Position numbers and translations under genes: made by a program
Virus record (IMG/VR): IMGVR_UViG_3300009503_000018
Span: 64,001-128,000 of that record
Reading direction: 5' to 3' (one strand)
Origin: a virus
DNA: 64,000 nt
Shown here: piece by piece, positions 1 to 64,000 of the stretch
Layout of the letters: every line of letters starts with the position of its first letter
Position numbering within the stretch: position 1 is the first letter of the stretch
Notes under the pieces: generated by a model
The model's database searches: none
What the model was told of the DNA's origin: nothing
Seen by the model: the letters and a program-made list of their open reading frames with translations, nothing else

Positions 1-1071
1 TACGCGAACTTTTCGAGCACATCCTGTCGCTAATACTGAAAGAGCGCACATCGACGCCATGTCTACTGGAGTCTGTGTCGTTTCAGCTACGGCTTCAACA
101 TAATTCTTTACCCATCCAGGAAAAACATGTGTCGGAAATGCCGGTAAATTGAGTTCGTCAAAGGCGACTGGGGCTTGCCATTCAACCGTTTCTACCGGTT
201 GTTCATACGGACGACGAACATTTTTCCAGCTCGTTCCTGGAGCAAACTTGCGATACGCCCACTGGACTTGTTTGATTGCCTCGGCATGAGGATACGGCGG
301 ATTACAATTATCGGCCGCTTGAAGAATCCAAGTCAAAGCCGTATCATATGAAAAATCTTGCGCTCGTAACGAGGCGGCGAGTCGAGTAATGGCATGATTG
401 CGTTCGCCTTCCGGGACTCCGCACAAAGCACGAACAACATTGAAACGTTCTGATTCTCTTCCTTGCTCCAAGGAGGCGGCCGAAATCAGCGCAAGTACCC
501 ATTCAGGAGCTTGAGCGACTGGGACTTCCCACGGTGCAGAGTCTTCGCACCACTCGTAATTTCCATTCGCATTCCGTGATGGTGGAAGAACCGCTTGTCC
601 ACCTTCTCCGCGAACATCAATACCGATACCAGGAAACAATTTCGCTTTGGTCGGAATAGTAATAGTCGAAGGGCATTGAAAACAAATATGCCGTCCGTCG
701 CTTCCGGTTTTTGCAATCGGGGTTGGCGGGATATCGCCATATTTTTTGATCAGTTCTACCCATTTTTCCACGCCCCCATCTTTAGTGTCAATATCGACCA
801 GAAAAAGATTAGAAGCTTTGCCTGTCGCTACTCCAATATTGGAATTAGGCCAATAGTCCTTAAACCAAGCAACAATTTCTGTTGGTTCTGTCGTCGCTTT
901 GAGCTGCCATTCATTAAAACGGGGATGTTTTCCTGGACTAAGACATTCGGATTTTCTCCAACACGTGCATTTTCCGTTTACACACGCATGGTTTGGAATA
1001 ATTCTCCACCCTAGTGTTGCATAGTACAGCGCGAATTCTAATGTTGTTTTTGGAATTTTAAAATCAGCCAT
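1..1071 (-). CDS. Bifunctional primase-polymerase (Prim-Pol) + PriCT-1 + start of a DUF3987/YfjI-like helicase domain; runs off the window
   Basis: Not in the ORF track; translated by hand from ATG at 1071, open to base 1. MADFKIPKTTLEFALYYATLGWRIIP..GKHP..NIGVATG..LVDID..TGSDGRHICF..GIDVRGEGGQAVLPPS (Prim-Pol); GVPEGERNHAITRLAASL (PriCT-1); FPTHVFPGWVKNYVEAVAETTQTPVD (DUF3987-like). Confidence 0.85.
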   Translation of the reverse strand, partial: MADFKIPKTTLEFALYYATLGWRIIPNHACVNGKCTCWRKSECLSPGKHPRFNEWQLKATTEPTEIVAWFKDYWPNSNIGVATGKASNLFLVDIDTKDGGVEKWVELIKKYGDIPPTPIAKTGSDGRHICFQCPSTITIPTKAKLFPGIGIDVRGEGGQAVLPPSRNANGNYEWCEDSAPWEVPVAQAPEWVLALISAASLEQGRESERFNVVRALCGVPEGERNHAITRLAASLRAQDFSYDTALTWILQAADNCNPPYPHAEAIKQVQWAYRKFAPGTSWKNVRRPYEQPVETVEWQAPVAFDELNLPAFPTHVFPGWVKNYVEAVAETTQTPVDMASMCALSVLATGCARKVRV

Positions 1072-1072
1072 A

Positions 1073-2782
1073 CTAGAATTCACAAGTCCCCTTCGTACAT
1101 TGTAAACGAAGAGCCTCTTCCATGTCTAGTGGTTCAATCGGGCTTTTTCCTCGTGAGCTGTCTCGATACAAAGTCACGCCCTTCAATTGACCAATATATT
1201 TTCTCAAAATTGGATCGAGGTCTTCTCCTGTATATGATTTCGGCAGATTAATCGTTTTGGAGATTGCGTTATCCACATGCCGTTGACAAATCGCTTGAAT
1301 CTCTAAATGATCTTTGACAGAAATTTCAAGGGCAGATTCATACAACCGAACACGAGGATCGCCAGTGTCGCGTAAATCGACGAAAGGTTGGTGTTCGATA
1401 ATCTCTTCTTCTAGGCGATCTCCTGATCGGAATCTACGCCGATACGCGAATGCGTATAACGGTTCAATTCCGCTTGTGACATTAGAAACAATACTCGTTG
1501 TACCTGTCGGAGCACAAGTCAATAAAGCACAATTACGAATGCCGTTTCTCAGAATTCTCTCTCGGATACCAATGCTGAGATTTTTTTGACAAAACCCTGA
1601 CTCAACGAACTTGCCCCGGTTCAATGCCGGAAATTGACCTTTTTCAATGGCGAGGTCAATACTTGCTTCATACGCTTTCTTTTTGATGAATCGGAATACC
1701 TCGTCAACGGCGGCTTTCCCTTCGTCGGATGTGTATTTTTTTCCCAACAAGACCAACATATCGTGCAAGCCCATAACGCCAAGACCGATACGACGGACTT
1801 GTTTGCAATGCTCTTCAATTTCTTTGAGAGGATATGTATTTACATCTAAAACGTTATCCAAAAATCGTACAGCAATAGCAATCGTCCGTGCCAAACTGCG
1901 ACGATCTAATTCTCCATTGACGACAAATCGAGGCAATACAAGCGCACCCAAATCACAACATCCGTAGGCTTCCAAAGGGATTTCGCCGCACGGGTTTGTC
2001 GAAATGCACGGATGAGAATAATAAATGTTGTTCTGTTGATTCCACAACCAGCCATTAAGAATACCGGGCTCTCCACATGCAACAGCGTTGTCTAGAATTT
2101 TTTTCCACAATTCCCGAGCAGGTATGGTCTTTACTACTTGGTTATTCCACATAAATTCGTGGAGTTCGTCTCGTTCTACGCGCTTCAAGAATTTTGTCGG
2201 ATCCTCGTTCATAAAAACGACGCTGACGTTGGCATTAGTCAGTTTTTTGAGGTCGAGCTTTTTGTCCAGAAATTCAGGAATATCTGGATGATCGTGATTC
2301 AAACACAGCATTAGAGCTGTACGCCGTCCTCCTCCGGCGCGGATAACGTCTCCGGCAGCATTGATAATTTCCATAAGAGACACAGCTCCGGTTGCTGCTC
2401 CAGAATGTCCACGAATAACACTACCACGCGGACGAATTGGAGAAAAGTTTATTCCAATTCCTCCCCCCATACCAGACACAACAATCGAATCTGATACTGT
2501 CTTGCCCCATCCTTCGCGGGAGTCGCTTGTCGGCAAACAAAAACAATTCAGCAGTTGTCCACGGGGTCTGCCGCTACCATACCAAATACGACCACCCGGC
2601 ATAAACCGATTATTTACCAATTCGTTCCAAAATACTTCTTCGCACTCTTTGATTTTGTCGTTATTTTCGGCGGCCGCTACAACGCGAGCGACTCGTCGAC
2701 ACGCATCTTCCCACGTCTCGTCATGATTCAAGGCATACCGCTCTTTAAAAATTCGCATTGAAAAATCATTTTTTCCAACCAT
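1073..2782 (-). CDS. nrdJ: Ribonucleotide reductase, class II (B12-dependent) type
   Basis: FMPGGRI, LLNCF, STNPCGEIPL, CAPTGT, C-terminal CTKGTC; no ATP cone and no small subunit gene in the window. Start trimmed to the ATG at 2782. Confidence 0.88.
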   Translation of the reverse strand: MVGKNDFSMRIFKERYALNHDETWEDACRRVARVVAAAENNDKIKECEEVFWNELVNNRFMPGGRIWYGSGRPRGQLLNCFCLPTSDSREGWGKTVSDSIVVSGMGGGIGINFSPIRPRGSVIRGHSGAATGAVSLMEIINAAGDVIRAGGGRRTALMLCLNHDHPDIPEFLDKKLDLKKLTNANVSVVFMNEDPTKFLKRVERDELHEFMWNNQVVKTIPARELWKKILDNAVACGEPGILNGWLWNQQNNIYYSHPCISTNPCGEIPLEAYGCCDLGALVLPRFVVNGELDRRSLARTIAIAVRFLDNVLDVNTYPLKEIEEHCKQVRRIGLGVMGLHDMLVLLGKKYTSDEGKAAVDEVFRFIKKKAYEASIDLAIEKGQFPALNRGKFVESGFCQKNLSIGIRERILRNGIRNCALLTCAPTGTTSIVSNVTSGIEPLYAFAYRRRFRSGDRLEEEIIEHQPFVDLRDTGDPRVRLYESALEISVKDHLEIQAICQRHVDNAISKTINLPKSYTGEDLDPILRKYIGQLKGVTLYRDSSRGKSPIEPLDMEEALRLQCTKGTCEF

Positions 2783-2848
2783 CTCTTTTCTTCCTCGCCC
2801 CAATAGTGTTGATAGTAATCCTAACTCTTTTCTGCGTCCCCAAAAAGT

Positions 2849-4597
2849 TCATGCGAGATAAGCAAGGAGTTCTTCTTTTTTCAACGCAATCAACTGTGCA
2901 TCTTCCAATGTAAGAGCGTCGAATATGTCTTGACGTTTCTTTAAGACTGCGTTGACTAATTGATCCACGGACTTCGCCGCTTCGATTGTGATAATTAATG
3001 CGGGGTCCGTATTTGATCGACGATCTATTCTGTCCAATGACTGACGATACAATGGCAAATACCACGGTTTCTCTAAATAGACCGCTGTTCGACAAACCTT
3101 TAACCAATCAATGCTCGTTCCAGCTTTTTCCGGAATAGACACGACAATTCGGGCTTTCTTTGATAAAACAGCGTCTCGCACTGTTCGGTCGTCCGAACCA
3201 CCGTAATATGCAACGGCATGATAACGTTTATATCTCTGGACTAATTTATCAACCGACTCTCTCCACTGCGTCCATACTAAAAGTTGAGCATCAGGATTGC
3301 TCAAAATTTCCTCAACCACATCGTCTAATTCGAGATATTTTGCTGAATCACCAGAAAATTTTTTAAACCCAGCAATATGTGGATGATTCAGGATTTGTCG
3401 GAGACGTAACACGCGCGTTCCCGCCCCTACAACAGAGACCGTATCTCCTTCCGATGTCTGAATTTCAGCGTGAATGGCTTTTTTCATTTCATTGTAAATT
3501 TTCTCTTGACCTCCACGCAGCGTAACAACACGTGTTTGAAAAATCTTTGAAGGACGATTCAACACTTCAGATTTCAAAAATCGAATTGATGCGCACTCCA
3601 TCCAATCTTTGAGCGTTTGAAGATTTTTGAACCCCGTTTCGACCATCACACGCCTGTGACCAAAAAATCGCAGTTTCCGTTCAACAAAGTAATTATAAAA
3701 AACAGAATACGGAGGAAAGTACCGATTTGGGCAATGTTCAACTAATTTCAACGGTGCCCACGCGCTTTTTGGATTTCCGTCAATGGCGGTTCCCGTCGCG
3801 CACACGAGTTTAACATCTCCCCACCGCTGAATCAAATCCATGATTCTCTTGTGCCGCTTGGCATTCGGATTTTTTAAGGTGTGACATTCGTCGAGAGCGA
3901 CAAAGTCAAACTTCAACTTCTTAAAAGAGTCGAATACTCTAACACGGCTCTTGGAATCTTGATATAATGCATCGTAATGCAAGATTAAGAGATCATAATT
4001 ATTATTTTGAAACTCTTGGAGATCACGAAGGACCGCTTGAGTGCCATTCCCAACACACAACGCCTTTAATGTTGTGTGCCGCTTGACTTCTTCTATCCAA
4101 TCTAATTTTCCCGAATTCAAACACAATACTAGCCCTTTATTGCACACACCTGTCGATTTCCAATACAAAAATGTGTATAAGAGTATGAGAGTTTTCCCAA
4201 GTCCAGTTTCCGAAGCTTCAAGTGATCGTCCACGTTCGATATGGAATTTAATACACTGGAGCTGGTCAGGATATGGCTTTGTCTTCGCGCCCTGAATTTT
4301 TTCGAGCAAAGTTTCATCTGGCGGAGCTTTTTTGAGAGTTAGTAAATACTGGCGTCGTTCCTCAAACTGATCAATAAAGTCTTTTGCTTCTAAGGACATT
4401 TCTCCTTTATCAGGAGCTTGTAACGTATTCAAGCGGTGGGCGAATATGTGGAAATCGTGGACGCCAATAAGCCACGCCCGACACTTCTCATCGTATTTTG
4501 CCGTGAGAAGAGACCGAATCGCGGTAATTGCTTGTTGAGAAGCGTCAGTGAATTCGATTTTTAAACGGCCGTTATCCGCCACATCAACAAAAATCAT
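2849..4597 (-). CDS. SNF2/SWI2-family helicase-like ATPase
   Basis: ETGLGKT Walker A, LDECH Walker B, ATGTAIDG motif III, C-terminal QSLDRIDR motif VI. Confidence 0.9.
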   Translation of the reverse strand: MIFVDVADNGRLKIEFTDASQQAITAIRSLLTAKYDEKCRAWLIGVHDFHIFAHRLNTLQAPDKGEMSLEAKDFIDQFEERRQYLLTLKKAPPDETLLEKIQGAKTKPYPDQLQCIKFHIERGRSLEASETGLGKTLILLYTFLYWKSTGVCNKGLVLCLNSGKLDWIEEVKRHTTLKALCVGNGTQAVLRDLQEFQNNNYDLLILHYDALYQDSKSRVRVFDSFKKLKFDFVALDECHTLKNPNAKRHKRIMDLIQRWGDVKLVCATGTAIDGNPKSAWAPLKLVEHCPNRYFPPYSVFYNYFVERKLRFFGHRRVMVETGFKNLQTLKDWMECASIRFLKSEVLNRPSKIFQTRVVTLRGGQEKIYNEMKKAIHAEIQTSEGDTVSVVGAGTRVLRLRQILNHPHIAGFKKFSGDSAKYLELDDVVEEILSNPDAQLLVWTQWRESVDKLVQRYKRYHAVAYYGGSDDRTVRDAVLSKKARIVVSIPEKAGTSIDWLKVCRTAVYLEKPWYLPLYRQSLDRIDRRSNTDPALIITIEAAKSVDQLVNAVLKKRQDIFDALTLEDAQLIALKKEELLAYLA

Positions 4598-4622
4598 ATT
4601 CTTTACTGCGAAACTAGAATTT

Positions 4623-4910
4623 TTATTTTGCTGATGCTTTTTTCCGACCTGCCTGCATAGCCGCTTTTTGTGCTTCTGTCAGGACTTTTCCTTCTCTCTT
4701 TCTCTTTTTTCGTGGGAGTTTAATCCAGTCTTTAGGAACAATCCAAGACCAGGAATCAGTTGCTCCGGGCCACATGGGCTGTGGCGGACCGAGGCGACGT
4801 GTAAGCTTCTTCAGCAACACCGGCGATGTAGTTTCTATCCATGCCGTGTCTTCTCCGTCGTTGAATCCAATGATTGTTTCTCTTTCGATTTTAGTCCGAG
4901 ACTTCGCCAT
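4623..4910 (-). CDS. Hypothetical protein
   Basis: 95-aa ORF packed in the operon, GGAGG SD upstream. Confidence 0.6.
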   Translation of the reverse strand: MAKSRTKIERETIIGFNDGEDTAWIETTSPVLLKKLTRRLGPPQPMWPGATDSWSWIVPKDWIKLPRKKRKREGKVLTEAQKAAMQAGRKKASAK

Positions 4911-4932
4911 TTGTACCTCCTATACTTTGCGA

Positions 4933-7083
4933 TTATTTTAGGTCGGCCCAGGATTTTCCAATTTTCGGTTTGAATTTGAGAGGAACCGAAATATATTCTT
5001 GCACGCTTGTCATGGCTTTTTCAAAATCCTGTGCAAACAAATCGACGTTTTGATCAGCACGTACACTGAAAATTACTTCATCATGCACATATAAGTACAA
5101 CACAGCGTCCAAGTTGTGCCGTTTTATGAGTTCTCCAACCCGGACAATACCCAAATTAGTAATATCGGCCGCAGACCCTTGAATCTTCGTATTGACAATT
5201 TGTCTTTCTACATGTTCGATTTCACGCTTCAATCGGCGACACTCGACTGTATAATAGCACTCCCACAAAAAAGGGCAAGTTGCACACGTGTCTTTTTTGT
5301 AGGTTTTAAGCAATGGTCGGATTTTTTCGGCTCGGTCTCTTGTCCATTCGTGCAAATCCATACCCAAGTCATATTGTATGGACATAGCGACTCCGCCGTA
5401 TTTTTTCATTTGACCATAACATGCGGGCGGCTGTCGTGGATATGGGGGTGTGTCACGAGGCGGAAGCTTTTTTATGTCGGGAATGTACCGCCGGCGCCCA
5501 AACAGCATTTCCACATAGCCTTGGGCTCGTGCTAGAGAAACCTCGTGTTTCGCCCACGGCTTAATATATTTATAAATACGGAAGAATTTTTCATAGTACT
5601 CTTTTGCGGCAGGAACATCACAATCGAGTTGTCGAGCAAGCCCAAATGCGGTTTCCAAATACAGCAAAGCAAAATTGATACTTTTGGCGAGTCGACGAGC
5701 CTCTGGAAATAATGTTTCTACTTCTTCAACCCGGCATGGCAAATTCAACATCGCTACAGCCGTAGACGAATGAATGTCTTTATCGTGATGGTAAATTTTT
5801 AATAGTTCAGGATCTTGACAATAATGCGTCAATACCCGAGCTTCCAATTGGCTGTGATCACCGCCACACAAGACCCAACCCTCTTCCGCCACAAACGCTT
5901 TTCGGACAAGGGGGCCATGTGGAATTTGGTGCAATCGCGCCATACTGAGCCGGCCGGTTCGTGTTCCATGAATTTTTGGATCTGTCCGATAAAACCCGTC
6001 AGGACCAATATCAGATAGCAACCCAGTAAAATACGTGCTTTTAAGTTTTTCGGCAGCCCGATATTCAATAATATAATCAACAACCGGGTGAGTTCCACGA
6101 AGCCGTTTTAGCTCGGCTTCATCGGTACTGTACCCCTTTTTTGTTTTACGCCCCCCCGGTAATTTCAACGTGTCATATAAGAGTTCTCGTAATTGATCTG
6201 GTGAGCTTGGATTAAATACTGGATTACCGACGATTGTACGGATTTGATCTATTAAAATTTTTATTTCTGCATTATACCAATTTTCGCCATTTTCGAGATA
6301 TTCCGTATCAAGACAGACTCCGTGTACACGCATATCGAGGGCTGTGCGGGCAAGCGGCATTGTAATAACAGTATAGATGGGCTGTGTAGTCGGTAACAGC
6401 GATTGTTCAAGAATGTCATCGAGTCTTCGGGTCCAAACGGCATCTCCAGCACCATATTCTGCAACATACTGTACAGGAATTAACCAGTATTTCGGATTTT
6501 CGTCTGTACCTCCTACCGCTTTATTCCACCGCTTGAGTTCGACTTCATACCAATCGGCGTCAGGATGAATTTTTTTCACCGCCAGTTCTTTAAGACTATG
6601 CTGTGAGTCTGCATCCACAACATGAGATTTCAACATCGTGTCGCTGTAAATACCGCGAACCACAATATCAAAATTGAAATAGATAATCGGAATATCATAT
6701 AGCAAATTATGAAATATCTTTTTTATATCACTTTCTAAAAATGACTTTAAAAAATCAACAAGATAACGGAACTTTTTTTCGCTGTTCCAGTATATTGTTC
6801 CTTCTGGGGAATTATACATCGGAATATAATATCCTTCTTCCCACGGCGGGAAAGATAGGCAAATCCCGATTACCTTGTCTCGGTCAACATGTAGACCGGT
6901 TGTTTCAGTGTCCACAGCCGCTCGTGATGCGTGCTCAGCGACCTTTTCTAAGGCTTTAATAGTTTCATCAGATTCTACAAGGATGGGACGAAAGAGGTTA
7001 GGACACGGCCGAACCGGAGGAGGGAGAACAACCTGGGGTGGTACACCCTCTTTCGGCGGTTGAAGATCCGTGTACTTGTTCAT
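4933..7083 (-). CDS. polA: Family A DNA polymerase with 3'-5' exonuclease and a Cys-rich insertion
   Basis: Exo I VDTETTG, Exo II FHNLLYD; HGTRTGRLS; motif A DHSQLEARVL; motif B RRLAKSINF..Y; motif C YVHDEV. Confidence 0.95.
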   Translation of the reverse strand: MNKYTDLQPPKEGVPPQVVLPPPVRPCPNLFRPILVESDETIKALEKVAEHASRAAVDTETTGLHVDRDKVIGICLSFPPWEEGYYIPMYNSPEGTIYWNSEKKFRYLVDFLKSFLESDIKKIFHNLLYDIPIIYFNFDIVVRGIYSDTMLKSHVVDADSQHSLKELAVKKIHPDADWYEVELKRWNKAVGGTDENPKYWLIPVQYVAEYGAGDAVWTRRLDDILEQSLLPTTQPIYTVITMPLARTALDMRVHGVCLDTEYLENGENWYNAEIKILIDQIRTIVGNPVFNPSSPDQLRELLYDTLKLPGGRKTKKGYSTDEAELKRLRGTHPVVDYIIEYRAAEKLKSTYFTGLLSDIGPDGFYRTDPKIHGTRTGRLSMARLHQIPHGPLVRKAFVAEEGWVLCGGDHSQLEARVLTHYCQDPELLKIYHHDKDIHSSTAVAMLNLPCRVEEVETLFPEARRLAKSINFALLYLETAFGLARQLDCDVPAAKEYYEKFFRIYKYIKPWAKHEVSLARAQGYVEMLFGRRRYIPDIKKLPPRDTPPYPRQPPACYGQMKKYGGVAMSIQYDLGMDLHEWTRDRAEKIRPLLKTYKKDTCATCPFLWECYYTVECRRLKREIEHVERQIVNTKIQGSAADITNLGIVRVGELIKRHNLDAVLYLYVHDEVIFSVRADQNVDLFAQDFEKAMTSVQEYISVPLKFKPKIGKSWADLK

Positions 7084-7736
7084 CGCTTAAAACACTTATA
7101 CCGACCGAACGATTCGACAATGCGGTATCCGTGAGCCTCTTGTGCGGTTAATGCTGTGACTTGCGCAATAACTGCATCGACTTTGGTCGCAGCCTCTTTG
7201 CGTAAAGAGAGGACTGTCGCCTTTACATCACCGAGCGTAGTCCAATTCCGAATAAAAATATCCAAGACGAGGCGGCGAAGCGAATCTCGCCGAAACGGAT
7301 TAACCGCAGGTTGAAGCGATATGCTAACACCGTGCGCCCGAATCCGCTGTCGATCATTTTGTTCTTGCACGGCATTATATTGTGGAGATTCCTGGCGCGC
7401 AAACAACTCGTCTGACTCAGCCAAGACTTGCTCATACGATTTTTTCGAACAGTGTATCGCGTTGATGGGAATATTCATTGACAACAATTTCGCGACTAAG
7501 CAGGACTTTGCTAATGCACATTCATACGGCTCCCCCTCATGAAGAGGGAGCTGGGGATTACACACTCCTGACTCAAGGTTTGGGTCAGAAAAACAGGGGG
7601 GAATTTTTGATGTCGGGATTGACTCGGAAAGTCCCTCAACGATTTCGATCAATCGCTGTTTATCCCCTTTAAATTCTGGACGTGCAATGTCGTTAACAAT
7701 AACGTCGAAATTTTTGTTTTCTGGCTTTTGCATCAC
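7080..7736 (-). CDS. Hypothetical protein
   Basis: 218-aa ORF overlapping the polA start by 4 nt. Confidence 0.65.
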   Translation of the reverse strand: MMQKPENKNFDVIVNDIARPEFKGDKQRLIEIVEGLSESIPTSKIPPCFSDPNLESGVCNPQLPLHEGEPYECALAKSCLVAKLLSMNIPINAIHCSKKSYEQVLAESDELFARQESPQYNAVQEQNDRQRIRAHGVSISLQPAVNPFRRDSLRRLVLDIFIRNWTTLGDVKATVLSLRKEAATKVDAVIAQVTALTAQEAHGYRIVESFGRYKCFKR

Positions 7737-7903
7737 GAATTTTTCAAATCTTTTACATAAATGATTGTGTGATCTGTGTTCGACTTTTTTGTTGATAATT
7801 GTTCGGAATTGAAAATTCGACTACAATTTAAACACAGATACGCCCCGGAAGGCAAACGATGAAAAGCGTCCTGTCCACACTTGGGGCAAAAAATATTTTT
7901 CAT
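7733..7903 (-). CDS. Small zinc-ribbon protein (56 aa)
   Basis: Below the track cutoff; hand translation MKNIFCPKCGQDAFHRLPSGAYLCLNCSRIF...; exactly fills the gap and its TGA overlaps the next start. Confidence 0.6.
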   Translation of the reverse strand: MKNIFCPKCGQDAFHRLPSGAYLCLNCSRIFNSEQLSTKKSNTDHTIIYVKDLKNS

Positions 7904-8140
7904 TTAAACGTATGATTCCAATTCATCAACGATGTCGTCGATCTCGCCTTCTAATTCTACGGCATCAGTGTACAACCGTTCAAGCTGGTGAGCAACATGG
8001 GCTAAAATCTCTGGTGTTGTATAGTACACTTCAGACGGCATTGGTGGCGGAAGACTCGTTTTCGCCATCCCCCGTAAAAAATCCTGGAGATCACGTACTC
8101 CAGTTCGGATATTGTTCAATAACTGCTCGTATCGCTCCAT
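7904..8140 (-). CDS. Hypothetical protein
   Basis: 78-aa ORF abutting both neighbours. Confidence 0.55.
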   Translation of the reverse strand: MERYEQLLNNIRTGVRDLQDFLRGMAKTSLPPPMPSEVYYTTPEILAHVAHQLERLYTDAVELEGEIDDIVDELESYV

Positions 8141-8325
8141 TAGTTTCCAACCTCGGTTTCAGATTCTTCTTCATACATCGCACTGACTAAAAGATTGAGT
8201 TTTTCAGAAATGTCCAGTAGCAATAACAAAATCAATGTATCGCGTTCTGAAAAACACCCCGCCGCAATACGAGTACGAATGTCGTCTAAGCTCAGCTCAG
8301 TAATTGTTTGAAAAGTTCCCGCCAT
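8140..8325 (-). CDS. Hypothetical protein
   Basis: Probable start MAGTFQ at 8325; overlaps the glycosyltransferase end by 34 nt and couples to the next ATG. Confidence 0.4.
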   Translation of the reverse strand: MAGTFQTITELSLDDIRTRIAAGCFSERDTLILLLLLDISEKLNLLVSAMYEEESETEVGN

Positions 8326-9485
8326 TGTGGCACCACATGATGCTTCCAGGTTCTGTTTTCTTGATACCACTTCCGTCCCTGAAGCGCCATCTCTTTGTAT
8401 TTTGTGTAATTAGTACGGACTTCGAGCATTGCTTTTGCGACGACGCGCGGATCAGCATAATATCGCCAATTGCTCCTGTCAGTACCAAACGGAAGAGCCG
8501 AATGACGAAGTCCGGGGTCATACAGGTAACCAAAATCTCGCACGACTTCGGGGAATGAAGTATGTCGGGGAGCGATAACCGGTATTCCAGCACAAATTGA
8601 TTCCGATATCGAGAGTCCCCAGCCGTCACCGATGGATGTCGTCAATGTTACTCGACACGCGTTGTACATGGCATTGAGTTGCTCCTCGGACAATCGCGCT
8701 GGAGACACTCGAATTGAATTATTTTTCTTGAAGTTTAGACTGTTAGCAATAAGGCGAATATTACAGCCAATACTTTCTTCTTCATTCATGTGAAGGACAA
8801 GAGTATCGTCATTGTCGACAAGATTTTTATACTCTCGCAATGCCGCAATCGAACATGGGATATTTTTCCGGACTTGATTTTTGTTAACATTAATAAAAGC
8901 AAAATCTCCAACTAACTTTTTGTAGTACGCCACGGCTGGATTTGAACCAGGCGGAATTGGTCGAAAAGTCTCCGGATCCGCGCCGTGTGGAATGACTTTA
9001 GTCCGAATCCCCAATGTGGGGTGAATTCTTTTTACCGTGTCTAAGGCAAATTCTGTGTAGGTCACAGGTACGTCAACGCAGACAAGCCAATCATACCACA
9101 CTCCGTCCAGCTCTTCGCAATCAATAGGGAAATAGCACACAACCGGAATTTGACCTTTCTTTTTTACACGCTCAACAACATCAGGCATGAAATCGCGCAT
9201 GAGCCACGCATCATTGAGTATAAAAAATAAATCGAACTGCTCGAATTCGACCCAGCGTTTCAAATGCTCTCTCCCGTAATAATCTATCGGACCTGCGCCG
9301 AGCAAAGGATTACATGCCGGATAAATCTTCAGATGAGGAAATTCGTGAGGATATCCATTATAGTTTATGCCAAATATTTTAATATCAAAATCATCAATTA
9401 GGTTAGTGAAAATGCTTTTAATAACATTTCCAAACCCGGTGCAGACAGTCGGGGTATCCCCGTAGACGGCAATAGTCTTTTTCAT
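8292..9485 (-). CDS. Glycosyltransferase, GT-B fold (GT4-like)
   Basis: N-terminal GDTPTVCTGFG; IPHGADPETF; INVNKNQVRKN; C-terminal GDGWGLSISESICAGIPVI (EX7E-like region). Confidence 0.85.
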   Translation of the reverse strand: MKKTIAVYGDTPTVCTGFGNVIKSIFTNLIDDFDIKIFGINYNGYPHEFPHLKIYPACNPLLGAGPIDYYGREHLKRWVEFEQFDLFFILNDAWLMRDFMPDVVERVKKKGQIPVVCYFPIDCEELDGVWYDWLVCVDVPVTYTEFALDTVKRIHPTLGIRTKVIPHGADPETFRPIPPGSNPAVAYYKKLVGDFAFINVNKNQVRKNIPCSIAALREYKNLVDNDDTLVLHMNEEESIGCNIRLIANSLNFKKNNSIRVSPARLSEEQLNAMYNACRVTLTTSIGDGWGLSISESICAGIPVIAPRHTSFPEVVRDFGYLYDPGLRHSALPFGTDRSNWRYYADPRVVAKAMLEVRTNYTKYKEMALQGRKWYQENRTWKHHVVPQWRELFKQLLS

Positions 9486-10264
9486 AGCTTCAGCTCCTTT
9501 ATAGCCGTTAAAAAGATTTTGCGATATTTTTCTTGCGCCGCAGTCGCAATGCGGTCTCCCCCGAAATCGTCCAATACTTCTGTTAGCCGTTTGGCAAATA
9601 CGGCTTGATTGATTCTTCCGGCAAGGAACTCGTTGGCCGAATCTTTCACAAGATTAGATTTTTCTGTTAATACCGTGACATACAGTTCTGTCATCTCTTC
9701 GACAAAGGTCACAAACGTTTTTTCAGCAACCCGATGGACAATATCCATCGGGTTTCTCATTTTCATAACAGTTTCTGCTTGCTCGCGCAGCTCGCGAAAT
9801 ACTGCTAGAAGCTTAAGCAAATTCGGTCCTGTATCATCACGTCCGCATTTTTCACATTTTGTCGCTGTATGGATTTTTTTCCACTCGTCGTGAAGATAAT
9901 TTACCCGATCCATGAGCGTAACCATCATGCGATCCAGGGTCTTGATCACATCAACGCGCTCTTTAAATTCCTCGGCAAAGATCGCTCGTTCGCCTTCTGT
10001 TAGGGTCGGGACACTTGGATTTCTCTCCAACTTCATTTCAATCATTTCATCGACAACATCTTTCACAGGGAAATGGTACTTAAAATGCCGCGACAGAGCC
10101 TTCTGAACGTTGGAAACTTTTCGCTGGGGGAAGTACTTTTTCGCGATCGCGTCGTATTTCCATAGATTAACCCAACGATCGGTGTGCAGAGCCTCACGCT
10201 GTTCGGGCGGAAGCTTACAAATTGAGCAATGTCCACTAAGTTTCATCGTCGTTAAAACCGCCAC
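9482..10264 (-). CDS. Hypothetical protein with N-terminal CxxC..H..H Zn/HTH-like region
   Basis: HCSICKLPPEQREAL..YDAIAKKY..ALSRHFKYH; a second CEKC motif; helical C-terminus. Confidence 0.55.
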   Translation of the reverse strand: MAVLTTMKLSGHCSICKLPPEQREALHTDRWVNLWKYDAIAKKYFPQRKVSNVQKALSRHFKYHFPVKDVVDEMIEMKLERNPSVPTLTEGERAIFAEEFKERVDVIKTLDRMMVTLMDRVNYLHDEWKKIHTATKCEKCGRDDTGPNLLKLLAVFRELREQAETVMKMRNPMDIVHRVAEKTFVTFVEEMTELYVTVLTEKSNLVKDSANEFLAGRINQAVFAKRLTEVLDDFGGDRIATAAQEKYRKIFLTAIKELKL

Positions 10265-11064
10265 AGCATGCTCGGAAAGCCGTGTTTTTCTACACAGTCA
10301 ACGAATTGCTTCATCGCAGGCTTTAGCGAATCATAATTTGATTTGAGAGCGTTGTATAGATCAGAATACAATGGAGTAAAATCTCCGCACTTATTAATTT
10401 CTTGAATACGTGGATACAATTGGCGAATTTCTGGGATATGTTCTGTGTGATACTTCAAAACCGTTAGCCCGTTCCGTACCATATCGTCAATGGCCGCTGA
10501 ACGTGGCTCAGCACCTTCGCGCATCGGGCGGGCCCATGTAAAATGCATGCGCGTTGTGTCCAACGGCTCATCAGAGTAATTTCCGATAATATCAGCTTCT
10601 GCTCTTTTCACGCACAAATCTTTTACAAGCAGCGATCCCCGTTTAACAATAACGGAATCAGCAAACACGTAATTCGCTATCAAATCCCCGTCGATGTGAA
10701 TTTGATTCGCCATAATCCTGTCAGCAAAGCATGGACCATAAAAGGTCATAACGGTTGCTTCAACTGTAGCAAACCGTGATTCGCCGACGATAAGGATTTT
10801 TTTCGCTTTAACGGACGCGGCATTAGAAAAAGGTTCATAACAGGCCAAAAATGAGCAGATAATTGGTCCGTGTATTGCTGTTTCATTGCGAAATACAATA
10901 TCGCCGGTGGCTTCTATTGAATTATGATGATGAAATTGGCACGGCCTTTCTACACACACATCGCCATCGACTTTAATATTGGCGTTTTTTATTGTACAAT
11001 CCGCCAACCATAGAGACCCGTTAACTTCCAAGCTGCCGGTAATATCTTTTCCTTCGATAATCAC
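10252..11064 (-). CDS. Hypothetical protein with beta-helix (bactofilin-like) N-terminal repeats
   Basis: Repeated I/V-x-G-D/S-L/V units (ITGSL, VNGSL, VDGDV, ATGDI, IDGDL); GTG start. Confidence 0.5.
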   Translation of the reverse strand: MIIEGKDITGSLEVNGSLWLADCTIKNANIKVDGDVCVERPCQFHHHNSIEATGDIVFRNETAIHGPIICSFLACYEPFSNAASVKAKKILIVGESRFATVEATVMTFYGPCFADRIMANQIHIDGDLIANYVFADSVIVKRGSLLVKDLCVKRAEADIIGNYSDEPLDTTRMHFTWARPMREGAEPRSAAIDDMVRNGLTVLKYHTEHIPEIRQLYPRIQEINKCGDFTPLYSDLYNALKSNYDSLKPAMKQFVDCVEKHGFPSMLWRF

Positions 11065-11070
11065 GCGGAG

Positions 11071-11099
11071 ATTATACTACTGTCAAAATCTTTTGGCAA
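11071..11099 (-). promoter_or_regulatory. Sigma70-type promoter, probably leaderless
   Basis: TTGCCA-17 nt-TATAAT followed by 6 nt and then the GTG start at 11064. Confidence 0.65.
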
Positions 11100-11114
11100 G
11101 AGGGTTTGATCGTA

Positions 11115-11372
11115 TTAAATTTCAACAACCCATTGGGGAACAAATGTCCGTTCGGTAATATGGGCGGCGGAGATACGATCTAAACGAAAACCTCGAATTT
11201 CATTTTTGGTCAAATCAAAACCAAAAAACCGAATACTGCCCGGGTCTTTTCCCGAACGCCAGGAATATGGTTCGACTTCCCGTGTCGAGGTCTGCCCTTT
11301 CTGGTCCGTGTAGTTGATGATAACGGTATGTAGGGCTCTAGCCGCTTGCCGTATTGCTTCTGACGGGTCCAT
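11115..11372 (-). CDS. Stand-alone WYL-domain protein
   Basis: VIINYTDQKGQTSTREVEPY..FFGFDLTKNEIRGFRLDRI matches the WYL signature Y..R.v.P..R.FrldRI. Confidence 0.85.
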   Translation of the reverse strand: MDPSEAIRQAARALHTVIINYTDQKGQTSTREVEPYSWRSGKDPGSIRFFGFDLTKNEIRGFRLDRISAAHITERTFVPQWVVEI

Positions 11373-11383
11373 TCCAAACGAGT

Positions 11384-11908
11384 TTAGGCTCCTTCGCGTT
11401 TAGAGCATGGGTCGTTCGGGTTGGGGAATGGAAGAATTTCGTCGTCTATTTTACCTTTTTTAATAACAGGAGAACCTGTTGCACCTTCGAAAAGATAATC
11501 AATTAGAGAAGCGGTATCGCCGTGCCATGTTGACATTTTATATTTTCTTTTCTGAATAGACTCTTCTCGAAGTTCGATTTCATTCATTTTGAAGTCCGCC
11601 GAGACAAAAACGACCCGCTTCGGACCGAAAAAGCCGATAATATACACTTTGTCTGTTAAGTCAAGACCATCATTTTGCGCGACGAGCATATGCGCATGGA
11701 GCATCCAAAAGACTTGTTTATGAGTAACATCAAAGCTAAAATGATACGCGAATAACACCCCATCACCACAAGGGAGTTCAGCAACTAACGGCGTTTGATT
11801 CATATCTTCCGGGGAGACGTTCGCAAAAGGGTCTTTGTTTTGTGCTGACACAACGGCACACAGAAACGACAACGAAAAAATAATTATAACTAAAATTTTT
11901 AATTTCAT
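11384..11908 (-). CDS. Exported/membrane protein with signal peptide
   Basis: MKLKILVIIIFSLSFLCAVVSAQ: basic N-terminus, hydrophobic core, probable cleavage after VSA. Confidence 0.65.
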   Translation of the reverse strand: MKLKILVIIIFSLSFLCAVVSAQNKDPFANVSPEDMNQTPLVAELPCGDGVLFAYHFSFDVTHKQVFWMLHAHMLVAQNDGLDLTDKVYIIGFFGPKRVVFVSADFKMNEIELREESIQKRKYKMSTWHGDTASLIDYLFEGATGSPVIKKGKIDDEILPFPNPNDPCSKREGA

Positions 11909-11920
11909 ACTACACCTATT

Positions 11921-12394
11921 TTACTTCCACGGATGGTATACATCAACTACACTTCGGTGGGGAGGGACCGTTCCGGGAAGCGGCGGAGGCGCATACATAT
12001 AATCGCGGTCGAGTAAAGGACGAGGAAATTGCTGAGCGGTAAATAATGCATCAATAGCGTCTTTGGTGAATACATCGGTTTTTTCTCCAGTTCGAAAAAT
12101 CGCCGGATCAAGAATAACCCCCTCACGAATCACCAATGGAACGACCAATTCAAATCGTGTATCGCGTCCTGTTGCTTGGATTTTGCCTGTAAAGTATGCA
12201 ACAGCATTTCGCAAAGACCCATCGGCCCATAAAGACTCAATATCGGTCTTGAAATGTGACCACGTCCCAGAAACTGGAAGTCCAAAACTCGATAAGAATT
12301 CAGACAATTTTTGAGAACCGACTCTAGCAATGGTAAGCGCGTTGGCTTCTCCGTATAGCTTAGTGTGTTGTGGCCGTTTATAATTCCTAGGCAT
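11921..12394 (-). CDS. Hypothetical protein
   Basis: 157-aa ORF packed in the operon. Confidence 0.6.
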   Translation of the reverse strand: MPRNYKRPQHTKLYGEANALTIARVGSQKLSEFLSSFGLPVSGTWSHFKTDIESLWADGSLRNAVAYFTGKIQATGRDTRFELVVPLVIREGVILDPAIFRTGEKTDVFTKDAIDALFTAQQFPRPLLDRDYMYAPPPLPGTVPPHRSVVDVYHPWK

Positions 12395-12397
12395 ATA

Positions 12398-12970
12398 TTA
12401 TGATGCGGTCCCACAATTTGTGCAAGTCGAATCGCACAAGTCTTCTCCGCATACTCGACAAGTCCCTAGTCGCACCAATGGTTCGTCCATGTTCACATAA
12501 TGACGAACTTCGGATGGAGAAAATTCGTGGGCGACAAAGTCATCATCCACGCCAATACAAGTGTCGTCGTGAATTTCGATAACATGTAAGCTCGTACCGT
12601 CGTGGAGTGTGGCGTGCGCATACAGTTTCATTGGTCCAAGAGAATTAGCTGGTTTAGTGGTGGGCGCGTGCTTTGTGGCTACGGCGTTTTGTACTTTTTG
12701 ACCCATGTCGAGATCGACTTTCGATATTGGTCTTCGGGTCTGAGCCGGATTCTCCATTGGACCAGCGACAATTTTGATGTGACCTTTGGTAATTCCTTCT
12801 ACCAAATAAGCGACCTTTTTCAAGTCCGGCTGTTCTTGTTCTGTTAGCTCAACAATACCTTCTCGATGGCAAAAATCGCTTAATTCTTTGAATGTAAAAC
12901 GATCTTTAAAAGGCAAAGTCGAACCCAAAGAGTCAAGAAAAATGAGCGCGGTCGGAACACTGCTATCCAT
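12398..12970 (-). CDS. Hypothetical protein with C-terminal zinc ribbon
   Basis: Ends CRVCGEDLCDSTCTNCG. Confidence 0.6.
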   Translation of the reverse strand: MDSSVPTALIFLDSLGSTLPFKDRFTFKELSDFCHREGIVELTEQEQPDLKKVAYLVEGITKGHIKIVAGPMENPAQTRRPISKVDLDMGQKVQNAVATKHAPTTKPANSLGPMKLYAHATLHDGTSLHVIEIHDDTCIGVDDDFVAHEFSPSEVRHYVNMDEPLVRLGTCRVCGEDLCDSTCTNCGTAS

Positions 12971-12971
12971 T

Positions 12972-13229
12972 TTATCCTAAGTCCTTTACGCCATGATCCC
13001 TTGACAAATGATCGCGTAGATCTCCGCCATTTGTAAATACACGATTACAACCCGGATACCGACACTTCCACGGTCGTCCTTCAGATGGCGCCGCGATAGA
13101 AGGTCCGGCAGTGTGTGTAGGATTTGCGCCAGCACCCGACATACTTGCTCCGCCACCCATCGGAGATATGCCGGGACCGAGGACATCGGGTCCAGCCTTT
13201 TTCAGAAAGGCTCTTTTGCTCAAAAACAT
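12972..13229 (-). CDS. C2H2 zinc-finger protein
   Basis: RPWKCRYPGCNRVFTNGGDLRDHLSRDH = C-x4-C-x3-F-x5-L-x2-H-x4-H. Confidence 0.75.
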   Translation of the reverse strand: MFLSKRAFLKKAGPDVLGPGISPMGGGASMSGAGANPTHTAGPSIAAPSEGRPWKCRYPGCNRVFTNGGDLRDHLSRDHGVKDLG

Positions 13230-13270
13230 GGTAACGTGACACCCCCAGTCAACAACTGGAACTTTTCATG

Positions 13271-13657
13271 TTAATTTCCAAATATGATACGTACAAGAAT
13301 CGGCGCAGCGACTGGAACATTCGCGTCAACGGAATTAGACCAAGCAGAGACCGTCGCCGCATCGGCAGTGTCAGCACGGAGCCAAAACCGAGTCGATCCT
13401 ACGCCCGTTACATTGACAAGAGTTGTGAATTCCTGACCACACGCAAATCCAGTTGGAAGAGCCACGGTAACAACCGTAGCTTTTGCATCTGGTTGAGTTC
13501 CAGCATTGGCCACAGGTTCATAAGCTAACTCATATTGCGTAATTGCGCCACAATCACTGTCTTGACGAAAGACAACTTGAGCAGGACCGCTTGCTAGACA
13601 CGAACAACTCAGAGCAAAAACAATGGGCAAAACATTACGAATCAGTTTAATAATCAC
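13271..13657 (-). CDS. Exported fibronectin-type-III-like beta-sandwich protein
   Basis: Hydrophobic N-terminal signal; QYELAY..RFWLRA..VSAWSNSV resembles FN3 strands C, F and G. Confidence 0.5.
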   Translation of the reverse strand: MIIKLIRNVLPIVFALSCSCLASGPAQVVFRQDSDCGAITQYELAYEPVANAGTQPDAKATVVTVALPTGFACGQEFTTLVNVTGVGSTRFWLRADTADAATVSAWSNSVDANVPVAAPILVRIIFGN

Positions 13658-13658
13658 C

Positions 13659-14219
13659 TTAATTCTCCTCTTCCCATGCCTTGATGAGGCTTATATGAAT
13701 TTTGCTGACACCTTCACGCTTCATACGTTCTACTACCCAATCGCCGAATTGGGCGGCTGCTGTTTCTCGGTCATATACTTTGGACTGATCCCGGGGATGA
13801 GAAAGAACGTCGGAATACTTCTTATGACAATTATCGCATTCGTAGGGATTTCCTTCTTTCGTTATATTTGGGGCTGAACAAGACTCGCACTCCCACAAAA
13901 TATGAACTTTATTTCCAACTAACGTGCGATAGGCAGCTTTCGCATAATCCTCTGTTGAATCTTCCTCGGCGATAAGACACCTTTCCTCGGTTCCCTCTTC
14001 TCCGACTCGAACAATGTAGGATCGGCCATCTTCCCCCGCTTCCATTTTCCATACTGGCTCATAATTGTCTCGAATACGATAGAGTCCCCCAACTTTAATT
14101 AAATCAGACCGTTTTACAATAGGCATAGGCGGCGGTTGGTTCCGCCCACGAACCCAATTTCGTAGATTTTCCCAATTAAAGCGCAATGTTGCCATTTCCC
14201 CTCCCCAAGGATTACTCAC
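13659..14219 (-). CDS. Hypothetical protein with zinc ribbon
   Basis: CESCSAP..YECDNC. Confidence 0.6.
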   Translation of the reverse strand: MSNPWGGEMATLRFNWENLRNWVRGRNQPPPMPIVKRSDLIKVGGLYRIRDNYEPVWKMEAGEDGRSYIVRVGEEGTEERCLIAEEDSTEDYAKAAYRTLVGNKVHILWECESCSAPNITKEGNPYECDNCHKKYSDVLSHPRDQSKVYDRETAAAQFGDWVVERMKREGVSKIHISLIKAWEEEN

Positions 14220-14275
14220 GAGAATTCAACTATTTTTTTATTCAAGAGAATACGTTTTCCCATAAAATAACCTAA

Positions 14276-15304
14276 CTATTGTTCAATTTGAAAGCGTCGA
14301 ATAAGCTTGTCAAAAGTCGTTGTTGAAATCTCTAAGATCTCCGCCGCCCGTTTCTTCGAACGAAACAGCTTTAAGCTAATAATCAGTATTATCTCTATTG
14401 GAGTATTGTATGATGACTGTAACCGATTGATGATCGGAGGCCATAGTTTCTTACATCGTTTTGAACAATAGCCAAAGCCTCTTTCAATAATAGTTTTTGT
14501 CGGTTTTAACTCATTTTGACAAAGCCTGTTTGCGCATTTCTTAGGCGTTCTGCGTCCTGGGATTGGCGTCCGTAATATAATGTTGGTGTTGCAATCATCA
14601 TCCGTACTTTGCTGAATATACTCCAGCGGCAAAGACGGAGATATTGGAGCTTCAAAAGGGACTTTTACTTGTTCAGTTGTTTTATATTCATTGATTATTT
14701 CAAATAACAAATTTCTCGATTGTTCGAGATTCAAATCTTGTCGGTTTCGCGCTTGGCTTAAAAGGTCTAAACGGCGCTGTTTAATAGCGTAATCAATAAA
14801 GTCCTCTTCGGGGGGTTGTGAAGAGTACACATACTCTTCTCCGACGGAGTTCATAAAATCCCCCAAGCGCTTTTCTATTTTGTCCTTACTGTCGTTGTCG
14901 TTGTTAAGGATCTCTCCTTTTAGTTCCTTTCGGAGTTTAAAAAGAGAAATTCCGAAACGCGAACGAAATTTTAAAATATAGTCGCGAATCGCGTTCCGAA
15001 CAACCGCTCTTACGTACAAATAGAATTCTTCTTCTGAAACAAACCGGGGCGGATGCTTATTAATTTTTTGTAAAAAATTAAGTAAGCTGAGATACCCCTC
15101 TTGTTCCAAATCTGCCCGATCATCCGGATTTGTGTGCGTCCCATATTCTTTGTGAATGAAGCCTTTAAGCCAAGGTTTGAGGACTTCGATTATTTCTTCG
15201 GGCGCGGGGGGACGATACTTGCGTACATATTTCCTTTTTCTATGCGCTGTTTTATTTTTATGTTGTTTGATAGTTGTGATATATTTATATTCTCTTCTTC
15301 GCAC
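14276..15304 (-). CDS. Sigma70 region-2-like protein fused to a Cys4 Zn motif and a Fis-type HTH
   Basis: DRADLEQEGYLSLL..FYLYVRAVVRNAIRDYI (region 2); CANRLC..YCSKRC; KKRAAEILEISTTTFDKLIRRFQI (Fis/HTH_8-like). Confidence 0.65.
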   Translation of the reverse strand: MRRREYKYITTIKQHKNKTAHRKRKYVRKYRPPAPEEIIEVLKPWLKGFIHKEYGTHTNPDDRADLEQEGYLSLLNFLQKINKHPPRFVSEEEFYLYVRAVVRNAIRDYILKFRSRFGISLFKLRKELKGEILNNDNDSKDKIEKRLGDFMNSVGEEYVYSSQPPEEDFIDYAIKQRRLDLLSQARNRQDLNLEQSRNLLFEIINEYKTTEQVKVPFEAPISPSLPLEYIQQSTDDDCNTNIILRTPIPGRRTPKKCANRLCQNELKPTKTIIERGFGYCSKRCKKLWPPIINRLQSSYNTPIEIILIISLKLFRSKKRAAEILEISTTTFDKLIRRFQIEQ

Positions 15305-15467
15305 GCTGTTTTTCAGTCTTGGAAAATTGAGATCGTGCGTTTTTTGCGAAAACTGCCTCCTTTTGTTGTTGTAATGTTTTGATAGTTTCCTTTCTTAGAG
15401 CTACCAACCCCTTTTCATAACGCTTGAATGCTGCGTCAATCATACGAAAAACATCTTGGGGTATCAT
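15285..15467 (-). CDS. Hypothetical protein
   Basis: 60-aa ORF coupled to its neighbours. Confidence 0.45.
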   Translation of the reverse strand: MIPQDVFRMIDAAFKRYEKGLVALRKETIKTLQQQKEAVFAKNARSQFSKTEKQRAKKRI

Positions 15468-15979
15468 GATTCACCAAAACGCGCTTGATAGTGCCAATTC
15501 CAGTATGTCACAATATTTTCTAGAGCTTCTTCTAATGTGGAAAATTTATGAGTTATTGTTTCGGTAATAAACGGATGATTTTGATACAAATAATTGTCTT
15601 CCTCGACGACGGCAATTATCGGCTTTTGATATTGCCACGCCCAAGCCATTTCGAAAAATGATCCAATCAGCGGCTTTTTGATTGGAATACCGCTATAGCC
15701 TTTTACTTTAAGATTGACGAGAAGAATGTGCGCCGATTTTACCATTGCATGATCGCGCATGAATACGGCGCTGTTCGGTATACTCGATGTAATCCCTCCA
15801 TCATTCGATGTGTTCAATTCTTTTTTCGCCATTGGCGACAATGGAATAATCCCATTAGCTCGCAAATACTCGCTTGCTTTTGCTCTCCATTCCGTGAAAT
15901 ACGGATCTTCCGTTGTAATAGTCCCCGCAAGATATACCCGTAAGGAGTCCTTTTTCAATTCAAAATTATTTTTTTTCAT
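15464..15979 (-). CDS. Nucleoside 2-deoxyribosyltransferase / nucleotide N-glycosidase-like protein
   Basis: VYLAGTI..LSP..RDHAMVKSAHILLVNL..IGSFFEMAWAWQYQKPII. Confidence 0.8.
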   Translation of the reverse strand: MKKNNFELKKDSLRVYLAGTITTEDPYFTEWRAKASEYLRANGIIPLSPMAKKELNTSNDGGITSSIPNSAVFMRDHAMVKSAHILLVNLKVKGYSGIPIKKPLIGSFFEMAWAWQYQKPIIAVVEEDNYLYQNHPFITETITHKFSTLEEALENIVTYWNWHYQARFGES

Positions 15980-16266
15980 AGATTCTCCTGATACTCAGGA
16001 ATATCACCGTTTTTCTTTACGGCCCCGTCTTCATATAAAGAAATGTATCTGCGATAAAATTCGAGGACTGCGCATATCAAAGTCCCTACTCCCAACGCAA
16101 GTGCCCAATACCTTTTCTCCGGTAGGACTTTGAGCAAAAGACGGGTCACTACATAATTGAGTTCGCCGGCGAACGCTGTATGTGATTTGTTCATACAAAT
16201 ATTCGCAGCAAGTTTCTCGATCCACGGATCTATTTCTTTTCTTCGCGTGTCTTCGATGTACGGCAT
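15976..16266 (-). CDS. Conserved small phage protein (resembles DUF6899)
   Basis: MPYI..GELNYVVTRL..LEFYRRYISLYED..KNGDI; motif recognised from memory. Confidence 0.5.
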   Translation of the reverse strand: MPYIEDTRRKEIDPWIEKLAANICMNKSHTAFAGELNYVVTRLLLKVLPEKRYWALALGVGTLICAVLEFYRRYISLYEDGAVKKNGDIPEYQENL

Positions 16267-16751
16267 GTTAGCACTTGTTGTGCTGGCGTCGTTTCCAAAT
16301 ATTCCGCTGCCCGCCTGAGATATTCGGTATTGTCGCCGAATTTCGCGATTGCATTATTACAGCGCCAGCACAATATTCCTCGAATTTGGTCTCTAATTAA
16401 TTTCGGATCTTTCCGTTTTTCCCCTTTTTCGTGTCGATGATCCACGCTTAGGCTGACCGTTTTTGGTGATCTTCCACAAATCCAACATACCCCGTTTTGT
16501 GCGTAAAGTAAATTTTTGTACTCGGTTAGGGTTATACCATACGTCCTCAAGAGAGCACAATCCCGTTTTCGTTCTTTGACAGTATATTGCGCAATTTCAT
16601 TAACACATAATTTACATAAATATCGTTTGTCTGGTTCGGTCAATACCGTATCACACCGCGAACAGTGTCCTCGGCAGCGGGGACATATAGCCCACTTCTC
16701 TTTTTTATGTTTCGTAAATATGGACCGGCACCGTTTGCATTTTTTCCGCAT
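16230..16751 (-). CDS. Recombination endonuclease VII family protein
   Basis: YGITLTEY..QNGVCWICG..SVDHRH..RGILCWRCN; extra N-terminal CxxC pairs. Start set at the ATG coupled to the upstream stop. Confidence 0.85.
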   Translation of the reverse strand: MRKKCKRCRSIFTKHKKEKWAICPRCRGHCSRCDTVLTEPDKRYLCKLCVNEIAQYTVKERKRDCALLRTYGITLTEYKNLLYAQNGVCWICGRSPKTVSLSVDHRHEKGEKRKDPKLIRDQIRGILCWRCNNAIAKFGDNTEYLRRAAEYLETTPAQQVLTCRTSKTREEKK

Positions 16752-16752
16752 G

Positions 16753-17241
16753 CTACGCTGTCCATTCTTTACCGTCAAGGAGAATTGTTATTCCAAAATT
16801 TCCATCAATTAATTTATATTGAACACCAGATTCTCGCAGCAAGTTCAATCCTATATGGACCGCCTCTTCCCACCGTTCCGGAGCGTGGTCGTAAATTTTT
16901 TTATGTCCAATAACTTCGGTTATGCCACATTGAATAATCGCCCGCGCACAATCAGGACATGCAAACCACGGAACATACATTTTAGCACTACGCGTTGAAA
17001 TACCTCTTTTTGCCGCTGAAAAGAGGACATTCCTTTCCGCGTGTTCGACGTACTTGTATTTCAGCGGGCGCTCCCAGCGGTCACGAGTTTCCTTAACGCC
17101 TGTAGGAAAACAATTTGCCGCGTCCGCTAAAATATTTCCACACGCATCAACGAGAACGGCGCCGTTTTGTGTACTAGGATCGGTGCTATATTTCGCAGCA
17201 ACCTGATACGCCAATTTCAAATAAAAATAGTCGTCTCTCAT
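16753..17241 (-). CDS. dCMP deaminase
   Basis: HAERN and PWFACPDCARAIIQCGI zinc-deaminase motifs; STDPSTQNGA. Confidence 0.9.
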   Translation of the reverse strand: MRDDYFYLKLAYQVAAKYSTDPSTQNGAVLVDACGNILADAANCFPTGVKETRDRWERPLKYKYVEHAERNVLFSAAKRGISTRSAKMYVPWFACPDCARAIIQCGITEVIGHKKIYDHAPERWEEAVHIGLNLLRESGVQYKLIDGNFGITILLDGKEWTA

Positions 17242-17450
17242 TATTCTGATTCTTCTCTTTCGTCTTCCTCTTCTTCTGTGACGACTTCAAAAAATGTTTC
17301 GGTCTTTTTTTCGAAAGTTGTGACAATGAAACCCTTTTTATCGTATTCCGGTCCAACAAATGCTAGTGCTTCGTCCTTGGAGTTAAACATTTTAACAAAA
17401 GTGGGGTCGTTTTGATTAGTAACAACTGTAAATAGACTCTTTCGTGCCAT
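17241..17450 (-). CDS. Hypothetical protein
   Basis: 69-aa ORF, GGAGG SD, acidic tail. Confidence 0.55.
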   Translation of the reverse strand: MARKSLFTVVTNQNDPTFVKMFNSKDEALAFVGPEYDKKGFIVTTFEKKTETFFEVVTEEEEDEREESE

Positions 17451-17462
17451 TTATTCCTCCGT

Positions 17463-19496
17463 TTAATGTTCTCCTGAAAGGTCATATTCTTCGATATGGG
17501 TAACATGATTTTGTTTCACGGCTCGAATTTCTTTATCGAATCTCCCGCTATCGCGAACACTTCGATGGTTCGTAATAACAAGAACGGTCCTACCATCGCC
17601 GGTAAGATGTTCGAGAAGTTTGCACATTTGTTCTTCGCCCCAAGTATCCAAATTCGCAAATGGCTCATCCAGTAGCAACAAATTTACATTCGCATCTGCT
17701 TGTTCCATTGACAGATCTCCGAAAGCTCCAGTAATGGCCAAACTCAATGCGGCTTTTTCACCTCCTGAATAAAACCGTATCGGGACGTGTTTTTTATTTC
17801 CGTCTTTGACCAAAATGTCAAGTTCGGTTTTTACTCCTTTGCCATCTGCTTTTGGAACTTCTGTAACCAATTCTGCGTGAACTTCTCCATCCGTCAGGAT
17901 AGACAAATATTTAGCTAGTGAATTATTAAACGCGTCGCGACTCGAATGAATTTTGAACGATTTAAAACCTTTATCTCCAATAAGTTCTTCGCATCGCTCA
18001 ATATACTTAATGCTTTTTTCATTTTTCTCATTAATAGTAATTTGGTGCTGTAATTGCTTGTTAAGTTTTTCATATTGAGACCGGGAATTTTCGGCGGTTT
18101 CAATCTGTGTTTTCAACTGTGTATACGCTTGTGTAAGATGGAGTTGCTCAGCCAAGAGATCTTTCTTTTCCTCCTCAATTTTTTCCGGAATATGAACACC
18201 GGTCCCGATACACTCTTTTAGAGTTTTGAGTTGTTCTACTACCTTTTGTAGGTCGTTGCTTGCTGTTTGTAGAAGGGCGTGATTTGCCGTCATGTCAGCT
18301 TCATACGCCCGCATATCTCGTAATACTCCCTGTGTACTTTTCTGTGTAGAAAGCATTTGTTGGAGCGCGTCTTTTAGAGCGTCTCTCTTTTTCGTCAACT
18401 CTTTAATGGTCCGTGTATATTTCGTATGCAAACTTTGGCGCAACTCATCAGAAACCGCTTGTTCACACTCCGCACATTCCCCTTTCAAAGATTCCACATG
18501 TTGTAGCCGCATCTCCGCCTGCCGTACTTCCGCGTTTGCCATTGCATGTTTATTTTGGAGATCGCAGACTTGTGCATTAATCGCCTCAACTTCTGCTTCA
18601 AGCTGTGCCGACGTTTTAAATGTCGAAAACCGAAAACTAAAATCTTCTGCCTTTTGGCTGCACGTTTTCGCTAATTGCTGAACGCGATCTTTTAATAGAC
18701 GCTCTTTAGTTTGTAGTTCTGCAATAAGTCGAAGTTTCTTTGCCTCTTCTTCCAACGAGGCAAGTTCGTCTGCAATAACACGCAGTCGTGCTTGTTGTTC
18801 TTGGAGTTCCCGCGACCATTGAGCAATTTCTTCGGGTGCGACCAGTGTTTTTGCCATCGCGGCAACTTGCGCTTGAAGTGTTGTTACAACCCCTTGCCCT
18901 TTCAGCAATTCTTGACGCAGGGATTTTCTCCACTCGCTCGCCACTTTGATATATTTGTCGCACTCGTCGAGATTCAAGATATTTCCAAAAATAGCTTTCC
19001 GCTCTTTGTCAGTACGTGTAATAAAATCAGCTATTTTCGATTGTGGAATATACGCTTGATTGACGAATTGGTCATATGTCATTCGAATATGATCCCGAAT
19101 GATTTTTTTGGTATCCGTATTTCGAGCGCCTTTTTCTGGTTGCCAGTTTTGGCCGTCCCACCGATACAACGTCCAATGCGTGCCTTCCTTCGGATGCTGC
19201 CGTGCATAAACAACATAATACGGCACACCAGCATCGTCAATAAACGAAACTGCTATGCGACATCCCTGGTCACGTCGAACCGTATTAATGACGGTATCGT
19301 GAGTTGAACCGTCGTCGTTTTCTTCAAATAAAGCAGTCGTAATGGCTTTAAAAATAGAACTTTTTCCCGCCCCAGACGAAATACCACGATCACGATTTTC
19401 GCCGGTGACGAGATATAACTTCCCGGGCTCAAAATCGAGGACTTGTTTGTCCCCATAAGACCGAAACCCCTCAATTTCGACCGAACGAATGATCAT
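17463..19496 (-). CDS. sbcC: SbcC/Rad50 (gp46-like) SMC-family ATPase
   Basis: IEGFRSY, GAGKSS Walker A, coiled coil with CAEC zinc hook, YSGGE signature, LLLDEPF Walker B. Confidence 0.93.
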   Translation of the reverse strand: MIIRSVEIEGFRSYGDKQVLDFEPGKLYLVTGENRDRGISSGAGKSSIFKAITTALFEENDDGSTHDTVINTVRRDQGCRIAVSFIDDAGVPYYVVYARQHPKEGTHWTLYRWDGQNWQPEKGARNTDTKKIIRDHIRMTYDQFVNQAYIPQSKIADFITRTDKERKAIFGNILNLDECDKYIKVASEWRKSLRQELLKGQGVVTTLQAQVAAMAKTLVAPEEIAQWSRELQEQQARLRVIADELASLEEEAKKLRLIAELQTKERLLKDRVQQLAKTCSQKAEDFSFRFSTFKTSAQLEAEVEAINAQVCDLQNKHAMANAEVRQAEMRLQHVESLKGECAECEQAVSDELRQSLHTKYTRTIKELTKKRDALKDALQQMLSTQKSTQGVLRDMRAYEADMTANHALLQTASNDLQKVVEQLKTLKECIGTGVHIPEKIEEEKKDLLAEQLHLTQAYTQLKTQIETAENSRSQYEKLNKQLQHQITINEKNEKSIKYIERCEELIGDKGFKSFKIHSSRDAFNNSLAKYLSILTDGEVHAELVTEVPKADGKGVKTELDILVKDGNKKHVPIRFYSGGEKAALSLAITGAFGDLSMEQADANVNLLLLDEPFANLDTWGEEQMCKLLEHLTGDGRTVLVITNHRSVRDSGRFDKEIRAVKQNHVTHIEEYDLSGEH

Positions 19497-19628
19497 TGCT
19501 TGGTGACGACATCCTCAGTCAATGACAAGGACTTCTCAGGTTAACCTGAAGGCTCCGTCCAAGCCGAAGGATATTTATCGCTGCATTCACATCTCTGTCA
19601 AGTAGTAAACTACACGAACACGAGTGTA
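19483..19628 (-). ncRNA. Putative cis omegaRNA (reRNA) of TnpB; guide begins CAAGCAATGATCATTCGTTC
   Basis: Overlaps the tnpB 3' end; hairpins TCAGG-TTAA-CCTGA and GTCCT..AGGAT; ends TCAC. The 5' limit is inferred from the extent of the second copy. Confidence 0.6.
19493..19504. repeat. 12-bp direct repeat, sbcC-side copy (TCATTGCTTGGT)
   Basis: Identical to 20693-20704; contains the sbcC ATG. Confidence 0.9.
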
Positions 19629-20692
19629 TTCGTTCTGACAATGTTTTTTGTCGAACCAATCCACATTGTGAACAGGTACTTGACGTGCCACGAGGTGGGA
19701 CCTTGACGAATCGGCGTCCAGCCTCTTCCGCTTTGACACCAAGAATGTCGAGGAATCGTGACCATGCAGCATCTGTTATAGATTTAGATTTATTGAGCCC
19801 GCTCGTTGACTTGTGTGTCATTTCACGCACATCTAAATCCTCAACGACGATCATTGCATTCTCAGAAACAATTCGATGGGCAAGTTTATGCTGAAAATCA
19901 TTTCGTTGATTTGTTATTTTCGCATATAACCTGGCGAGGTATGCTTTCGCCTTTTCTCGACGCTTCGAGCCTCGATTCTTTCGACTAAGCGCTCGCTGAG
20001 CTGCGCTCAGCCGCTCTTCAGTTTTTCGATACCATCGTGGATTCTCGATTTTTTCACCGGTAGACAACGTGGCAAAACTCTCTAAACCCATATCAATACC
20101 AATTTCTGCGGTTGCTTCAGGGTATGGTTTGGCAGGAACATCAGCGCAGGAAAATATCGCATACCATTTTCCTGCTCGACGCTTGAGGGTGAGCATCTTT
20201 GGTTTTCCAGTAATTGGTCGGTGAAACCGAATCCGAACACACCCAATACCACCAAGACGGATTTTCTTCGGGCTAATCAAACGAAAGCCAATATCCTGAG
20301 GCCATGTCAGGCTATTATAACGATCTCGTCCTTTGAACCTTGGATAACCAGGCTTTTCGCCATTTTTTACACGCCCGAAGAATTGTTGAAATGCAAAATC
20401 GACACGGTAAATTACCTGTTGAAGAACCTGCGCATAAATATTCGCGAATTCAGGTCGTTCTTGTTTGACAACGGGAAGTTCTTTTGATTGTTCAAAAAAG
20501 CCAATACGCACACCATGTTTCCAGGCTTCGCGCTCTTTGATCGCCGCATTGTACAATTCACGGCAATATCCAAGCCACAGGTCTAATTGTTGTGCTTGTA
20601 CCTTGGTTGGATATATGCGATATTTAAATGCTCTATGCATTAATAGACATATTAGGCTACGTACTTTATAGTAGCGGCGGAGGGACTCGAAC
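19503..20692 (-). mobile_element. tnpB-only IS200/IS605-family (IS1341-like) element
   Basis: Single tnpB ORF; right end with subterminal hairpin finishing ..GAGGATGTCGTCAC; no tnpA. Confidence 0.85.
19519..20640 (-). CDS. tnpB: RNA-guided endonuclease TnpB, catalytic motifs intact
   Basis: MHRAFKYRIYPT start; GYPRFK; RuvC-I IGIDMG, RuvC-II VVEDL, Zn finger CSQC..CSC, RuvC-III DRDVNAAINI. Start trimmed to the ATG at 20640 (373 aa). Confidence 0.95.
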   Translation of the reverse strand: MHRAFKYRIYPTKVQAQQLDLWLGYCRELYNAAIKEREAWKHGVRIGFFEQSKELPVVKQERPEFANIYAQVLQQVIYRVDFAFQQFFGRVKNGEKPGYPRFKGRDRYNSLTWPQDIGFRLISPKKIRLGGIGCVRIRFHRPITGKPKMLTLKRRAGKWYAIFSCADVPAKPYPEATAEIGIDMGLESFATLSTGEKIENPRWYRKTEERLSAAQRALSRKNRGSKRREKAKAYLARLYAKITNQRNDFQHKLAHRIVSENAMIVVEDLDVREMTHKSTSGLNKSKSITDAAWSRFLDILGVKAEEAGRRFVKVPPRGTSSTCSQCGLVRQKTLSERIHSCSCSLLLDRDVNAAINILRLGRSLQVNLRSPCH

Positions 20693-20704
20693 TCATTGCT
20701 TGGT
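20693..20704. repeat. 12-bp direct repeat, upstream-gene copy
   Basis: Identical to 19493-19504; contains the TGA stop of ORF 20693-20941. Confidence 0.9.
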
Positions 20705-20941
20705 ATGCATTTCAAAAGCGAATGCTACTGTATACCCTTCAACTCGTTGTTCGTCAAGTACTGAATTTAACAGTTCTTTCGTCGGACATACAACGACTCG
20801 TCTTTTCTCTATACCTTCTTTCTGAAGGACCGCGACATATGAAACAGCGTTATGCTGTATAGATTTATGCACCGATAAAAGAAGATCTGCAAACTCATCA
20901 ACGGAAACTGGTTTTTCTATTTCTATATGTTTTCTATTCAT
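20693..20941 (-). CDS. Hypothetical protein between sbcD and sbcC
   Basis: 82-aa ORF overlapping the sbcD stop. Confidence 0.6.
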   Translation of the reverse strand: MNRKHIEIEKPVSVDEFADLLLSVHKSIQHNAVSYVAVLQKEGIEKRRVVVCPTKELLNSVLDEQRVEGYTVAFAFEMHTKQ

Positions 20942-22014
20942 ATTGTATCAATCCGTCGTTCAATTTCTTTTAAATACTCCAGCAATTCCGGGTCATTATC
21001 GACTTGCTGCACGTAAGAAAGTAATTGCTTTCCAATTGGAATTCTTTTGTTGATTTTTGCATTGACATTTAAGGGAGTTGTCGCTTTCGCCTGCATACGG
21101 ACCTTTGCCGAAGCCGCCCCCATCGCCCGCAGGCGTTTCTCTAGTTCTCGTCGAACAGACACAGGAGCTTGACCATTATGTTCTACAACCATAAATACAA
21201 CATTGCCCACAACGTTTTTCTCAATTTGGAGCATTTCTTCTATATCACCAGCCCAAGTTTTCACAACATTAATGATTTTAGGAAAAGGCGATTCAACAAA
21301 TTCAACTGCAATCGACGATTCAACGTCGACAATAAGAGCCCCTTTCGCACCTTGATCGCCGTCTTGGACGCGCTCTAATGGCGTTCCAATATGCCAGGCA
21401 GGGACATTTTCAAATTTGAGTTCTTGACGTAAGTGAATATGCCCTCCCAGCACGTAGGATAATTCAGAACGGTCAATGGTTTCTCGGACAATTCCTGTTG
21501 TGGCGGCATATTTTCCATCTCGTGAATGTCCGATGACGGAATCATGGAAAAACAGAACATTAATATCGTGCGGACTTAAGTCATACTCGAACTGTGTGTA
21601 ACCATAGGGCAAAAAGTGCAATAACAGCCCATTAAAGTCTAGGACACCGGGCTTGTCAAACACAACAATTTTATCGTCGTCATTCCATATTTGTACGCCG
21701 TTATAACTGTGCCATTGTCCTGTCTTGTCATACAAATCGTGGTTGCCAAGAAGACACGCAATACGAACATTGTCGCGGCGAAATCGGTTGAGCCGCTCGT
21801 CCGCTAAGTCCCGCATCCATGCTGGTGGTCTGTGAGGTTTAAAGCGGTCTCCACCAAAAATTACTGCGTCGGCCTTTTTTTGTAAAGCAAGTTCTCGAAC
21901 CCAGTCCCACACATTCAGCGTATCAAGCAACCGGCTGTTAAAACCGGTTTTCTGGTCAATATGACCTTCGCTATATTCGCCGATGTGACCATCGCTAAAC
22001 ACGACGAGTTTCAT
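20938..22014 (-). CDS. sbcD: SbcD/Mre11 (gp47-like) metallophosphoesterase nuclease
   Basis: SDGH, GGDRF, LGNHD, FHD, GHIH motifs. Confidence 0.92.
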   Translation of the reverse strand: MKLVVFSDGHIGEYSEGHIDQKTGFNSRLLDTLNVWDWVRELALQKKADAVIFGGDRFKPHRPPAWMRDLADERLNRFRRDNVRIACLLGNHDLYDKTGQWHSYNGVQIWNDDDKIVVFDKPGVLDFNGLLLHFLPYGYTQFEYDLSPHDINVLFFHDSVIGHSRDGKYAATTGIVRETIDRSELSYVLGGHIHLRQELKFENVPAWHIGTPLERVQDGDQGAKGALIVDVESSIAVEFVESPFPKIINVVKTWAGDIEEMLQIEKNVVGNVVFMVVEHNGQAPVSVRRELEKRLRAMGAASAKVRMQAKATTPLNVNAKINKRIPIGKQLLSYVQQVDNDPELLEYLKEIERRIDTI

Positions 22015-23036
22015 AAGGTTTCTCGAATATGAGGCAACCCTTCATTATATGCCGCTGGTGTAATTTCAATAAATTCTGCTTTTTGTTGTAATTCTTGAAT
22101 GTTTTTTGCTCCACAATACGTCAAACCAGACCGCAAACCGCCAATCAGATCTCGTACAACATTCTCTACTGGACCTTTACACGGGACTTTGATAGAAATC
22201 CCCTCCGCTGTTTTCCACTCTGGTACATCACCATAGTAGTCACGATGCGCCTCAACAGAGGCCATGCCACGAAATATTTTATAGTTATTCGGGCCGTCCC
22301 AAATCTCTTCGCCGGGAGTTTCGTCTGTACCAGCCAACAAACCGCCAACCATAACCATAGTCGCTCCGGCAGCGAGCGCTTTTACTACATCTCCCGGGAA
22401 ACGAATTCCTCCGTCCGCTATTACTGGACGACCGGTCCTACTGCAATCCATAATCGCTGTAATTTGTGGAACACCAAACCCGGTTTTTAGGCGTGTTGTA
22501 CATACTGACCCTGGACCGATACCAACCTTGATTGCATCGGCACCACAACTAGCCAAATAATCAGCGCCGGCGGCCGTGGCGACATTTCCAGCGATAATAT
22601 AAATATTCTTTTTAAACTTTTCCCGTAACGCTTTAATCATTTTGCCGGTCAATCGTGAATGACCGTGGGCTACATCAACGCAAAATAGCGTTGCACCAGC
22701 ATTATACAATGCTTCAGCGCGATCCAATCCTTCATTAACACCTACCGAGACTCCTACGATGGGATATTTATTGTCTTGTGATTGTGTTGCCTTTTTATAT
22801 TCATTGACATTTTCTTCAATTGAAATAAAACGATGCAATATCCCTAGACACCCCAATTCCCACATCTTTCTTGCCATTACTGCTCCACAAATTGTATCCA
22901 TATTTGCTGCAATAATAGGCACTTTAAATAAATACGGACCTAATGACGCTTCGGTAGAGACCGCCGACCGAGAAGAGAAATGATTATAATTGGGCTGTAA
23001 CAACAGATCATCAAAAGTTAATCCACGACGGATCAT
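22011..23036 (-). CDS. IMP dehydrogenase / GMP reductase family protein without CBS domains
   Basis: [35 protein letters not shown] (catalytic Cys), [15 protein letters not shown]. Start trimmed to MIRRGLTF. Confidence 0.9.
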
Positions 23037-23380
23037 TTCTCTCTCTCCCAAGGATAAACAACATATTGATCTATTTCTCGCACCCAATATGTCGGCACAA
23101 ACGGACAATGTTTGTGCTTGTGGAGTGTAGCGATATCGTATTTATCTATAAAAGGAGATAGAGTTTTTCCACTATCTGCAATATCGTCCACGACGAGACT
23201 GTGTTCTTCGGGCTCATCAAACTTGAGAGGGAGGTCAAGCAAATGCGATAACGTAACACCAAGGGGCAGACCGCCCCGTGGGAGACTGAAAATGGATGAA
23301 TACTTTTTTCCTTTTTTACGGATTTGCGCTACGAGTTGAGACACGTCCGTGTCGAAATCTGCCCACGAATACACAATCAT
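23033..23380 (-). CDS. Purine phosphoribosyltransferase (Gpt-like)
   Basis: SLPRGGL and the PRPP-binding LVVDDIADSGKTL; ends VVYPWE. Confidence 0.85.
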   Translation of the reverse strand: MIVYSWADFDTDVSQLVAQIRKKGKKYSSIFSLPRGGLPLGVTLSHLLDLPLKFDEPEEHSLVVDDIADSGKTLSPFIDKYDIATLHKHKHCPFVPTYWVREIDQYVVYPWEREK

Positions 23381-24396
23381 GAATTGTTTTTTTGGATAGC
23401 AATGTTTTCTTGAATTTTCTTTAACATTTCAGGATGTTCCACGAGAAAAGCTCGGGCATTGTCAGCGCCCTGTCCAATACGCTCTCCCTCAAAGGAATAC
23501 CACGCCCCTGTTTTTTCGATGACACCTGTATCGACGCCGTAATTGAGCCAGCATTTGACAACATCAAACCCCTCCCCATAGATCAAATCGAATTCCGCTT
23601 CGCGAAATGGGGGAGCGACTTTATTCTTTACGACTTTGACTTTCATTGTATGACCAATAACTTCTTCACCATTTTTCAGTGTTGTGCTCTTTCGCACGTC
23701 GAGGCGCACCGAAGCATAAAACTTTAGGGCATTTCCTCCAGTTGTTGTTTCAGGATTTCCAAACATTACTCCGATTTTCTGGCGCAATTGATTAATAAAA
23801 ATAATCGAGGATCGGTGCTTATTCAAGTTACTGGTGATCTTGCGCATCGCTTGCGACATGAGGCGAGCTTGCAAGCCCATATGCGCACTCCCCATTTCTC
23901 CCTCGATTTCTGCTTTCGGGACGAGAGCTGCTACCGAATCTACCACGATCAAGTCCACGCCGGCTTCAATAGCAAAATCAGCCATTTCTAGCGCTTGTTC
24001 CCCACTATCTGGCTGAGATACTAGTCCTTTCGACAAATCGAGTCCCAACCGCTGAGCATACTGCAAATCCAAAGCATGTTCTGCATCAATGTAATGAACT
24101 ATTCCGCCTAATGATTGGGCTCGGGCAGCAACCTGAATTGCTAATGTCGATTTCCCCGTTGCCTCGGGACCGTAAATTTCGACCATTCGTCCGCGCGGGA
24201 TACCGCCTACGCCCAATGCGTTATCAAGAGGTGGAATGCCGGTCGGAATAACTTCAACACTAGGAAGTTCTTGCTGCCCGCCCAACACAAAAGCGGACTC
24301 AGCGCCGAATTTCTTCGTAAAACCCGAAAGATAATTCTCGATGTCTTTTGATGGACTTGGTGAAGCAAACATTTTCTTTTCCTTTGGCGGAACCAC
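23377..24396 (-). CDS. recA: RecA recombinase
   Basis: GPEATGKST, YIDAEHALD, VVDSVAALVPKAEIEG, INQLRQKIGVMFGNPETTTGGNALKFYASVRLD, KNKVAPPF. Confidence 0.97.
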   Translation of the reverse strand: MVPPKEKKMFASPSPSKDIENYLSGFTKKFGAESAFVLGGQQELPSVEVIPTGIPPLDNALGVGGIPRGRMVEIYGPEATGKSTLAIQVAARAQSLGGIVHYIDAEHALDLQYAQRLGLDLSKGLVSQPDSGEQALEMADFAIEAGVDLIVVDSVAALVPKAEIEGEMGSAHMGLQARLMSQAMRKITSNLNKHRSSIIFINQLRQKIGVMFGNPETTTGGNALKFYASVRLDVRKSTTLKNGEEVIGHTMKVKVVKNKVAPPFREAEFDLIYGEGFDVVKCWLNYGVDTGVIEKTGAWYSFEGERIGQGADNARAFLVEHPEMLKKIQENIAIQKNNS

Positions 24397-24397
24397 G

Positions 24398-25567
24398 TTA
24401 CCTCCACGTCACTTTAGGGCGTCTTGGTGCCGAAACCGGCATCGGCGACGGTTCAGAAGACGGCTCAGGAGTTGAAGTCACTGATTCAGGGACTCGCGGC
24501 GAAGGAACAACCGGTTTTGGACTAAGCTCGACTGGGCTTACAGGACGAGGAACGGAGTTATTAGGAGCCACTTCCGCGCTGGGCTCGACGGGCTTTGAAA
24601 AAGCTACCGATGCCGGAGCCACGGGACGCGGCGGCGTCATAAACTTTTTTGTCCGTACTGGTGTACCCGAACCAAAACTTTGAACATACGCTTGTTTTTG
24701 CTCAGGAGTCCAAACCTGAACCCACTGCGCCGGATCGGGAATATCTTCCGCCGCTTGAAGATACGCCACTACCTCTCCGGGAAGATTCGGGATTTCATCT
24801 TCAATTTCAATAAAGTATTCGCAAAACTGGGAACCCCGCGTATTATCGCGCGTTACATTCACGACACGATACCCACCAGACTCAAAGTCCCAGAATTTCT
24901 TTAGTTTCTGTTTGCGGTACAACTGACCGATGATTGAGTCCGGACCAAAATACCCCTGAATTCGGACATGACCGCCGTCCTCTTCTTCGAGGGGCTTTTG
25001 ACCTAAAGCCTTCGCGACATCGAAAACGGCAAAGTAATATCTGTCGACGGGTCCCCAAGCCTTGGCAAGGTCACGAACAGCGCTTACCTCGGGATGCTGC
25101 GCGATAACGGTAAAAAATTCGTCCTTTGCAATATTTTCGAGACCTGCCGCTTTCCGCTTTTCAGTGTACTCATCCCAAAACAACTGAGCGTGCCGGCAAA
25201 ATACACATTCGTCAGTGTCGAACACCGGCGGGACCGGCTGACCAGCGCGCGATAAAGATTTCGCTTGCTTGTTCATCTGCGTTTCACAAGCAACCATAAC
25301 CCGACGGAAATTACTATCATCGGCGGGAGCTAGTTCAACCCAGTGAACAGCCAACTTGGCGTAATAATTGACCATATCAGGCCAATGCCGGAAAAATGTG
25401 AAGCGGTTCAAATTAAAAGCGAGAAAAAACAGTCTATTCTCCGCAGCTTTCCGTTCTTCGCTTGGGAGCATACGGAACAAGTTCGGATCACGCTTAAAAT
25501 TCTTTCGTGAACCCTCTTCTCCCGGACTCTCCACGTCTACCTCTTGCGGATAATTCAACTCAACCAT
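24398..25567 (-). CDS. Putative gp32-like single-stranded DNA-binding protein with Pro-rich tail
   Basis: RMLP..FFRHW..ACE..CVFC..RYYFAVFD pattern; located next to recA; has its own SD. Confidence 0.55.
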   Translation of the reverse strand: MVELNYPQEVDVESPGEEGSRKNFKRDPNLFRMLPSEERKAAENRLFFLAFNLNRFTFFRHWPDMVNYYAKLAVHWVELAPADDSNFRRVMVACETQMNKQAKSLSRAGQPVPPVFDTDECVFCRHAQLFWDEYTEKRKAAGLENIAKDEFFTVIAQHPEVSAVRDLAKAWGPVDRYYFAVFDVAKALGQKPLEEEDGGHVRIQGYFGPDSIIGQLYRKQKLKKFWDFESGGYRVVNVTRDNTRGSQFCEYFIEIEDEIPNLPGEVVAYLQAAEDIPDPAQWVQVWTPEQKQAYVQSFGSGTPVRTKKFMTPPRPVAPASVAFSKPVEPSAEVAPNNSVPRPVSPVELSPKPVVPSPRVPESVTSTPEPSSEPSPMPVSAPRRPKVTWR

Positions 25568-25595
25568 GTTACCTCCGTTAAAAATAACGACTCAA

Positions 25596-25604
25596 AGTAT
25601 ACCA
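25596..25604 (-). promoter_or_regulatory. Possible extended -10 promoter of the SSB-recA operon
   Basis: TG-G-TATACT on the minus strand about 30 nt before the SSB start; the nearby TTGACA (25628-25633) is too far away for canonical spacing. Confidence 0.35.
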
Positions 25605-25641
25605 TCCATACACCACACGGGAATACTTGTCAAGAGCATAA

Positions 25642-25875
25642 TTAATCCATTGGAACTAAAGGTGCTGTTAGTACTTTTGGTTCGTCCCACCACTGGATAT
25701 GTCCCAATGTTTCCCAACATTTAATAAAATTTACAGCCGCATTCCAATTTGGAAAATTATAGCGCTGAATAACTGGGCTGGCGAATACGGCCCGTGAATG
25801 TTCGACATACGTCAGTTCAACAGAACCGTCGTCTTGTTCTATCAGTTGAATGCCTTTTCCAAAGCCACGTGACAT
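25642..25875 (-). CDS. Hypothetical protein
   Basis: 77-aa ORF in the operon. Confidence 0.55.
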   Translation of the reverse strand: MSRGFGKGIQLIEQDDGSVELTYVEHSRAVFASPVIQRYNFPNWNAAVNFIKCWETLGHIQWWDEPKVLTAPLVPMD

Positions 25876-25888
25876 GTAAATGCCCTTC

Positions 25889-26497
25889 TCAATTGATATT
25901 CGACTGCAACGTCGCTCTTCGATCAGCGGCGAGAGTCCTGATACTCCAAATTTTATTGTTAAATGCGGCGGAAATCGCTTTTAATTGTCGTGTTTTATGC
26001 TGTAAGGATAACAGGTGTGTCTGGGCATCCTCGTATGAAGGAGCATAAATATACATCTCTTCTTTGAATTCCTCTGCGCTTTTCGGGGTTAATCCAATAC
26101 CGGACACTTCTGCAACATACCCTTTATACGCAATCTCAGCATATTCATCTTGATTCGCGTTTTTAGAGAAAATTAACACCGCCGCATTTTCTTTTGCAGC
26201 TACTGTCGGATTTTTTTCTCCACTCCCTTTGAGATAATACTTAGCGTACTTCTCTATATGGGCCATGTACTGCGCATAATCAATTTTTTCGAACCGATCT
26301 TTTGCCAATTCCGCGTCGATTGCCAATTGGGACCAGAAATGTTCCTGAGCTGAACACTCCCTGACTTCACGTTCTAAATCGCTTTCGTCTACCACGAGCA
26401 TCTCAGAAATGATGAATTCTTCATTTCCGTGCTCATCAGACACGACGACACGGAAATCTTGAGTCGTTTGGCCGTGGATAATAACGTTAATCGACAT
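25889..26497 (-). CDS. Helical protein, possibly a UvsY-like recombination mediator
   Basis: Coiled-coil character; C-terminal LKAISAAFNNKIWSIRTLAADRR; upstream of SSB/recA. Start trimmed to MSINV. Confidence 0.4.
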   Translation of the reverse strand: MSINVIIHGQTTQDFRVVVSDEHGNEEFIISEMLVVDESDLEREVRECSAQEHFWSQLAIDAELAKDRFEKIDYAQYMAHIEKYAKYYLKGSGEKNPTVAAKENAAVLIFSKNANQDEYAEIAYKGYVAEVSGIGLTPKSAEEFKEEMYIYAPSYEDAQTHLLSLQHKTRQLKAISAAFNNKIWSIRTLAADRRATLQSNIN

Positions 26498-26603
26498 TGT
26501 TCGACGACGTTGGACACCCCCAGTCGATGGTGGGAGCTTCTCCGCAATCTGGAGAGCCCCCACCATTTAACCACAACACCGGATGATGCGCCATTAGTCA
26601 GGT

Positions 26604-26816
26604 TTAACCAACGGCTACCCGATCAGCCACTTCGGTCTTGACCATCGAGAAAATATAAGTGGCCAAAAGACGAAGCCGATCGCTCTGACTCTTGGTCTGA
26701 GTCAGACCCCGAACGCCCAGCTCTTCGAGATCGCGAAGGAGAGCACGGGTTCTCTGTCGCGCACGGGGATGTAGTGCGACACCTTCGACTGTGCTTGGGA
26801 CTAGCTTATTAGCCAT
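26604..26816 (-). CDS. Hypothetical protein (70 aa)
   Basis: MANKLVPST start with a strong AAGGAGGT SD at 26822-26829. Confidence 0.6.
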   Translation of the reverse strand: MANKLVPSTVEGVALHPRARQRTRALLRDLEELGVRGLTQTKSQSDRLRLLATYIFSMVKTEVADRVAVG

Positions 26817-26840
26817 TTCGGACCTCCTTTTTGAAATTTC

Positions 26841-26899
26841 GTGACGGCACCCCAACAGGGCTTCTCGGGATAACCCCGACGGCTCCGTCCGAGCCTAAG
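26841..26899 (-). ncRNA. Diverged orphan omegaRNA/right-end 3' fragment (copy 3)
   Basis: Aligns with the tnpB 3' end (CTTAGGCTCGGACGGAGCC..GAGAAG..GTCAC); both hairpins are retained through compensatory changes. Confidence 0.6.
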
Positions 26900-26908
26900 C
26901 TTAATACC

Positions 26909-27051
26909 GTGACGACATCCTCAGTCAATGACAAGGACTTCTCAGGTTAACCTGAAGGCTCCGTCCAAGCCTGAGTATATTTATCGCTGCATTCACATCT
27001 CTGTCAAGTAGTAGACCACACAAACACGAGTGTAATCCACCGCCGCTTTTG
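26909..27051 (-). mobile_element. Non-autonomous (MITE-like) IS200/IS605 derivative carrying an orphan omegaRNA scaffold (copy 2)
   Basis: 26909-27034 is 120/126 nt identical to 19503-19628; preceded by TTGAT|CAAAAGCGGCGGTGGAT; no tnpB ORF. Confidence 0.75.
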
Positions 27052-27068
27052 ATCAATCATTCTGCCAC

Positions 27069-27251
27069 TTAACCCAATTCATTATTTACGGGAACAATCC
27101 GCCAATTCAAACTAGGCATTCTCTCTCGTACATCGTCTAAGCACACTAAGATCTCCTCTAAGCTATGAGGCTCACCAAAGGGTCTCCATTCACTATACTG
27201 CTCATCTTTTAGACTCCATTCAAGAATCCACTTATCTAGTATACTGCTCAT
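27069..27251 (-). CDS. Hypothetical protein (60 aa)
   Basis: The N-terminus DKWILEWSLKDEQY is encoded by the local 42-bp repeat. Confidence 0.5.
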   Translation of the reverse strand: MSSILDKWILEWSLKDEQYSEWRPFGEPHSLEEILVCLDDVRERMPSLNWRIVPVNNELG

Positions 27252-27642
27252 CTTTTAGACTCCGTTCAAGAATTCATTTATCCATCTGTGCGACCGACGA
27301 ACGCGCTTTCCGTTATCAACGATGTAGACCATACAAACGCTTCTCTGAGTAGTGAATGTGACACAGCCACAGATAGCCGCCCGGTGTTGGCATGCCACAC
27401 GTCCCGTCGCTGCGACAACCCGCCATGTCGCATACCGGCACGAACTGCGTCACCGCCTTACACTTTGGACACCCTTCGACGATATCGTTCAAATTAAACG
27501 GGTTTGGCGCCTTGAGAATTTTGGCCGTAGGCAATAGCGTGTCACACGCCCGACAACGACTATGGCGCGGTGTCTGCATTTTCACACCTCGCGCGGATCA
27601 ATGCTGCTCATTTTTTAGACCCCATTCAAAAATCCACTTATC
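27195..27642. repeat. Three copies of a 42-bp gene-start repeat (27195-27236, 27241-27282, 27601-27642)
   Basis: The second and third copies match the first at 39/42 and 38/42 positions. Confidence 0.85.
27316..27585 (-). CDS. Cys-rich putative zinc-binding protein
   Basis: CRAC, CPKC, CDMAGC..C..CHIH; GAGGT SD. Confidence 0.6.
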   Translation of the reverse strand: MKMQTPRHSRCRACDTLLPTAKILKAPNPFNLNDIVEGCPKCKAVTQFVPVCDMAGCRSDGTCGMPTPGGYLWLCHIHYSEKRLYGLHR

Positions 27643-27679
27643 CATTTTTGCGACGACCTCTTAGTCAATTAAGGACTTC

Positions 27680-28936
27680 TTACGCTTGAACTGTAACGCT
27701 TTCGCCCCACGGCGCTGGGGAATGCTCTTTTGTGAATGCCCACAGCACTGGATAGTCCGGAGCTGTCTTAGGAAACGTCCCGTATCCATCTGTGAAATAA
27801 ACGAGCAGATTAGGACACAGACCGAGTTCGGCGATCTTATCGAACGCCGGACGAAAATCAGTCCCACCGCCCCCCTTGAACTTCACAGCATTGAAAACTT
27901 CATCGAATTTGTCGATTTCGGCGATTTCGTGAACCTTGGCATCGGCTGTCATGACGATAGTGCGGTCTGCAAGCATAACGACATCTCGAATTTCTGAAGC
28001 AAACTCGTTTAGAATATCCGCAGAAATAGACCCTGATGTATCAACTACGAGAACAAGAAGCGCCGCCTCTTTTTTGGCCAAACCAGGGAGGAATGTCCGA
28101 CCCCCCGCAACGCAACCAGTTAGGATTGAGCGGACTCCGCCGTGGTAATCGACCTTCTCAAAGATGTTCAATGCCTGTCCACGAATGAACTTTCGCCAGT
28201 CTACTTTTGGATCGCGTAGATGCTGGACCAAGCGCTCTACGCCGAGAGGCATTTGCCCACGCTTTTTTGCCTGGTCGGCTGCACGGATAATACGATCCGC
28301 GAGAGCGGCTTCGTCGAGATTGGGATTGGAAAAATGTGCATCCCACGAACCCATATCGCCTGCTTCTTGTTGGCAATAAGGGCAATCGGGATCGGCATCG
28401 CCCTGACCCTGGTCCGAACCTGCTTTATCCGCACCTGAACCTGAACCCGACTTTCCTTTGTTCTCATCGAGGAGTTTTTTGTAGATTTCCTCAGCCGCGA
28501 GCCCACTAAACTCTCTTCGATACAGCGTCCACTCCGGCAACTGCATGGACAGATCCTCAATGAGGATTGCATTGACAGCATAGTCACATGCGCAGTTCCA
28601 CAGCTTATGGCTCTGGTGATTTTGCCGCCTCTGGATATGCCGGAGTGCGAGATGCATTACTTCATGACATAGCACAGCTCGACGAACAGGCTTCTCCAAG
28701 GCCAAAACAAAAGCAGGATTGTAAAAGAGGTGTACTCCATCAACACCCATCGTGGGAAAGTCCCACGTCGGGATTCGACGCAGACCACACAGAAGCTGCC
28801 CAAAGAACGGCTGATTGGTTAGAAGCTGAATCGTGGCGATAGAAAGAGCGTCTTCCGCCTTTTCAATCATCTTCGGCTTTTCCGCGTCGGGCGGGATGTG
28901 TGGATGCAAAGCCTTGTGTCGAGTATTTTTATCCAT
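27680..28936 (-). CDS. DUF2201-type metallopeptidase-like domain + VWA-like domain protein
   Basis: TMGVDG..YNPAF..LCHEVMH (HExxH)..WNCACDYAVN; VDTSGSIS MIDAS, GGGGTDF, FTDGYG. Confidence 0.88.
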   Translation of the reverse strand: MDKNTRHKALHPHIPPDAEKPKMIEKAEDALSIATIQLLTNQPFFGQLLCGLRRIPTWDFPTMGVDGVHLFYNPAFVLALEKPVRRAVLCHEVMHLALRHIQRRQNHQSHKLWNCACDYAVNAILIEDLSMQLPEWTLYRREFSGLAAEEIYKKLLDENKGKSGSGSGADKAGSDQGQGDADPDCPYCQQEAGDMGSWDAHFSNPNLDEAALADRIIRAADQAKKRGQMPLGVERLVQHLRDPKVDWRKFIRGQALNIFEKVDYHGGVRSILTGCVAGGRTFLPGLAKKEAALLVLVVDTSGSISADILNEFASEIRDVVMLADRTIVMTADAKVHEIAEIDKFDEVFNAVKFKGGGGTDFRPAFDKIAELGLCPNLLVYFTDGYGTFPKTAPDYPVLWAFTKEHSPAPWGESVTVQA

Positions 28937-30204
28937 TACTTCTCCACAACCGCAGTAGCCAACCGAGACATCAACTCCGTAAATTCTACTTTAGCATGCT
29001 TTCGGAAAAAGTCAACTAGGCGAATTTCCGAAGCCAAATTCATATCTTGCAACGTCTTGACCTTAAGTTCGATCTGACCGAGTGTGCCCAAGAACTTAAA
29101 GATGTTCTGTGCTTGATGCGGATGCACAATCTTCGCAGCATGCACTTTTACCCAATGCGCGACTGCGCACGAATACGCATACTTCTGGCTTACATCCTCG
29201 GTGTCGTATTGAGGCATCTTCCCTTCATTAACGATTTCCTCCGGACACACCTTTTGGAACTGCGCAAGAAATGCCATAAACTCCGTAGTTGCTCCAGGTC
29301 CAATCAAGGGGAGAGCCAGCCGCCGGAAGTCCACATCGGACTGTGCATTAGTTTGGTCGAGAACTCGGGAATAAAATTCCCAACTTCGCGGATTCGGCTG
29401 CGCCTGTTCATCCTTCTTGAACTTTGTTGGCATGAGCGTATCGGGATACGTAGAAATCGCGCCAATAATCTCGGGACGAATCGCGTTCTCTCGCGCCCAA
29501 GCCAAAAAATCTTCGGCGTCAGTAACAATTTCAATATGCGCAACCCGATTGTTTAGGGCGGATGAAATCCGATGGACGAATGTCCCATCACCCGCCTGAT
29601 TTCCGGCGAGAACAATCATGCACCGCTTCGATAGTGCGTGAGAATGCACACGCCGGTCATACACAAGCTGCAATGCCGCGTTCTGCACCGCTTCGCATGC
29701 ATTGCTAAATTCGTCGAGGAACAAGATGGAATACACGTCATCATCCGTATTCAAATACTCCGGCTTAAACCACTGAGTAGTCTTAGACTTAGGATCAGCA
29801 AAGGGCAACCCTTTGACCTCAACTGGATCAAACAAGGCAAGGCGCACATCGTCTACACGGATATGCGCGGGAGCTGGTCCGCGCGTCACAACCGGCTTTC
29901 CATTCTCATGTGTCACTCTCGTAACGCCACGCACACACAAGGCACATCCGGTCGGAAGATGATGCTTGGGGCATCCCCGCACATGTTCTGTAGGATTAGA
30001 CGACTGGGTCTTACATCCCCCGCACTTATCGCCTGTAGCGAACTCTTCAGCTTTCTCGATCGCCATTTGATACACAATAGCGGACTTACCCACACCGGGC
30101 GGTCCATGCATAAATGGGGGGCAGGGCTGCGGAATGTTCAGAAACAACCGCAACAGAGCCTTTGCTTCGGAAATGCTGACCTTATCCACATCTCGGACAC
30201 TCAT
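28936..30204 (-). CDS. MoxR-like AAA+ ATPase with a Cys/His insertion
   Basis: GPPGVGKS Walker A, ILFLDEF Walker B, AGN, SSALNNR, PNPRSWE. Confidence 0.9.
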   Translation of the reverse strand: MSVRDVDKVSISEAKALLRLFLNIPQPCPPFMHGPPGVGKSAIVYQMAIEKAEEFATGDKCGGCKTQSSNPTEHVRGCPKHHLPTGCALCVRGVTRVTHENGKPVVTRGPAPAHIRVDDVRLALFDPVEVKGLPFADPKSKTTQWFKPEYLNTDDDVYSILFLDEFSNACEAVQNAALQLVYDRRVHSHALSKRCMIVLAGNQAGDGTFVHRISSALNNRVAHIEIVTDAEDFLAWARENAIRPEIIGAISTYPDTLMPTKFKKDEQAQPNPRSWEFYSRVLDQTNAQSDVDFRRLALPLIGPGATTEFMAFLAQFQKVCPEEIVNEGKMPQYDTEDVSQKYAYSCAVAHWVKVHAAKIVHPHQAQNIFKFLGTLGQIELKVKTLQDMNLASEIRLVDFFRKHAKVEFTELMSRLATAVVEK

Positions 30205-30224
30205 AATAATTCCTCCTACATCCC

Positions 30225-30253
30225 CTTATACTAGGGAAAATGCCAAAAGTCAA
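30225..30253 (-). promoter_or_regulatory. Sigma70-type promoter for the leftward AAA/VWA operon
   Basis: TTGACT-17 nt-TATAAG, then AGGAGG SD and ATG at 30204. Confidence 0.6.
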
Positions 30254-30262
30254 GAGCGAGAT

Positions 30263-30291
30263 TTGACAGAACAACATGTTCCAGGTATACT
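30263..30291 (+). promoter_or_regulatory. Sigma70-type promoter for the ligase, probably leaderless
   Basis: TTGACA-17 nt-TATACT followed by 6 nt and then the ATG at 30298. Confidence 0.75.
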
Positions 30292-30297
30292 ATAAGT

Positions 30298-31206
30298 ATG
30301 AACCCTCTGCCGAGGATACCCCCAGCTCGTTGTACTGGGGAATTGTCATCATCCATTCACATAGATGACTACATGGCAGAACCCAAGCTCGATGGCGGAC
30401 GGTACATGCTCTATTTGGAGCATGATGGAACTGTCCATTTTTATAGCCGTCGGGACTTTCCTCGTATTGATAAATGCGATGTCGTTCCGCATATTGCCCG
30501 TCCATATCCTCAGTTCCGAGGAACTATCCTTGACGGAGAAGTTGTGTTGCCCAATCAAACCCAATTGAGCGAGACGACTCGAATCCTGAATATGACTCCA
30601 AAAAAGGCCGTTGCTGAACAAGAGAAGCGGGGGAAGCTTACGTACCACGTCTTTGATATTCTCTTTGTTCGTGGAGACGATGTGCGTTGGCAACCGTATC
30701 ACATAAGACGGACACTGCTAGAGTCCGTGATTTCCGGAATTGCGAACCCCCATATTCAAATAATTCCACAGAGCAAAGACTATGCTCAACTATTCACGAG
30801 CATAATCGCGCAGGGAGGCGAGGGAATCGTCCTGAAGCATATTCGTTCTTCATATGGTATGAATTGGATTAAGATGAAGCGTCGACACGACGTGAGCTGT
30901 GTCGTATCTGGTTTCCAAGAAGGACAAGGAAAATATCGTAATAATCTCGGGTCTCTCCGCGTGTCCGTATGGGACGGCGGCAAGCTCGTCGAAGTAGCAA
31001 CATGTTCTGGAATGACAGATGCGGAAAGAAGTCAAATCTGGAGACACAAGGAGCGCTTTATTGGACGCGTTGTGGATGTCTTTGCGCAATCTATTACGCA
31101 GGACAAAAGGCTTCGCCACCCTATTTTTCACCGCTTCCGTGACGATTATGCTCCAAGTGATTGTACCATGAAAAAGCTCCTATCCGATCTTCAAGCCAGG
31201 ACTTGA
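30298..31206 (+). CDS. ATP-dependent DNA ligase
   Basis: EPKLDGGR motif I, LDGEV, FDIL, EGIVLK, IKMK, OB-fold LRHPIFHRFR. Confidence 0.92.
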   Translation: MNPLPRIPPARCTGELSSSIHIDDYMAEPKLDGGRYMLYLEHDGTVHFYSRRDFPRIDKCDVVPHIARPYPQFRGTILDGEVVLPNQTQLSETTRILNMTPKKAVAEQEKRGKLTYHVFDILFVRGDDVRWQPYHIRRTLLESVISGIANPHIQIIPQSKDYAQLFTSIIAQGGEGIVLKHIRSSYGMNWIKMKRRHDVSCVVSGFQEGQGKYRNNLGSLRVSVWDGGKLVEVATCSGMTDAERSQIWRHKERFIGRVVDVFAQSITQDKRLRHPIFHRFRDDYAPSDCTMKKLLSDLQART

Positions 31207-31231
31207 CATTATTCGACAATCCGTATATTGT
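31203..31231 (+). promoter_or_regulatory. Sigma70-type promoter
   Basis: TTGACA-17 nt-TATTGT, AAGGAGG SD, ATG at 31251. Confidence 0.6.
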
Positions 31232-31250
31232 TGCTTGTAAGGAGGCGACA

Positions 31251-31844
31251 ATGCCAATCGTTAAGAAGGAAGAAAAGGCTACAAAGTCCTATCCCGAGCC
31301 ATTCCTTCGGCTCGCGGACAAGGCGGCGACGCTCCAGGTCGCGCAAAGCTACTTCCGCGACCTATACGATGAGGCGCGCAGCGAAATCGAGCAGTATCTC
31401 GCCGATGATAACTGCCCTATTACCGTCCATATCGGCGAGAAGGGATCAAATCCCAAGATCGACGGCGTTTGCACCATTATCCTTACTCAGCCCGAGCGAC
31501 TCGATAATAGAGCGGCCGCGCAAACCGTTGCCGACCTTGTATCCACAGGCAAGATTAATCCAGCCGATCTCGTCGAGCTTATTTCACAAGTCAACAAGGA
31601 AGCTTTGGCGAAGGTTGTTGACTCAGACACGCTCAAGTCTTTGATTAAGCGCAACGACGACGGCGATGTGCCTGTGCAGATTGCAGTCCGTGTTGACAAC
31701 GAATATAAGCTCGCGGTTCATCCGTATTTCGAAGCCATGTACGCTACCGTGAGCGAAAAGATCGACAAACAGCGCGAGCCGACAGCTCAGCTAAAGATCA
31801 AATCCGACAAAGACGACAAGAAGCGTAATCGAAAGGCAGCATAA
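31251..31844 (+). CDS. Hypothetical protein
   Basis: Start moved to MPIVKK, behind the SD. Confidence 0.65.
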   Translation: MPIVKKEEKATKSYPEPFLRLADKAATLQVAQSYFRDLYDEARSEIEQYLADDNCPITVHIGEKGSNPKIDGVCTIILTQPERLDNRAAAQTVADLVSTGKINPADLVELISQVNKEALAKVVDSDTLKSLIKRNDDGDVPVQIAVRVDNEYKLAVHPYFEAMYATVSEKIDKQREPTAQLKIKSDKDDKKRNRKAA

Positions 31845-32041
31845 TGAACACTAATAAGCAGGACACGGAACTAATATGGCAGCCGATTCCGGCGAAATGC
31901 TCAGGCGGCGTAATCTACGGATGGAGGCTCCGGCGCAGCGACGGCGTAGTCAGCGATGAATTGTATGTTACTTATGCGCAGGCTGTACGTTCTGCCGCAT
32001 ATGTGAATTATCGAAATCAAATGTCAAAATTCACACGATGA
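31844..32041 (+). CDS. Hypothetical protein
   Basis: 65 aa, start/stop coupled on both sides. Confidence 0.55.
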   Translation: MNTNKQDTELIWQPIPAKCSGGVIYGWRLRRSDGVVSDELYVTYAQAVRSAAYVNYRNQMSKFTR

Positions 32042-32385
32042 TCACAGTTTTGGCTATTTGCGATATTCCCGGCGAGGGAAAAAGAGAAATGTGGTCTGCT
32101 CAGTACAACGAGCGCACAAAAACAGCTTTTATCCAATATGGGAAGGTTCCTCCCGGCAGATTTAAGTCTGTAGGCACCCTCCTGCTTCTAAAAACCAACC
32201 AGTGTAAAAAACAACAATTTTCCGATCATAATTCAGCCTTAGATTTTCTTCAAAAGAGTATTCAACAAAAAAATTCTGAAGGATATCGAGTAGTTTTGTA
32301 TCAACATGACGAACTCCCTATGACATATTTGTCAAATTGTCCCTTCAATGAAAATGGATTCATCCGGATGAAAACATGGGGATAA
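32038..32385 (+). CDS. WGR-domain-like protein
   Basis: W..Y..TAFIQYGKV..KQQFSDHNSALDFLQKSIQQKNSEGY resembles the WGR (wGr..f.s..A..K.k.GY) pattern. Confidence 0.5.
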   Translation: MITVLAICDIPGEGKREMWSAQYNERTKTAFIQYGKVPPGRFKSVGTLLLLKTNQCKKQQFSDHNSALDFLQKSIQQKNSEGYRVVLYQHDELPMTYLSNCPFNENGFIRMKTWG

Positions 32386-32454
32386 CTAAGTCTGAGACAC
32401 AAAAATAGTTTCTCTCCTTGGAGAGCGAGCGAGCCCCTTTCCAGGAACCGATAA

Positions 32455-32826
32455 ATGTCGATAATTCTGTGGCGTGATATTGTTGATATTGCCCAAAAAG
32501 TTTGTCGAAAGTACAACTTAAAATACGGGCAGATCCTTCCCTGCACAAGCAAAACATATCGAAGTTTTGGGGAAACTGCTCCGTGCCCCCGTTGTTGCAA
32601 TTCTCTCGTATTCGACGGAGCAAATTGCAAAGAGAAAATCATCAAAATTCGTATTCATCAGCTCAATCGGGTTAACCGTCCTCTAAAAACGAGCACAATT
32701 CTGAACACATTAGCCCACGAATTGGCTCATCTCAAATACTGGGATCATGGACGAGAACATTTAAACTTTACAAAAGAGATTGTACAATACATAGCGGATT
32801 TAGGCTACGAAGTAGCGAAATCATGA
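32455..32826 (+). CDS. HExxH zinc metalloprotease, WLM/SprT/YgjP-like
   Basis: IKIRI..ILNTLAHELAHLKYWDHGREH..F. Confidence 0.75.
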   Translation: MSIILWRDIVDIAQKVCRKYNLKYGQILPCTSKTYRSFGETAPCPRCCNSLVFDGANCKEKIIKIRIHQLNRVNRPLKTSTILNTLAHELAHLKYWDHGREHLNFTKEIVQYIADLGYEVAKS

Positions 32827-33101
32827 TCCGAATACGACTTGAGCATCCTTTGAAAGGAGAATTACGCCTCGAAGGAGGAAAAACGAGTTTTCCGAATCTC
32901 CCGTGGAGAGTTCGACTGTTCTCTGGACGAGGAGACGAAAAACATCTTGTCGAGGAAACACGACATGCTGAAGAAGAATCCGTAATCACTTACATAGACC
33001 GGTTCGTAAAACATAACATTCAAAATGGGTATAAAGTTACTTTATTTAAGCATGATGGACTTGACATTGACTGGCTGTGTGGTCTAGGAGTTAAAACATG
33101 A
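32823..33101 (+). CDS. Second, more diverged WGR-like protein
   Basis: Shares the C-terminal GYKVTLFKHDGL with GYRVVLYQHDEL of 32038-32385. Confidence 0.4.
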   Translation: MIRIRLEHPLKGELRLEGGKTSFPNLPWRVRLFSGRGDEKHLVEETRHAEEESVITYIDRFVKHNIQNGYKVTLFKHDGLDIDWLCGLGVKT

Positions 33102-33481
33102 AAAATAAAGTCGCTTTTATAGGAAGTTCAAAACTTGTCGACGATTGCGACGCGTGCAGTCGTATTGAAGAAGAATTTCTGAAAGCTGCCCCTGATCTTG
33201 TTGTGTTGGTCCCCAACGCACGATTCAATGCATTTATAAGATCTCTGGCTGACAAATATAGCATTCCTGTTGATGAGATGGATCCGCCCAAACCTACATG
33301 GCTCAGACGGACGACCATCAGCGAAGGCAAAATGCGATGTCGATCACTGTATGGCTATTATGTAGTAACACGGGCAAATAAACTTATATGTTTCGGAGCA
33401 AAATCGGCTCCTGGAACAGCATATCGTCCAATTGTCGAATACGCGCGGGGGCAGATCCCTGTTATCGAATTTTACTTTTAA
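33098..33481 (+). CDS. SLOG/DprA-like Rossmann-fold protein
   Basis: KVAFIGS..VVTRANKLICF..SAPGTAY..IVEYAR..IPVI. Confidence 0.5.
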   Translation: MKNKVAFIGSSKLVDDCDACSRIEEEFLKAAPDLVVLVPNARFNAFIRSLADKYSIPVDEMDPPKPTWLRRTTISEGKMRCRSLYGYYVVTRANKLICFGAKSAPGTAYRPIVEYARGQIPVIEFYF

Positions 33482-33936
33482 TACGCTCTCGCGTATTGGA
33501 AATGCATCGGATCTTTGCGTTTTTTGAATTTGCCGCCCCAAAAAAATCCGTGGTGTTTAAAAATTTTAACAATCCGCATATCCATCGTCGATGTTTCTGA
33601 GCCAAGGGGATTGGATTCTGCATTGATATCAATCGCAATACCCCAACTATGCGTGCTAGGATAGGATTTAAAACCTCGAATTGGACGGGGTTGATAAATA
33701 CCACTATATTCGCTCGCCAAATCCGCTAATCCTCTATTTTTTATTTCTGTAAAAACAGACAGAAACACCGGAACAAGCAAACGGTGACATCGCATAGATT
33801 TGACGACTTGCCCCTCATATCGTATCGGATATGGGGGAACAAATGAAGCAATATACTTTGTTTCAAAATCCGGATCGTCAATATTGCCAAATGTGGCAAT
33901 AATTTCGTCCAATCCCCACGGAACTCTAGGCCACAT
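33478..33936 (-). CDS. M15-family peptidase endolysin
   Basis: RPIRG..STHSWGIAIDIN..FWGGKF..DPMHFQY. Confidence 0.9.
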   Translation of the reverse strand: MWPRVPWGLDEIIATFGNIDDPDFETKYIASFVPPYPIRYEGQVVKSMRCHRLLVPVFLSVFTEIKNRGLADLASEYSGIYQPRPIRGFKSYPSTHSWGIAIDINAESNPLGSETSTMDMRIVKIFKHHGFFWGGKFKKRKDPMHFQYARAY

Positions 33937-36004
33937 AGTGATATTCCGCCGTTACTGTCAAATTTCTTCCATCATAACCTGAATTTGATGGTTCACGCTG
34001 CATACCAATTGTGACTGGCACAGACGGCGTAGCTAAAAAGGGAAAGGGCCCAGGCGCATACAAAATCTGATTAGGAGGACCGTTCTTAGGGAATGTAAAC
34101 AATGTAAATTCTTGATCTCGAATAATCAAACGAACAGTCAGTGTCCCTACACTTGAAGGATGAGCTAATCGGGCAAAAATATTTTGAATATTGCCTGATC
34201 GTCCAAATGTATATGACAAAAGATAATTACCCGTAGCCGCCGCTGCATCAGCTATGCCTGCTTTGAGAGTCGGAGATGCCGGAGTTGTTAAATTAGTAAG
34301 ATCCGCCCATTTTAATATCGTCATGGTCAAATTGTCTTGTTTCCATTTGTCCTGATTCGTCTGGAACCCGTAATTCTCCGGACGATCTGGAGGAACAACA
34401 TTGGGCGGATCGACGTTGATTACGGCCCCATGTTGAATTGCGCCGCGACCTCCACGATGACCAAATAGGTTATTGGCATCAAAGTCGGTCAAATGTTTAA
34501 GAATCGTTTGATCGCCACCATACAAATTCCCCGCCTGGACTCCCGCAGCCGCCGTAGCTCGTTGACCGGCTGTTCCAGTTAGATTTTGCGCAGCCGACCC
34601 CGCGTGTGCAACGAACATCGACAATGGAGTCACAGGAACAACCAGTCGATCCAGTTGTAGGGTCCGCTTCTGCACATTCGCATTCGTAATCGTGCCGTAT
34701 CGGCGAAGATCCAGCGTCGGTTTGCCGGGCGGAACGAAAAACGGACTTGATGGATCAAATGGGGTATAGGTAATGCTGCCATTCGGTGCTGGGATTGTAA
34801 AATTCCCGAAATCTGAGATAGATCGGAACGTTGTCGATCCATCCCAGAATACCAGACCGATTGCAAAAAACTTTTTCTCATTCTTACCAGAAACATTGGA
34901 AAATTCGAGAGCATTATTGAGCCATTCTGGTATGCTATTGTTCAATGGAACAAGTGCGTCTAAGTCGCCTTTTTTCATGGCGAGAACTTGCAATCCACTA
35001 CTGTCGCTCCCGGCTTTGGCGACGATGTAGTACAGGCCCGCCTGTTGGCCAGTAAAGAGAATTGAAGTTGTACCAATTGCACTGGTATCGAAGCGCACTC
35101 CGTTGATTAACAGCGTTTCCGAAGAAGAAATCCCGTTGACGGTGACGGTATTCGTTGGGGCATTTGCAACAGAAAAAGCAAACGATCCCGAAATCGGAGT
35201 AAAATCGTCGTCTGCGGGCTCAAACCCAATCAAGCCATTGGAATGTTCGTTTGCTAAATGCTCTTGGAATTTCACATCGCCGCCAATATCGGATAACGTA
35301 AGTCCATGCGGATTATTGGTTGTAGGAATTCCTGTCCCGATTAAGCTACGATGGAATTCGTCTTTCGCGGAATGTATAGGGAATTCGTTGTTTGCAGGGC
35401 TTTCATACAAATTCTGCAAACTCGCAATTTGCTGACGAGTTTTCGGATTTACTCCTTGATTTGGCTGATCGCCACCTTTTGTCCGGACGAGCGGTGTATT
35501 CTGTTTTAAAGCGATTCCTGTCCCTGTTCCAACAAATTCGCCCAACAGAATAAAATTCCCATCAATAACTTGCGCATTCAAGGCGTTTGTTTTGGCCGCA
35601 GTTCGACCGGCATCGGTAGTGTCGGCAGCGACAAAAAATTCGCCGACGACTTGGGGCGTTGCCCGTGTATCAAACGTGACGGGATCGACTTCATGAGGTT
35701 TCGGATTAGAAGTCACCTCGGTAAGTCGGAGACCAAAAAAGGAACTCTTCCCGGCATCAAACGCCGCTCCGACGATGTTTGTTAGTGGGGTTGTTAAATT
35801 AATAATCTCGCCATTGAATAATGACGCTTTGCCAATCCCAACCGTAACCGAATTATTGACAATTGATAGCGTCAGACCTTCGATAACACCAAATCGACTC
35901 AATTGAGTCCGTGTTAGCAAAATTTCAGAAATTTTCGTATTTTCAGTATTATCTAAATCTGACTCGTCAACTTCTACACCGTCAGTGTACAGTGTCCTTT
36001 GCAT
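33926..36004 (-). CDS. Tail/baseplate-associated structural protein (fibre-like)
   Basis: 692 aa, beta-rich, distal in the tail module. Confidence 0.55.
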   Translation of the reverse strand: MQRTLYTDGVEVDESDLDNTENTKISEILLTRTQLSRFGVIEGLTLSIVNNSVTVGIGKASLFNGEIINLTTPLTNIVGAAFDAGKSSFFGLRLTEVTSNPKPHEVDPVTFDTRATPQVVGEFFVAADTTDAGRTAAKTNALNAQVIDGNFILLGEFVGTGTGIALKQNTPLVRTKGGDQPNQGVNPKTRQQIASLQNLYESPANNEFPIHSAKDEFHRSLIGTGIPTTNNPHGLTLSDIGGDVKFQEHLANEHSNGLIGFEPADDDFTPISGSFAFSVANAPTNTVTVNGISSSETLLINGVRFDTSAIGTTSILFTGQQAGLYYIVAKAGSDSSGLQVLAMKKGDLDALVPLNNSIPEWLNNALEFSNVSGKNEKKFFAIGLVFWDGSTTFRSISDFGNFTIPAPNGSITYTPFDPSSPFFVPPGKPTLDLRRYGTITNANVQKRTLQLDRLVVPVTPLSMFVAHAGSAAQNLTGTAGQRATAAAGVQAGNLYGGDQTILKHLTDFDANNLFGHRGGRGAIQHGAVINVDPPNVVPPDRPENYGFQTNQDKWKQDNLTMTILKWADLTNLTTPASPTLKAGIADAAAATGNYLLSYTFGRSGNIQNIFARLAHPSSVGTLTVRLIIRDQEFTLFTFPKNGPPNQILYAPGPFPFLATPSVPVTIGMQREPSNSGYDGRNLTVTAEYHYVA

Positions 36005-36079
36005 AATTCCCTCATATTAAACGAATTGTAGTAAATACGTTGGAGAGTCCATTAATATAGAACTTTTCCTTTTAAACAA

Positions 36080-36883
36080 TTATACCGTGGAAAACCCATA
36101 TGAAATAAAAATTTCCAGAGACGTAGCCGTACCGCTTGTCCTAACAACTTTCCAACTACACAAATCTCCAATGGACACTGGAATCTGTGTGGTAGAATCG
36201 GTTGTACCCTGCGGTGTAGACCCCGCCCCCGTAAGATTAAAAGCCAAGGCTGTGTCCGCACCGTTTTTTCTTAAAACGAGAGATGCCGTGCTTCCGCTTG
36301 CAAACTGACTCCATCGTACAAAAAAATTCTTGAATTTCCCAGTAACTGGCCACGGTGTTTGAGCCTGTGTTTCATTAAAAGCCGGAAAACCTCCCATATC
36401 AAAAAAAATAGGAGTAGCAGATAACGGACTAATTAGTAGAGCTGTTTGTGGTGAATCTGTATTACCAATTGCATAGTAACTTATGAATTTATTCTGTGTA
36501 TCTTCAAAAGCCGTTATTACATGCATAAAACCTGAGGGGGAGGGGGACCCACTTATCCAATTAGTTATATAATTTGTCTGTGAAGCCGGTATAACAGCAT
36601 TAACTGGTGTAAAACTCGCTGTAGTATTTAATCCGGATATCGCAATTGGGGGAGTCAAAGACGCGTTGTTATTATATTTAAGTCTATAAGAAACAGCATT
36701 ACCTGCACCTGGCGGTGTAGGCGCAATCGCAACAGTGGTTATGACGTTAATTCCGTCTAGGAGTATATTAGTTGAGTTAGGAACCGTCTGTTCGCCCGAA
36801 CTTCCCCCCACTATTGAACTCTGACTAAACATCGAGTCCCATCCAGTAGAAAAGCCTATTCTTCTCCATTTAATAAACGCCAT
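36080..36883 (-). CDS. Putative tail-tip/receptor-binding protein with tandem beta-sandwich domains
   Basis: S/T/G-rich; C-terminal P..G.FKNFF..LRKNG..GDL motif shared with neighbouring proteins. Confidence 0.5.
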   Translation of the reverse strand: MAFIKWRRIGFSTGWDSMFSQSSIVGGSSGEQTVPNSTNILLDGINVITTVAIAPTPPGAGNAVSYRLKYNNNASLTPPIAISGLNTTASFTPVNAVIPASQTNYITNWISGSPSPSGFMHVITAFEDTQNKFISYYAIGNTDSPQTALLISPLSATPIFFDMGGFPAFNETQAQTPWPVTGKFKNFFVRWSQFASGSTASLVLRKNGADTALAFNLTGAGSTPQGTTDSTTQIPVSIGDLCSWKVVRTSGTATSLEIFISYGFSTV

Positions 36884-36897
36884 AATTTATAACCCTC

Positions 36898-39800
36898 TTA
36901 TGAAGATAAATTCACTTTATACCCTGCCGATATCATACTCAAAGTCGTCGTCGATGATGGCACCGTAATTTGAACACACAAAGTATCTCCCGCATGAATT
37001 GGTAATGACCCAGTAGCACTTCCGATCCTACTTCCGCTTGTCATCGTCACAACAATTTCATTTCGCGCTACTCCATTCACACAGAACTTCGCCGTTAAAG
37101 AAGCCGCAGTTAAATTTCCCTGCAATACTATGAATAACGATGTTAACGTAAGATCAATAGGGATAATGGCAGTTGCAATACCAGGAGTCGAACTCAAACC
37201 ACCCAAGCTTTCTTGCGCGATTGCCCAATACGAAGTACCAGCTAGAGAAAATCCTCCACTGGTATTAGGAGTAAACAATGCGGCACTGCCCAACGTAGAT
37301 ACTGCGGTTGTCAATGTCCCTCCCAAAGAGATTGTTCCCGTCAAAGCTTTTTGTTGCTGGGTCGGTTCTTCGAAGACTTGGAGACCACATCCCCCGAAGG
37401 GAAGTTTTCCAAAGGGCTCAAATCCGAACCCACAATTGGATACAAACGGGCTGTCGACAATTCCGGCAACGGAGCGGACCCGATAATCATCGACATCAAA
37501 GTCTCCATATGCCGTAACACGGAATTGGACCAAATCACCCAATAGGAATTTATCACCAATATTAAACGGCACAAACGGTCCAAAATTCATATTAGCGTCT
37601 GTCGTTGCAAATTCCCATTGCTCATTAACGGGAGACACAAACTCGACCCGTAACGATTTGTATGTCAATGTATACGTTGCACTATCGTCAAATGCACCAA
37701 GGAATACCTCGACGGTTGTTTCATCAACAAACTGCCAAAATTCATCGCCGACCTCTTGGGTTTGACCAGCTACGGTCTTTTCAAGAGTAGCCAATGCTTG
37801 ATCCATAATCGCTGGGACAGTCAGCTTTGCGATACGGTTTTCATCCAGCGTCAAAACTTTTTGTACATCTTCCTTGATTTCTTCGACATTGCGGACTTTA
37901 TAACTATATGGCAACAATACATACGCCGTTTCTGGCTCAGGAACGGAAATCGGCGGCGTAGTATACTGATATTTGAGGAAATACTCAAACTCATATGTCG
38001 CTGTTGGATCAACTTCTGCGGGATTTAACACAATCGTATTTTCATTCTGGAATTGCCATCCGGATGCGCTTTGAGGAATCGGCATGCCGTTCTTGACAAG
38101 GAGGCTGTCTTGATCTGTTTTTGCAGTAAAATCCAGAGGCGCTGAGAATCCAACACCGCTAAATACGACGACTTGAGCATACCGTCCCCGTTCTATAGGC
38201 TTCAGATACGAGAAGCGGTCTGGAACACGGGGGACGACAACGAAATTTGTCGAGATTCCACTACTATTCGCGAAATCTCCGCTTGTCCCAAAAAAGAAGA
38301 ATCGAGCAGAACGATCGGGTTCAATTTTTTGTCCAACGGGTTTAATCGTCTGTGGATAACTACTATCCCGATCTACTCCGCCCGGGAAAAATGAATAATC
38401 AATAACCAAATCACTTGGAGATGGATCAGGGATAGTACTCGTCCCCGTTCGGGCTAATTGTCCCGTATCGTATCGAATAATATAATCGACATTCCGTGTA
38501 AATGGTTGCGGATCAACTCCGCCGGTTAACTGGCTGGTAATCGGTGATAACGTGACGACGGAAGAATTCGCCGTAAAGATCAACTTGTTACCAGCAACGC
38601 CGGGAGTGATCGCTCGGACTGTGACAATCCCCAGCTCCGTGTTAATTTCCGCTTCATGGGTCAATGAATTGGATAAGACTTGATCAACAAAATTCTGGAA
38701 AGTGTCGTCGGCGGTCAATCCAATTACGACTTGAATATTATTTGCCCCGATTACAAAATTGTTGTCAAACTCGTATACATCATCCCCAAGTCGGATAATA
38801 TCTCCATCAGCAGGATTTCCGGTATACGTAATAGTCCCAAACGCTTGGATGCCACGCCGAGAGACCGATTCTGAATTTTCAAAAATATTCTTGTTTTGTA
38901 AATCTGTAAATTGCGTACCAATAAGAACCACCGGTTCGTCATTAACTTCCTCGACAATTCCTACAAGTCCCGCCTCAATAACCGTAAATGAATCGGGATT
39001 TGCAATGGTCAACCGGTGCAATCCATATTCTCGCTGTTTATTACGCGGAATGGTATGACTGGATAGATGCAGCGATTTATCCGTTTCGTTAATTAAATAG
39101 GGTTCACTGGCCACGACGTGAATACCACTCGTTACTCCAGAGAACGTCATGCGTGCCTCAATCTCTTGAAACTTCTGACCCGGATCGGAGGCAATAACTT
39201 CTACGACTGCGGGACTTTCTGTAATCTGGAGCGGAGTCCCCGTATTAAGAATTCCCGAATCAAATCGTAAAGACGCATACCCCAAAATTCCGCTAACCAT
39301 GAGTCCACTGACCGCAATACCTGAAGGATGAAAAGCGCGAGTCCAAAACCGTAAATGCCAATCCGTGCCAAAAAACTTGTTCGCTTGAGGAACCGCCCGG
39401 GCAATTAACGAAACGACCCCGCTTCCGCCCGCAGCGACTTCCCATGCTGGACGCCGAGTACTAATGTCATTACAAACGCCCTCACCATCAGCAAATCCTA
39501 AAATGGGATTCGCACTTCCAAAACCAATAACCAGACAACTATTGACTCCAGAGTACAATGTCTTGAGACCCAATCGACCATGAGGAAACACATCAGGTAC
39601 TACTTCACAAAATGCAGTAATACCGCTTAAGCGGGCATTCAAATACGCGGCAACTTCATCACACGTCGGATTGTCCGGATCAACAAATCCGCCAGCGATA
39701 GCTCCATCTAAATGCCCAGAAGCTAATACTTTTACTTCCGGAACAACAGTGACTTGATTTGGGTCTGCTCCAGTTCCAACACGGCCGATTACGGAATACC

Positions 39801-42800
39801 CCGTCCCCGGAGTAAAAACATCACTTGACGGTCCAAGAATACTAAAGACCGCCAAGACCAACTCTCCGCTCGTAGACAGTGTAGAGGTCGGCCCAACAGT
39901 CAGACTCGTCCCTACGCCCGTATTTGTTGCCGTCTGATCGGCCATACAAACTGAAGCATTAAGGACACTAATCGCTACTCCATTAAATTGTTGCCCATTA
40001 TTGACGGAAACGATAATCGTGTCCGTCCCAGCCGTTAAATTACTTCCGAGAACACGTGAAAAGACATATACCCGACCGTTGCCTCCTGAAGTCACTGACG
40101 CATCGAGATTGTACGTCCCTCCTTGAGTATCAACGCAGGTCGGGGGTGTCGGATCTTGAGTCGTCGAGGCAGTACCAACACAGACGATAACTTTATTCCC
40201 AGTAAAAACTGTTGATGTAATCCCAACCGTCGCTGTCTGAATTCCCGAAATTGTTTGGAATGTTCCAGCAACTGCAACTGTCGGCGGTGTAGCCGCCGTT
40301 TCGTATGTCACTAATGCGGCCGCATAATTTCGACTGATATTATTGGTTCCTGTCGCTGTCTGCGCTGAGGTGTCTCCATTGTTCGGAAGAATCGTCAATA
40401 CAGAAGATTCTTTTCGAAAAGGTGTCGTATTTCCTGCGACGCCTGGAGTATTCGCCGTGACGGTAATCGTGTTAGACGTGACATCTAAAGTCGTTGTTGC
40501 CTCGCCGACGGCATTCACCAATGCCGTTAGCCCCGAATACGTAAACCCAACACCAGAAGGATTTATGGGAACAAGCATCGTCCCACCACAAATCCCTGAA
40601 GCATTACTATCAAATTCATATCCGACTGAACCAATAACCAACACGTCCCCATCAGCAGGTTGACCACTATACGTAATCAATCCACCAGCGTTCAGTGCAG
40701 TTCCGCCGGACAAAAATCCGGGATTCCCCGTAATCAACGTAAAAGCAGGAGGAGAAGCTGCATTTCCTAAAAAGATAATCTGGTTTCCAGAAAGACCTTC
40801 CTGTGCTTGAATAAGGATTTGGTTGGTGTCCGTATTAATCGTTGCACTCACCAATGAGGATTCAATGTTGATTTCTTGAGTTAATTGAATATAGGGCTGA
40901 TCAATCGTGTCTTGCGGAGGCGGATTATTCGGATCCAGATCTTGAATATGAATCGGGATTGCACCTGGCTGAACAGCCGGCAAACTCCCACCAAACAAAA
41001 ATCCCCCAGAAGGATTTAGCGTAATCGCAGTCGAATTTGCTTGGAATGATATGGTATCGCCTATTGGACCAATAATTTTTGCTCTAAACGTAATTGTTTT
41101 AGCAGTTGTATCGAGTACCGCAGTAACCATCGAGCCCAAAAATGCAACGACGTTTGACTGTAAGATCGAGAAAGTCTCATCGTCTGTAGCACCGATAACA
41201 GACTGAATATGTCCAGGAGCGACCACACAATCCGAATCAAATTCAAAAACAACTCCACCGAGAGTAAAAGTGTCCCCATCGGCAGGTTGTCCGCTGTACG
41301 TTAGTACGCCGGAAGAACGAGAACCGATGTCAAATTCAAAAACTTGATTACCAATATGGACAAAGTCGCCATCTTGAGGATATCCGGTATAAGAGATAAT
41401 TCCAGAAGCGCTCTGCGTTTCGTTCTTAAAAACGACTTTTTGCATGCGACTATCATTGGCGACGTGGAATTCAAGAAGCGTTTTATTGGTGCATTCCCAC
41501 ACCAAATCATCTATGGTAGCTAAAGCGCCTGGACCGGCCGGATCAGGAGAAACCGTGATCAATAATTGTGCGAATTTTGTAGTCGGCGGAGGTGTTGCTT
41601 CTAAACTAAAAGACGAATAATCTTGCGATGGAGCAGGCAACAGAATACCAGTATCGTCTGATCCCAACAAAGTTTGATTTTGGTCAAAATATTGAAATGT
41701 ATACTTAAATTGCGCCGAAACAGCCGGAGAAATAGCGGCGCCCACTGTCGTCGGCGCCTCAGACAACGAATGAAAAATCGTATACGCCGCACCATTCAAC
41801 GGTCTTCGATAAACAAAATACCGACTATTATTGACTGGTGTAGGAGATCCACCCCAATCCCCAACACCGATTACGGTGTGATCTATAAACAAAATATCAC
41901 GAACAATCTGCCGATGAACCCCATTAATAATCGTGTCAACTCGGATTTTATCTCGTACATAGAACAGCCCAGGATTGAAAGAAGGGGCGGTTTGAACACC
42001 GGCGGCGATAAAATCTTGTGTTGGATCTATCAGCCCTTTTGACGTGTACGTTACTGGAACAAGAGATGCACCACCAGAAACATAAACATCCTTCGGAGTT
42101 CCATTCGGTCCTTTCCGCCAAAGATCAATAGCTAGTACGCTGACGAAGACGCCTTTAATTACGCCGTCAAATAAATGAACCCCATCGTCAATATGCACCA
42201 CCATTCCGACTTTAACACCCAGATCAACGAAATTAACACTCAAATCTGTGAGGGTTACTGTGACTTGATCTGGGGTCGAAATTATCGGATCCTCTCCTAC
42301 TTGTTTATCAACATAACCAAAAACGGCGTTCGATGTCTGCCAAGTAAAAAGTGTTGGAGGATTTGGCGGACTAATATAAACCGGTCCTTCATTCGTCGCC
42401 TGATGAAACCCGGTCAATTGTAATACACATCCGCTGCTTGGTATTGATTTCTTTTCTGTTTTTATAGTATTGACTACGTCAACAAGGGTCGTGCCGACCA
42501 AGGTTCGTCTCGTGCGGACAGCCAACGAGGTATGTCCACTGTGAGATTTACTCGTCGTAATAAAGAAATCGGGTCCGTCGGTCGTGTCCCATTCCGTAAA
42601 CCCATTATTAAAACTTCCATTCCCTAACAGCTTCGTCCCTATCAAGCCAGGATACGGAGAGTCTTTTGTGGCTTTTACAACAGCGCTGCCTGTTCCAAAA
42701 ATAGCCGCATCAATGCTCTTCGGTAGCGACAGAGACCCTGTTGGAGCCTCAATACGCCAATCAAACGGTTGTGATCCCTGTAATCCAGGAGGTGGCGGAG

Positions 42801-43485
42801 CGTTTTGTCGAGTAAAATTATCCAATCCAAACAACGTATCCGCAGTCGATGCGATTTCGATACGAACCGATCCACCAGCATCTGATCGTAACGTTTCAAT
42901 ACAAAACCGCTTTCCAAATAAACTCGCCACAGCACCAATTAATTGCGAGTTAATAGCGTCAATGACTTCCTGTTCAGTAACCGCATCACCACTTGGTAAT
43001 GTAATCGTTTGCGGCGTACCACCATCGACCGTGACAATTAAGGTATTCGTATCTTGAGTAATAGTATACGGTCCATCGACAGTAGCACAAACAAAACCGT
43101 CTCCGTGCTTAAAAAAGCGATTCGGAAGATACTGAAAGCCCAACAACCACCGAGAGAGTGATCTTACATCTCGAATAACGGGAGGGATCATGGTCGTCGC
43201 GGCGACGACTTGCGAAATACCCTCGCCAGTTCCCCCGAGCATCAAAAATGCTTGAATCGTTTCTTGCAAATGTTCGCGGAAAACTTCCAACTGCCAAGCC
43301 GGATCAATTTTTCCCCCAGTCAGCACCGCATACCGATCACTCAGATCGCTGATCGCGGCTGTGCTCAAATATATCGCAGCTAATGCGGCCTGGCGTTGAT
43401 CTTCGATTTGTTCAAAGATTTCGCCGATCGCTTCTTCCCAAACTGCGATATTGGAGCCAAAAAAGAAATCTGTAAAATCCGCCAT
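36898..43485 (-). CDS. Very large baseplate wedge/fibre protein with internal repeats
   Basis: 2195 aa; four TY(S/T)G.P.DGD....G...(F/Y)EFD repeats; a domain shared with the sheath. Confidence 0.7.
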   Translation of the reverse strand: MADFTDFFFGSNIAVWEEAIGEIFEQIEDQRQAALAAIYLSTAAISDLSDRYAVLTGGKIDPAWQLEVFREHLQETIQAFLMLGGTGEGISQVVAATTMIPPVIRDVRSLSRWLLGFQYLPNRFFKHGDGFVCATVDGPYTITQDTNTLIVTVDGGTPQTITLPSGDAVTEQEVIDAINSQLIGAVASLFGKRFCIETLRSDAGGSVRIEIASTADTLFGLDNFTRQNAPPPPGLQGSQPFDWRIEAPTGSLSLPKSIDAAIFGTGSAVVKATKDSPYPGLIGTKLLGNGSFNNGFTEWDTTDGPDFFITTSKSHSGHTSLAVRTRRTLVGTTLVDVVNTIKTEKKSIPSSGCVLQLTGFHQATNEGPVYISPPNPPTLFTWQTSNAVFGYVDKQVGEDPIISTPDQVTVTLTDLSVNFVDLGVKVGMVVHIDDGVHLFDGVIKGVFVSVLAIDLWRKGPNGTPKDVYVSGGASLVPVTYTSKGLIDPTQDFIAAGVQTAPSFNPGLFYVRDKIRVDTIINGVHRQIVRDILFIDHTVIGVGDWGGSPTPVNNSRYFVYRRPLNGAAYTIFHSLSEAPTTVGAAISPAVSAQFKYTFQYFDQNQTLLGSDDTGILLPAPSQDYSSFSLEATPPPTTKFAQLLITVSPDPAGPGALATIDDLVWECTNKTLLEFHVANDSRMQKVVFKNETQSASGIISYTGYPQDGDFVHIGNQVFEFDIGSRSSGVLTYSGQPADGDTFTLGGVVFEFDSDCVVAPGHIQSVIGATDDETFSILQSNVVAFLGSMVTAVLDTTAKTITFRAKIIGPIGDTISFQANSTAITLNPSGGFLFGGSLPAVQPGAIPIHIQDLDPNNPPPQDTIDQPYIQLTQEINIESSLVSATINTDTNQILIQAQEGLSGNQIIFLGNAASPPAFTLITGNPGFLSGGTALNAGGLITYSGQPADGDVLVIGSVGYEFDSNASGICGGTMLVPINPSGVGFTYSGLTALVNAVGEATTTLDVTSNTITVTANTPGVAGNTTPFRKESSVLTILPNNGDTSAQTATGTNNISRNYAAALVTYETAATPPTVAVAGTFQTISGIQTATVGITSTVFTGNKVIVCVGTASTTQDPTPPTCVDTQGGTYNLDASVTSGGNGRVYVFSRVLGSNLTAGTDTIIVSVNNGQQFNGVAISVLNASVCMADQTATNTGVGTSLTVGPTSTLSTSGELVLAVFSILGPSSDVFTPGTGYSVIGRVGTGADPNQVTVVPEVKVLASGHLDGAIAGGFVDPDNPTCDEVAAYLNARLSGITAFCEVVPDVFPHGRLGLKTLYSGVNSCLVIGFGSANPILGFADGEGVCNDISTRRPAWEVAAGGSGVVSLIARAVPQANKFFGTDWHLRFWTRAFHPSGIAVSGLMVSGILGYASLRFDSGILNTGTPLQITESPAVVEVIASDPGQKFQEIEARMTFSGVTSGIHVVASEPYLINETDKSLHLSSHTIPRNKQREYGLHRLTIANPDSFTVIEAGLVGIVEEVNDEPVVLIGTQFTDLQNKNIFENSESVSRRGIQAFGTITYTGNPADGDIIRLGDDVYEFDNNFVIGANNIQVVIGLTADDTFQNFVDQVLSNSLTHEAEINTELGIVTVRAITPGVAGNKLIFTANSSVVTLSPITSQLTGGVDPQPFTRNVDYIIRYDTGQLARTGTSTIPDPSPSDLVIDYSFFPGGVDRDSSYPQTIKPVGQKIEPDRSARFFFFGTSGDFANSSGISTNFVVVPRVPDRFSYLKPIERGRYAQVVVFSGVGFSAPLDFTAKTDQDSLLVKNGMPIPQSASGWQFQNENTIVLNPAEVDPTATYEFEYFLKYQYTTPPISVPEPETAYVLLPYSYKVRNVEEIKEDVQKVLTLDENRIAKLTVPAIMDQALATLEKTVAGQTQEVGDEFWQFVDETTVEVFLGAFDDSATYTLTYKSLRVEFVSPVNEQWEFATTDANMNFGPFVPFNIGDKFLLGDLVQFRVTAYGDFDVDDYRVRSVAGIVDSPFVSNCGFGFEPFGKLPFGGCGLQVFEEPTQQQKALTGTISLGGTLTTAVSTLGSAALFTPNTSGGFSLAGTSYWAIAQESLGGLSSTPGIATAIIPIDLTLTSLFIVLQGNLTAASLTAKFCVNGVARNEIVVTMTSGSRIGSATGSLPIHAGDTLCVQITVPSSTTTLSMISAGYKVNLSS

Positions 43486-43509
43486 GTCTATTTTGTGCTT
43501 AATTCAATT

Positions 43510-44022
43510 TTATGACCCAATAATTTGTAGATCGTAAGTAAATTGGATTTGTGTGCCCTGGGAGACAAGAATAGGAGCGAATTTGCTCCGATCAAATAAT
43601 ACTCCGCCCGTCGCAGCGGAAAATAATCCGTGCTCGGTAATTGCGAATGTCCCATTGTATGTGTGCGCTGCAACAGACCGGTAATTTCCGGGTCCGGTAC
43701 TGGTTTGAGTCCCAACTTCCCGAGTTTCTACTTCGGATCCAAGAGAGATATCCGTTCCGGCTTCTGCCGCCGTACCGGTTCCGCTAGCATGATATTTGAA
43801 ATTTTGCAATGTCGTCGCAGACCCGCCTTGCAATACTGCAACAATTTGCGCAATTGCCCCTTGAGTTACAACGGCCTTTGATACAACCCCAAGATCTGTC
43901 CACTCATTCTCTCCAGGATAACGAACACGAATTGACAATTGTCCCACAACTTTAAGCGGAATTTCCTGAATTCTGTTGCGGCGGCGGTAGTCAAGAATTC
44001 GTTTTTTTATAAATTTTTCCAT
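43510..44022 (-). CDS. Putative baseplate/tail structural protein
   Basis: GTGTAAEAGTDISL..ITEHGLF..LFDR..FTYDL, typical of phage tail-associated proteins. Confidence 0.55.
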   Translation of the reverse strand: MEKFIKKRILDYRRRNRIQEIPLKVVGQLSIRVRYPGENEWTDLGVVSKAVVTQGAIAQIVAVLQGGSATTLQNFKYHASGTGTAAEAGTDISLGSEVETREVGTQTSTGPGNYRSVAAHTYNGTFAITEHGLFSAATGGVLFDRSKFAPILVSQGTQIQFTYDLQIIGS

Positions 44023-44624
44023 TAGAAAGTTTCCTCTGTCTGAATTTCAATATTATTATCCCCCGAACGCGATACGACAGGAAATTCAATAGTATCACCG
44101 GGGTTCAATCGGGGAAAAGAAGAAGTATTCAATGCGTCGATTCCGTTTTGGAGGAGACGAACGATTACGGGAAATCCTTCAATATTTTTGAAAAGATAAG
44201 TATATGGTGTATTTGAGGTTGGAACTACCCACTTACCGCCCCCCACATAAAAATTATGGTCCACAATTGCCCCATCCAGCTTTTTAAAAAAATGTTTGTT
44301 GTCACGAAAAATCTCTGCCGGATTATTACGAGTTACAGTATATACTAATGTTTGTGTTTTTGTTTGATTAAAATCTTGATTTAGACGATTGTCAATAGCT
44401 TTAAATTTCAAAACTGTTGTTGTGGAAATTTTTATCGTAACAGGAGCATCCTGTTTGAATGTCCCCAATGCTCCATCTTGTGGAATACTTCCATCGAGCG
44501 TATATAAAATAAACGCGGGGACATTCGTATCAAGTACGACCTCATCGCCCGCTTCAAACGACGGCGATGGAAGTGGAGATGCCACAACTTTTACTGGAAC
44601 AAATAGACTTTGAACTTTCATCAT
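44022..44624 (-). CDS. Protein with chitobiase/beta-hexosaminidase C-terminal (FN3-associated) domain
   Basis: ILYTLDGSIP..PVTIKISTTTVLKFKAID. Confidence 0.7.
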   Translation of the reverse strand: MMKVQSLFVPVKVVASPLPSPSFEAGDEVVLDTNVPAFILYTLDGSIPQDGALGTFKQDAPVTIKISTTTVLKFKAIDNRLNQDFNQTKTQTLVYTVTRNNPAEIFRDNKHFFKKLDGAIVDHNFYVGGGKWVVPTSNTPYTYLFKNIEGFPVIVRLLQNGIDALNTSSFPRLNPGDTIEFPVVSRSGDNNIEIQTEETF

Positions 44625-46051
44625 GTCGACAAGTGAAGTGTAATATTGGTGTCACTAACGTGTGCAAATTCATTTTTCGCGATTACGATAATGTCTGAAC
44701 CTTGTTCCGTTGCCCGCGACAAACGATCGAAAGGAAGAATAACGAAATCCACGCCCGGAACACTGCGGATAACAAGATCGAGATCGGACGGAATAATATT
44801 TTCTCCAAGACCACGTGTATTAACAAATGACGTAATAGCTGATAGAATTTTATCCGAAATGGTATCAATTGAAGCGTCGGGCAATATTTTAATTGTAGCC
44901 TCAATAGAGATTTCAACTTGCGTTGCTCGACGGAACAACACATCGGCCAAGACCGTGTTCTCTAAAGTATCCATACTTGTTTGAAGATCAGAAATGACTT
45001 TATCCGCCACATATTCGATTGTAATTTGTTCTCCAATTGCCGGAAGGCCGGATGCCGAACGGTTCCATCGAATCAAATCTCTCGCTCTCGCCGATCCCCC
45101 TAAGACCGTGTCGGGAACGACGAAGAAATGCACATTTTCCGTGAGCGGACCAACCACGGTCCCAGTAATACTCGCTACGGGACCAGGAAAAATAATCGGT
45201 TCAACATCAAAAGAAATATCTAACCCATCGAATACTTCACTTTGTTGAATTACGGCAGGTTCTTCACCCAAAATATACACATCGACCGCGCCAGAGAGAT
45301 TTTCAGCCCTTTTCATCAGTGGATCGCCAGCCATCACTACAAGAGCATCGACCACCCGATCATCATTGAGCGCAAACCGTCGTACACCATTCGCTGTTCC
45401 ACGTTCTGTGCCCAATAAGGCGAGACGAATTCGCCTCGCATACTCCAAATTCGTTTCGGCATCTTTTCCCCCTACGGTAGCCGACTTATTAACAACTGAG
45501 GAAATACCCGGGATTTGGCGCTGTATTTGCGTAATCGTCCCTGCGGCCACACGACCGGCATCCCCAGGAGTAATCGCCCGAATTGGTGCTTCAATTTCAA
45601 ATACGCCGGCTGTCGGATTAAAAAAGGCATTCGCCGATGCGGCGAACAACGTCACTGTCCGTGTCGTAACAAATGTTTGCACAGACTTAATCCCAACAAC
45701 AGATGATGTAGAAACAGGAATTCCTTGAGGGATAACGATGTCCGATGTTGGTTGACTCGACGTGAAGAAGAATACCGAACCTGTCGCTCGCACGGGACCT
45801 TTCCGCTTAATCCCTAGTGATTCACCCAAAAGGTCTAATTCTTCAGTCGTCATAAGTTCAGCGTTTTTCAAAAACTGAATATCAAAAACACGCTGAATTT
45901 GAGTGTAAATATCCCGAGCCACAAGCGACACGGGATCAATAACGATATCTTTTACCGGACCAAACCCTGTTTCAATGGAGCGATCACGATTCTTAATCGC
46001 ATTCGCTAAATCCTGAATAAGGTCCGCTCTACTTTTAACCGTAATCGCCAT
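44621..46051 (-). CDS. Baseplate J-like protein
   Basis: GIKRKGPVRATGSVFF..GNVAAG-like GRVAAGTI..TVGGKDAETNLEYARRI..GLGENIIPSDL. Confidence 0.9.
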   Translation of the reverse strand: MAITVKSRADLIQDLANAIKNRDRSIETGFGPVKDIVIDPVSLVARDIYTQIQRVFDIQFLKNAELMTTEELDLLGESLGIKRKGPVRATGSVFFFTSSQPTSDIVIPQGIPVSTSSVVGIKSVQTFVTTRTVTLFAASANAFFNPTAGVFEIEAPIRAITPGDAGRVAAGTITQIQRQIPGISSVVNKSATVGGKDAETNLEYARRIRLALLGTERGTANGVRRFALNDDRVVDALVVMAGDPLMKRAENLSGAVDVYILGEEPAVIQQSEVFDGLDISFDVEPIIFPGPVASITGTVVGPLTENVHFFVVPDTVLGGSARARDLIRWNRSASGLPAIGEQITIEYVADKVISDLQTSMDTLENTVLADVLFRRATQVEISIEATIKILPDASIDTISDKILSAITSFVNTRGLGENIIPSDLDLVIRSVPGVDFVILPFDRLSRATEQGSDIIVIAKNEFAHVSDTNITLHLST

Positions 46052-46059
46052 GTTTACTC

Positions 46060-46824
46060 CTATACTAGGATCGTACCCGAATCGGACACTTTTTGTCCGC
46101 TGACCGTCTCGACCATGAAGAAATAGCGGAATGATGTCGGATCAAGCGGAACGACCGTCACCGTAATAATTCTTCGAATTTGTTCATCCGACGGTACCCG
46201 CTCGTCTTGTTGCAAGTTCATAAGCGTAGTCAGTGCATCAAAAATTGATGCTTGTATTTCGTTGGCTGCAAAATCAACAGGAAGACTTTGCCCTAAGATA
46301 CGATTCAACGCCGACCCAAATTTTGGGAGCGTGCGATCCCCAATAGGGGCATTTTGTGGCACATTCTCGACCAATATAGACTCACGAATATCTTGTTTTG
46401 TTTTGTCAATTCCGAACACAACATCATATTGACCTGGTGATGTCCGAACCAAATCTCCTATATCATTAATTGTCAATGTATAATTCCGAATCGAAGGACC
46501 AACAGTTGGGACCTCGTTTCTTGCTGTCAATTCTAACACGTCATAAAATTCAATGGCAATACTGGTGGTAAACGTCGTCGGAGGACTCAGATTTCGAGCA
46601 AAAAACTTTAGCGTGGTTGGTCCATTAATTGGTAATTGTGTAATTGGAGATCGACGGATTTTGGTGGAGGGATTTGTATCCGACGGGACTGATCCATCTG
46701 TCGTATACAAAATTTCGAAAGGTGGACCAACAACAGGGGAAACCCCATCATCAAATGCAGTAATATCAATCCGCAGAAATTCAATAAATTGGCCACCTCG
46801 TGGCGATGCTTTCACTTGCAACAT
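46060..46824 (-). CDS. gp25-like baseplate wedge protein with N-terminal chitobiase-C/FN3-associated domain
   Basis: ILYTTDGSVP..TTLKFFA; then DLV..GIDKTKQDI..PKFGSALNRILG..DEQI..V.V..F.VETVSG. Confidence 0.7.
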   Translation of the reverse strand: MLQVKASPRGGQFIEFLRIDITAFDDGVSPVVGPPFEILYTTDGSVPSDTNPSTKIRRSPITQLPINGPTTLKFFARNLSPPTTFTTSIAIEFYDVLELTARNEVPTVGPSIRNYTLTINDIGDLVRTSPGQYDVVFGIDKTKQDIRESILVENVPQNAPIGDRTLPKFGSALNRILGQSLPVDFAANEIQASIFDALTTLMNLQQDERVPSDEQIRRIITVTVVPLDPTSFRYFFMVETVSGQKVSDSGTILV

Positions 46825-46826
46825 AA

Positions 46827-47366
46827 TTATTTGATAAAATCCGTTGTCTTTTTTACGGCGTTTCCTATAAAATCACTTAACTTATTGGCAGCACCGGGCT
46901 GATTGGACTTTTCTAATATTGTTAATTGTATAATGGTACACAAATCGCTTAAAGCGGATATAGCATCTTCGGCTTCGTTCTTTGCTGTTTGAATTAAACC
47001 ATCTCGTGTCGAAATCTGTCTCGCTATATATGTAGCATCCGCAAGCGCAGTTGCCGTAATATTCCCAGCATCGACCGCCCCTTGAAAGACATCGGCGATA
47101 GGACCGCAGTTTGGGCTTAAAGACCGCGCAATACTCAATAGAGGACTTGACGCGATTTGATCATCTAAAAACGTACTTGCTGTTTTTACGATTTTTTCCA
47201 TATTTGATAATTGGGCATTTAAAGATCCGGTAACAGCCAAAGCTTTACTCAGCTCTTTATCCAATATATCTATTTTTGAATTTATAAAATCGCAAACCGC
47301 TGATAATTCAGCGACCGCGAATTTTCCCAAAACTTCAAATAAACACTGGTCGAATTTAAATGCCAT
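46827..47366 (-). CDS. Hypothetical helical baseplate-region protein
   Basis: Start trimmed to MAFKFD. Confidence 0.55.
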   Translation of the reverse strand: MAFKFDQCLFEVLGKFAVAELSAVCDFINSKIDILDKELSKALAVTGSLNAQLSNMEKIVKTASTFLDDQIASSPLLSIARSLSPNCGPIADVFQGAVDAGNITATALADATYIARQISTRDGLIQTAKNEAEDAISALSDLCTIIQLTILEKSNQPGAANKLSDFIGNAVKKTTDFIK

Positions 47367-47368
47367 AA

Positions 47369-47662
47369 TTATGGACCTAAAATTACTGTTTGAGCGTTCC
47401 CAGATCCCGGAGAAATGACATCCCCACAACTTGCCGGGTCCACATTCACACGAACCGCCTTTTTCCCTTCAACAATAATTGTTTGATTAGGATTCGCTTG
47501 TGCTGTCGGCGCAACATGTGGTCCGGTGTTTGGAGGATGAGACGGAAGAGGATCACCATCCAAGATCCAAGCCTGCCCGTATGATTTTGTTTTTACAGCA
47601 GACGCACTTGAAATCGGAACTCCTACAATTGTATCCCCGTTAACTGCCACTGGCGCTCCCAT
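47369..47662 (-). CDS. PAAR-type spike tip protein
   Basis: PVAVNGD..GDPLPSH..PH..IIVEGKKAVRVNVDPASCG. Confidence 0.85.
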   Translation of the reverse strand: MGAPVAVNGDTIVGVPISSASAVKTKSYGQAWILDGDPLPSHPPNTGPHVAPTAQANPNQTIIVEGKKAVRVNVDPASCGDVISPGSGNAQTVILGP

Positions 47663-47670
47663 ATATCCTC

Positions 47671-49212
47671 CTAATTAATCAGAACCTGTGTTCCCACTAT
47701 TGTTACAACTCCTCCACCCGTTATTGTTACTGCTCCCCCACCCGATATTGTCACATTCCCGCTGGCCGAAACAGAGATCGTCGTCGCATTCTCTGATAAT
47801 GATGTCGCTGCTTGAATCGTAATTGTTCCGTCCGATTGCTGCGTAATACTCACGCCGGCGCGATCTCGAATCATGGTTTCTGCCGTTCGAGTAATGTTCA
47901 ATCCATTATCTTTCACGTCCGTCCCAGCAATGCGCCGAATTTTTCCTCCCGCGACGTGTTTAATATCTTTTTTTGCGGTCTGCGTAATATTGTCAGCTAC
48001 CATTGATACGCCTTTTCCGAGTACTTGAATTGCTTTCTTTGCGTATATCGTCCATCCACCCCCATTCGCATTGAGGCGACCACCATCTTCACTCTCCGAA
48101 GATATCGTTACACCCCCCTCCTCATCAATATCATGAGCATAGACTTGTTTCCCATCTTTATTAATAAGTAGCCGATGCCGTAAGGATTTGCCGACTGGAC
48201 CAATCCCGCTTAATTTTCCTCCATCTCCCCCAATAGGCCCAATACCAGTTATTATGCCCGCTAAATCGCTTGCTGTAGATATAATATCGTCTAAACTGCC
48301 ACCAATTCCATTAATTACCGTGTTAATAGCCGTCGAAATTGCATCAATCTGGTTATTTACAAAACTAACAACTTGATCGGCGATTTGTCCTAGGCTTTGT
48401 ACAAACTGATCTTTGAGAGCACCAATATCACCTTTAAAAAAACTTGTCGCCACATCGCCGACGTTTGGAAGTTGAAGTTGCGTCGTCGTTCCATTTCCAC
48501 TAGTCCCGCTCAGCTCAACTACGCCGTTCGTATTCACAACTTCTCCGAGCGACTCTTGCACAAGCAAGTTTCCCTGCTCGTCAAATAACCGTACATCAAA
48601 TTCCCGTATTGGCGTAGGACCATTGTTTGGTTGTCCAGAACCTGCGGTCGGAAGTTCGCGTGCTGAGACCCCAGGAAACAGCCGGTACGCATGTCCAAAC
48701 CGTAACCAACTTTGACCATCAGTGACTTTAAACGCAGTTTGACTATGTTCAATTAAGCTTTCTATTCCAAAGATATGAATACGACCAGACAGACCCATTA
48801 ACAGGACATCGCCCATATTGTTAAATCGGAGATATCCCCCTCCGGAAGAACGAATGTCTATCTCCCCGGGTCGCAACGCTTGTCCCATTTCCGGACCTTC
48901 CCCACCAGCCCGATTCTTTTCGTTTTTTTCAAAACCTTCGGTTCTAGCGGAATATGCCCACGGATGCCAACCTAAAATGGCCGCAGAATCATCAGGACGA
49001 ATTCCGACTAAAACCACATCATTAACTTGGGGGATAAAACGAATCCACGCATCGCGGCTCATTGCGACAACCGGCATCGGAACACCGTCACGAAATCCAA
49101 AGTGATCGCAAAACTGAATAGACACCTTACCCGCTTTTTCATCCACAGCGGTAATTAAGGCAAACATTATTCGGTCGTAATTTCCTTTGGCCAAATACGG
49201 ATCTGAAATCAT
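47671..49212 (-). CDS. Baseplate central spike (gp5/VgrG-like)
   Basis: N-terminal OB-like ITAVDEKAGKV..PQVNDVVLVG; C-terminal beta-helix repeats; directly upstream of PAAR. Confidence 0.75.
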   Translation of the reverse strand: MISDPYLAKGNYDRIMFALITAVDEKAGKVSIQFCDHFGFRDGVPMPVVAMSRDAWIRFIPQVNDVVLVGIRPDDSAAILGWHPWAYSARTEGFEKNEKNRAGGEGPEMGQALRPGEIDIRSSGGGYLRFNNMGDVLLMGLSGRIHIFGIESLIEHSQTAFKVTDGQSWLRFGHAYRLFPGVSARELPTAGSGQPNNGPTPIREFDVRLFDEQGNLLVQESLGEVVNTNGVVELSGTSGNGTTTQLQLPNVGDVATSFFKGDIGALKDQFVQSLGQIADQVVSFVNNQIDAISTAINTVINGIGGSLDDIISTASDLAGIITGIGPIGGDGGKLSGIGPVGKSLRHRLLINKDGKQVYAHDIDEEGGVTISSESEDGGRLNANGGGWTIYAKKAIQVLGKGVSMVADNITQTAKKDIKHVAGGKIRRIAGTDVKDNGLNITRTAETMIRDRAGVSITQQSDGTITIQAATSLSENATTISVSASGNVTISGGGAVTITGGGVVTIVGTQVLIN

Positions 49213-51434
49213 TATGCTTTCATCCTCGATATAATTTGGTTCAATTGTTCAACCAGTTTTTGTCGCTCTGTTTCATTCAATGTAAGCGGTTGTCCTAATT
49301 GATCAGCAATCTTTTCTAGTTGCTGTTTATCGGTCGTCGATAGAACTTCTTTTCCTGTTGCTGCTTCTTCGCGTAATATTTCTGACAATAAATCACGAGC
49401 CATATTACTCGAAGGATCTCGGACGCTGTTCTCCGCCGGGCCGCCCAAAGAATGAATTACTGGACGCGCACCGAATTGGGAGTCCCCAGACGTGTTTGTA
49501 TTTCGTACCCAGGACCATCCAAAATCGCCGGAAATTTTCGTCCATGTCGCATTTTTGACATCAAAATGCCGAATATAGCGTAATTCATATACTGTTTGGG
49601 CAAGAGCCCCCCACACAATTTGGTGATGGATCGCAACACAATACCCAATAATATTTCGATATTTAAAGAAATACGGTCGTCCAATCGGCGCTCTAAAATT
49701 TGGTAGAGTCTCAAGACCCTCAAGGCGAAAAGCATCGGAATTCGAGAGTTCCTGAGCCATAGCAGCCAATGCTTTTAACGACGAATTTAAATAATCTCGT
49801 GAATATTTAAATGGACGCCTTTCGATTTTTTGACGTACACCGAATCGTGCTGCTAATTCGGGATTAAATTCTACACCAATAGCTACGGGCGGAAGACCCT
49901 CGGGGTTGATATCGGCAATTGGCGACCCTTCAATAATCGTCAACGTAGTAATATTCCGATCATCCTCCGTCATAGAAAACTTCGAAAACTCATTCTGGAT
50001 CTGGAGAATGTTTCTCCACGGTTTTGCGTGTAATTGAGGAATCATGTCATATTGAGGAAATTCAAGGACAATATCGCCCTTCGGCGTCGCGTACCACACA
50101 CTATCTTGTTTTGTTACGAACTCGTTAATTACGTCTAGACGCGAGCGAAAATCGGAATAGTACGTAATTTGCATAGCCCAGTCATATGGCCACCGGAAAC
50201 TCGCGCTGGGATCCGTTGACTCACTCGTGAATGCGGTTTTCGCCGGGAGAATAACCCAAAACGTATTAGGCTCTGGTGCGATACTGGGCTCTGCACCTAG
50301 AGACCAATCCGCACCATATCTATCTACTTGCTCTTCTGTAAGAATCGGATATATTCTATCCAGGGCCTCGCTGACTTTTCGTTCGATCGCTCCCCCACCA
50401 GCCGATCCGTCGATAATCACGAGTTCTTTATTGTTTGGATTAAATCCAAGCAATCCTGTGACTAATTGCATGCCGGGTTCAGTCTGGTTATTCAAGAAAT
50501 TTGATGGCCGATGACCGGTGTCGCCAAAGAGCAAAAAGTCCATAATACCTTGCGGACCAGAACCGTCTGGATTCGTATTGACTAACCGCATTCCAGCCTG
50601 AATCGCCGCGTTGCCGGTCGCAAGGGTTGCATCACCCGAAATTCGCTTGAAGAATGCGGCAGCGTCTTGCCCAACGAACAACTCATTCGTCACGTTAATG
50701 TTAAAAACGTTCGGACTTGTCGTTGTCCGCATATACCGCAACAAACGACGAATATCTTCACAGAATAAATGTAATTTGGATTGATTCGTCTCTGAATCAA
50801 AATCTTCAGTAACAGCCGAAACATATCCCGTAAAGGCAAAGTACCACTCCTCTTGGCTTCCCGCCGTTTGCGATTTATTCGCAATACTCCACGGATTTTT
50901 AAAGAACACACGAACAGGATCGCCCATCTGGATCATCGGCGACCCCGGCAGAAACGGGAAATTTCGATCATTTTTGAAACGATTCAACACGGCTTGACCA
51001 GCTTGACCTAATGATTGATTCTTACCAAGAGAAGCTCGGAAATTTGCGATCTTTTTTTTCGCGAATTTTACGGGAGTAATTTTTCGGCGAGTTTGGGTGC
51101 TCGTCCCTATGGCGCCTTTCTTAAATAACGGTCCATCATTGTCTCCTAATGACAATTCATCGGGAATAAAATCATACCGCATTAAGCTTAATGCGGTAGG
51201 CACAATCCATTTCAAATTATCATTCACAATATGAATTTCCGCTGTCCCAACATTATCATTCATTTGCTGACTGACTTGGACCGCATACACATCATCAGTA
51301 ATTTCGATGCCCCAGATAAATACACGATAGTCGGGTGCGCCAATAAAAACCTGACTCTCTTTTTGTGGCGTATCAACTGAATACGATACGCGATCAGTCA
51401 GGCTATCTCCGATGGTCCCTGTCTTATCTGCCAT
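49212..51434 (-). CDS. Baseplate hub protein (gp27-like)
   Basis: QMGDPVRVF..FTGYVSAV..CEDI..WYATPKGDIVLEFP..ARFGVR..RAPIGRPY. Confidence 0.7.
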   Translation of the reverse strand: MADKTGTIGDSLTDRVSYSVDTPQKESQVFIGAPDYRVFIWGIEITDDVYAVQVSQQMNDNVGTAEIHIVNDNLKWIVPTALSLMRYDFIPDELSLGDNDGPLFKKGAIGTSTQTRRKITPVKFAKKKIANFRASLGKNQSLGQAGQAVLNRFKNDRNFPFLPGSPMIQMGDPVRVFFKNPWSIANKSQTAGSQEEWYFAFTGYVSAVTEDFDSETNQSKLHLFCEDIRRLLRYMRTTTSPNVFNINVTNELFVGQDAAAFFKRISGDATLATGNAAIQAGMRLVNTNPDGSGPQGIMDFLLFGDTGHRPSNFLNNQTEPGMQLVTGLLGFNPNNKELVIIDGSAGGGAIERKVSEALDRIYPILTEEQVDRYGADWSLGAEPSIAPEPNTFWVILPAKTAFTSESTDPSASFRWPYDWAMQITYYSDFRSRLDVINEFVTKQDSVWYATPKGDIVLEFPQYDMIPQLHAKPWRNILQIQNEFSKFSMTEDDRNITTLTIIEGSPIADINPEGLPPVAIGVEFNPELAARFGVRQKIERRPFKYSRDYLNSSLKALAAMAQELSNSDAFRLEGLETLPNFRAPIGRPYFFKYRNIIGYCVAIHHQIVWGALAQTVYELRYIRHFDVKNATWTKISGDFGWSWVRNTNTSGDSQFGARPVIHSLGGPAENSVRDPSSNMARDLLSEILREEAATGKEVLSTTDKQQLEKIADQLGQPLTLNETERQKLVEQLNQIISRMKA

Positions 51435-52147
51435 TAGCTAGCATTTGTCACGATTTGTTCGGCTTGAGCAAATAGTGTTTCTAGATCCGGAATAGTGTTA
51501 TGAACAATAAGACCCAAACTCCATTCAACGAGGAACGGGTTTCTTGCCGAATGACGCCACTCAATCGGAGCCGTGAAATGCCCCACGAATGTAACAGGAG
51601 TGGGCAATGCTGGTGTTTGTAATCGAATATAATGATTGTTAATCCCGTTCTCAGTGACAAACGGCTCTCGGGTGATCCGCCACAACCGTAGCCAGTCCCG
51701 TTGCTTCGGCGTAATCGGGTTTTGTCCGGCGGCAGTAGTTGTGTTAGCAGTCGGAATAAACAACGATTCAATATTTGCAACTTCCGTACTCAGTACTTCG
51801 CGAACAGTGCGTGGCGTCTGGCGTTCGAACGCCAATGACCGCGTAATTCCCCGCATACGAATTTCGAGCAGGTCGAGATGATTGGACGAACGATCTTTCC
51901 GCCAAAAGAAAAACGCGCGACCATCTTTAATAATCTGTTCGGAAATGCGGGATCGCTGAACAAATTCGATGTCTTGAGGAGCGACTTTCAGACGTATTCC
52001 AACTACTTTCGGATCGACAGATTCAGTATTAACTCCACCAATCGTTCGTAACGCCTCATCTGTAAAAATCTCTACACCTTGACCTTTATCTTTTGGAATA
52101 TTATTGAATAATGCATCAGCAAGCGCCGGAATTGGAAATGTCGGCAT
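51434..52147 (-). CDS. Putative tail tube initiator/baseplate protein
   Basis: Lies between tape measure and hub; LKVAPQDIEF pattern resembling tube-like folds. Confidence 0.45.
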   Translation of the reverse strand: MPTFPIPALADALFNNIPKDKGQGVEIFTDEALRTIGGVNTESVDPKVVGIRLKVAPQDIEFVQRSRISEQIIKDGRAFFFWRKDRSSNHLDLLEIRMRGITRSLAFERQTPRTVREVLSTEVANIESLFIPTANTTTAAGQNPITPKQRDWLRLWRITREPFVTENGINNHYIRLQTPALPTPVTFVGHFTAPIEWRHSARNPFLVEWSLGLIVHNTIPDLETLFAQAEQIVTNAS

Positions 52148-52168
52148 AATCCCCCTCCATCGAATAAA

Positions 52169-52630
52169 CTACGCAGCGCGTGTCCATCCGCACATAGTAC
52201 ACATAAATCCACCGTTCACACGGTTCTTTTCGTCCAAATTACGACACCGTGGACATTCAAGGTCCATTGTGCCTGTTCCTTGTGCAAGATGCTTGTTAAG
52301 CGGAAGTCGATAACGACGCCATCCAATAATAGACAAAACCCCAAACACAACCAATTGGACTGTATGATTTGCCACAATAAACCATACCAATCGCGGTGCT
52401 ACTTCAGGATTATCAAGTAGAAAGTCCAAGAGAAAAAAGCCGGTTCCAACCACAAACGTGAACAGACCCATGCTTACAACAATCACCACCAACGTCCCAA
52501 GAAACTTTCCGACACGCACCACGTCCGCGCGCAATTGGGTTATCTCCCCCCGAGCGACCTTCTCGTTTAGGCTAAGATCTGCATAAGCTATGCCGGAAGT
52601 CCGCAAAGAGTTCTCAATGCTGTTCATCAA
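52169..52630 (-). CDS. Two-TM membrane protein with C-terminal zinc ribbon
   Basis: Hydrophobic segments FLGTLVVIVVSMGLFTFVVGTGFFLL and LVWFIV..LVVFGVLSIIGW; CPRC..CTMC. Confidence 0.65.
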   Translation of the reverse strand: MMNSIENSLRTSGIAYADLSLNEKVARGEITQLRADVVRVGKFLGTLVVIVVSMGLFTFVVGTGFFLLDFLLDNPEVAPRLVWFIVANHTVQLVVFGVLSIIGWRRYRLPLNKHLAQGTGTMDLECPRCRNLDEKNRVNGGFMCTMCGWTRAA

Positions 52631-52688
52631 AGACCCCTTTCATCTTTTTTATACAAAATAAATAGCACAATCGCGCTGTTTTGTCAAA

Positions 52689-54662
52689 TTACTCTGTCGG
52701 TTCAACACCATAAATACCACTCCTCGCCACGTCCATTTTCTTCAATGTCCCCGTACTAAAAACGTGGTTTGTTGTTTGAACACTCGCGGCAGGGCGATAA
52801 GGGCGAGCCCCCGGTTCTACCCCGACTGTCTGGTTAATGTTTGCAGCCATTGTAGAAACGGCGTTTGGTAATTCGTTCGCAACACGGGCTGCCCCAAAAA
52901 CCGGAGTAGAAAAGAGTCCCGCAGCCATTGTCCCCGCCGAGACGAGATCACCAGGTCCTGGCGGCGTTGGTCCGGGCAAGCCCTTGAGCGCCGAGAAAAC
53001 ACTCATGGTTGTACGTCCCCAATTCTGCCAATACCCATGCGCCCACAACCGTACATCCATCAAAGTGTTTGCGATTCTGTCCATAGTAGATAGCATAGCA
53101 CGACCTTGCTTGTCCGCCGCTTCCAACATATCTTTTTGTAGCCCAGCCTCTTCTAACCGCTTTTTAACGTGAGGATCTCTTTGAGCTTCGCGCATATAAT
53201 CTTTCAAAATTCTTGTCATCGCGCCCGGGTCCGTTGGGCTGACCCCACGAAGTTTAGCACGCTCGGTCAATTCGTGCATTAAACGTTCGATCGCGGCTGC
53301 CTGCGTAGGGAGAATCCCCATTGTTTTTTCCACCGCAGCAAAAGCTGCTATTTGTTGTTCGGGTCCATAACTTTCAAAAAATTGATGAAGACCCATGAAT
53401 TTTGTCAGCGCCATTCGCGCGGCAAAGCCACGACGACCTCGTGTCAAAGCCTGTTGCTCTTGCAGCATCAGCAATCGAGGATCTTTGAACTGCGGCAACG
53501 CTCGTTCTTGCAATTGCTTTAGGAGGTTACGCCCGGCGGCTGTTTGTGACAACAGCAAACGTTCGATTTGACTCCGCCGGAAAACTTCGGCCGTTCCCAT
53601 ACGTGTTACATCTGGAAGAACGCCTTGAAATATACCCGCGCCAATAGGTCCCATTTGTCCCGGGCGGAACATGGGCCCGCCCGGACCTGTGGCCATCGTT
53701 TTTACTAATGCTTCAGCAATAGTATTCATATCACGTAGCGACGCACCACTATTTTTTCCTCCCGCAGTAATTTGTCCTAACACATCAATCAATGTTTGAC
53801 CGGCAGACAGCGTCCTCGCAATACTCGAATTCGTCTGCCAACTCACCGCCAAGAATTCGAGTTGAGCCGACCGCATATCCAAAACCATTCGGCGTGCGTT
53901 TTTAAGGCTTTCACCGTAATGCGTGACCGTCTCTATTTGCAAAGCCGCGACGGTTTGCGGCTTTAAATTCATGATCCGCTCTGTCGCTAATGCAAATTGC
54001 ACTTCACGTTCACTTCCCTCAGCAAAACCAACACCGACTTTAGACAATTGATCAAGTAGCGCGGCAACTTGTTCCTGTGTGGCACCTGTCGATCGTGAAA
54101 TATCGCGCACGGCGAGCATATATCGAGCACCAATATCATCAAAATCGACATCCAAGCGGTGTCCGGCAGTCACAATCGGTGCAACCCGGGCACCAATCAT
54201 GCGGAACCCTTCGTACTGGAACATCAGTTCCTTCATGACGAGGCCGCCGATCATGCCGGCAATAGGTGCCCAAACGCCGCCGACCCCAAGCAACCGCATC
54301 AAACCTCTGCCCGCGAAAGACCCCAAGTCTTCGCCGACTTTCCCAAGACCAGGAGAGATTTGTCCAAGCGTCGTCGGAATTCCACGTTGGAACGATTGCT
54401 GAACAGTTTTTGCCAGACTCTGTGCGAATTCTAAAGATTTACCCCGAGACGTTTCGAAAAACTGAGTCATCATGCGTTCCATCTTGGAACTCATCTTGGA
54501 CAAATGTTTCTCAAATTCGTCGGCCGCTTTCCGCGTCCCTTCGATCATCGCACGGGTGTTTTCTTCGACTTGGCGTCGGCTTTCTTCAAACATTCGCTCG
54601 ATGTCTTGTGGTGACGACTCTGGAGTTAGCGGTCGTCCATATGGGTCATATAGTACCGGCAT
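52689..54662 (-). CDS. Tape-measure-like protein 2
   Basis: Helical, A/G/Q-rich; homologous to 54663-56945. Confidence 0.65.
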   Translation of the reverse strand: MPVLYDPYGRPLTPESSPQDIERMFEESRRQVEENTRAMIEGTRKAADEFEKHLSKMSSKMERMMTQFFETSRGKSLEFAQSLAKTVQQSFQRGIPTTLGQISPGLGKVGEDLGSFAGRGLMRLLGVGGVWAPIAGMIGGLVMKELMFQYEGFRMIGARVAPIVTAGHRLDVDFDDIGARYMLAVRDISRSTGATQEQVAALLDQLSKVGVGFAEGSEREVQFALATERIMNLKPQTVAALQIETVTHYGESLKNARRMVLDMRSAQLEFLAVSWQTNSSIARTLSAGQTLIDVLGQITAGGKNSGASLRDMNTIAEALVKTMATGPGGPMFRPGQMGPIGAGIFQGVLPDVTRMGTAEVFRRSQIERLLLSQTAAGRNLLKQLQERALPQFKDPRLLMLQEQQALTRGRRGFAARMALTKFMGLHQFFESYGPEQQIAAFAAVEKTMGILPTQAAAIERLMHELTERAKLRGVSPTDPGAMTRILKDYMREAQRDPHVKKRLEEAGLQKDMLEAADKQGRAMLSTMDRIANTLMDVRLWAHGYWQNWGRTTMSVFSALKGLPGPTPPGPGDLVSAGTMAAGLFSTPVFGAARVANELPNAVSTMAANINQTVGVEPGARPYRPAASVQTTNHVFSTGTLKKMDVARSGIYGVEPTE

Positions 54663-56945
54663 TTACCCAATTCTCCCCGGGAGATTTGCAATGACTCTCC
54701 GCACATAATCAACAGTACTTAATCCAGTCGCCAAATCTCTTGATCGCAAAGCCCGTGCAAGAGGTTTTCCACTATGCCAGACAGAAGCAACATCTTCTAC
54801 GGTCTTATATTGTCTCATGAGTTTTGCCAATTGATAATTAACAATCTGTTCCTGCAAAGCAGGATTATCATAAAACTCTCTCGGAGTAATTGCATATCCC
54901 AGAGCTTCTTTAGACCATTCTGGGATATTGGCTGGCATCACTTGATATCGTCCAAGAGCGCGTTGTCCAAAATATCGTGACGAAGGATCAGTAATTACCG
55001 GTCCAATCGCATGATATCCCCCACGACTTTTGCTTTCTACGGCTGCTAACGCTTCTTTAACACCAAACAGCGCACTCTCATCCACAAACGTCGTTGTTTG
55101 TTCGATGCCGCGTGAAGTAGATTTGGAATATGAAAAAACAGGAGTAGAACGCGATGGGAAAATACCGGGTTTGACCGGTACTTCGGCAGGAGGAGCCTCT
55201 CGAATCGCCGGTACATCAAGACGAGTGGGCGGAAGTGGAGCTGCTTCCGGCCGCGTTGCGGCGGCAGCTTCCCGTGGAGCAAGCAATTGAATCGCTTGAT
55301 CAAACAATATTGATCCCTTTGTCGCTAGATCATCAAAGAATTTTCCATTCGTCAGTTCAGCTAACCCTTCAGCGACAGAAGCCAATTTCTCTTGCACAGC
55401 AAGCATCGCTTTATCTTTTGTCGATAAAGCCCCGGCTGTTAACTGGGCGGCCTGCCGCATAATTTCTTCAGGATTTTTTCCAGCATATTCCGTGCCTCGC
55501 GTCGCTTCTTTGTATGCGGCACTCTGTCCAATTGCCATAAATGCTTCTTGTGGCTTCATCCCTCTTTCGAGGTTTTTTCGAAATTCATCAGCCATTGTCA
55601 TTACGACATATCCGGCCATTCCTCCAAGCCCAAACGCTGCTTCCAACCTCAAGAGCGTCGCCGTTGATTGCTGTTCGACTGTGCCCGGAAAAGAAGCACG
55701 CATCGCTGAGATCCCTTCCAAAATTGACATGAAATACTGCGATGTCAGCGCCTGGTTCGTGGCCATTAACTGCGTCAATGGAATCGTAATTAAAGCAGGA
55801 TCAAGCCTGTTGATCTCCGCTAACCCTTGTGCCGCTGCGAGGATTTGTTGGCCTCGCGGACTTCGGCTCAAGATATCGGAAATCCAAATCCCTTGCGTAA
55901 TATTTTGTCTCATACTCCCTGTTGTACTTGGGGCCATGCGCTGCATGAATTCTCTTACTACACCCCCCATCATTCCTGGTCGAAGCCCCATTTGCCCCAT
56001 CGTATTTACCATGCCGAGGAGCATAGTATTCATTGCTGTTGCTTCGAGCGCCGTCCCTTTTACAGCGCCGGCAACATCCTGATACAATTGTGCGAGCATA
56101 TTCGTGCTCGAAAGGGCAACAGCAAGAGAGCTGTGAGTACGGCGTGCTACGTTGTGCCAATATTCAGTCGCTGAAGAAACACCTTGCAATATTTTCGCCA
56201 CATCTTGCCATGACTCTCCATATTGAGTAATGATCGTTGCATCTAATGCCTCAACAAGCCCAGATTCCAAGTTTAAAACCTTTTCTGCGGCTAAAGCGTA
56301 TCGTGTTGCCTTTTCTCCTGCTTGATCAAACCGAATACCCAAACGTGACAATTCCGCGGCTAATCCGAAGATTTCTTCTTGTGAAGCCCTTGTTGCTCGT
56401 TGAATATCTGTCGAAATTCGTAGTGCTTGTGCTCCAGAACGTGTAAAATCAGTCCGCAACTCATGTCCGGCCGTGAGTACTGGCATCAACCGGGCCCCTA
56501 ACATACGAATCCCTTCCCGCGCCTGAATTCCAGCCACAAATCCCCCACCTAAGAGTGCGCCAAGTTGGCGACCCAGTTCCGGAGATTTTCCGAATTGCTG
56601 TGCTAACCCTTTCCCTAATGCTGCCCCAATCGCTTTTCCCGCTTCAACGCCGAGTCTTCCAAAGCCGCCCTCGCCGACTATTTTGGTCATATCGCGCAAG
56701 ACATTTTCAAACCCACCAACCACACTCCCCATCAATCGAAGGCTTAAAGATTGGAATCGCGTTAGGTTTTTTTCACTTGTTTCTTGATATTTTTTTGTTC
56801 CGGATTCAACGGTTTGAACATAGAGTTTTTGCATTGCGCTCAGAGACCGCAACGCGGATTCTGTATAGATCTGAAAAAGCTCTTGCTGCTTTTTCAGTGT
56901 CTCGGTAAAAATTCGTTGCTGTTGCTCAAGTTCTTCGGCTGTCAT
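54663..56945 (-). CDS. Tape measure protein 1 with C-terminal lytic transglycosylase-like domain
   Basis: Follows the G/GT chaperone; C-terminal ALAAVES..ALGRYQVMP..ASVWHSG..YVRRV. Confidence 0.85.
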   Translation of the reverse strand: MTAEELEQQQRIFTETLKKQQELFQIYTESALRSLSAMQKLYVQTVESGTKKYQETSEKNLTRFQSLSLRLMGSVVGGFENVLRDMTKIVGEGGFGRLGVEAGKAIGAALGKGLAQQFGKSPELGRQLGALLGGGFVAGIQAREGIRMLGARLMPVLTAGHELRTDFTRSGAQALRISTDIQRATRASQEEIFGLAAELSRLGIRFDQAGEKATRYALAAEKVLNLESGLVEALDATIITQYGESWQDVAKILQGVSSATEYWHNVARRTHSSLAVALSSTNMLAQLYQDVAGAVKGTALEATAMNTMLLGMVNTMGQMGLRPGMMGGVVREFMQRMAPSTTGSMRQNITQGIWISDILSRSPRGQQILAAAQGLAEINRLDPALITIPLTQLMATNQALTSQYFMSILEGISAMRASFPGTVEQQSTATLLRLEAAFGLGGMAGYVVMTMADEFRKNLERGMKPQEAFMAIGQSAAYKEATRGTEYAGKNPEEIMRQAAQLTAGALSTKDKAMLAVQEKLASVAEGLAELTNGKFFDDLATKGSILFDQAIQLLAPREAAAATRPEAAPLPPTRLDVPAIREAPPAEVPVKPGIFPSRSTPVFSYSKSTSRGIEQTTTFVDESALFGVKEALAAVESKSRGGYHAIGPVITDPSSRYFGQRALGRYQVMPANIPEWSKEALGYAITPREFYDNPALQEQIVNYQLAKLMRQYKTVEDVASVWHSGKPLARALRSRDLATGLSTVDYVRRVIANLPGRIG

Positions 56946-57499
56946 CGAACAATCTTAATTCGGCGCTTTTTTTGTGCTTCAGCTTTTTCTGCTATGGCAT
57001 CAACTTTTTTCAAAATTTGAGGCTCATTTTGAGGTTGCTGGTCTGGATTTCTTTCTAAGCGCATTTTCTTCGCCTTTACCTTTTCTTCCGCCTGTGCAAC
57101 AACACTATCAATTTCGGTCAGCAACCCCTCTTTTTCGAGCATTTCTGCTTGGCGTTCATAAATACTTTCATCAACGCTTGATTCTTCTACACGAACATGT
57201 GTGTTCGCCAATTTTGAATATGCTTCGGGATTTAAGACTGCCGAAAGCGGGATCGCGTGAACAGGATCATCCGCATTAATTGGCGATTCAGGCGATTCAG
57301 AGAACATAGATAAATCCGTCCCAACAAATCGAGCCCAACGGCGCATTTCCCTCCGTTCCCGGCTAATTTGCATTTGGTGTGCCATGATCCACCGCGCTGT
57401 ATTCATCTTTCCGAGCCGAGGATCGGTAGGAGGAATATTCCAATCCGCCAATACCCTTTGCTTCAGCGCGAGAAAAGGGTATTGGCTTAGGAGTTTTTT
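56942..57499 (-). CDS. Tail assembly chaperone, T segment read through a -1 frameshift (GT)
   Basis: The -1 frame is open from the slippery site: KLLSQYPFLALKQRVLADWNIPPTDPRL..; the track's TTG start at 57451 is in this frame. Confidence 0.75.
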   Translation of the reverse strand, partial: KKLLSQYPFLALKQRVLADWNIPPTDPRLGKMNTARWIMAHQMQISRERREMRRWARFVGTDLSMFSESPESPINADDPVHAIPLSAVLNPEAYSKLANTHVRVEESSVDESIYERQAEMLEKEGLLTEIDSVVAQAEEKVKAKKMRLERNPDQQPQNEPQILKKVDAIAEKAEAQKKRRIKIVR

Positions 57500-57945
57500 A
57501 TGTCTTCCTCCGAAACGATCCGGGTCGGCAATTCAACTTCCTTTTGAAACAGATCGTACAATTCTTCCAAATATTCCCGAGGCAGCTTCGAGTACACTTT
57601 AGTGTGCAAATTATATGCAATTAGGTATTTTGAATTTGATGCAATAAATTCTCGTGCTGACAATGGAATCCCTTCGCCCACTTCGTCCAAACCCGGAATC
57701 TGTTCGACCGGAACTCCATCAATGGCGACTGTCGCAACCGCCAACGTGGGCGATCGTTGAGAAGACAACATGACCATTGGACCATTCATATTAATGAACT
57801 GGTCTCTCCAGGTATAATCTTCATCGAACAACGACCGAAACGTATATGTCTTTCCACGACACGTAACCGTTTTTGTGACTTTCCCCTTTTCGATCAAATC
57901 ATACAGATCATCAAGGGGGTTAATTGCCGACTTCGGTATGCTCAT
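57487..57945 (-). CDS. Tail assembly chaperone G
   Basis: Lies between tube and tape measure; GGAGG SD; ends ATA AAA AAC TCC TAA. Confidence 0.8.
   Translation of the reverse strand: MSIPKSAINPLDDLYDLIEKGKVTKTVTCRGKTYTFRSLFDEDYTWRDQFINMNGPMVMLSSQRSPTLAVATVAIDGVPVEQIPGLDEVGEGIPLSAREFIASNSKYLIAYNLHTKVYSKLPREYLEELYDLFQKEVELPTRIVSEEDIKNS
57493..57499 (-). promoter_or_regulatory. -1 programmed ribosomal frameshift site A AAA AAC
   Basis: X XXY YYZ heptamer in the correct frame, just before the G stop codon. Confidence 0.8.
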
Positions 57946-57955
57946 AACACCTCCA

Positions 57956-57992
57956 AAAAATTAAAAATACACAAAACCCCAAAGGGTTTTGT
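57956..57992 (-). terminator. Intrinsic terminator after the tail tube gene
   Basis: ACAAAACCC-4 nt-GGGTTTTGT perfect 9-bp stem followed by a T-rich tract on the minus strand. Confidence 0.7.
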
Positions 57993-58067
57993 CTTATTAT
58001 ATTCTTGAAAAAGGAAAAGATATAGATAAAGGAAGGAAAGGAAACGACTTTTAACTACACATATCAA

Positions 58068-58523
58068 TTACAGATTGAGAATATCGGTAACTTCGAGGGT
58101 TGCGTCTGCTCGGATCACACGCTCTCCAGTCGCGCTGTACTCTCGACCAATAGAACTAAACCAACACCCTTGATAGATTGTTCCAATAATCAAACCGCTT
58201 GGAAGTTGCCAAATCTCCTGCACATCAAATGGGTTAGTATGATCGGCAAGATGAATCGCACTTGCTGGGAATCCAAATGCTTCGTGCATACGCTTGGTAA
58301 ATAGATCATACCGAGCAACATCAATTTGAAGCTGAGTCACGTTCCCGGGAACAATATCAATACGCCGACCTGAAGTCAACGAATTCAATTCGTAAATCGG
58401 CGTCATATCCCGCTGTTGACGCGGTGCCCATCGTTGGATGATACCGATCGTTACACCTCGAAAACGGATCGAGATGATGTGCTGACTAGCAACTCGTGTA
58501 TTGGGAATAGCCATATTAAGCAA
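58068..58523 (-). CDS. Tail tube protein (gp19-like)
   Basis: IGIIQRW..IYEL..DIVPG..FDVQEIW..IYQGCWFSSIGREYSA; follows the sheath. Confidence 0.85.
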   Translation of the reverse strand: MLNMAIPNTRVASQHIISIRFRGVTIGIIQRWAPRQQRDMTPIYELNSLTSGRRIDIVPGNVTQLQIDVARYDLFTKRMHEAFGFPASAIHLADHTNPFDVQEIWQLPSGLIIGTIYQGCWFSSIGREYSATGERVIRADATLEVTDILNL

Positions 58524-58543
58524 TCCTCTTCATTAACTTATAT

Positions 58544-60553
58544 TTAGGCACCTGACGGCACAGCCACACTATATGTTCCAAATAGTCTCTTCGCAATAAA
58601 CTTCACAAAGAAGAAAAATCGGAAGTCATACGTTGTCGGATCACTCTTGCGCTGTTGGACGATAATATCCGTAGCCAAGTCAATATTACGGATTGATCCA
58701 TCGTTGTTTTGAAATGGCGCAATCGCCCCATCGGCAATTGCTGCATTCAACTGTGTCGCGATTTGCGACTTAACTTCAAAGACGAACTGCGCCAAATCAT
58801 CGGGTACAAGTCCTACGATTGTCGCATCGAGCTGGTTCCGAACACGCTTGACAATATTGTCTTTTTGTGCCATGACGTTAATTTCACGGAATTCCGCGCT
58901 CGACTGATCCGTAGTTACCGGATCAAATAGCAAGAAACGCCCGCCCTTCGTATCCACCAAGTTCACCCCATTCGAAGCCATAAAATCGCGATCGCCTTTA
59001 TTCATAATCTCGACGGCGTCGAAGCCCACCAGCTCTTTGCGCAATAGCCCTTCAGCCGGGCTCAAGAAACTAGCCTGCAATGCAGCGACCGCCGTAGCAA
59101 GATAGGTGCTATCCAACTTGAGTTGCTTTGCTGATCCGTCTGGGAACCGGAACGTCTTCTGCACAAACGACGGTCCCGTGAGCACAAACCGACCCCGACC
59201 CGGACTGTCGGCAGCAACCTGCAATTCCTGCGTGGCGACAAAGACGAACGTCCCAGCCGTCTCTCCATCTCCAGCAACAGTTCCAACGGGCATGCCAAAC
59301 CAGCCCATACGTTCCGCCTTATTAATCAAGCTCGACTGTTGGATTACATGGTCCCGCAATGCAGCACGAACCAATGGTTTCACTCCGCCCGCATTAAGCG
59401 TAGGATGCCCGAGTACAACAATATCTGTCAGATCAGGATTTAATTCGGCGCCTTTAATCGCGGTAATATAGTCAATATCTTGAGCTGCCTGTCCCGTTCC
59501 GGTATTCTGAACCTGAATATGATAGAGAAACGGTGGCTGCTGCTCAAAGGCGATTTGTCCCGCCAATGCAAGCGCATTCGTTGACGAAATCGGTCCGACT
59601 TTTGCAATAAACTGATCAAAACTGGTACTCAAAATGGGCGTATTGAAATCCGTCGCAGGACGGTTTGCATGATACGTAACAAAATACGTCGCTCCCTGTG
59701 CTGGATTCTTGCCAGCGCCTTGAGCAAATTGTCCACTCAAGAAACCAAGAATGGAATTCGAAGTCCCGGCGCCGACTTGAATTGTGGCACTATTTCCAAC
59801 CGCCGTTGTTTTCAACACCACATGTCCACCTGAAGCGAATGCCGCCATGCCGGTAATATTGGTATTCAAAACCGTAACAACTTCTGCCGCCGTCGCAGCA
59901 TTGGGATTTGCAAAGTTCCCATTTGAGAACGTAACGGACTGTTCAATGCCACCATTCAACGTTACGTTGAATGTCTGTCCTACTAATCCACTAAACGTTT
60001 CGGTCGTGGATCCCGTAATGGTCGGCGCAGTCGGGCTCAGCCACGCAACCCCAGAACTCACCAAAACATAATCTGTCCCAGACACGAAATCACTCGTACC
60101 CGGAAAGGATCCAACACGGACAATCGCTCCACATGGCACATTCACATCAAACGCCAACTCGTCGACCGTTTGTGTCGCCGTCGTAGCTTGATAGGAGAAC
60201 GTGTATGTCGCGGTCGGATCAAAAAACGCTGCCGCAATCTGAATGGTCGTTGCGTTTACAACAGAAAAAGCGTCGGCAACTTGCTGATCTCCATTTTTGA
60301 ACAAAAACATGGAGCTTTTCTTGCCGTCGCTGGTTTTGGACAAAGTAAATTGCAGTGTGCTCGGATTGACGGTAACGGCTTCCTGATTAATATAGGCTCG
60401 AACAACACTTTCATCGGTCACGAGTTTGCACGGATCACCTTCGCCGATCAGCACGAGCTGCCGGGGGAGACCAATAAATGCCGGAATAGGCTGAACGACC
60501 TCTTCCTGAATATATACCCCAGGCGGAACATACCGTGATACGCGAATTGCCAT
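58544..60553 (-). CDS. Tail sheath protein
   Basis: YVPPGVYIQEE start; C-terminal GVNLV..DPVTTD..EINVMAQKD..F.FFVKF. Confidence 0.92.
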   Translation of the reverse strand: MAIRVSRYVPPGVYIQEEVVQPIPAFIGLPRQLVLIGEGDPCKLVTDESVVRAYINQEAVTVNPSTLQFTLSKTSDGKKSSMFLFKNGDQQVADAFSVVNATTIQIAAAFFDPTATYTFSYQATTATQTVDELAFDVNVPCGAIVRVGSFPGTSDFVSGTDYVLVSSGVAWLSPTAPTITGSTTETFSGLVGQTFNVTLNGGIEQSVTFSNGNFANPNAATAAEVVTVLNTNITGMAAFASGGHVVLKTTAVGNSATIQVGAGTSNSILGFLSGQFAQGAGKNPAQGATYFVTYHANRPATDFNTPILSTSFDQFIAKVGPISSTNALALAGQIAFEQQPPFLYHIQVQNTGTGQAAQDIDYITAIKGAELNPDLTDIVVLGHPTLNAGGVKPLVRAALRDHVIQQSSLINKAERMGWFGMPVGTVAGDGETAGTFVFVATQELQVAADSPGRGRFVLTGPSFVQKTFRFPDGSAKQLKLDSTYLATAVAALQASFLSPAEGLLRKELVGFDAVEIMNKGDRDFMASNGVNLVDTKGGRFLLFDPVTTDQSSAEFREINVMAQKDNIVKRVRNQLDATIVGLVPDDLAQFVFEVKSQIATQLNAAIADGAIAPFQNNDGSIRNIDLATDIIVQQRKSDPTTYDFRFFFFVKFIAKRLFGTYSVAVPSGA

Positions 60554-60667
60554 TCAGAAATCCTCCTAAGTTACCGTCCTACCCCACCTCGTTAAAAAAG
60601 GGTTCCCTTCCTCAAATACAACTGTTTCTCATTGTCTTTTCGTGCGTTTTTTCATTAAAGCGTTAAA

Positions 60668-62140
60668 CTACCCAACTTTCGCGGGGTTAGTCAATAAATT
60701 ACCAATTTCTTGAATAACGTCGGGATCATCAATAAATACAGCGCCCGGGTCCCCAGCCGTATCGGGATTTTCACGGAATCCGACACTTTCGCCGACCGAA
60801 GTTAAAAAGGCGTTTGTATTATCAAAAATCTCTAAGCGTTTTTGTAGAGCCCCATAATCACTCGATTCACAATGCGAAATATAGCCCCGCAAGCGAATTC
60901 TTGACCTTTGCGGGTCCACTTTCCATTCAAATTGTGCGGACAAATTCACCCCAATGGGAATATTGACGCGCGACCCTTCTCCTAAAACCGTTACTGGACC
61001 AGTAGACACATTCCCCTTAATAATGGCCAATCTCGCTGGAGATCCGGGTCGGACGAGCAGTTGATAACAATCACTTTCAAGCGGGTTTCTTCCCTGTTGC
61101 ATAGCACAGATTACTAAAGCCGAATTTCCATTCGAAAATCGGAACTTCGTTCGCAATCTTCCAGAGACAATACCGGGACTGTTTTTATTGACTAAAACTC
61201 CAGCCTCACTACCATCAGAAAGACTCTTAAAGGCGACAAGACCATTCCCGCTAATTCCACTTATTGATGTCATCAGTGTTGTGTCGATTTGTCGTACTAT
61301 AGCGCTCGGATTTACTACGATATCCCATTTTTGAGTATTAATTCCATTCACAAACCCGATACCACTATTAATTTCAAAATTATCGGAATTGGCAAATTGC
61401 CATTGACGAGGCTCATCAAGAGGCACAATATCAAATCGTGCAAGGAAATTTGCATCATCTTCAAGGTGGAAAGTGGGGTTAAAGCACACGGAAACATCAA
61501 ATGCTTCGCGGTCGGCATAATCCAGGAACAAAATCGGGACGGTGATCCTATTAAAATAAATCATTTCGAATGCTTCGCCGTCAGGACGCGCCTGTTGCGT
61601 CTCGCCTTGAATCACCGCTTCAGATTTTAAAATTAATTGGTAATTATTCGGGACTCCAGAAAATGGGTCAATATTCGTGTCGCCGAGAAAAGCGTACTCT
61701 GTTTCCTCTGCATATGTGGTAAAAAATGTATGCACAATATCGGTCAACTCGGAACGAATATTCGTATCCGTCGTGGAAATTTCAATAACCACCGTCATGT
61801 CGCCGCCGACAATTTCGCGAATCATCGGCTTTCCTGTAACGGGATCATGATATGTGTGAATCACTTGACGCCCAATCCCCATCTTTTTTTCCGTTCCAGG
61901 AGCGGACATAACGGCGACCGTCGGAATGCGCTGGTTCGCGTGCGGCATGGCTTGAATCACTTGCACAAACGATTCCGCCGACGTTTGCCCAGCCAAACCG
62001 AACTTTTCAATCAACGGTTGCTCTTTGAGAGCGTTCGTCGAAGCGCTCGCCAACAACAGCGAAAAATGCGCCCGTAACTGCTGAACAATGATATCCTTCG
62101 CTCGACCAGTCCACGCCGCGAATCCAGATATTGTCGCCAT
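60668..62140 (-). CDS. Putative tail terminator/neck protein fused to a C-terminal lectin-like beta-sandwich
   Basis: Directly upstream of the sheath; N-half ..RIPTVAVM..GGDMTVVIEIST..RSELTD; beta-rich C-half. Confidence 0.45.
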   Translation of the reverse strand: MATISGFAAWTGRAKDIIVQQLRAHFSLLLASASTNALKEQPLIEKFGLAGQTSAESFVQVIQAMPHANQRIPTVAVMSAPGTEKKMGIGRQVIHTYHDPVTGKPMIREIVGGDMTVVIEISTTDTNIRSELTDIVHTFFTTYAEETEYAFLGDTNIDPFSGVPNNYQLILKSEAVIQGETQQARPDGEAFEMIYFNRITVPILFLDYADREAFDVSVCFNPTFHLEDDANFLARFDIVPLDEPRQWQFANSDNFEINSGIGFVNGINTQKWDIVVNPSAIVRQIDTTLMTSISGISGNGLVAFKSLSDGSEAGVLVNKNSPGIVSGRLRTKFRFSNGNSALVICAMQQGRNPLESDCYQLLVRPGSPARLAIIKGNVSTGPVTVLGEGSRVNIPIGVNLSAQFEWKVDPQRSRIRLRGYISHCESSDYGALQKRLEIFDNTNAFLTSVGESVGFRENPDTAGDPGAVFIDDPDVIQEIGNLLTNPAKVG

Positions 62141-63222
62141 TAGAAAATCGCATTCCCCGGTTCGTCGATTTGTAGAAGACGGATATTAAAACGTTGAGAC
62201 AAGAATTTCCCTTGCGGCTCAACATACGTCACATTCGTCGGCTTAAACCGTCCTGAGACCGGAAATTCCTCACTGGCCGGGTCTTCTTTTTGATACTGCC
62301 CCTGAATCAATTCAAAAACATCGTTTTCCTGCACGAAAATTTTGTCCCCTCCTGGAATTCCAAGTGATGGTGTGGTCCACCACGTAATCCCAGGAGCCCC
62401 AATACGAACACCAAAACTTTCAAGAACACGCTGTTCGGGAAATGTTTTCTTGCTAATAAGAACGATGGGGTTTTTTTGCATTTGAAATCGAACACGTAGA
62501 ATTTGAAAAAATGGGCTTGGATCAGTGGCTTTTGCCCGCGTCAGTGTCACACGGAATTGTACATTAAATGCCGGATTGTTAAAACACGAATTATCAGAAA
62601 TATTTCTCCACGTAGTCCCACCATCCGTTGTAAATTCGACCAAAATATTGTTCTGTGTCAACTGCCGTAATCCATCGAATCCATCCAAACGGAAACCAGA
62701 AAAAGCAAAATTATTAGTAATTTGAAATACAGGAGACATAATAATGCCGGTAGTTGCCCCCTCAGCGATCACGGCATGATCAGGAAATTTTTTTAGAAGC
62801 GTAATATTCGTCAAAGTTGGCGGATCAACGACAAGAGCGCCCATTCGTCCTTCTCGTCGGACTCCTCCAATTGACGCCGAATCTCCCGTGAAATAAATCG
62901 TCTGAAAACCAAAGCGCTCATATCCTCCAGTAAACAATGCTCCGTAGCAACTAGGACACCGTTGGTTGACTTGACCGGTTTCTTCTTTAATACATGTACA
63001 TCGAGCACCAAAATTTAGTTGCTGAAACAGATGGGCCTGAATAGCCCCTGTTTTGAGCAATTCATCTTGGCGAAGGATCAACCGTTCCCACAAATCAGCT
63101 TCGCCGAGTCCCCAGTCATTAATTACCTCGCTCATGGTCGTCCACACATCATTCGTTGGAGACACGCGAGGAGACTGAACCGACTCGTTCGGGCTTAGTT
63201 GACCCGTCAAACGCGTACCCAT
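62140..63222 (-). CDS. Putative neck/head-closure protein
   Basis: CTC..CPSCYGALFTGGY motif; first gene of the tail module. Confidence 0.5.
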   Translation of the reverse strand: MGTRLTGQLSPNESVQSPRVSPTNDVWTTMSEVINDWGLGEADLWERLILRQDELLKTGAIQAHLFQQLNFGARCTCIKEETGQVNQRCPSCYGALFTGGYERFGFQTIYFTGDSASIGGVRREGRMGALVVDPPTLTNITLLKKFPDHAVIAEGATTGIIMSPVFQITNNFAFSGFRLDGFDGLRQLTQNNILVEFTTDGGTTWRNISDNSCFNNPAFNVQFRVTLTRAKATDPSPFFQILRVRFQMQKNPIVLISKKTFPEQRVLESFGVRIGAPGITWWTTPSLGIPGGDKIFVQENDVFELIQGQYQKEDPASEEFPVSGRFKPTNVTYVEPQGKFLSQRFNIRLLQIDEPGNAIF

Positions 63223-63229
63223 AATGAAA

Positions 63230-63259
63230 AATCCCCTAGAATAGCAGCTCTAGAGGATT
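63230..63259 (-). terminator. Hairpin/terminator overlapping the RBS of the first tail-module gene
   Basis: AATCCTCTAGA-8 nt-TCTAGGGGATT (one G-U pair) followed by TTTC; ATG 8 nt downstream. Confidence 0.55.
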
Positions 63260-63310
63260 TAACTATTTTGGGGAATTGTAAAGAGAGAAATATGTTTTTG
63301 CAAATCGGAC

Positions 63311-64000
63311 CTAACGTAATCGTGTCGAGGCAAGGCTCTGCCCATCATTTGACCATGCGCCACACTTCTGGCATTGGAATCGGTGATATTTCCGGACTCG
63401 GGTCACGTGATATCCGCGCCGTTGGACCTTGTCGCTTCCACAAACGGGACATGCGATGAGTTTTCCTTCGAGAATACCCATTCCTGGATGACTCGTCATT
63501 AACGGTTTGATTCGATTATACACCTGTTCCAGCACCCGCACATCTTGCAGACAATGGTCAACGACGTACTTCACACTGGGTTTATGTCCGGCGGCAGCGC
63601 GAATCCAAATAGGACCGGTTAATGGCGTTTTCTCTTCGAGTTCTAAAAATCCGGTCACAGACGCCAAACGATTACTATTCAAGCGCATCTTATATTTCGC
63701 AATACGCCACCCATCCACGTGCGGAACGGGGGGTAAAATAGGAAGTTTGTGATACACCAAACGCGATTGAATATACGGAACATCAAATCGCGAACCATAC
63801 CACGTTATCCACATATCTGCCGCACTCAAGACTTCGCCGGCCGCTTTGACGATATAATAATCGTTGGTCGGATCTTTACGGAATGCGGGAAAATCCGTAA
63901 TGCTAATGACATGGGTCTTGGGATCTCCTAGGTACTTGTACCCAAGACAAAGCATATACCCAAAATTCGCATTCAGGTTGGTACACTCAATATCCCACAA
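63311..64000 (-). CDS. RNase H-like (YprB/RNase_H_2-type) exonuclease with C-terminal zinc ribbon; 5' end probably outside the window
   Basis: WDIEC, TWYGSRFDVPYI, VDGW, CLQDV acidic motifs; CPVC..CQKC. Confidence 0.8.
   Translation of the reverse strand: MWDIECTNLNANFGYMLCLGYKYLGDPKTHVISITDFPAFRKDPTNDYYIVKAAGEVLSAADMWITWYGSRFDVPYIQSRLVYHKLPILPPVPHVDGWRIAKYKMRLNSNRLASVTGFLELEEKTPLTGPIWIRAAAGHKPSVKYVVDHCLQDVRVLEQVYNRIKPLMTSHPGMGILEGKLIACPVCGSDKVQRRGYHVTRVRKYHRFQCQKCGAWSNDGQSLASTRLR

Follow-up and report, generated by a model that had tools for sequence, protein, structure and literature searches.

A tnpB cassette without transposase or left end at the sbcC junction of a hot-spring phage: non-canonical insertion compatible with RNA-guided homing

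Introduction

TnpB, from which Cas12 descends, is very common in phages. IS1341-type elements keep both of their ends, and their movement is generally attributed to TnpA acting in trans, with no duplication of the target. In plasmids, a TnpB-driven and TnpA-independent spread of IS605 has been documented and described as "non-restorative homing" or gene drive (bioRxiv 10.1101/2025.02.20.638934, summarized in PMC13565253). In this process, TnpB cuts the orthologous site that lacks the insert, and the filled copy in a co-resident genome serves as the template for repair (PMC13565253).

Here we describe a tnpB cassette inserted at the start of sbcC in a phage genome, within a window of 64,000 nucleotides (the whole stretch analyzed, positions 64,001 to 128,000 of the IMG/VR record IMGVR_UViG_3300009503_000018). 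The locus bears on the role of TnpB-only elements in phages and on movement without a transposase. One hot-spring phage lineage provides alleles with and without the cassette, together with a donor site, sister insertions at other sites, and remnants in decay, making this a sequence-resolved natural case.

Gene content and boundaries of the insert

The insert of 1200 bp is bounded by two copies of the 12-mer ACCAAGCAATGA on the minus strand, with ORF82 on one side and sbcC on the other, as had been proposed in a preliminary description of this DNA. The features of the locus are as follows.

17463-19496, minus strand: gene for an SbcC/Rad50-like ATPase, 677 aa
19483-19502, minus strand: predicted 20-nt guide, CAAGCAATGATCATTCGTTC, running from inside the right repeat copy through sbcC codons 1 to 5
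19493-19504, minus strand: right copy of the ACCAAGCAATGA repeat, which holds the sbcC start codon
19503-19664, minus strand: omegaRNA scaffold and right end, overlapping the 3' end of tnpB, with the terminus GTCAC at 19503-19507
19519-20640, minus strand: tnpB, 373 aa, intact (ATG at 20640, stop at 19519)
20641-20668, minus strand: leader of 28 nt between the tRNA stub and the tnpB ATG
20669-20692, minus strand: tRNA-Leu stub of 24 nt, a perfect match to the 3' end of the tRNA-Leu(CAA) gene that this phage carries
20693-20704, minus strand: left copy of the ACCAAGCAATGA repeat, comprising the AC of the candidate TAM (TAC) and the first 10 nt of the guide target
20693-20941, minus strand: ORF82, 82 aa, no Pfam family, with its last codons and stop inside the left repeat copy
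20938-22014, minus strand: gene for an SbcD/Mre11-like phosphoesterase, 358 aa, upstream of ORF82

The 12-mer occurs exactly twice in the 64-kb window (19493-19504 and 20693-20704), where 0.01 occurrences would be expected by chance, and two matches were recovered in 0 of 100 shuffles. The two exact copies of a 12-bp direct repeat reported earlier are therefore real, but the extent of the duplication has to be revised: since the right end stops at GTCAC (19503), the target is strictly duplicated over only 10 nt (CAAGCAATGA), and the AC that opens the right copy is derived from the element. The end of the left copy coincides exactly with the ORF82 stop codon and the sbcC start comes from the right copy, and thus both genes survive the insertion.

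A profile search identified a single tnpB in the record. Its product carries the HTH_OrfB_IS605, OrfB_IS605, and Cas12f1-like_TNB domains (PF12323, PF01385, and PF07282, all above the cut-off), which gives the HTH/REC, RuvC, and zinc-ribbon (TNB) architecture of TnpB. Residues 2 to 359 align over the full length to the solved ISDra2 TnpB (E value of 4e-45, ~30% identity), and the RuvC D-E-D motifs read from this alignment (IGIDMG, VVEDL, and DRDVNAA) match those of the solved homologue. Selection on tnpB looks weak, judging from a pN/pS of 0.47 between intact copies, a value that is based on only 18 changes; the copy at another site (site A, below) is frameshifted. No obvious ribosome-binding site or Shine-Dalgarno sequence was present in the 28-nt leader before tnpB.

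At the 3' end of the gene we observed a structured scaffold that stops at the element boundary, as in other members of the TnpB class. The consensus fold contains three conserved 3' hairpins, with compensatory change in 5 pairs; the folding z-score of the single sequence was only -1.55, and a search of Rfam matched no family to the scaffold. The GTCAC terminus is conserved in every copy and in relatives at 40 to 70% amino acid identity, which agrees with the earlier proposal that the DNA past the right end is the putative guide. The position of the guide was set by this right-end boundary, and the guide was then compared with the empty alleles.

The hallmarks of an IS200/IS605 mobile unit, namely TnpA, a left-end hairpin, and duplication-free insertion, are all missing from the cassette. 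The 28 nt that separate the carried tRNA stub from the tnpB ATG contain no left-end subterminal hairpin; two relatives (L015 and L020) do have such a hairpin. Y1 TnpA (PF01797) is absent from the 139.5-kb record, which is ~77% complete, and is present in a related strain (L008) as part of a different IS605. This full IS605 and a miniature derivative of it in the present record are both inserted after TTTAC, the canonical IS605 relative in this lineage being inserted without duplication. The 28-nt leader may tentatively be regarded as the last remnant of the 3' end of tnpA, as it shows weak similarity to the tnpA remnant of L015. In the account of its spread that we favor, by a modest degree, below, the cassette is a non-autonomous IS605-family remnant reduced to tnpB and the omegaRNA/right end.

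Empty and filled alleles

Contigs from three runs skip exactly 1200 bp, passing from 19492 to 20693. Eight metagenome contigs from other strains (L026 to L033) carry an empty junction with one repeat copy (..GCAT/CAC-C/TAAGCAATGA followed by TCATT..), in which ORF82 overlaps the sbcC ATG by ATGA; this is the junction that had been predicted by collapsing the repeat. Genomes that are otherwise homologous thus differ in whether they carry the cassette at this one exact site. Individual sampling campaigns or samples yielded both empty and filled alleles, as well as copies of the unit at different sites. For example, a contig that is empty at the sbcC site (site B; L027) and a contig that is filled at another site (site C; L009) both come from JGI 3300035183, and one ENA series yielded both an empty allele (L030) and filled alleles (L005 and L006).

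The filled alleles (L005 to L007 and L022 to L024) match the record at 100% identity over stretches of up to 13 kb. The filled allele is therefore represented in one clonal background only, and spread into different backgrounds is not seen. Contig L025 was considered as a second filled background and rejected, as its first 421 nt are unrelated and bacterial-looking and the contig is probably chimeric.

Each of the 8 empty alleles, which fall into three haplotypes, departs from the guide or the candidate TAM at one position or more, and none of them is a fully matching target. The haplotypes differ at guide position 16, at position 17 together with a change of TAC to CAC, or at position 1, so that the empty alleles show 19 of 20 guide matches or a changed candidate TAM. 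The guide corresponds to the sequence of the empty site, and the left copy in the filled allele keeps only 10 nt of it, as the preliminary description had noted. The guide mismatches were also considered as resistance to a drive. This explanation was not retained, because both changes at SbcC R4 are transitions at one CpG and a deamination hot spot fits equally well. Separately, the local SNP density to the left of site B is high.

In the empty alleles, the candidate TAM, TAC, directly precedes the guide match at both resolved sites (CATAC followed by CAAGC at site B and AGTAC followed by AGAGT at site C). It was read from these two sites, and one site B haplotype has CAC. The left junction at site A ends in CTACTA, not a neat fit to TAC. 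TTAC was found upstream of the left-end hairpins of L015 and L020, but at different distances; the two-copy pair L042/L060 has no common motif, and no consistent TAM was found among distant relatives.

Sister copies and the carried donor flank

All copies of the unit stop at exactly the same base on the right, with left ends that vary from copy to copy. At site A (L008), an intact tRNA-Leu gene is followed directly by the same leader and tnpB. The 24-nt stub in the sbcC insert spans the region from the T-loop to the acceptor end of tRNA-Leu(CAA), plus the trailer, and its sequence indicates that it is donor flank from the tRNA-Leu insertion site that was carried along. Reading the stub as the element's own left end is less parsimonious, given its phage-specific trailer and the position of the sister copy behind an intact tRNA. 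That the repeat is coincidental left-end sequence, which the preliminary description had named as a result that would refute it, is ruled against by the sister copies in L008 and L009, which do not start with CAAGCAATGA.

At site C (L009 compared with G000:C1, ~29448-29466), the unit has a precise right-end junction and is associated with a duplication of ~17 nt. It starts 1 nt before the tnpB ATG, and its left boundary is therefore unlike that at site B. Sites D and F hold 5'-truncated remnants. The fragment at site F is joined to position 34146 of G000, and site D lies within the window:

26841-26908, minus strand: right-end stub immediately behind the site D remnant, older and more diverged than it, with a terminus that is also GTCAC
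26909-27037, minus strand: site D tnpB remnant of 129 nt, consisting of the 3' end and right end of a sister copy, 95% identical

The site D remnant measures 129 nt here and 242 nt in another strain, which points to decay by deletion. For the right junction of site A, variants of the DnaJ gene gave only empty sites, and so the site A flank rests on one terminal base of contig L008. Microhomology (ACCAA) between the flanks of sites A and B was considered as the origin of the right junction and rejected, as the product should read GTCACACCAAG and does not.

Possible routes of insertion

The missing left end, the absence of TnpA from the record, the 24-nt donor flank, and the target duplication support a non-canonical arrival of the cassette instead of ordinary TnpA transposition, as the preliminary description had argued. 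Its assignment of the guide also holds, and its further proposal of a homing endonuclease function is circumstantial: the data are compatible with RNA-guided homing.

We lean, with some reserve, toward a copy-in anchored at the right end and combined with homing as the explanation for the cassette. In this account, the unit would move within a recombining hot-spring phage population. The right end would be joined precisely to the target position after TAC, the candidate TAM, and the flanking DNA would thereby become the guide. The left side would be closed by non-homologous joining at a variable point, and this joint could carry donor flank (here 24 nt of the tRNA-Leu gene, the seat of an older copy) and would leave the TAM-proximal target duplicated (10 nt here, or 12 with the AC, and ~17 nt at another site). 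TnpB and its omegaRNA are predicted to cut insert-free alleles, which combine TAC with a guide match, in co-infecting phages, and the cut allele would then gain a copy of the cassette by recombination. The left repeat copy, with only 10 guide bases matched, should escape cutting. The anatomy, the polymorphism, the donor flank, the exact right ends, the variable left ends, and the duplications are read directly from the sequences, and from these we infer the TAM, cleavage, homing, and the order of the repair steps. Simple homing does not explain how the tRNA-site unit gained its right-end junction at the sbcC site; this needs either an earlier canonical insertion followed by template switching or a one-ended strand transfer.

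The alternative that survives best, although we consider it unlikely, is that the cassette is a passive, decaying IS fragment that was moved once from the tRNA-Leu locus to the sbcC junction by rare illegitimate recombination or template switching. The 12-bp repeat would then reflect a polymerase returning 12 nt behind its exit point, and TnpB would be idle in spread and intact because the event was recent. Such a history fits the donor flank that was carried along, the restriction of the filled allele to one clonal background, the weak selection on tnpB with its frameshifted copy at site A, and the decay still in progress at sites D and F through microhomology deletions. A left junction placed exactly at a stop codon could be explained by selection among random joints. 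However, random template switching does not predict an identical GTCAC end at 5 to 6 sites, TAC at both resolved target sites, or a second site with a duplication that likewise starts at the right-end boundary. In addition, samples differ in the copies of the unit that they show at the various sites, a polymorphism that indicates repeated movement and argues against a passive remnant.

The exact right-end junction, which is also what TnpA chemistry produces, raises a further alternative, namely, mobilization in trans by a Y1 TnpA of the population or the host, in a one-ended or canonical event followed by erosion. TnpA would cleave the right end and attach it on the 3' side of a TTAC-like target, an illegitimate second joint would be needed for want of a left end, and TnpB would be a passenger that aids retention. 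A possible source exists in the full IS605 with Y1 TnpA in L008, which, like its miniature derivative in the record, sits after TTTAC; the target TAC resembles TTAC, and a possible 3' remnant of tnpA precedes tnpB. We nevertheless regard this route as improbable. The TnpA-bearing IS belongs to another subfamily, with ends (GATACACGAGCGGG.. and ..GTATGTCAG) and hairpins unlike those of the unit; the record itself holds no TnpA; and canonical TnpA insertion makes no duplication and requires a left-end hairpin. We know of no documented one-ended TnpA events of this kind. Canonical IS200/IS605 insertion with a coincidental repeat of 10 to 12 bp, for which nothing but the TnpB family assignment speaks, is already refuted by sister copies that do not begin with CAAGCAATGA, empty alleles that hold one repeat copy, the lack of a left-end hairpin and of TnpA, and a 12-mer expected only 0.01 times per window.

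If the preferred copy-in account is extended beyond this locus, TnpB/omegaRNA units without a transposase and a left end would colonize new sites unaided, through RNA-guided or right-end-anchored cut-and-copy next to a TAM, with the left side end-joined, the TAM-proximal protospacer duplicated, and donor flank sometimes carried along. We offer this generalization speculatively and consider it unlikely. If true, it would mean that the most abundant gene family associated with transposons has a TnpA-independent mode of mobility that operates in phage populations.

Comparison with known systems

A megablast search against isolate phage genomes returned nothing, and the best protein-level phage matches were at most 48% for TnpB (Thermus phages) and ~25% for SbcC; the phage therefore has no cultured relative. 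Nothing closer than 48% was found in GTDB genomes. Scans of IMG/VR gave nothing useful, whether for the SbcC protein, for either of two right-end motifs, for the empty junction, or for the right junction of site A, and one scan of JGI metagenome data for the right end recovered only a site D variant.

The unit shares with ISDra2 TnpB (PDB 8BF8/8EXA/8H1J) the domain order, the RuvC motifs, a scaffold overlapping the 3' end of the gene and the right end, and a guide formed by flanking DNA. It differs in that it is phage-borne, has neither a TnpA partner nor a left end, and is flanked by a target duplication and donor flank; its candidate TAM is TAC, not TTGAT. Like IS1341-type TnpB-only elements and PATE-like miniatures, it has no transposase gene and its movement depends on something else, but unlike IS1341-type elements, it has no left end, is associated with duplications, and varies in its 5' boundary. 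The plasmid homing described above is experimental and involves a complete IS605, whereas the present case concerns a truncated element in a natural phage population, and the searched text of the summary does not mention junction scars such as a duplication or carried flank (PMC13565253).

An exact 3' end, a variable 5' end, and a target duplication of variable length are also the pattern of LINE-like target-primed insertions and of abortive gap repair (incomplete synthesis-dependent strand annealing). The likeness to LINEs is an analogy of pattern that implies no reverse transcriptase, and repair from a DNA template explains it more simply. Taken as scars of the joining process, the exact right end, the variable left end, the duplicated start of the protospacer, and the carried donor flank lead to a specific and testable prediction of the repair route.

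The free-standing homing endonucleases of T4-like phages (Seg and Mob) resemble the cassette in lying between conserved genes without disrupting them, in being present or absent among relatives, and in their position beside DNA repair genes. Target recognition here would be RNA-guided and not protein-based, and the boundaries of the insert are exact and accompanied by a duplication. If homing is confirmed, the cassette would be an RNA-guided counterpart of the Seg and Mob endonucleases.

Insertion locus and flanking repeat

The window spans bases 64001-128000 of an IMG/VR virus record of 139.5 kb, and the sequencing runs containing it are metagenomes of hot-spring, microbial-mat, and related origin. 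In minus-strand reading order, the insertion locus comprises the following features:

22011-23108, minus strand, IMPDH-like gene
20938-22014, minus strand, SbcD/Mre11-like phosphoesterase
20693-20941, minus strand, ORF82
20640 (ATG) to 19519 (stop), minus strand, tnpB, 373 aa
17463-19496, minus strand, SbcC/Rad50-like ATPase
19502-19483, minus strand, guide CAAGCAATGATCATTCGTTC, starting directly after the right end at 19503

The repeat that the preliminary description placed on both sides of the tnpB cassette, ACCAAGCAATGA, does flank it and occurs at only two sites within the window, 20693-20704 and 19493-19504 (expected by chance, 0.01). The proposed 12-bp duplication holds as a 12-mer, but the strictly duplicated target is only 10 nt long, as AC is part of the element in the right copy and part of the target (CATAC) in the left copy. 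The encoded protein has all three Pfam domains of the TnpB family and aligns over its full length with the solved ISDra2 TnpB (E 4e-45), including three RuvC motifs, and is by sequence a member of that family. It is the only TnpB in the record, which encodes no Y1 transposase, and the 28-nt leader before tnpB contains no hairpin.

The sequence GTCAC ends both a 129-nt copy of the tnpB 3' region (26909-27037) and an older stub behind it (26841-26908), and an identical terminus is found in sister copies of other strains (L008, L009, and L012) and in relatives at 40-70% protein identity (L015, L020, L036, L042, L049, and L054). Similarity is lost past GTCAC in every sister copy and relative compared, which places the right end at 19503 and bears out the earlier reading of the guide as the DNA that follows it. 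The sequence upstream of GTCAC forms three hairpins, whose conservation includes some compensatory changes. The guide matches the left junction over 10 nt, as previously noted, and this self-site is predicted to be disarmed.

Derivation from a tRNA-Leu site

Directly behind the left repeat, 24 nt (20669-20692) reproduce without a mismatch the 3' end and trailer of the tRNA-Leu(CAA) gene that the phage itself carries, at positions 55118-55141 of the whole record (G000:C1). In L008, a contig from another strain with 96% identical flanks, an intact tRNA-Leu is directly followed by the 28-nt leader and tnpB as in the cassette (site A). Together, these sequences indicate that the sbcC-junction cassette (site B) is derived from the tRNA-site copy and brought 24 nt of its left flank. 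The site B tnpB has private in-frame indels and is therefore no very recent derivative of the sampled copies at site A or at site C.

The site A tnpB itself carries a 2-nt deletion (L008:4590-4610), shared with one other run (window place 19697), that shifts the frame before the zinc ribbon and RuvC-III and leaves a 345-aa product. Outside the window, G000:C1:55100-57650 (L003) holds HSP20, a DnaJ-like chaperone, a T4-type RNA ligase, and tRNA-Leu(CAA) in a single block; the two chaperones are an unusual set for a phage of a hot environment.

Empty and filled alleles

Contigs from other runs were compared over window positions 17400-22100. In three runs from three studies, 19492 is directly continued by 20693, so that exactly 1200 bp are missing, and the repeat is compatible with both sides of the joint. 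Eight contigs from eight samples (L026-L033), obtained through ORF82 variants, all have a single repeat copy (8/8) and an ATGA overlap of the ORF82 stop and sbcC start, which is the empty junction that had been predicted. The filled allele is also present in five further assemblies (L005-L007 and L022-L025), and both alleles occur within the same sampling series. Filled alleles are clonal, with 100% identity over up to 13 kb. All three empty haplotypes mismatch the guide: one at position 16, one at position 17 together with TAC>CAC, and one at position 1. The sbcC changes R4C and R4H among empty alleles both result from transitions at one CpG; a mutational hot spot therefore explains them as well as resistance to cutting does.

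In the 3' half of ORF82 (20758-20785), eight substitutions in 28 nt set the filled allele apart from two of the empty haplotypes, and the haplotypes are mutual mosaics in the 130 nt to the left of the insertion site, a pattern indicating frequent recombination there. In the JGI contig L025, the filled allele is connected to an unrelated stretch (L025:1-421) that resembles an L,D-transpeptidase gene; the contig is probably an assembly chimera.

Other copies of the unit

A 98%-identical unit is present in L009, from another sample, at site C, which is empty in the record (G000:C1 ~29448-29466). This unit starts 1 nt before the ATG and has an exact right end, and ~17 nt of target (AGAGTTGTATAAAGTGA) lie on both sides of it, the left copy with two mismatches and TGC in place of the empty-site TAC. 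Loose contig ends in one run point to two further sites: at site E, CAAGCAA would follow the right end and lead into unrelated sequence, and at site F, a 5'-truncated fragment would be joined to G000 34146. No site departs from the exact right end, but the position at which the unit starts on the left differs (+24 nt of flank, -28, -1, or within the gene). At sites B and C, where the empty site and the two junctions have been recovered, the duplication starts at the first base past the right end, and TAC precedes the first duplicated base in both empty sites.

The "orphan omegaRNA pair" (26841-27037, minus strand) consists of a tnpB copy in decay (site D), which adjoins an older right-end stub. 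The tnpB remnant measures 242 nt in L012 (L012:1136-1445) and 129 nt in the window, where two further internal deletions lie at the short repeats AAAGCGG and GTGGATT. Strains differ by small indels right after GTCAC (window 26901-26908; loose contig ends and L012), with GCTTAGG.., GGTATTAA+GCTTAGG.., or GCTTA+ATACCGTG+GGCTCGG, and GCTTAATACC is the reverse complement of GGTATTAAGC; the indels look like insertions copied from a template during error-prone repair of breaks where the right end meets the guide.

The closest nonidentical TnpB (70% aa; L015-L019) lies in a phage between a capsid gene and a DUF7210 gene, directly behind a 39-aa TnpA remnant, and is therefore another 5'-eroded unit in a virus.

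How the cassette arrived

The noncanonical arrival proposed in the preliminary description is well supported, as the cassette has no left end, is flanked by a target duplication, and carries donor flank. The junctions are as expected if the unit was copied in from a fixed right end and its left side was closed by nonhomologous joining. TnpB would cut the empty allele, and the TAM-distal end would copy the unit from a filled allele until synthesis stopped early or moved over to a different unit copy; the end proximal to the TAM, retaining the first 10-17 target bases, would then be joined without homology. Selection would explain why the left repeat ends exactly at the ORF82 stop, this being the shortest duplication that keeps ORF82 whole, and one of much greater length would restore a target that could be cut. 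A one-ended strand transfer, in which a trans-acting transposase joins the right end, is possible and also predicts the invariant right end and the fixed triplet before the guide match. Because only these two routes do so, TnpB cutting and copying, or a mix of the two, is favored. Replication template switching is possible but predicts neither feature. Canonical TnpA transposition is ruled out for this insert by the missing left end, the duplication, and the donor flank; that IS200/IS605 insertion makes no target duplication is an established rule, which PMC13565253 repeats.

Homing and comparison with known systems

The observation of the cassette within its repeat is confirmed and extended. 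Of the interpretation attached to it, the noncanonical arrival stands, and a role as an RNA-guided homing endonuclease is plausible but unproven. The prerequisites are present: the nuclease is intact and its scaffold conserved, the guide corresponds to the empty site, there is a candidate TAM, the self-site is reduced to a match of 10 nt, and filled alleles share sampling series with empty ones. Direct signs are missing, however, given the clonal filled alleles, the mismatched empty haplotypes, a pN/pS of 0.47 between the intact site B and C copies (n = 18 changes), and the frameshifted site A copy.

A different IS605 occurs in the same lineage, in a complete and a miniature form. The complete one (L008:1-1138; Y1 TnpA and a TnpB of a different subfamily) lies after TTTAC near G000:C1:57649 and is absent from the record. 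A ~195-nt hairpin-ended miniature derivative, whose left end resembles that of the complete element, is in the record outside the window (G000:C1:29511-29707). It follows TTTAC within the loop of what resembles a terminator hairpin, and L009 has this site uninterrupted. Both were inserted without duplication, in contrast to the tnpB unit, which departs from three defining features of an IS200/IS605 transposon. A limited literature search returned no TnpB unit for which duplicated target sequence, carried donor flank, or differing left boundaries had been described; such a search does not prove their absence. TnpA-independent, TnpB-dependent spread of IS605 among plasmids has been termed nonrestorative homing, which the same review, in its treatment of phages, presents as theoretical (PMC13565253). 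This plasmid process is the closest functional precedent for the phage tnpB cassette.
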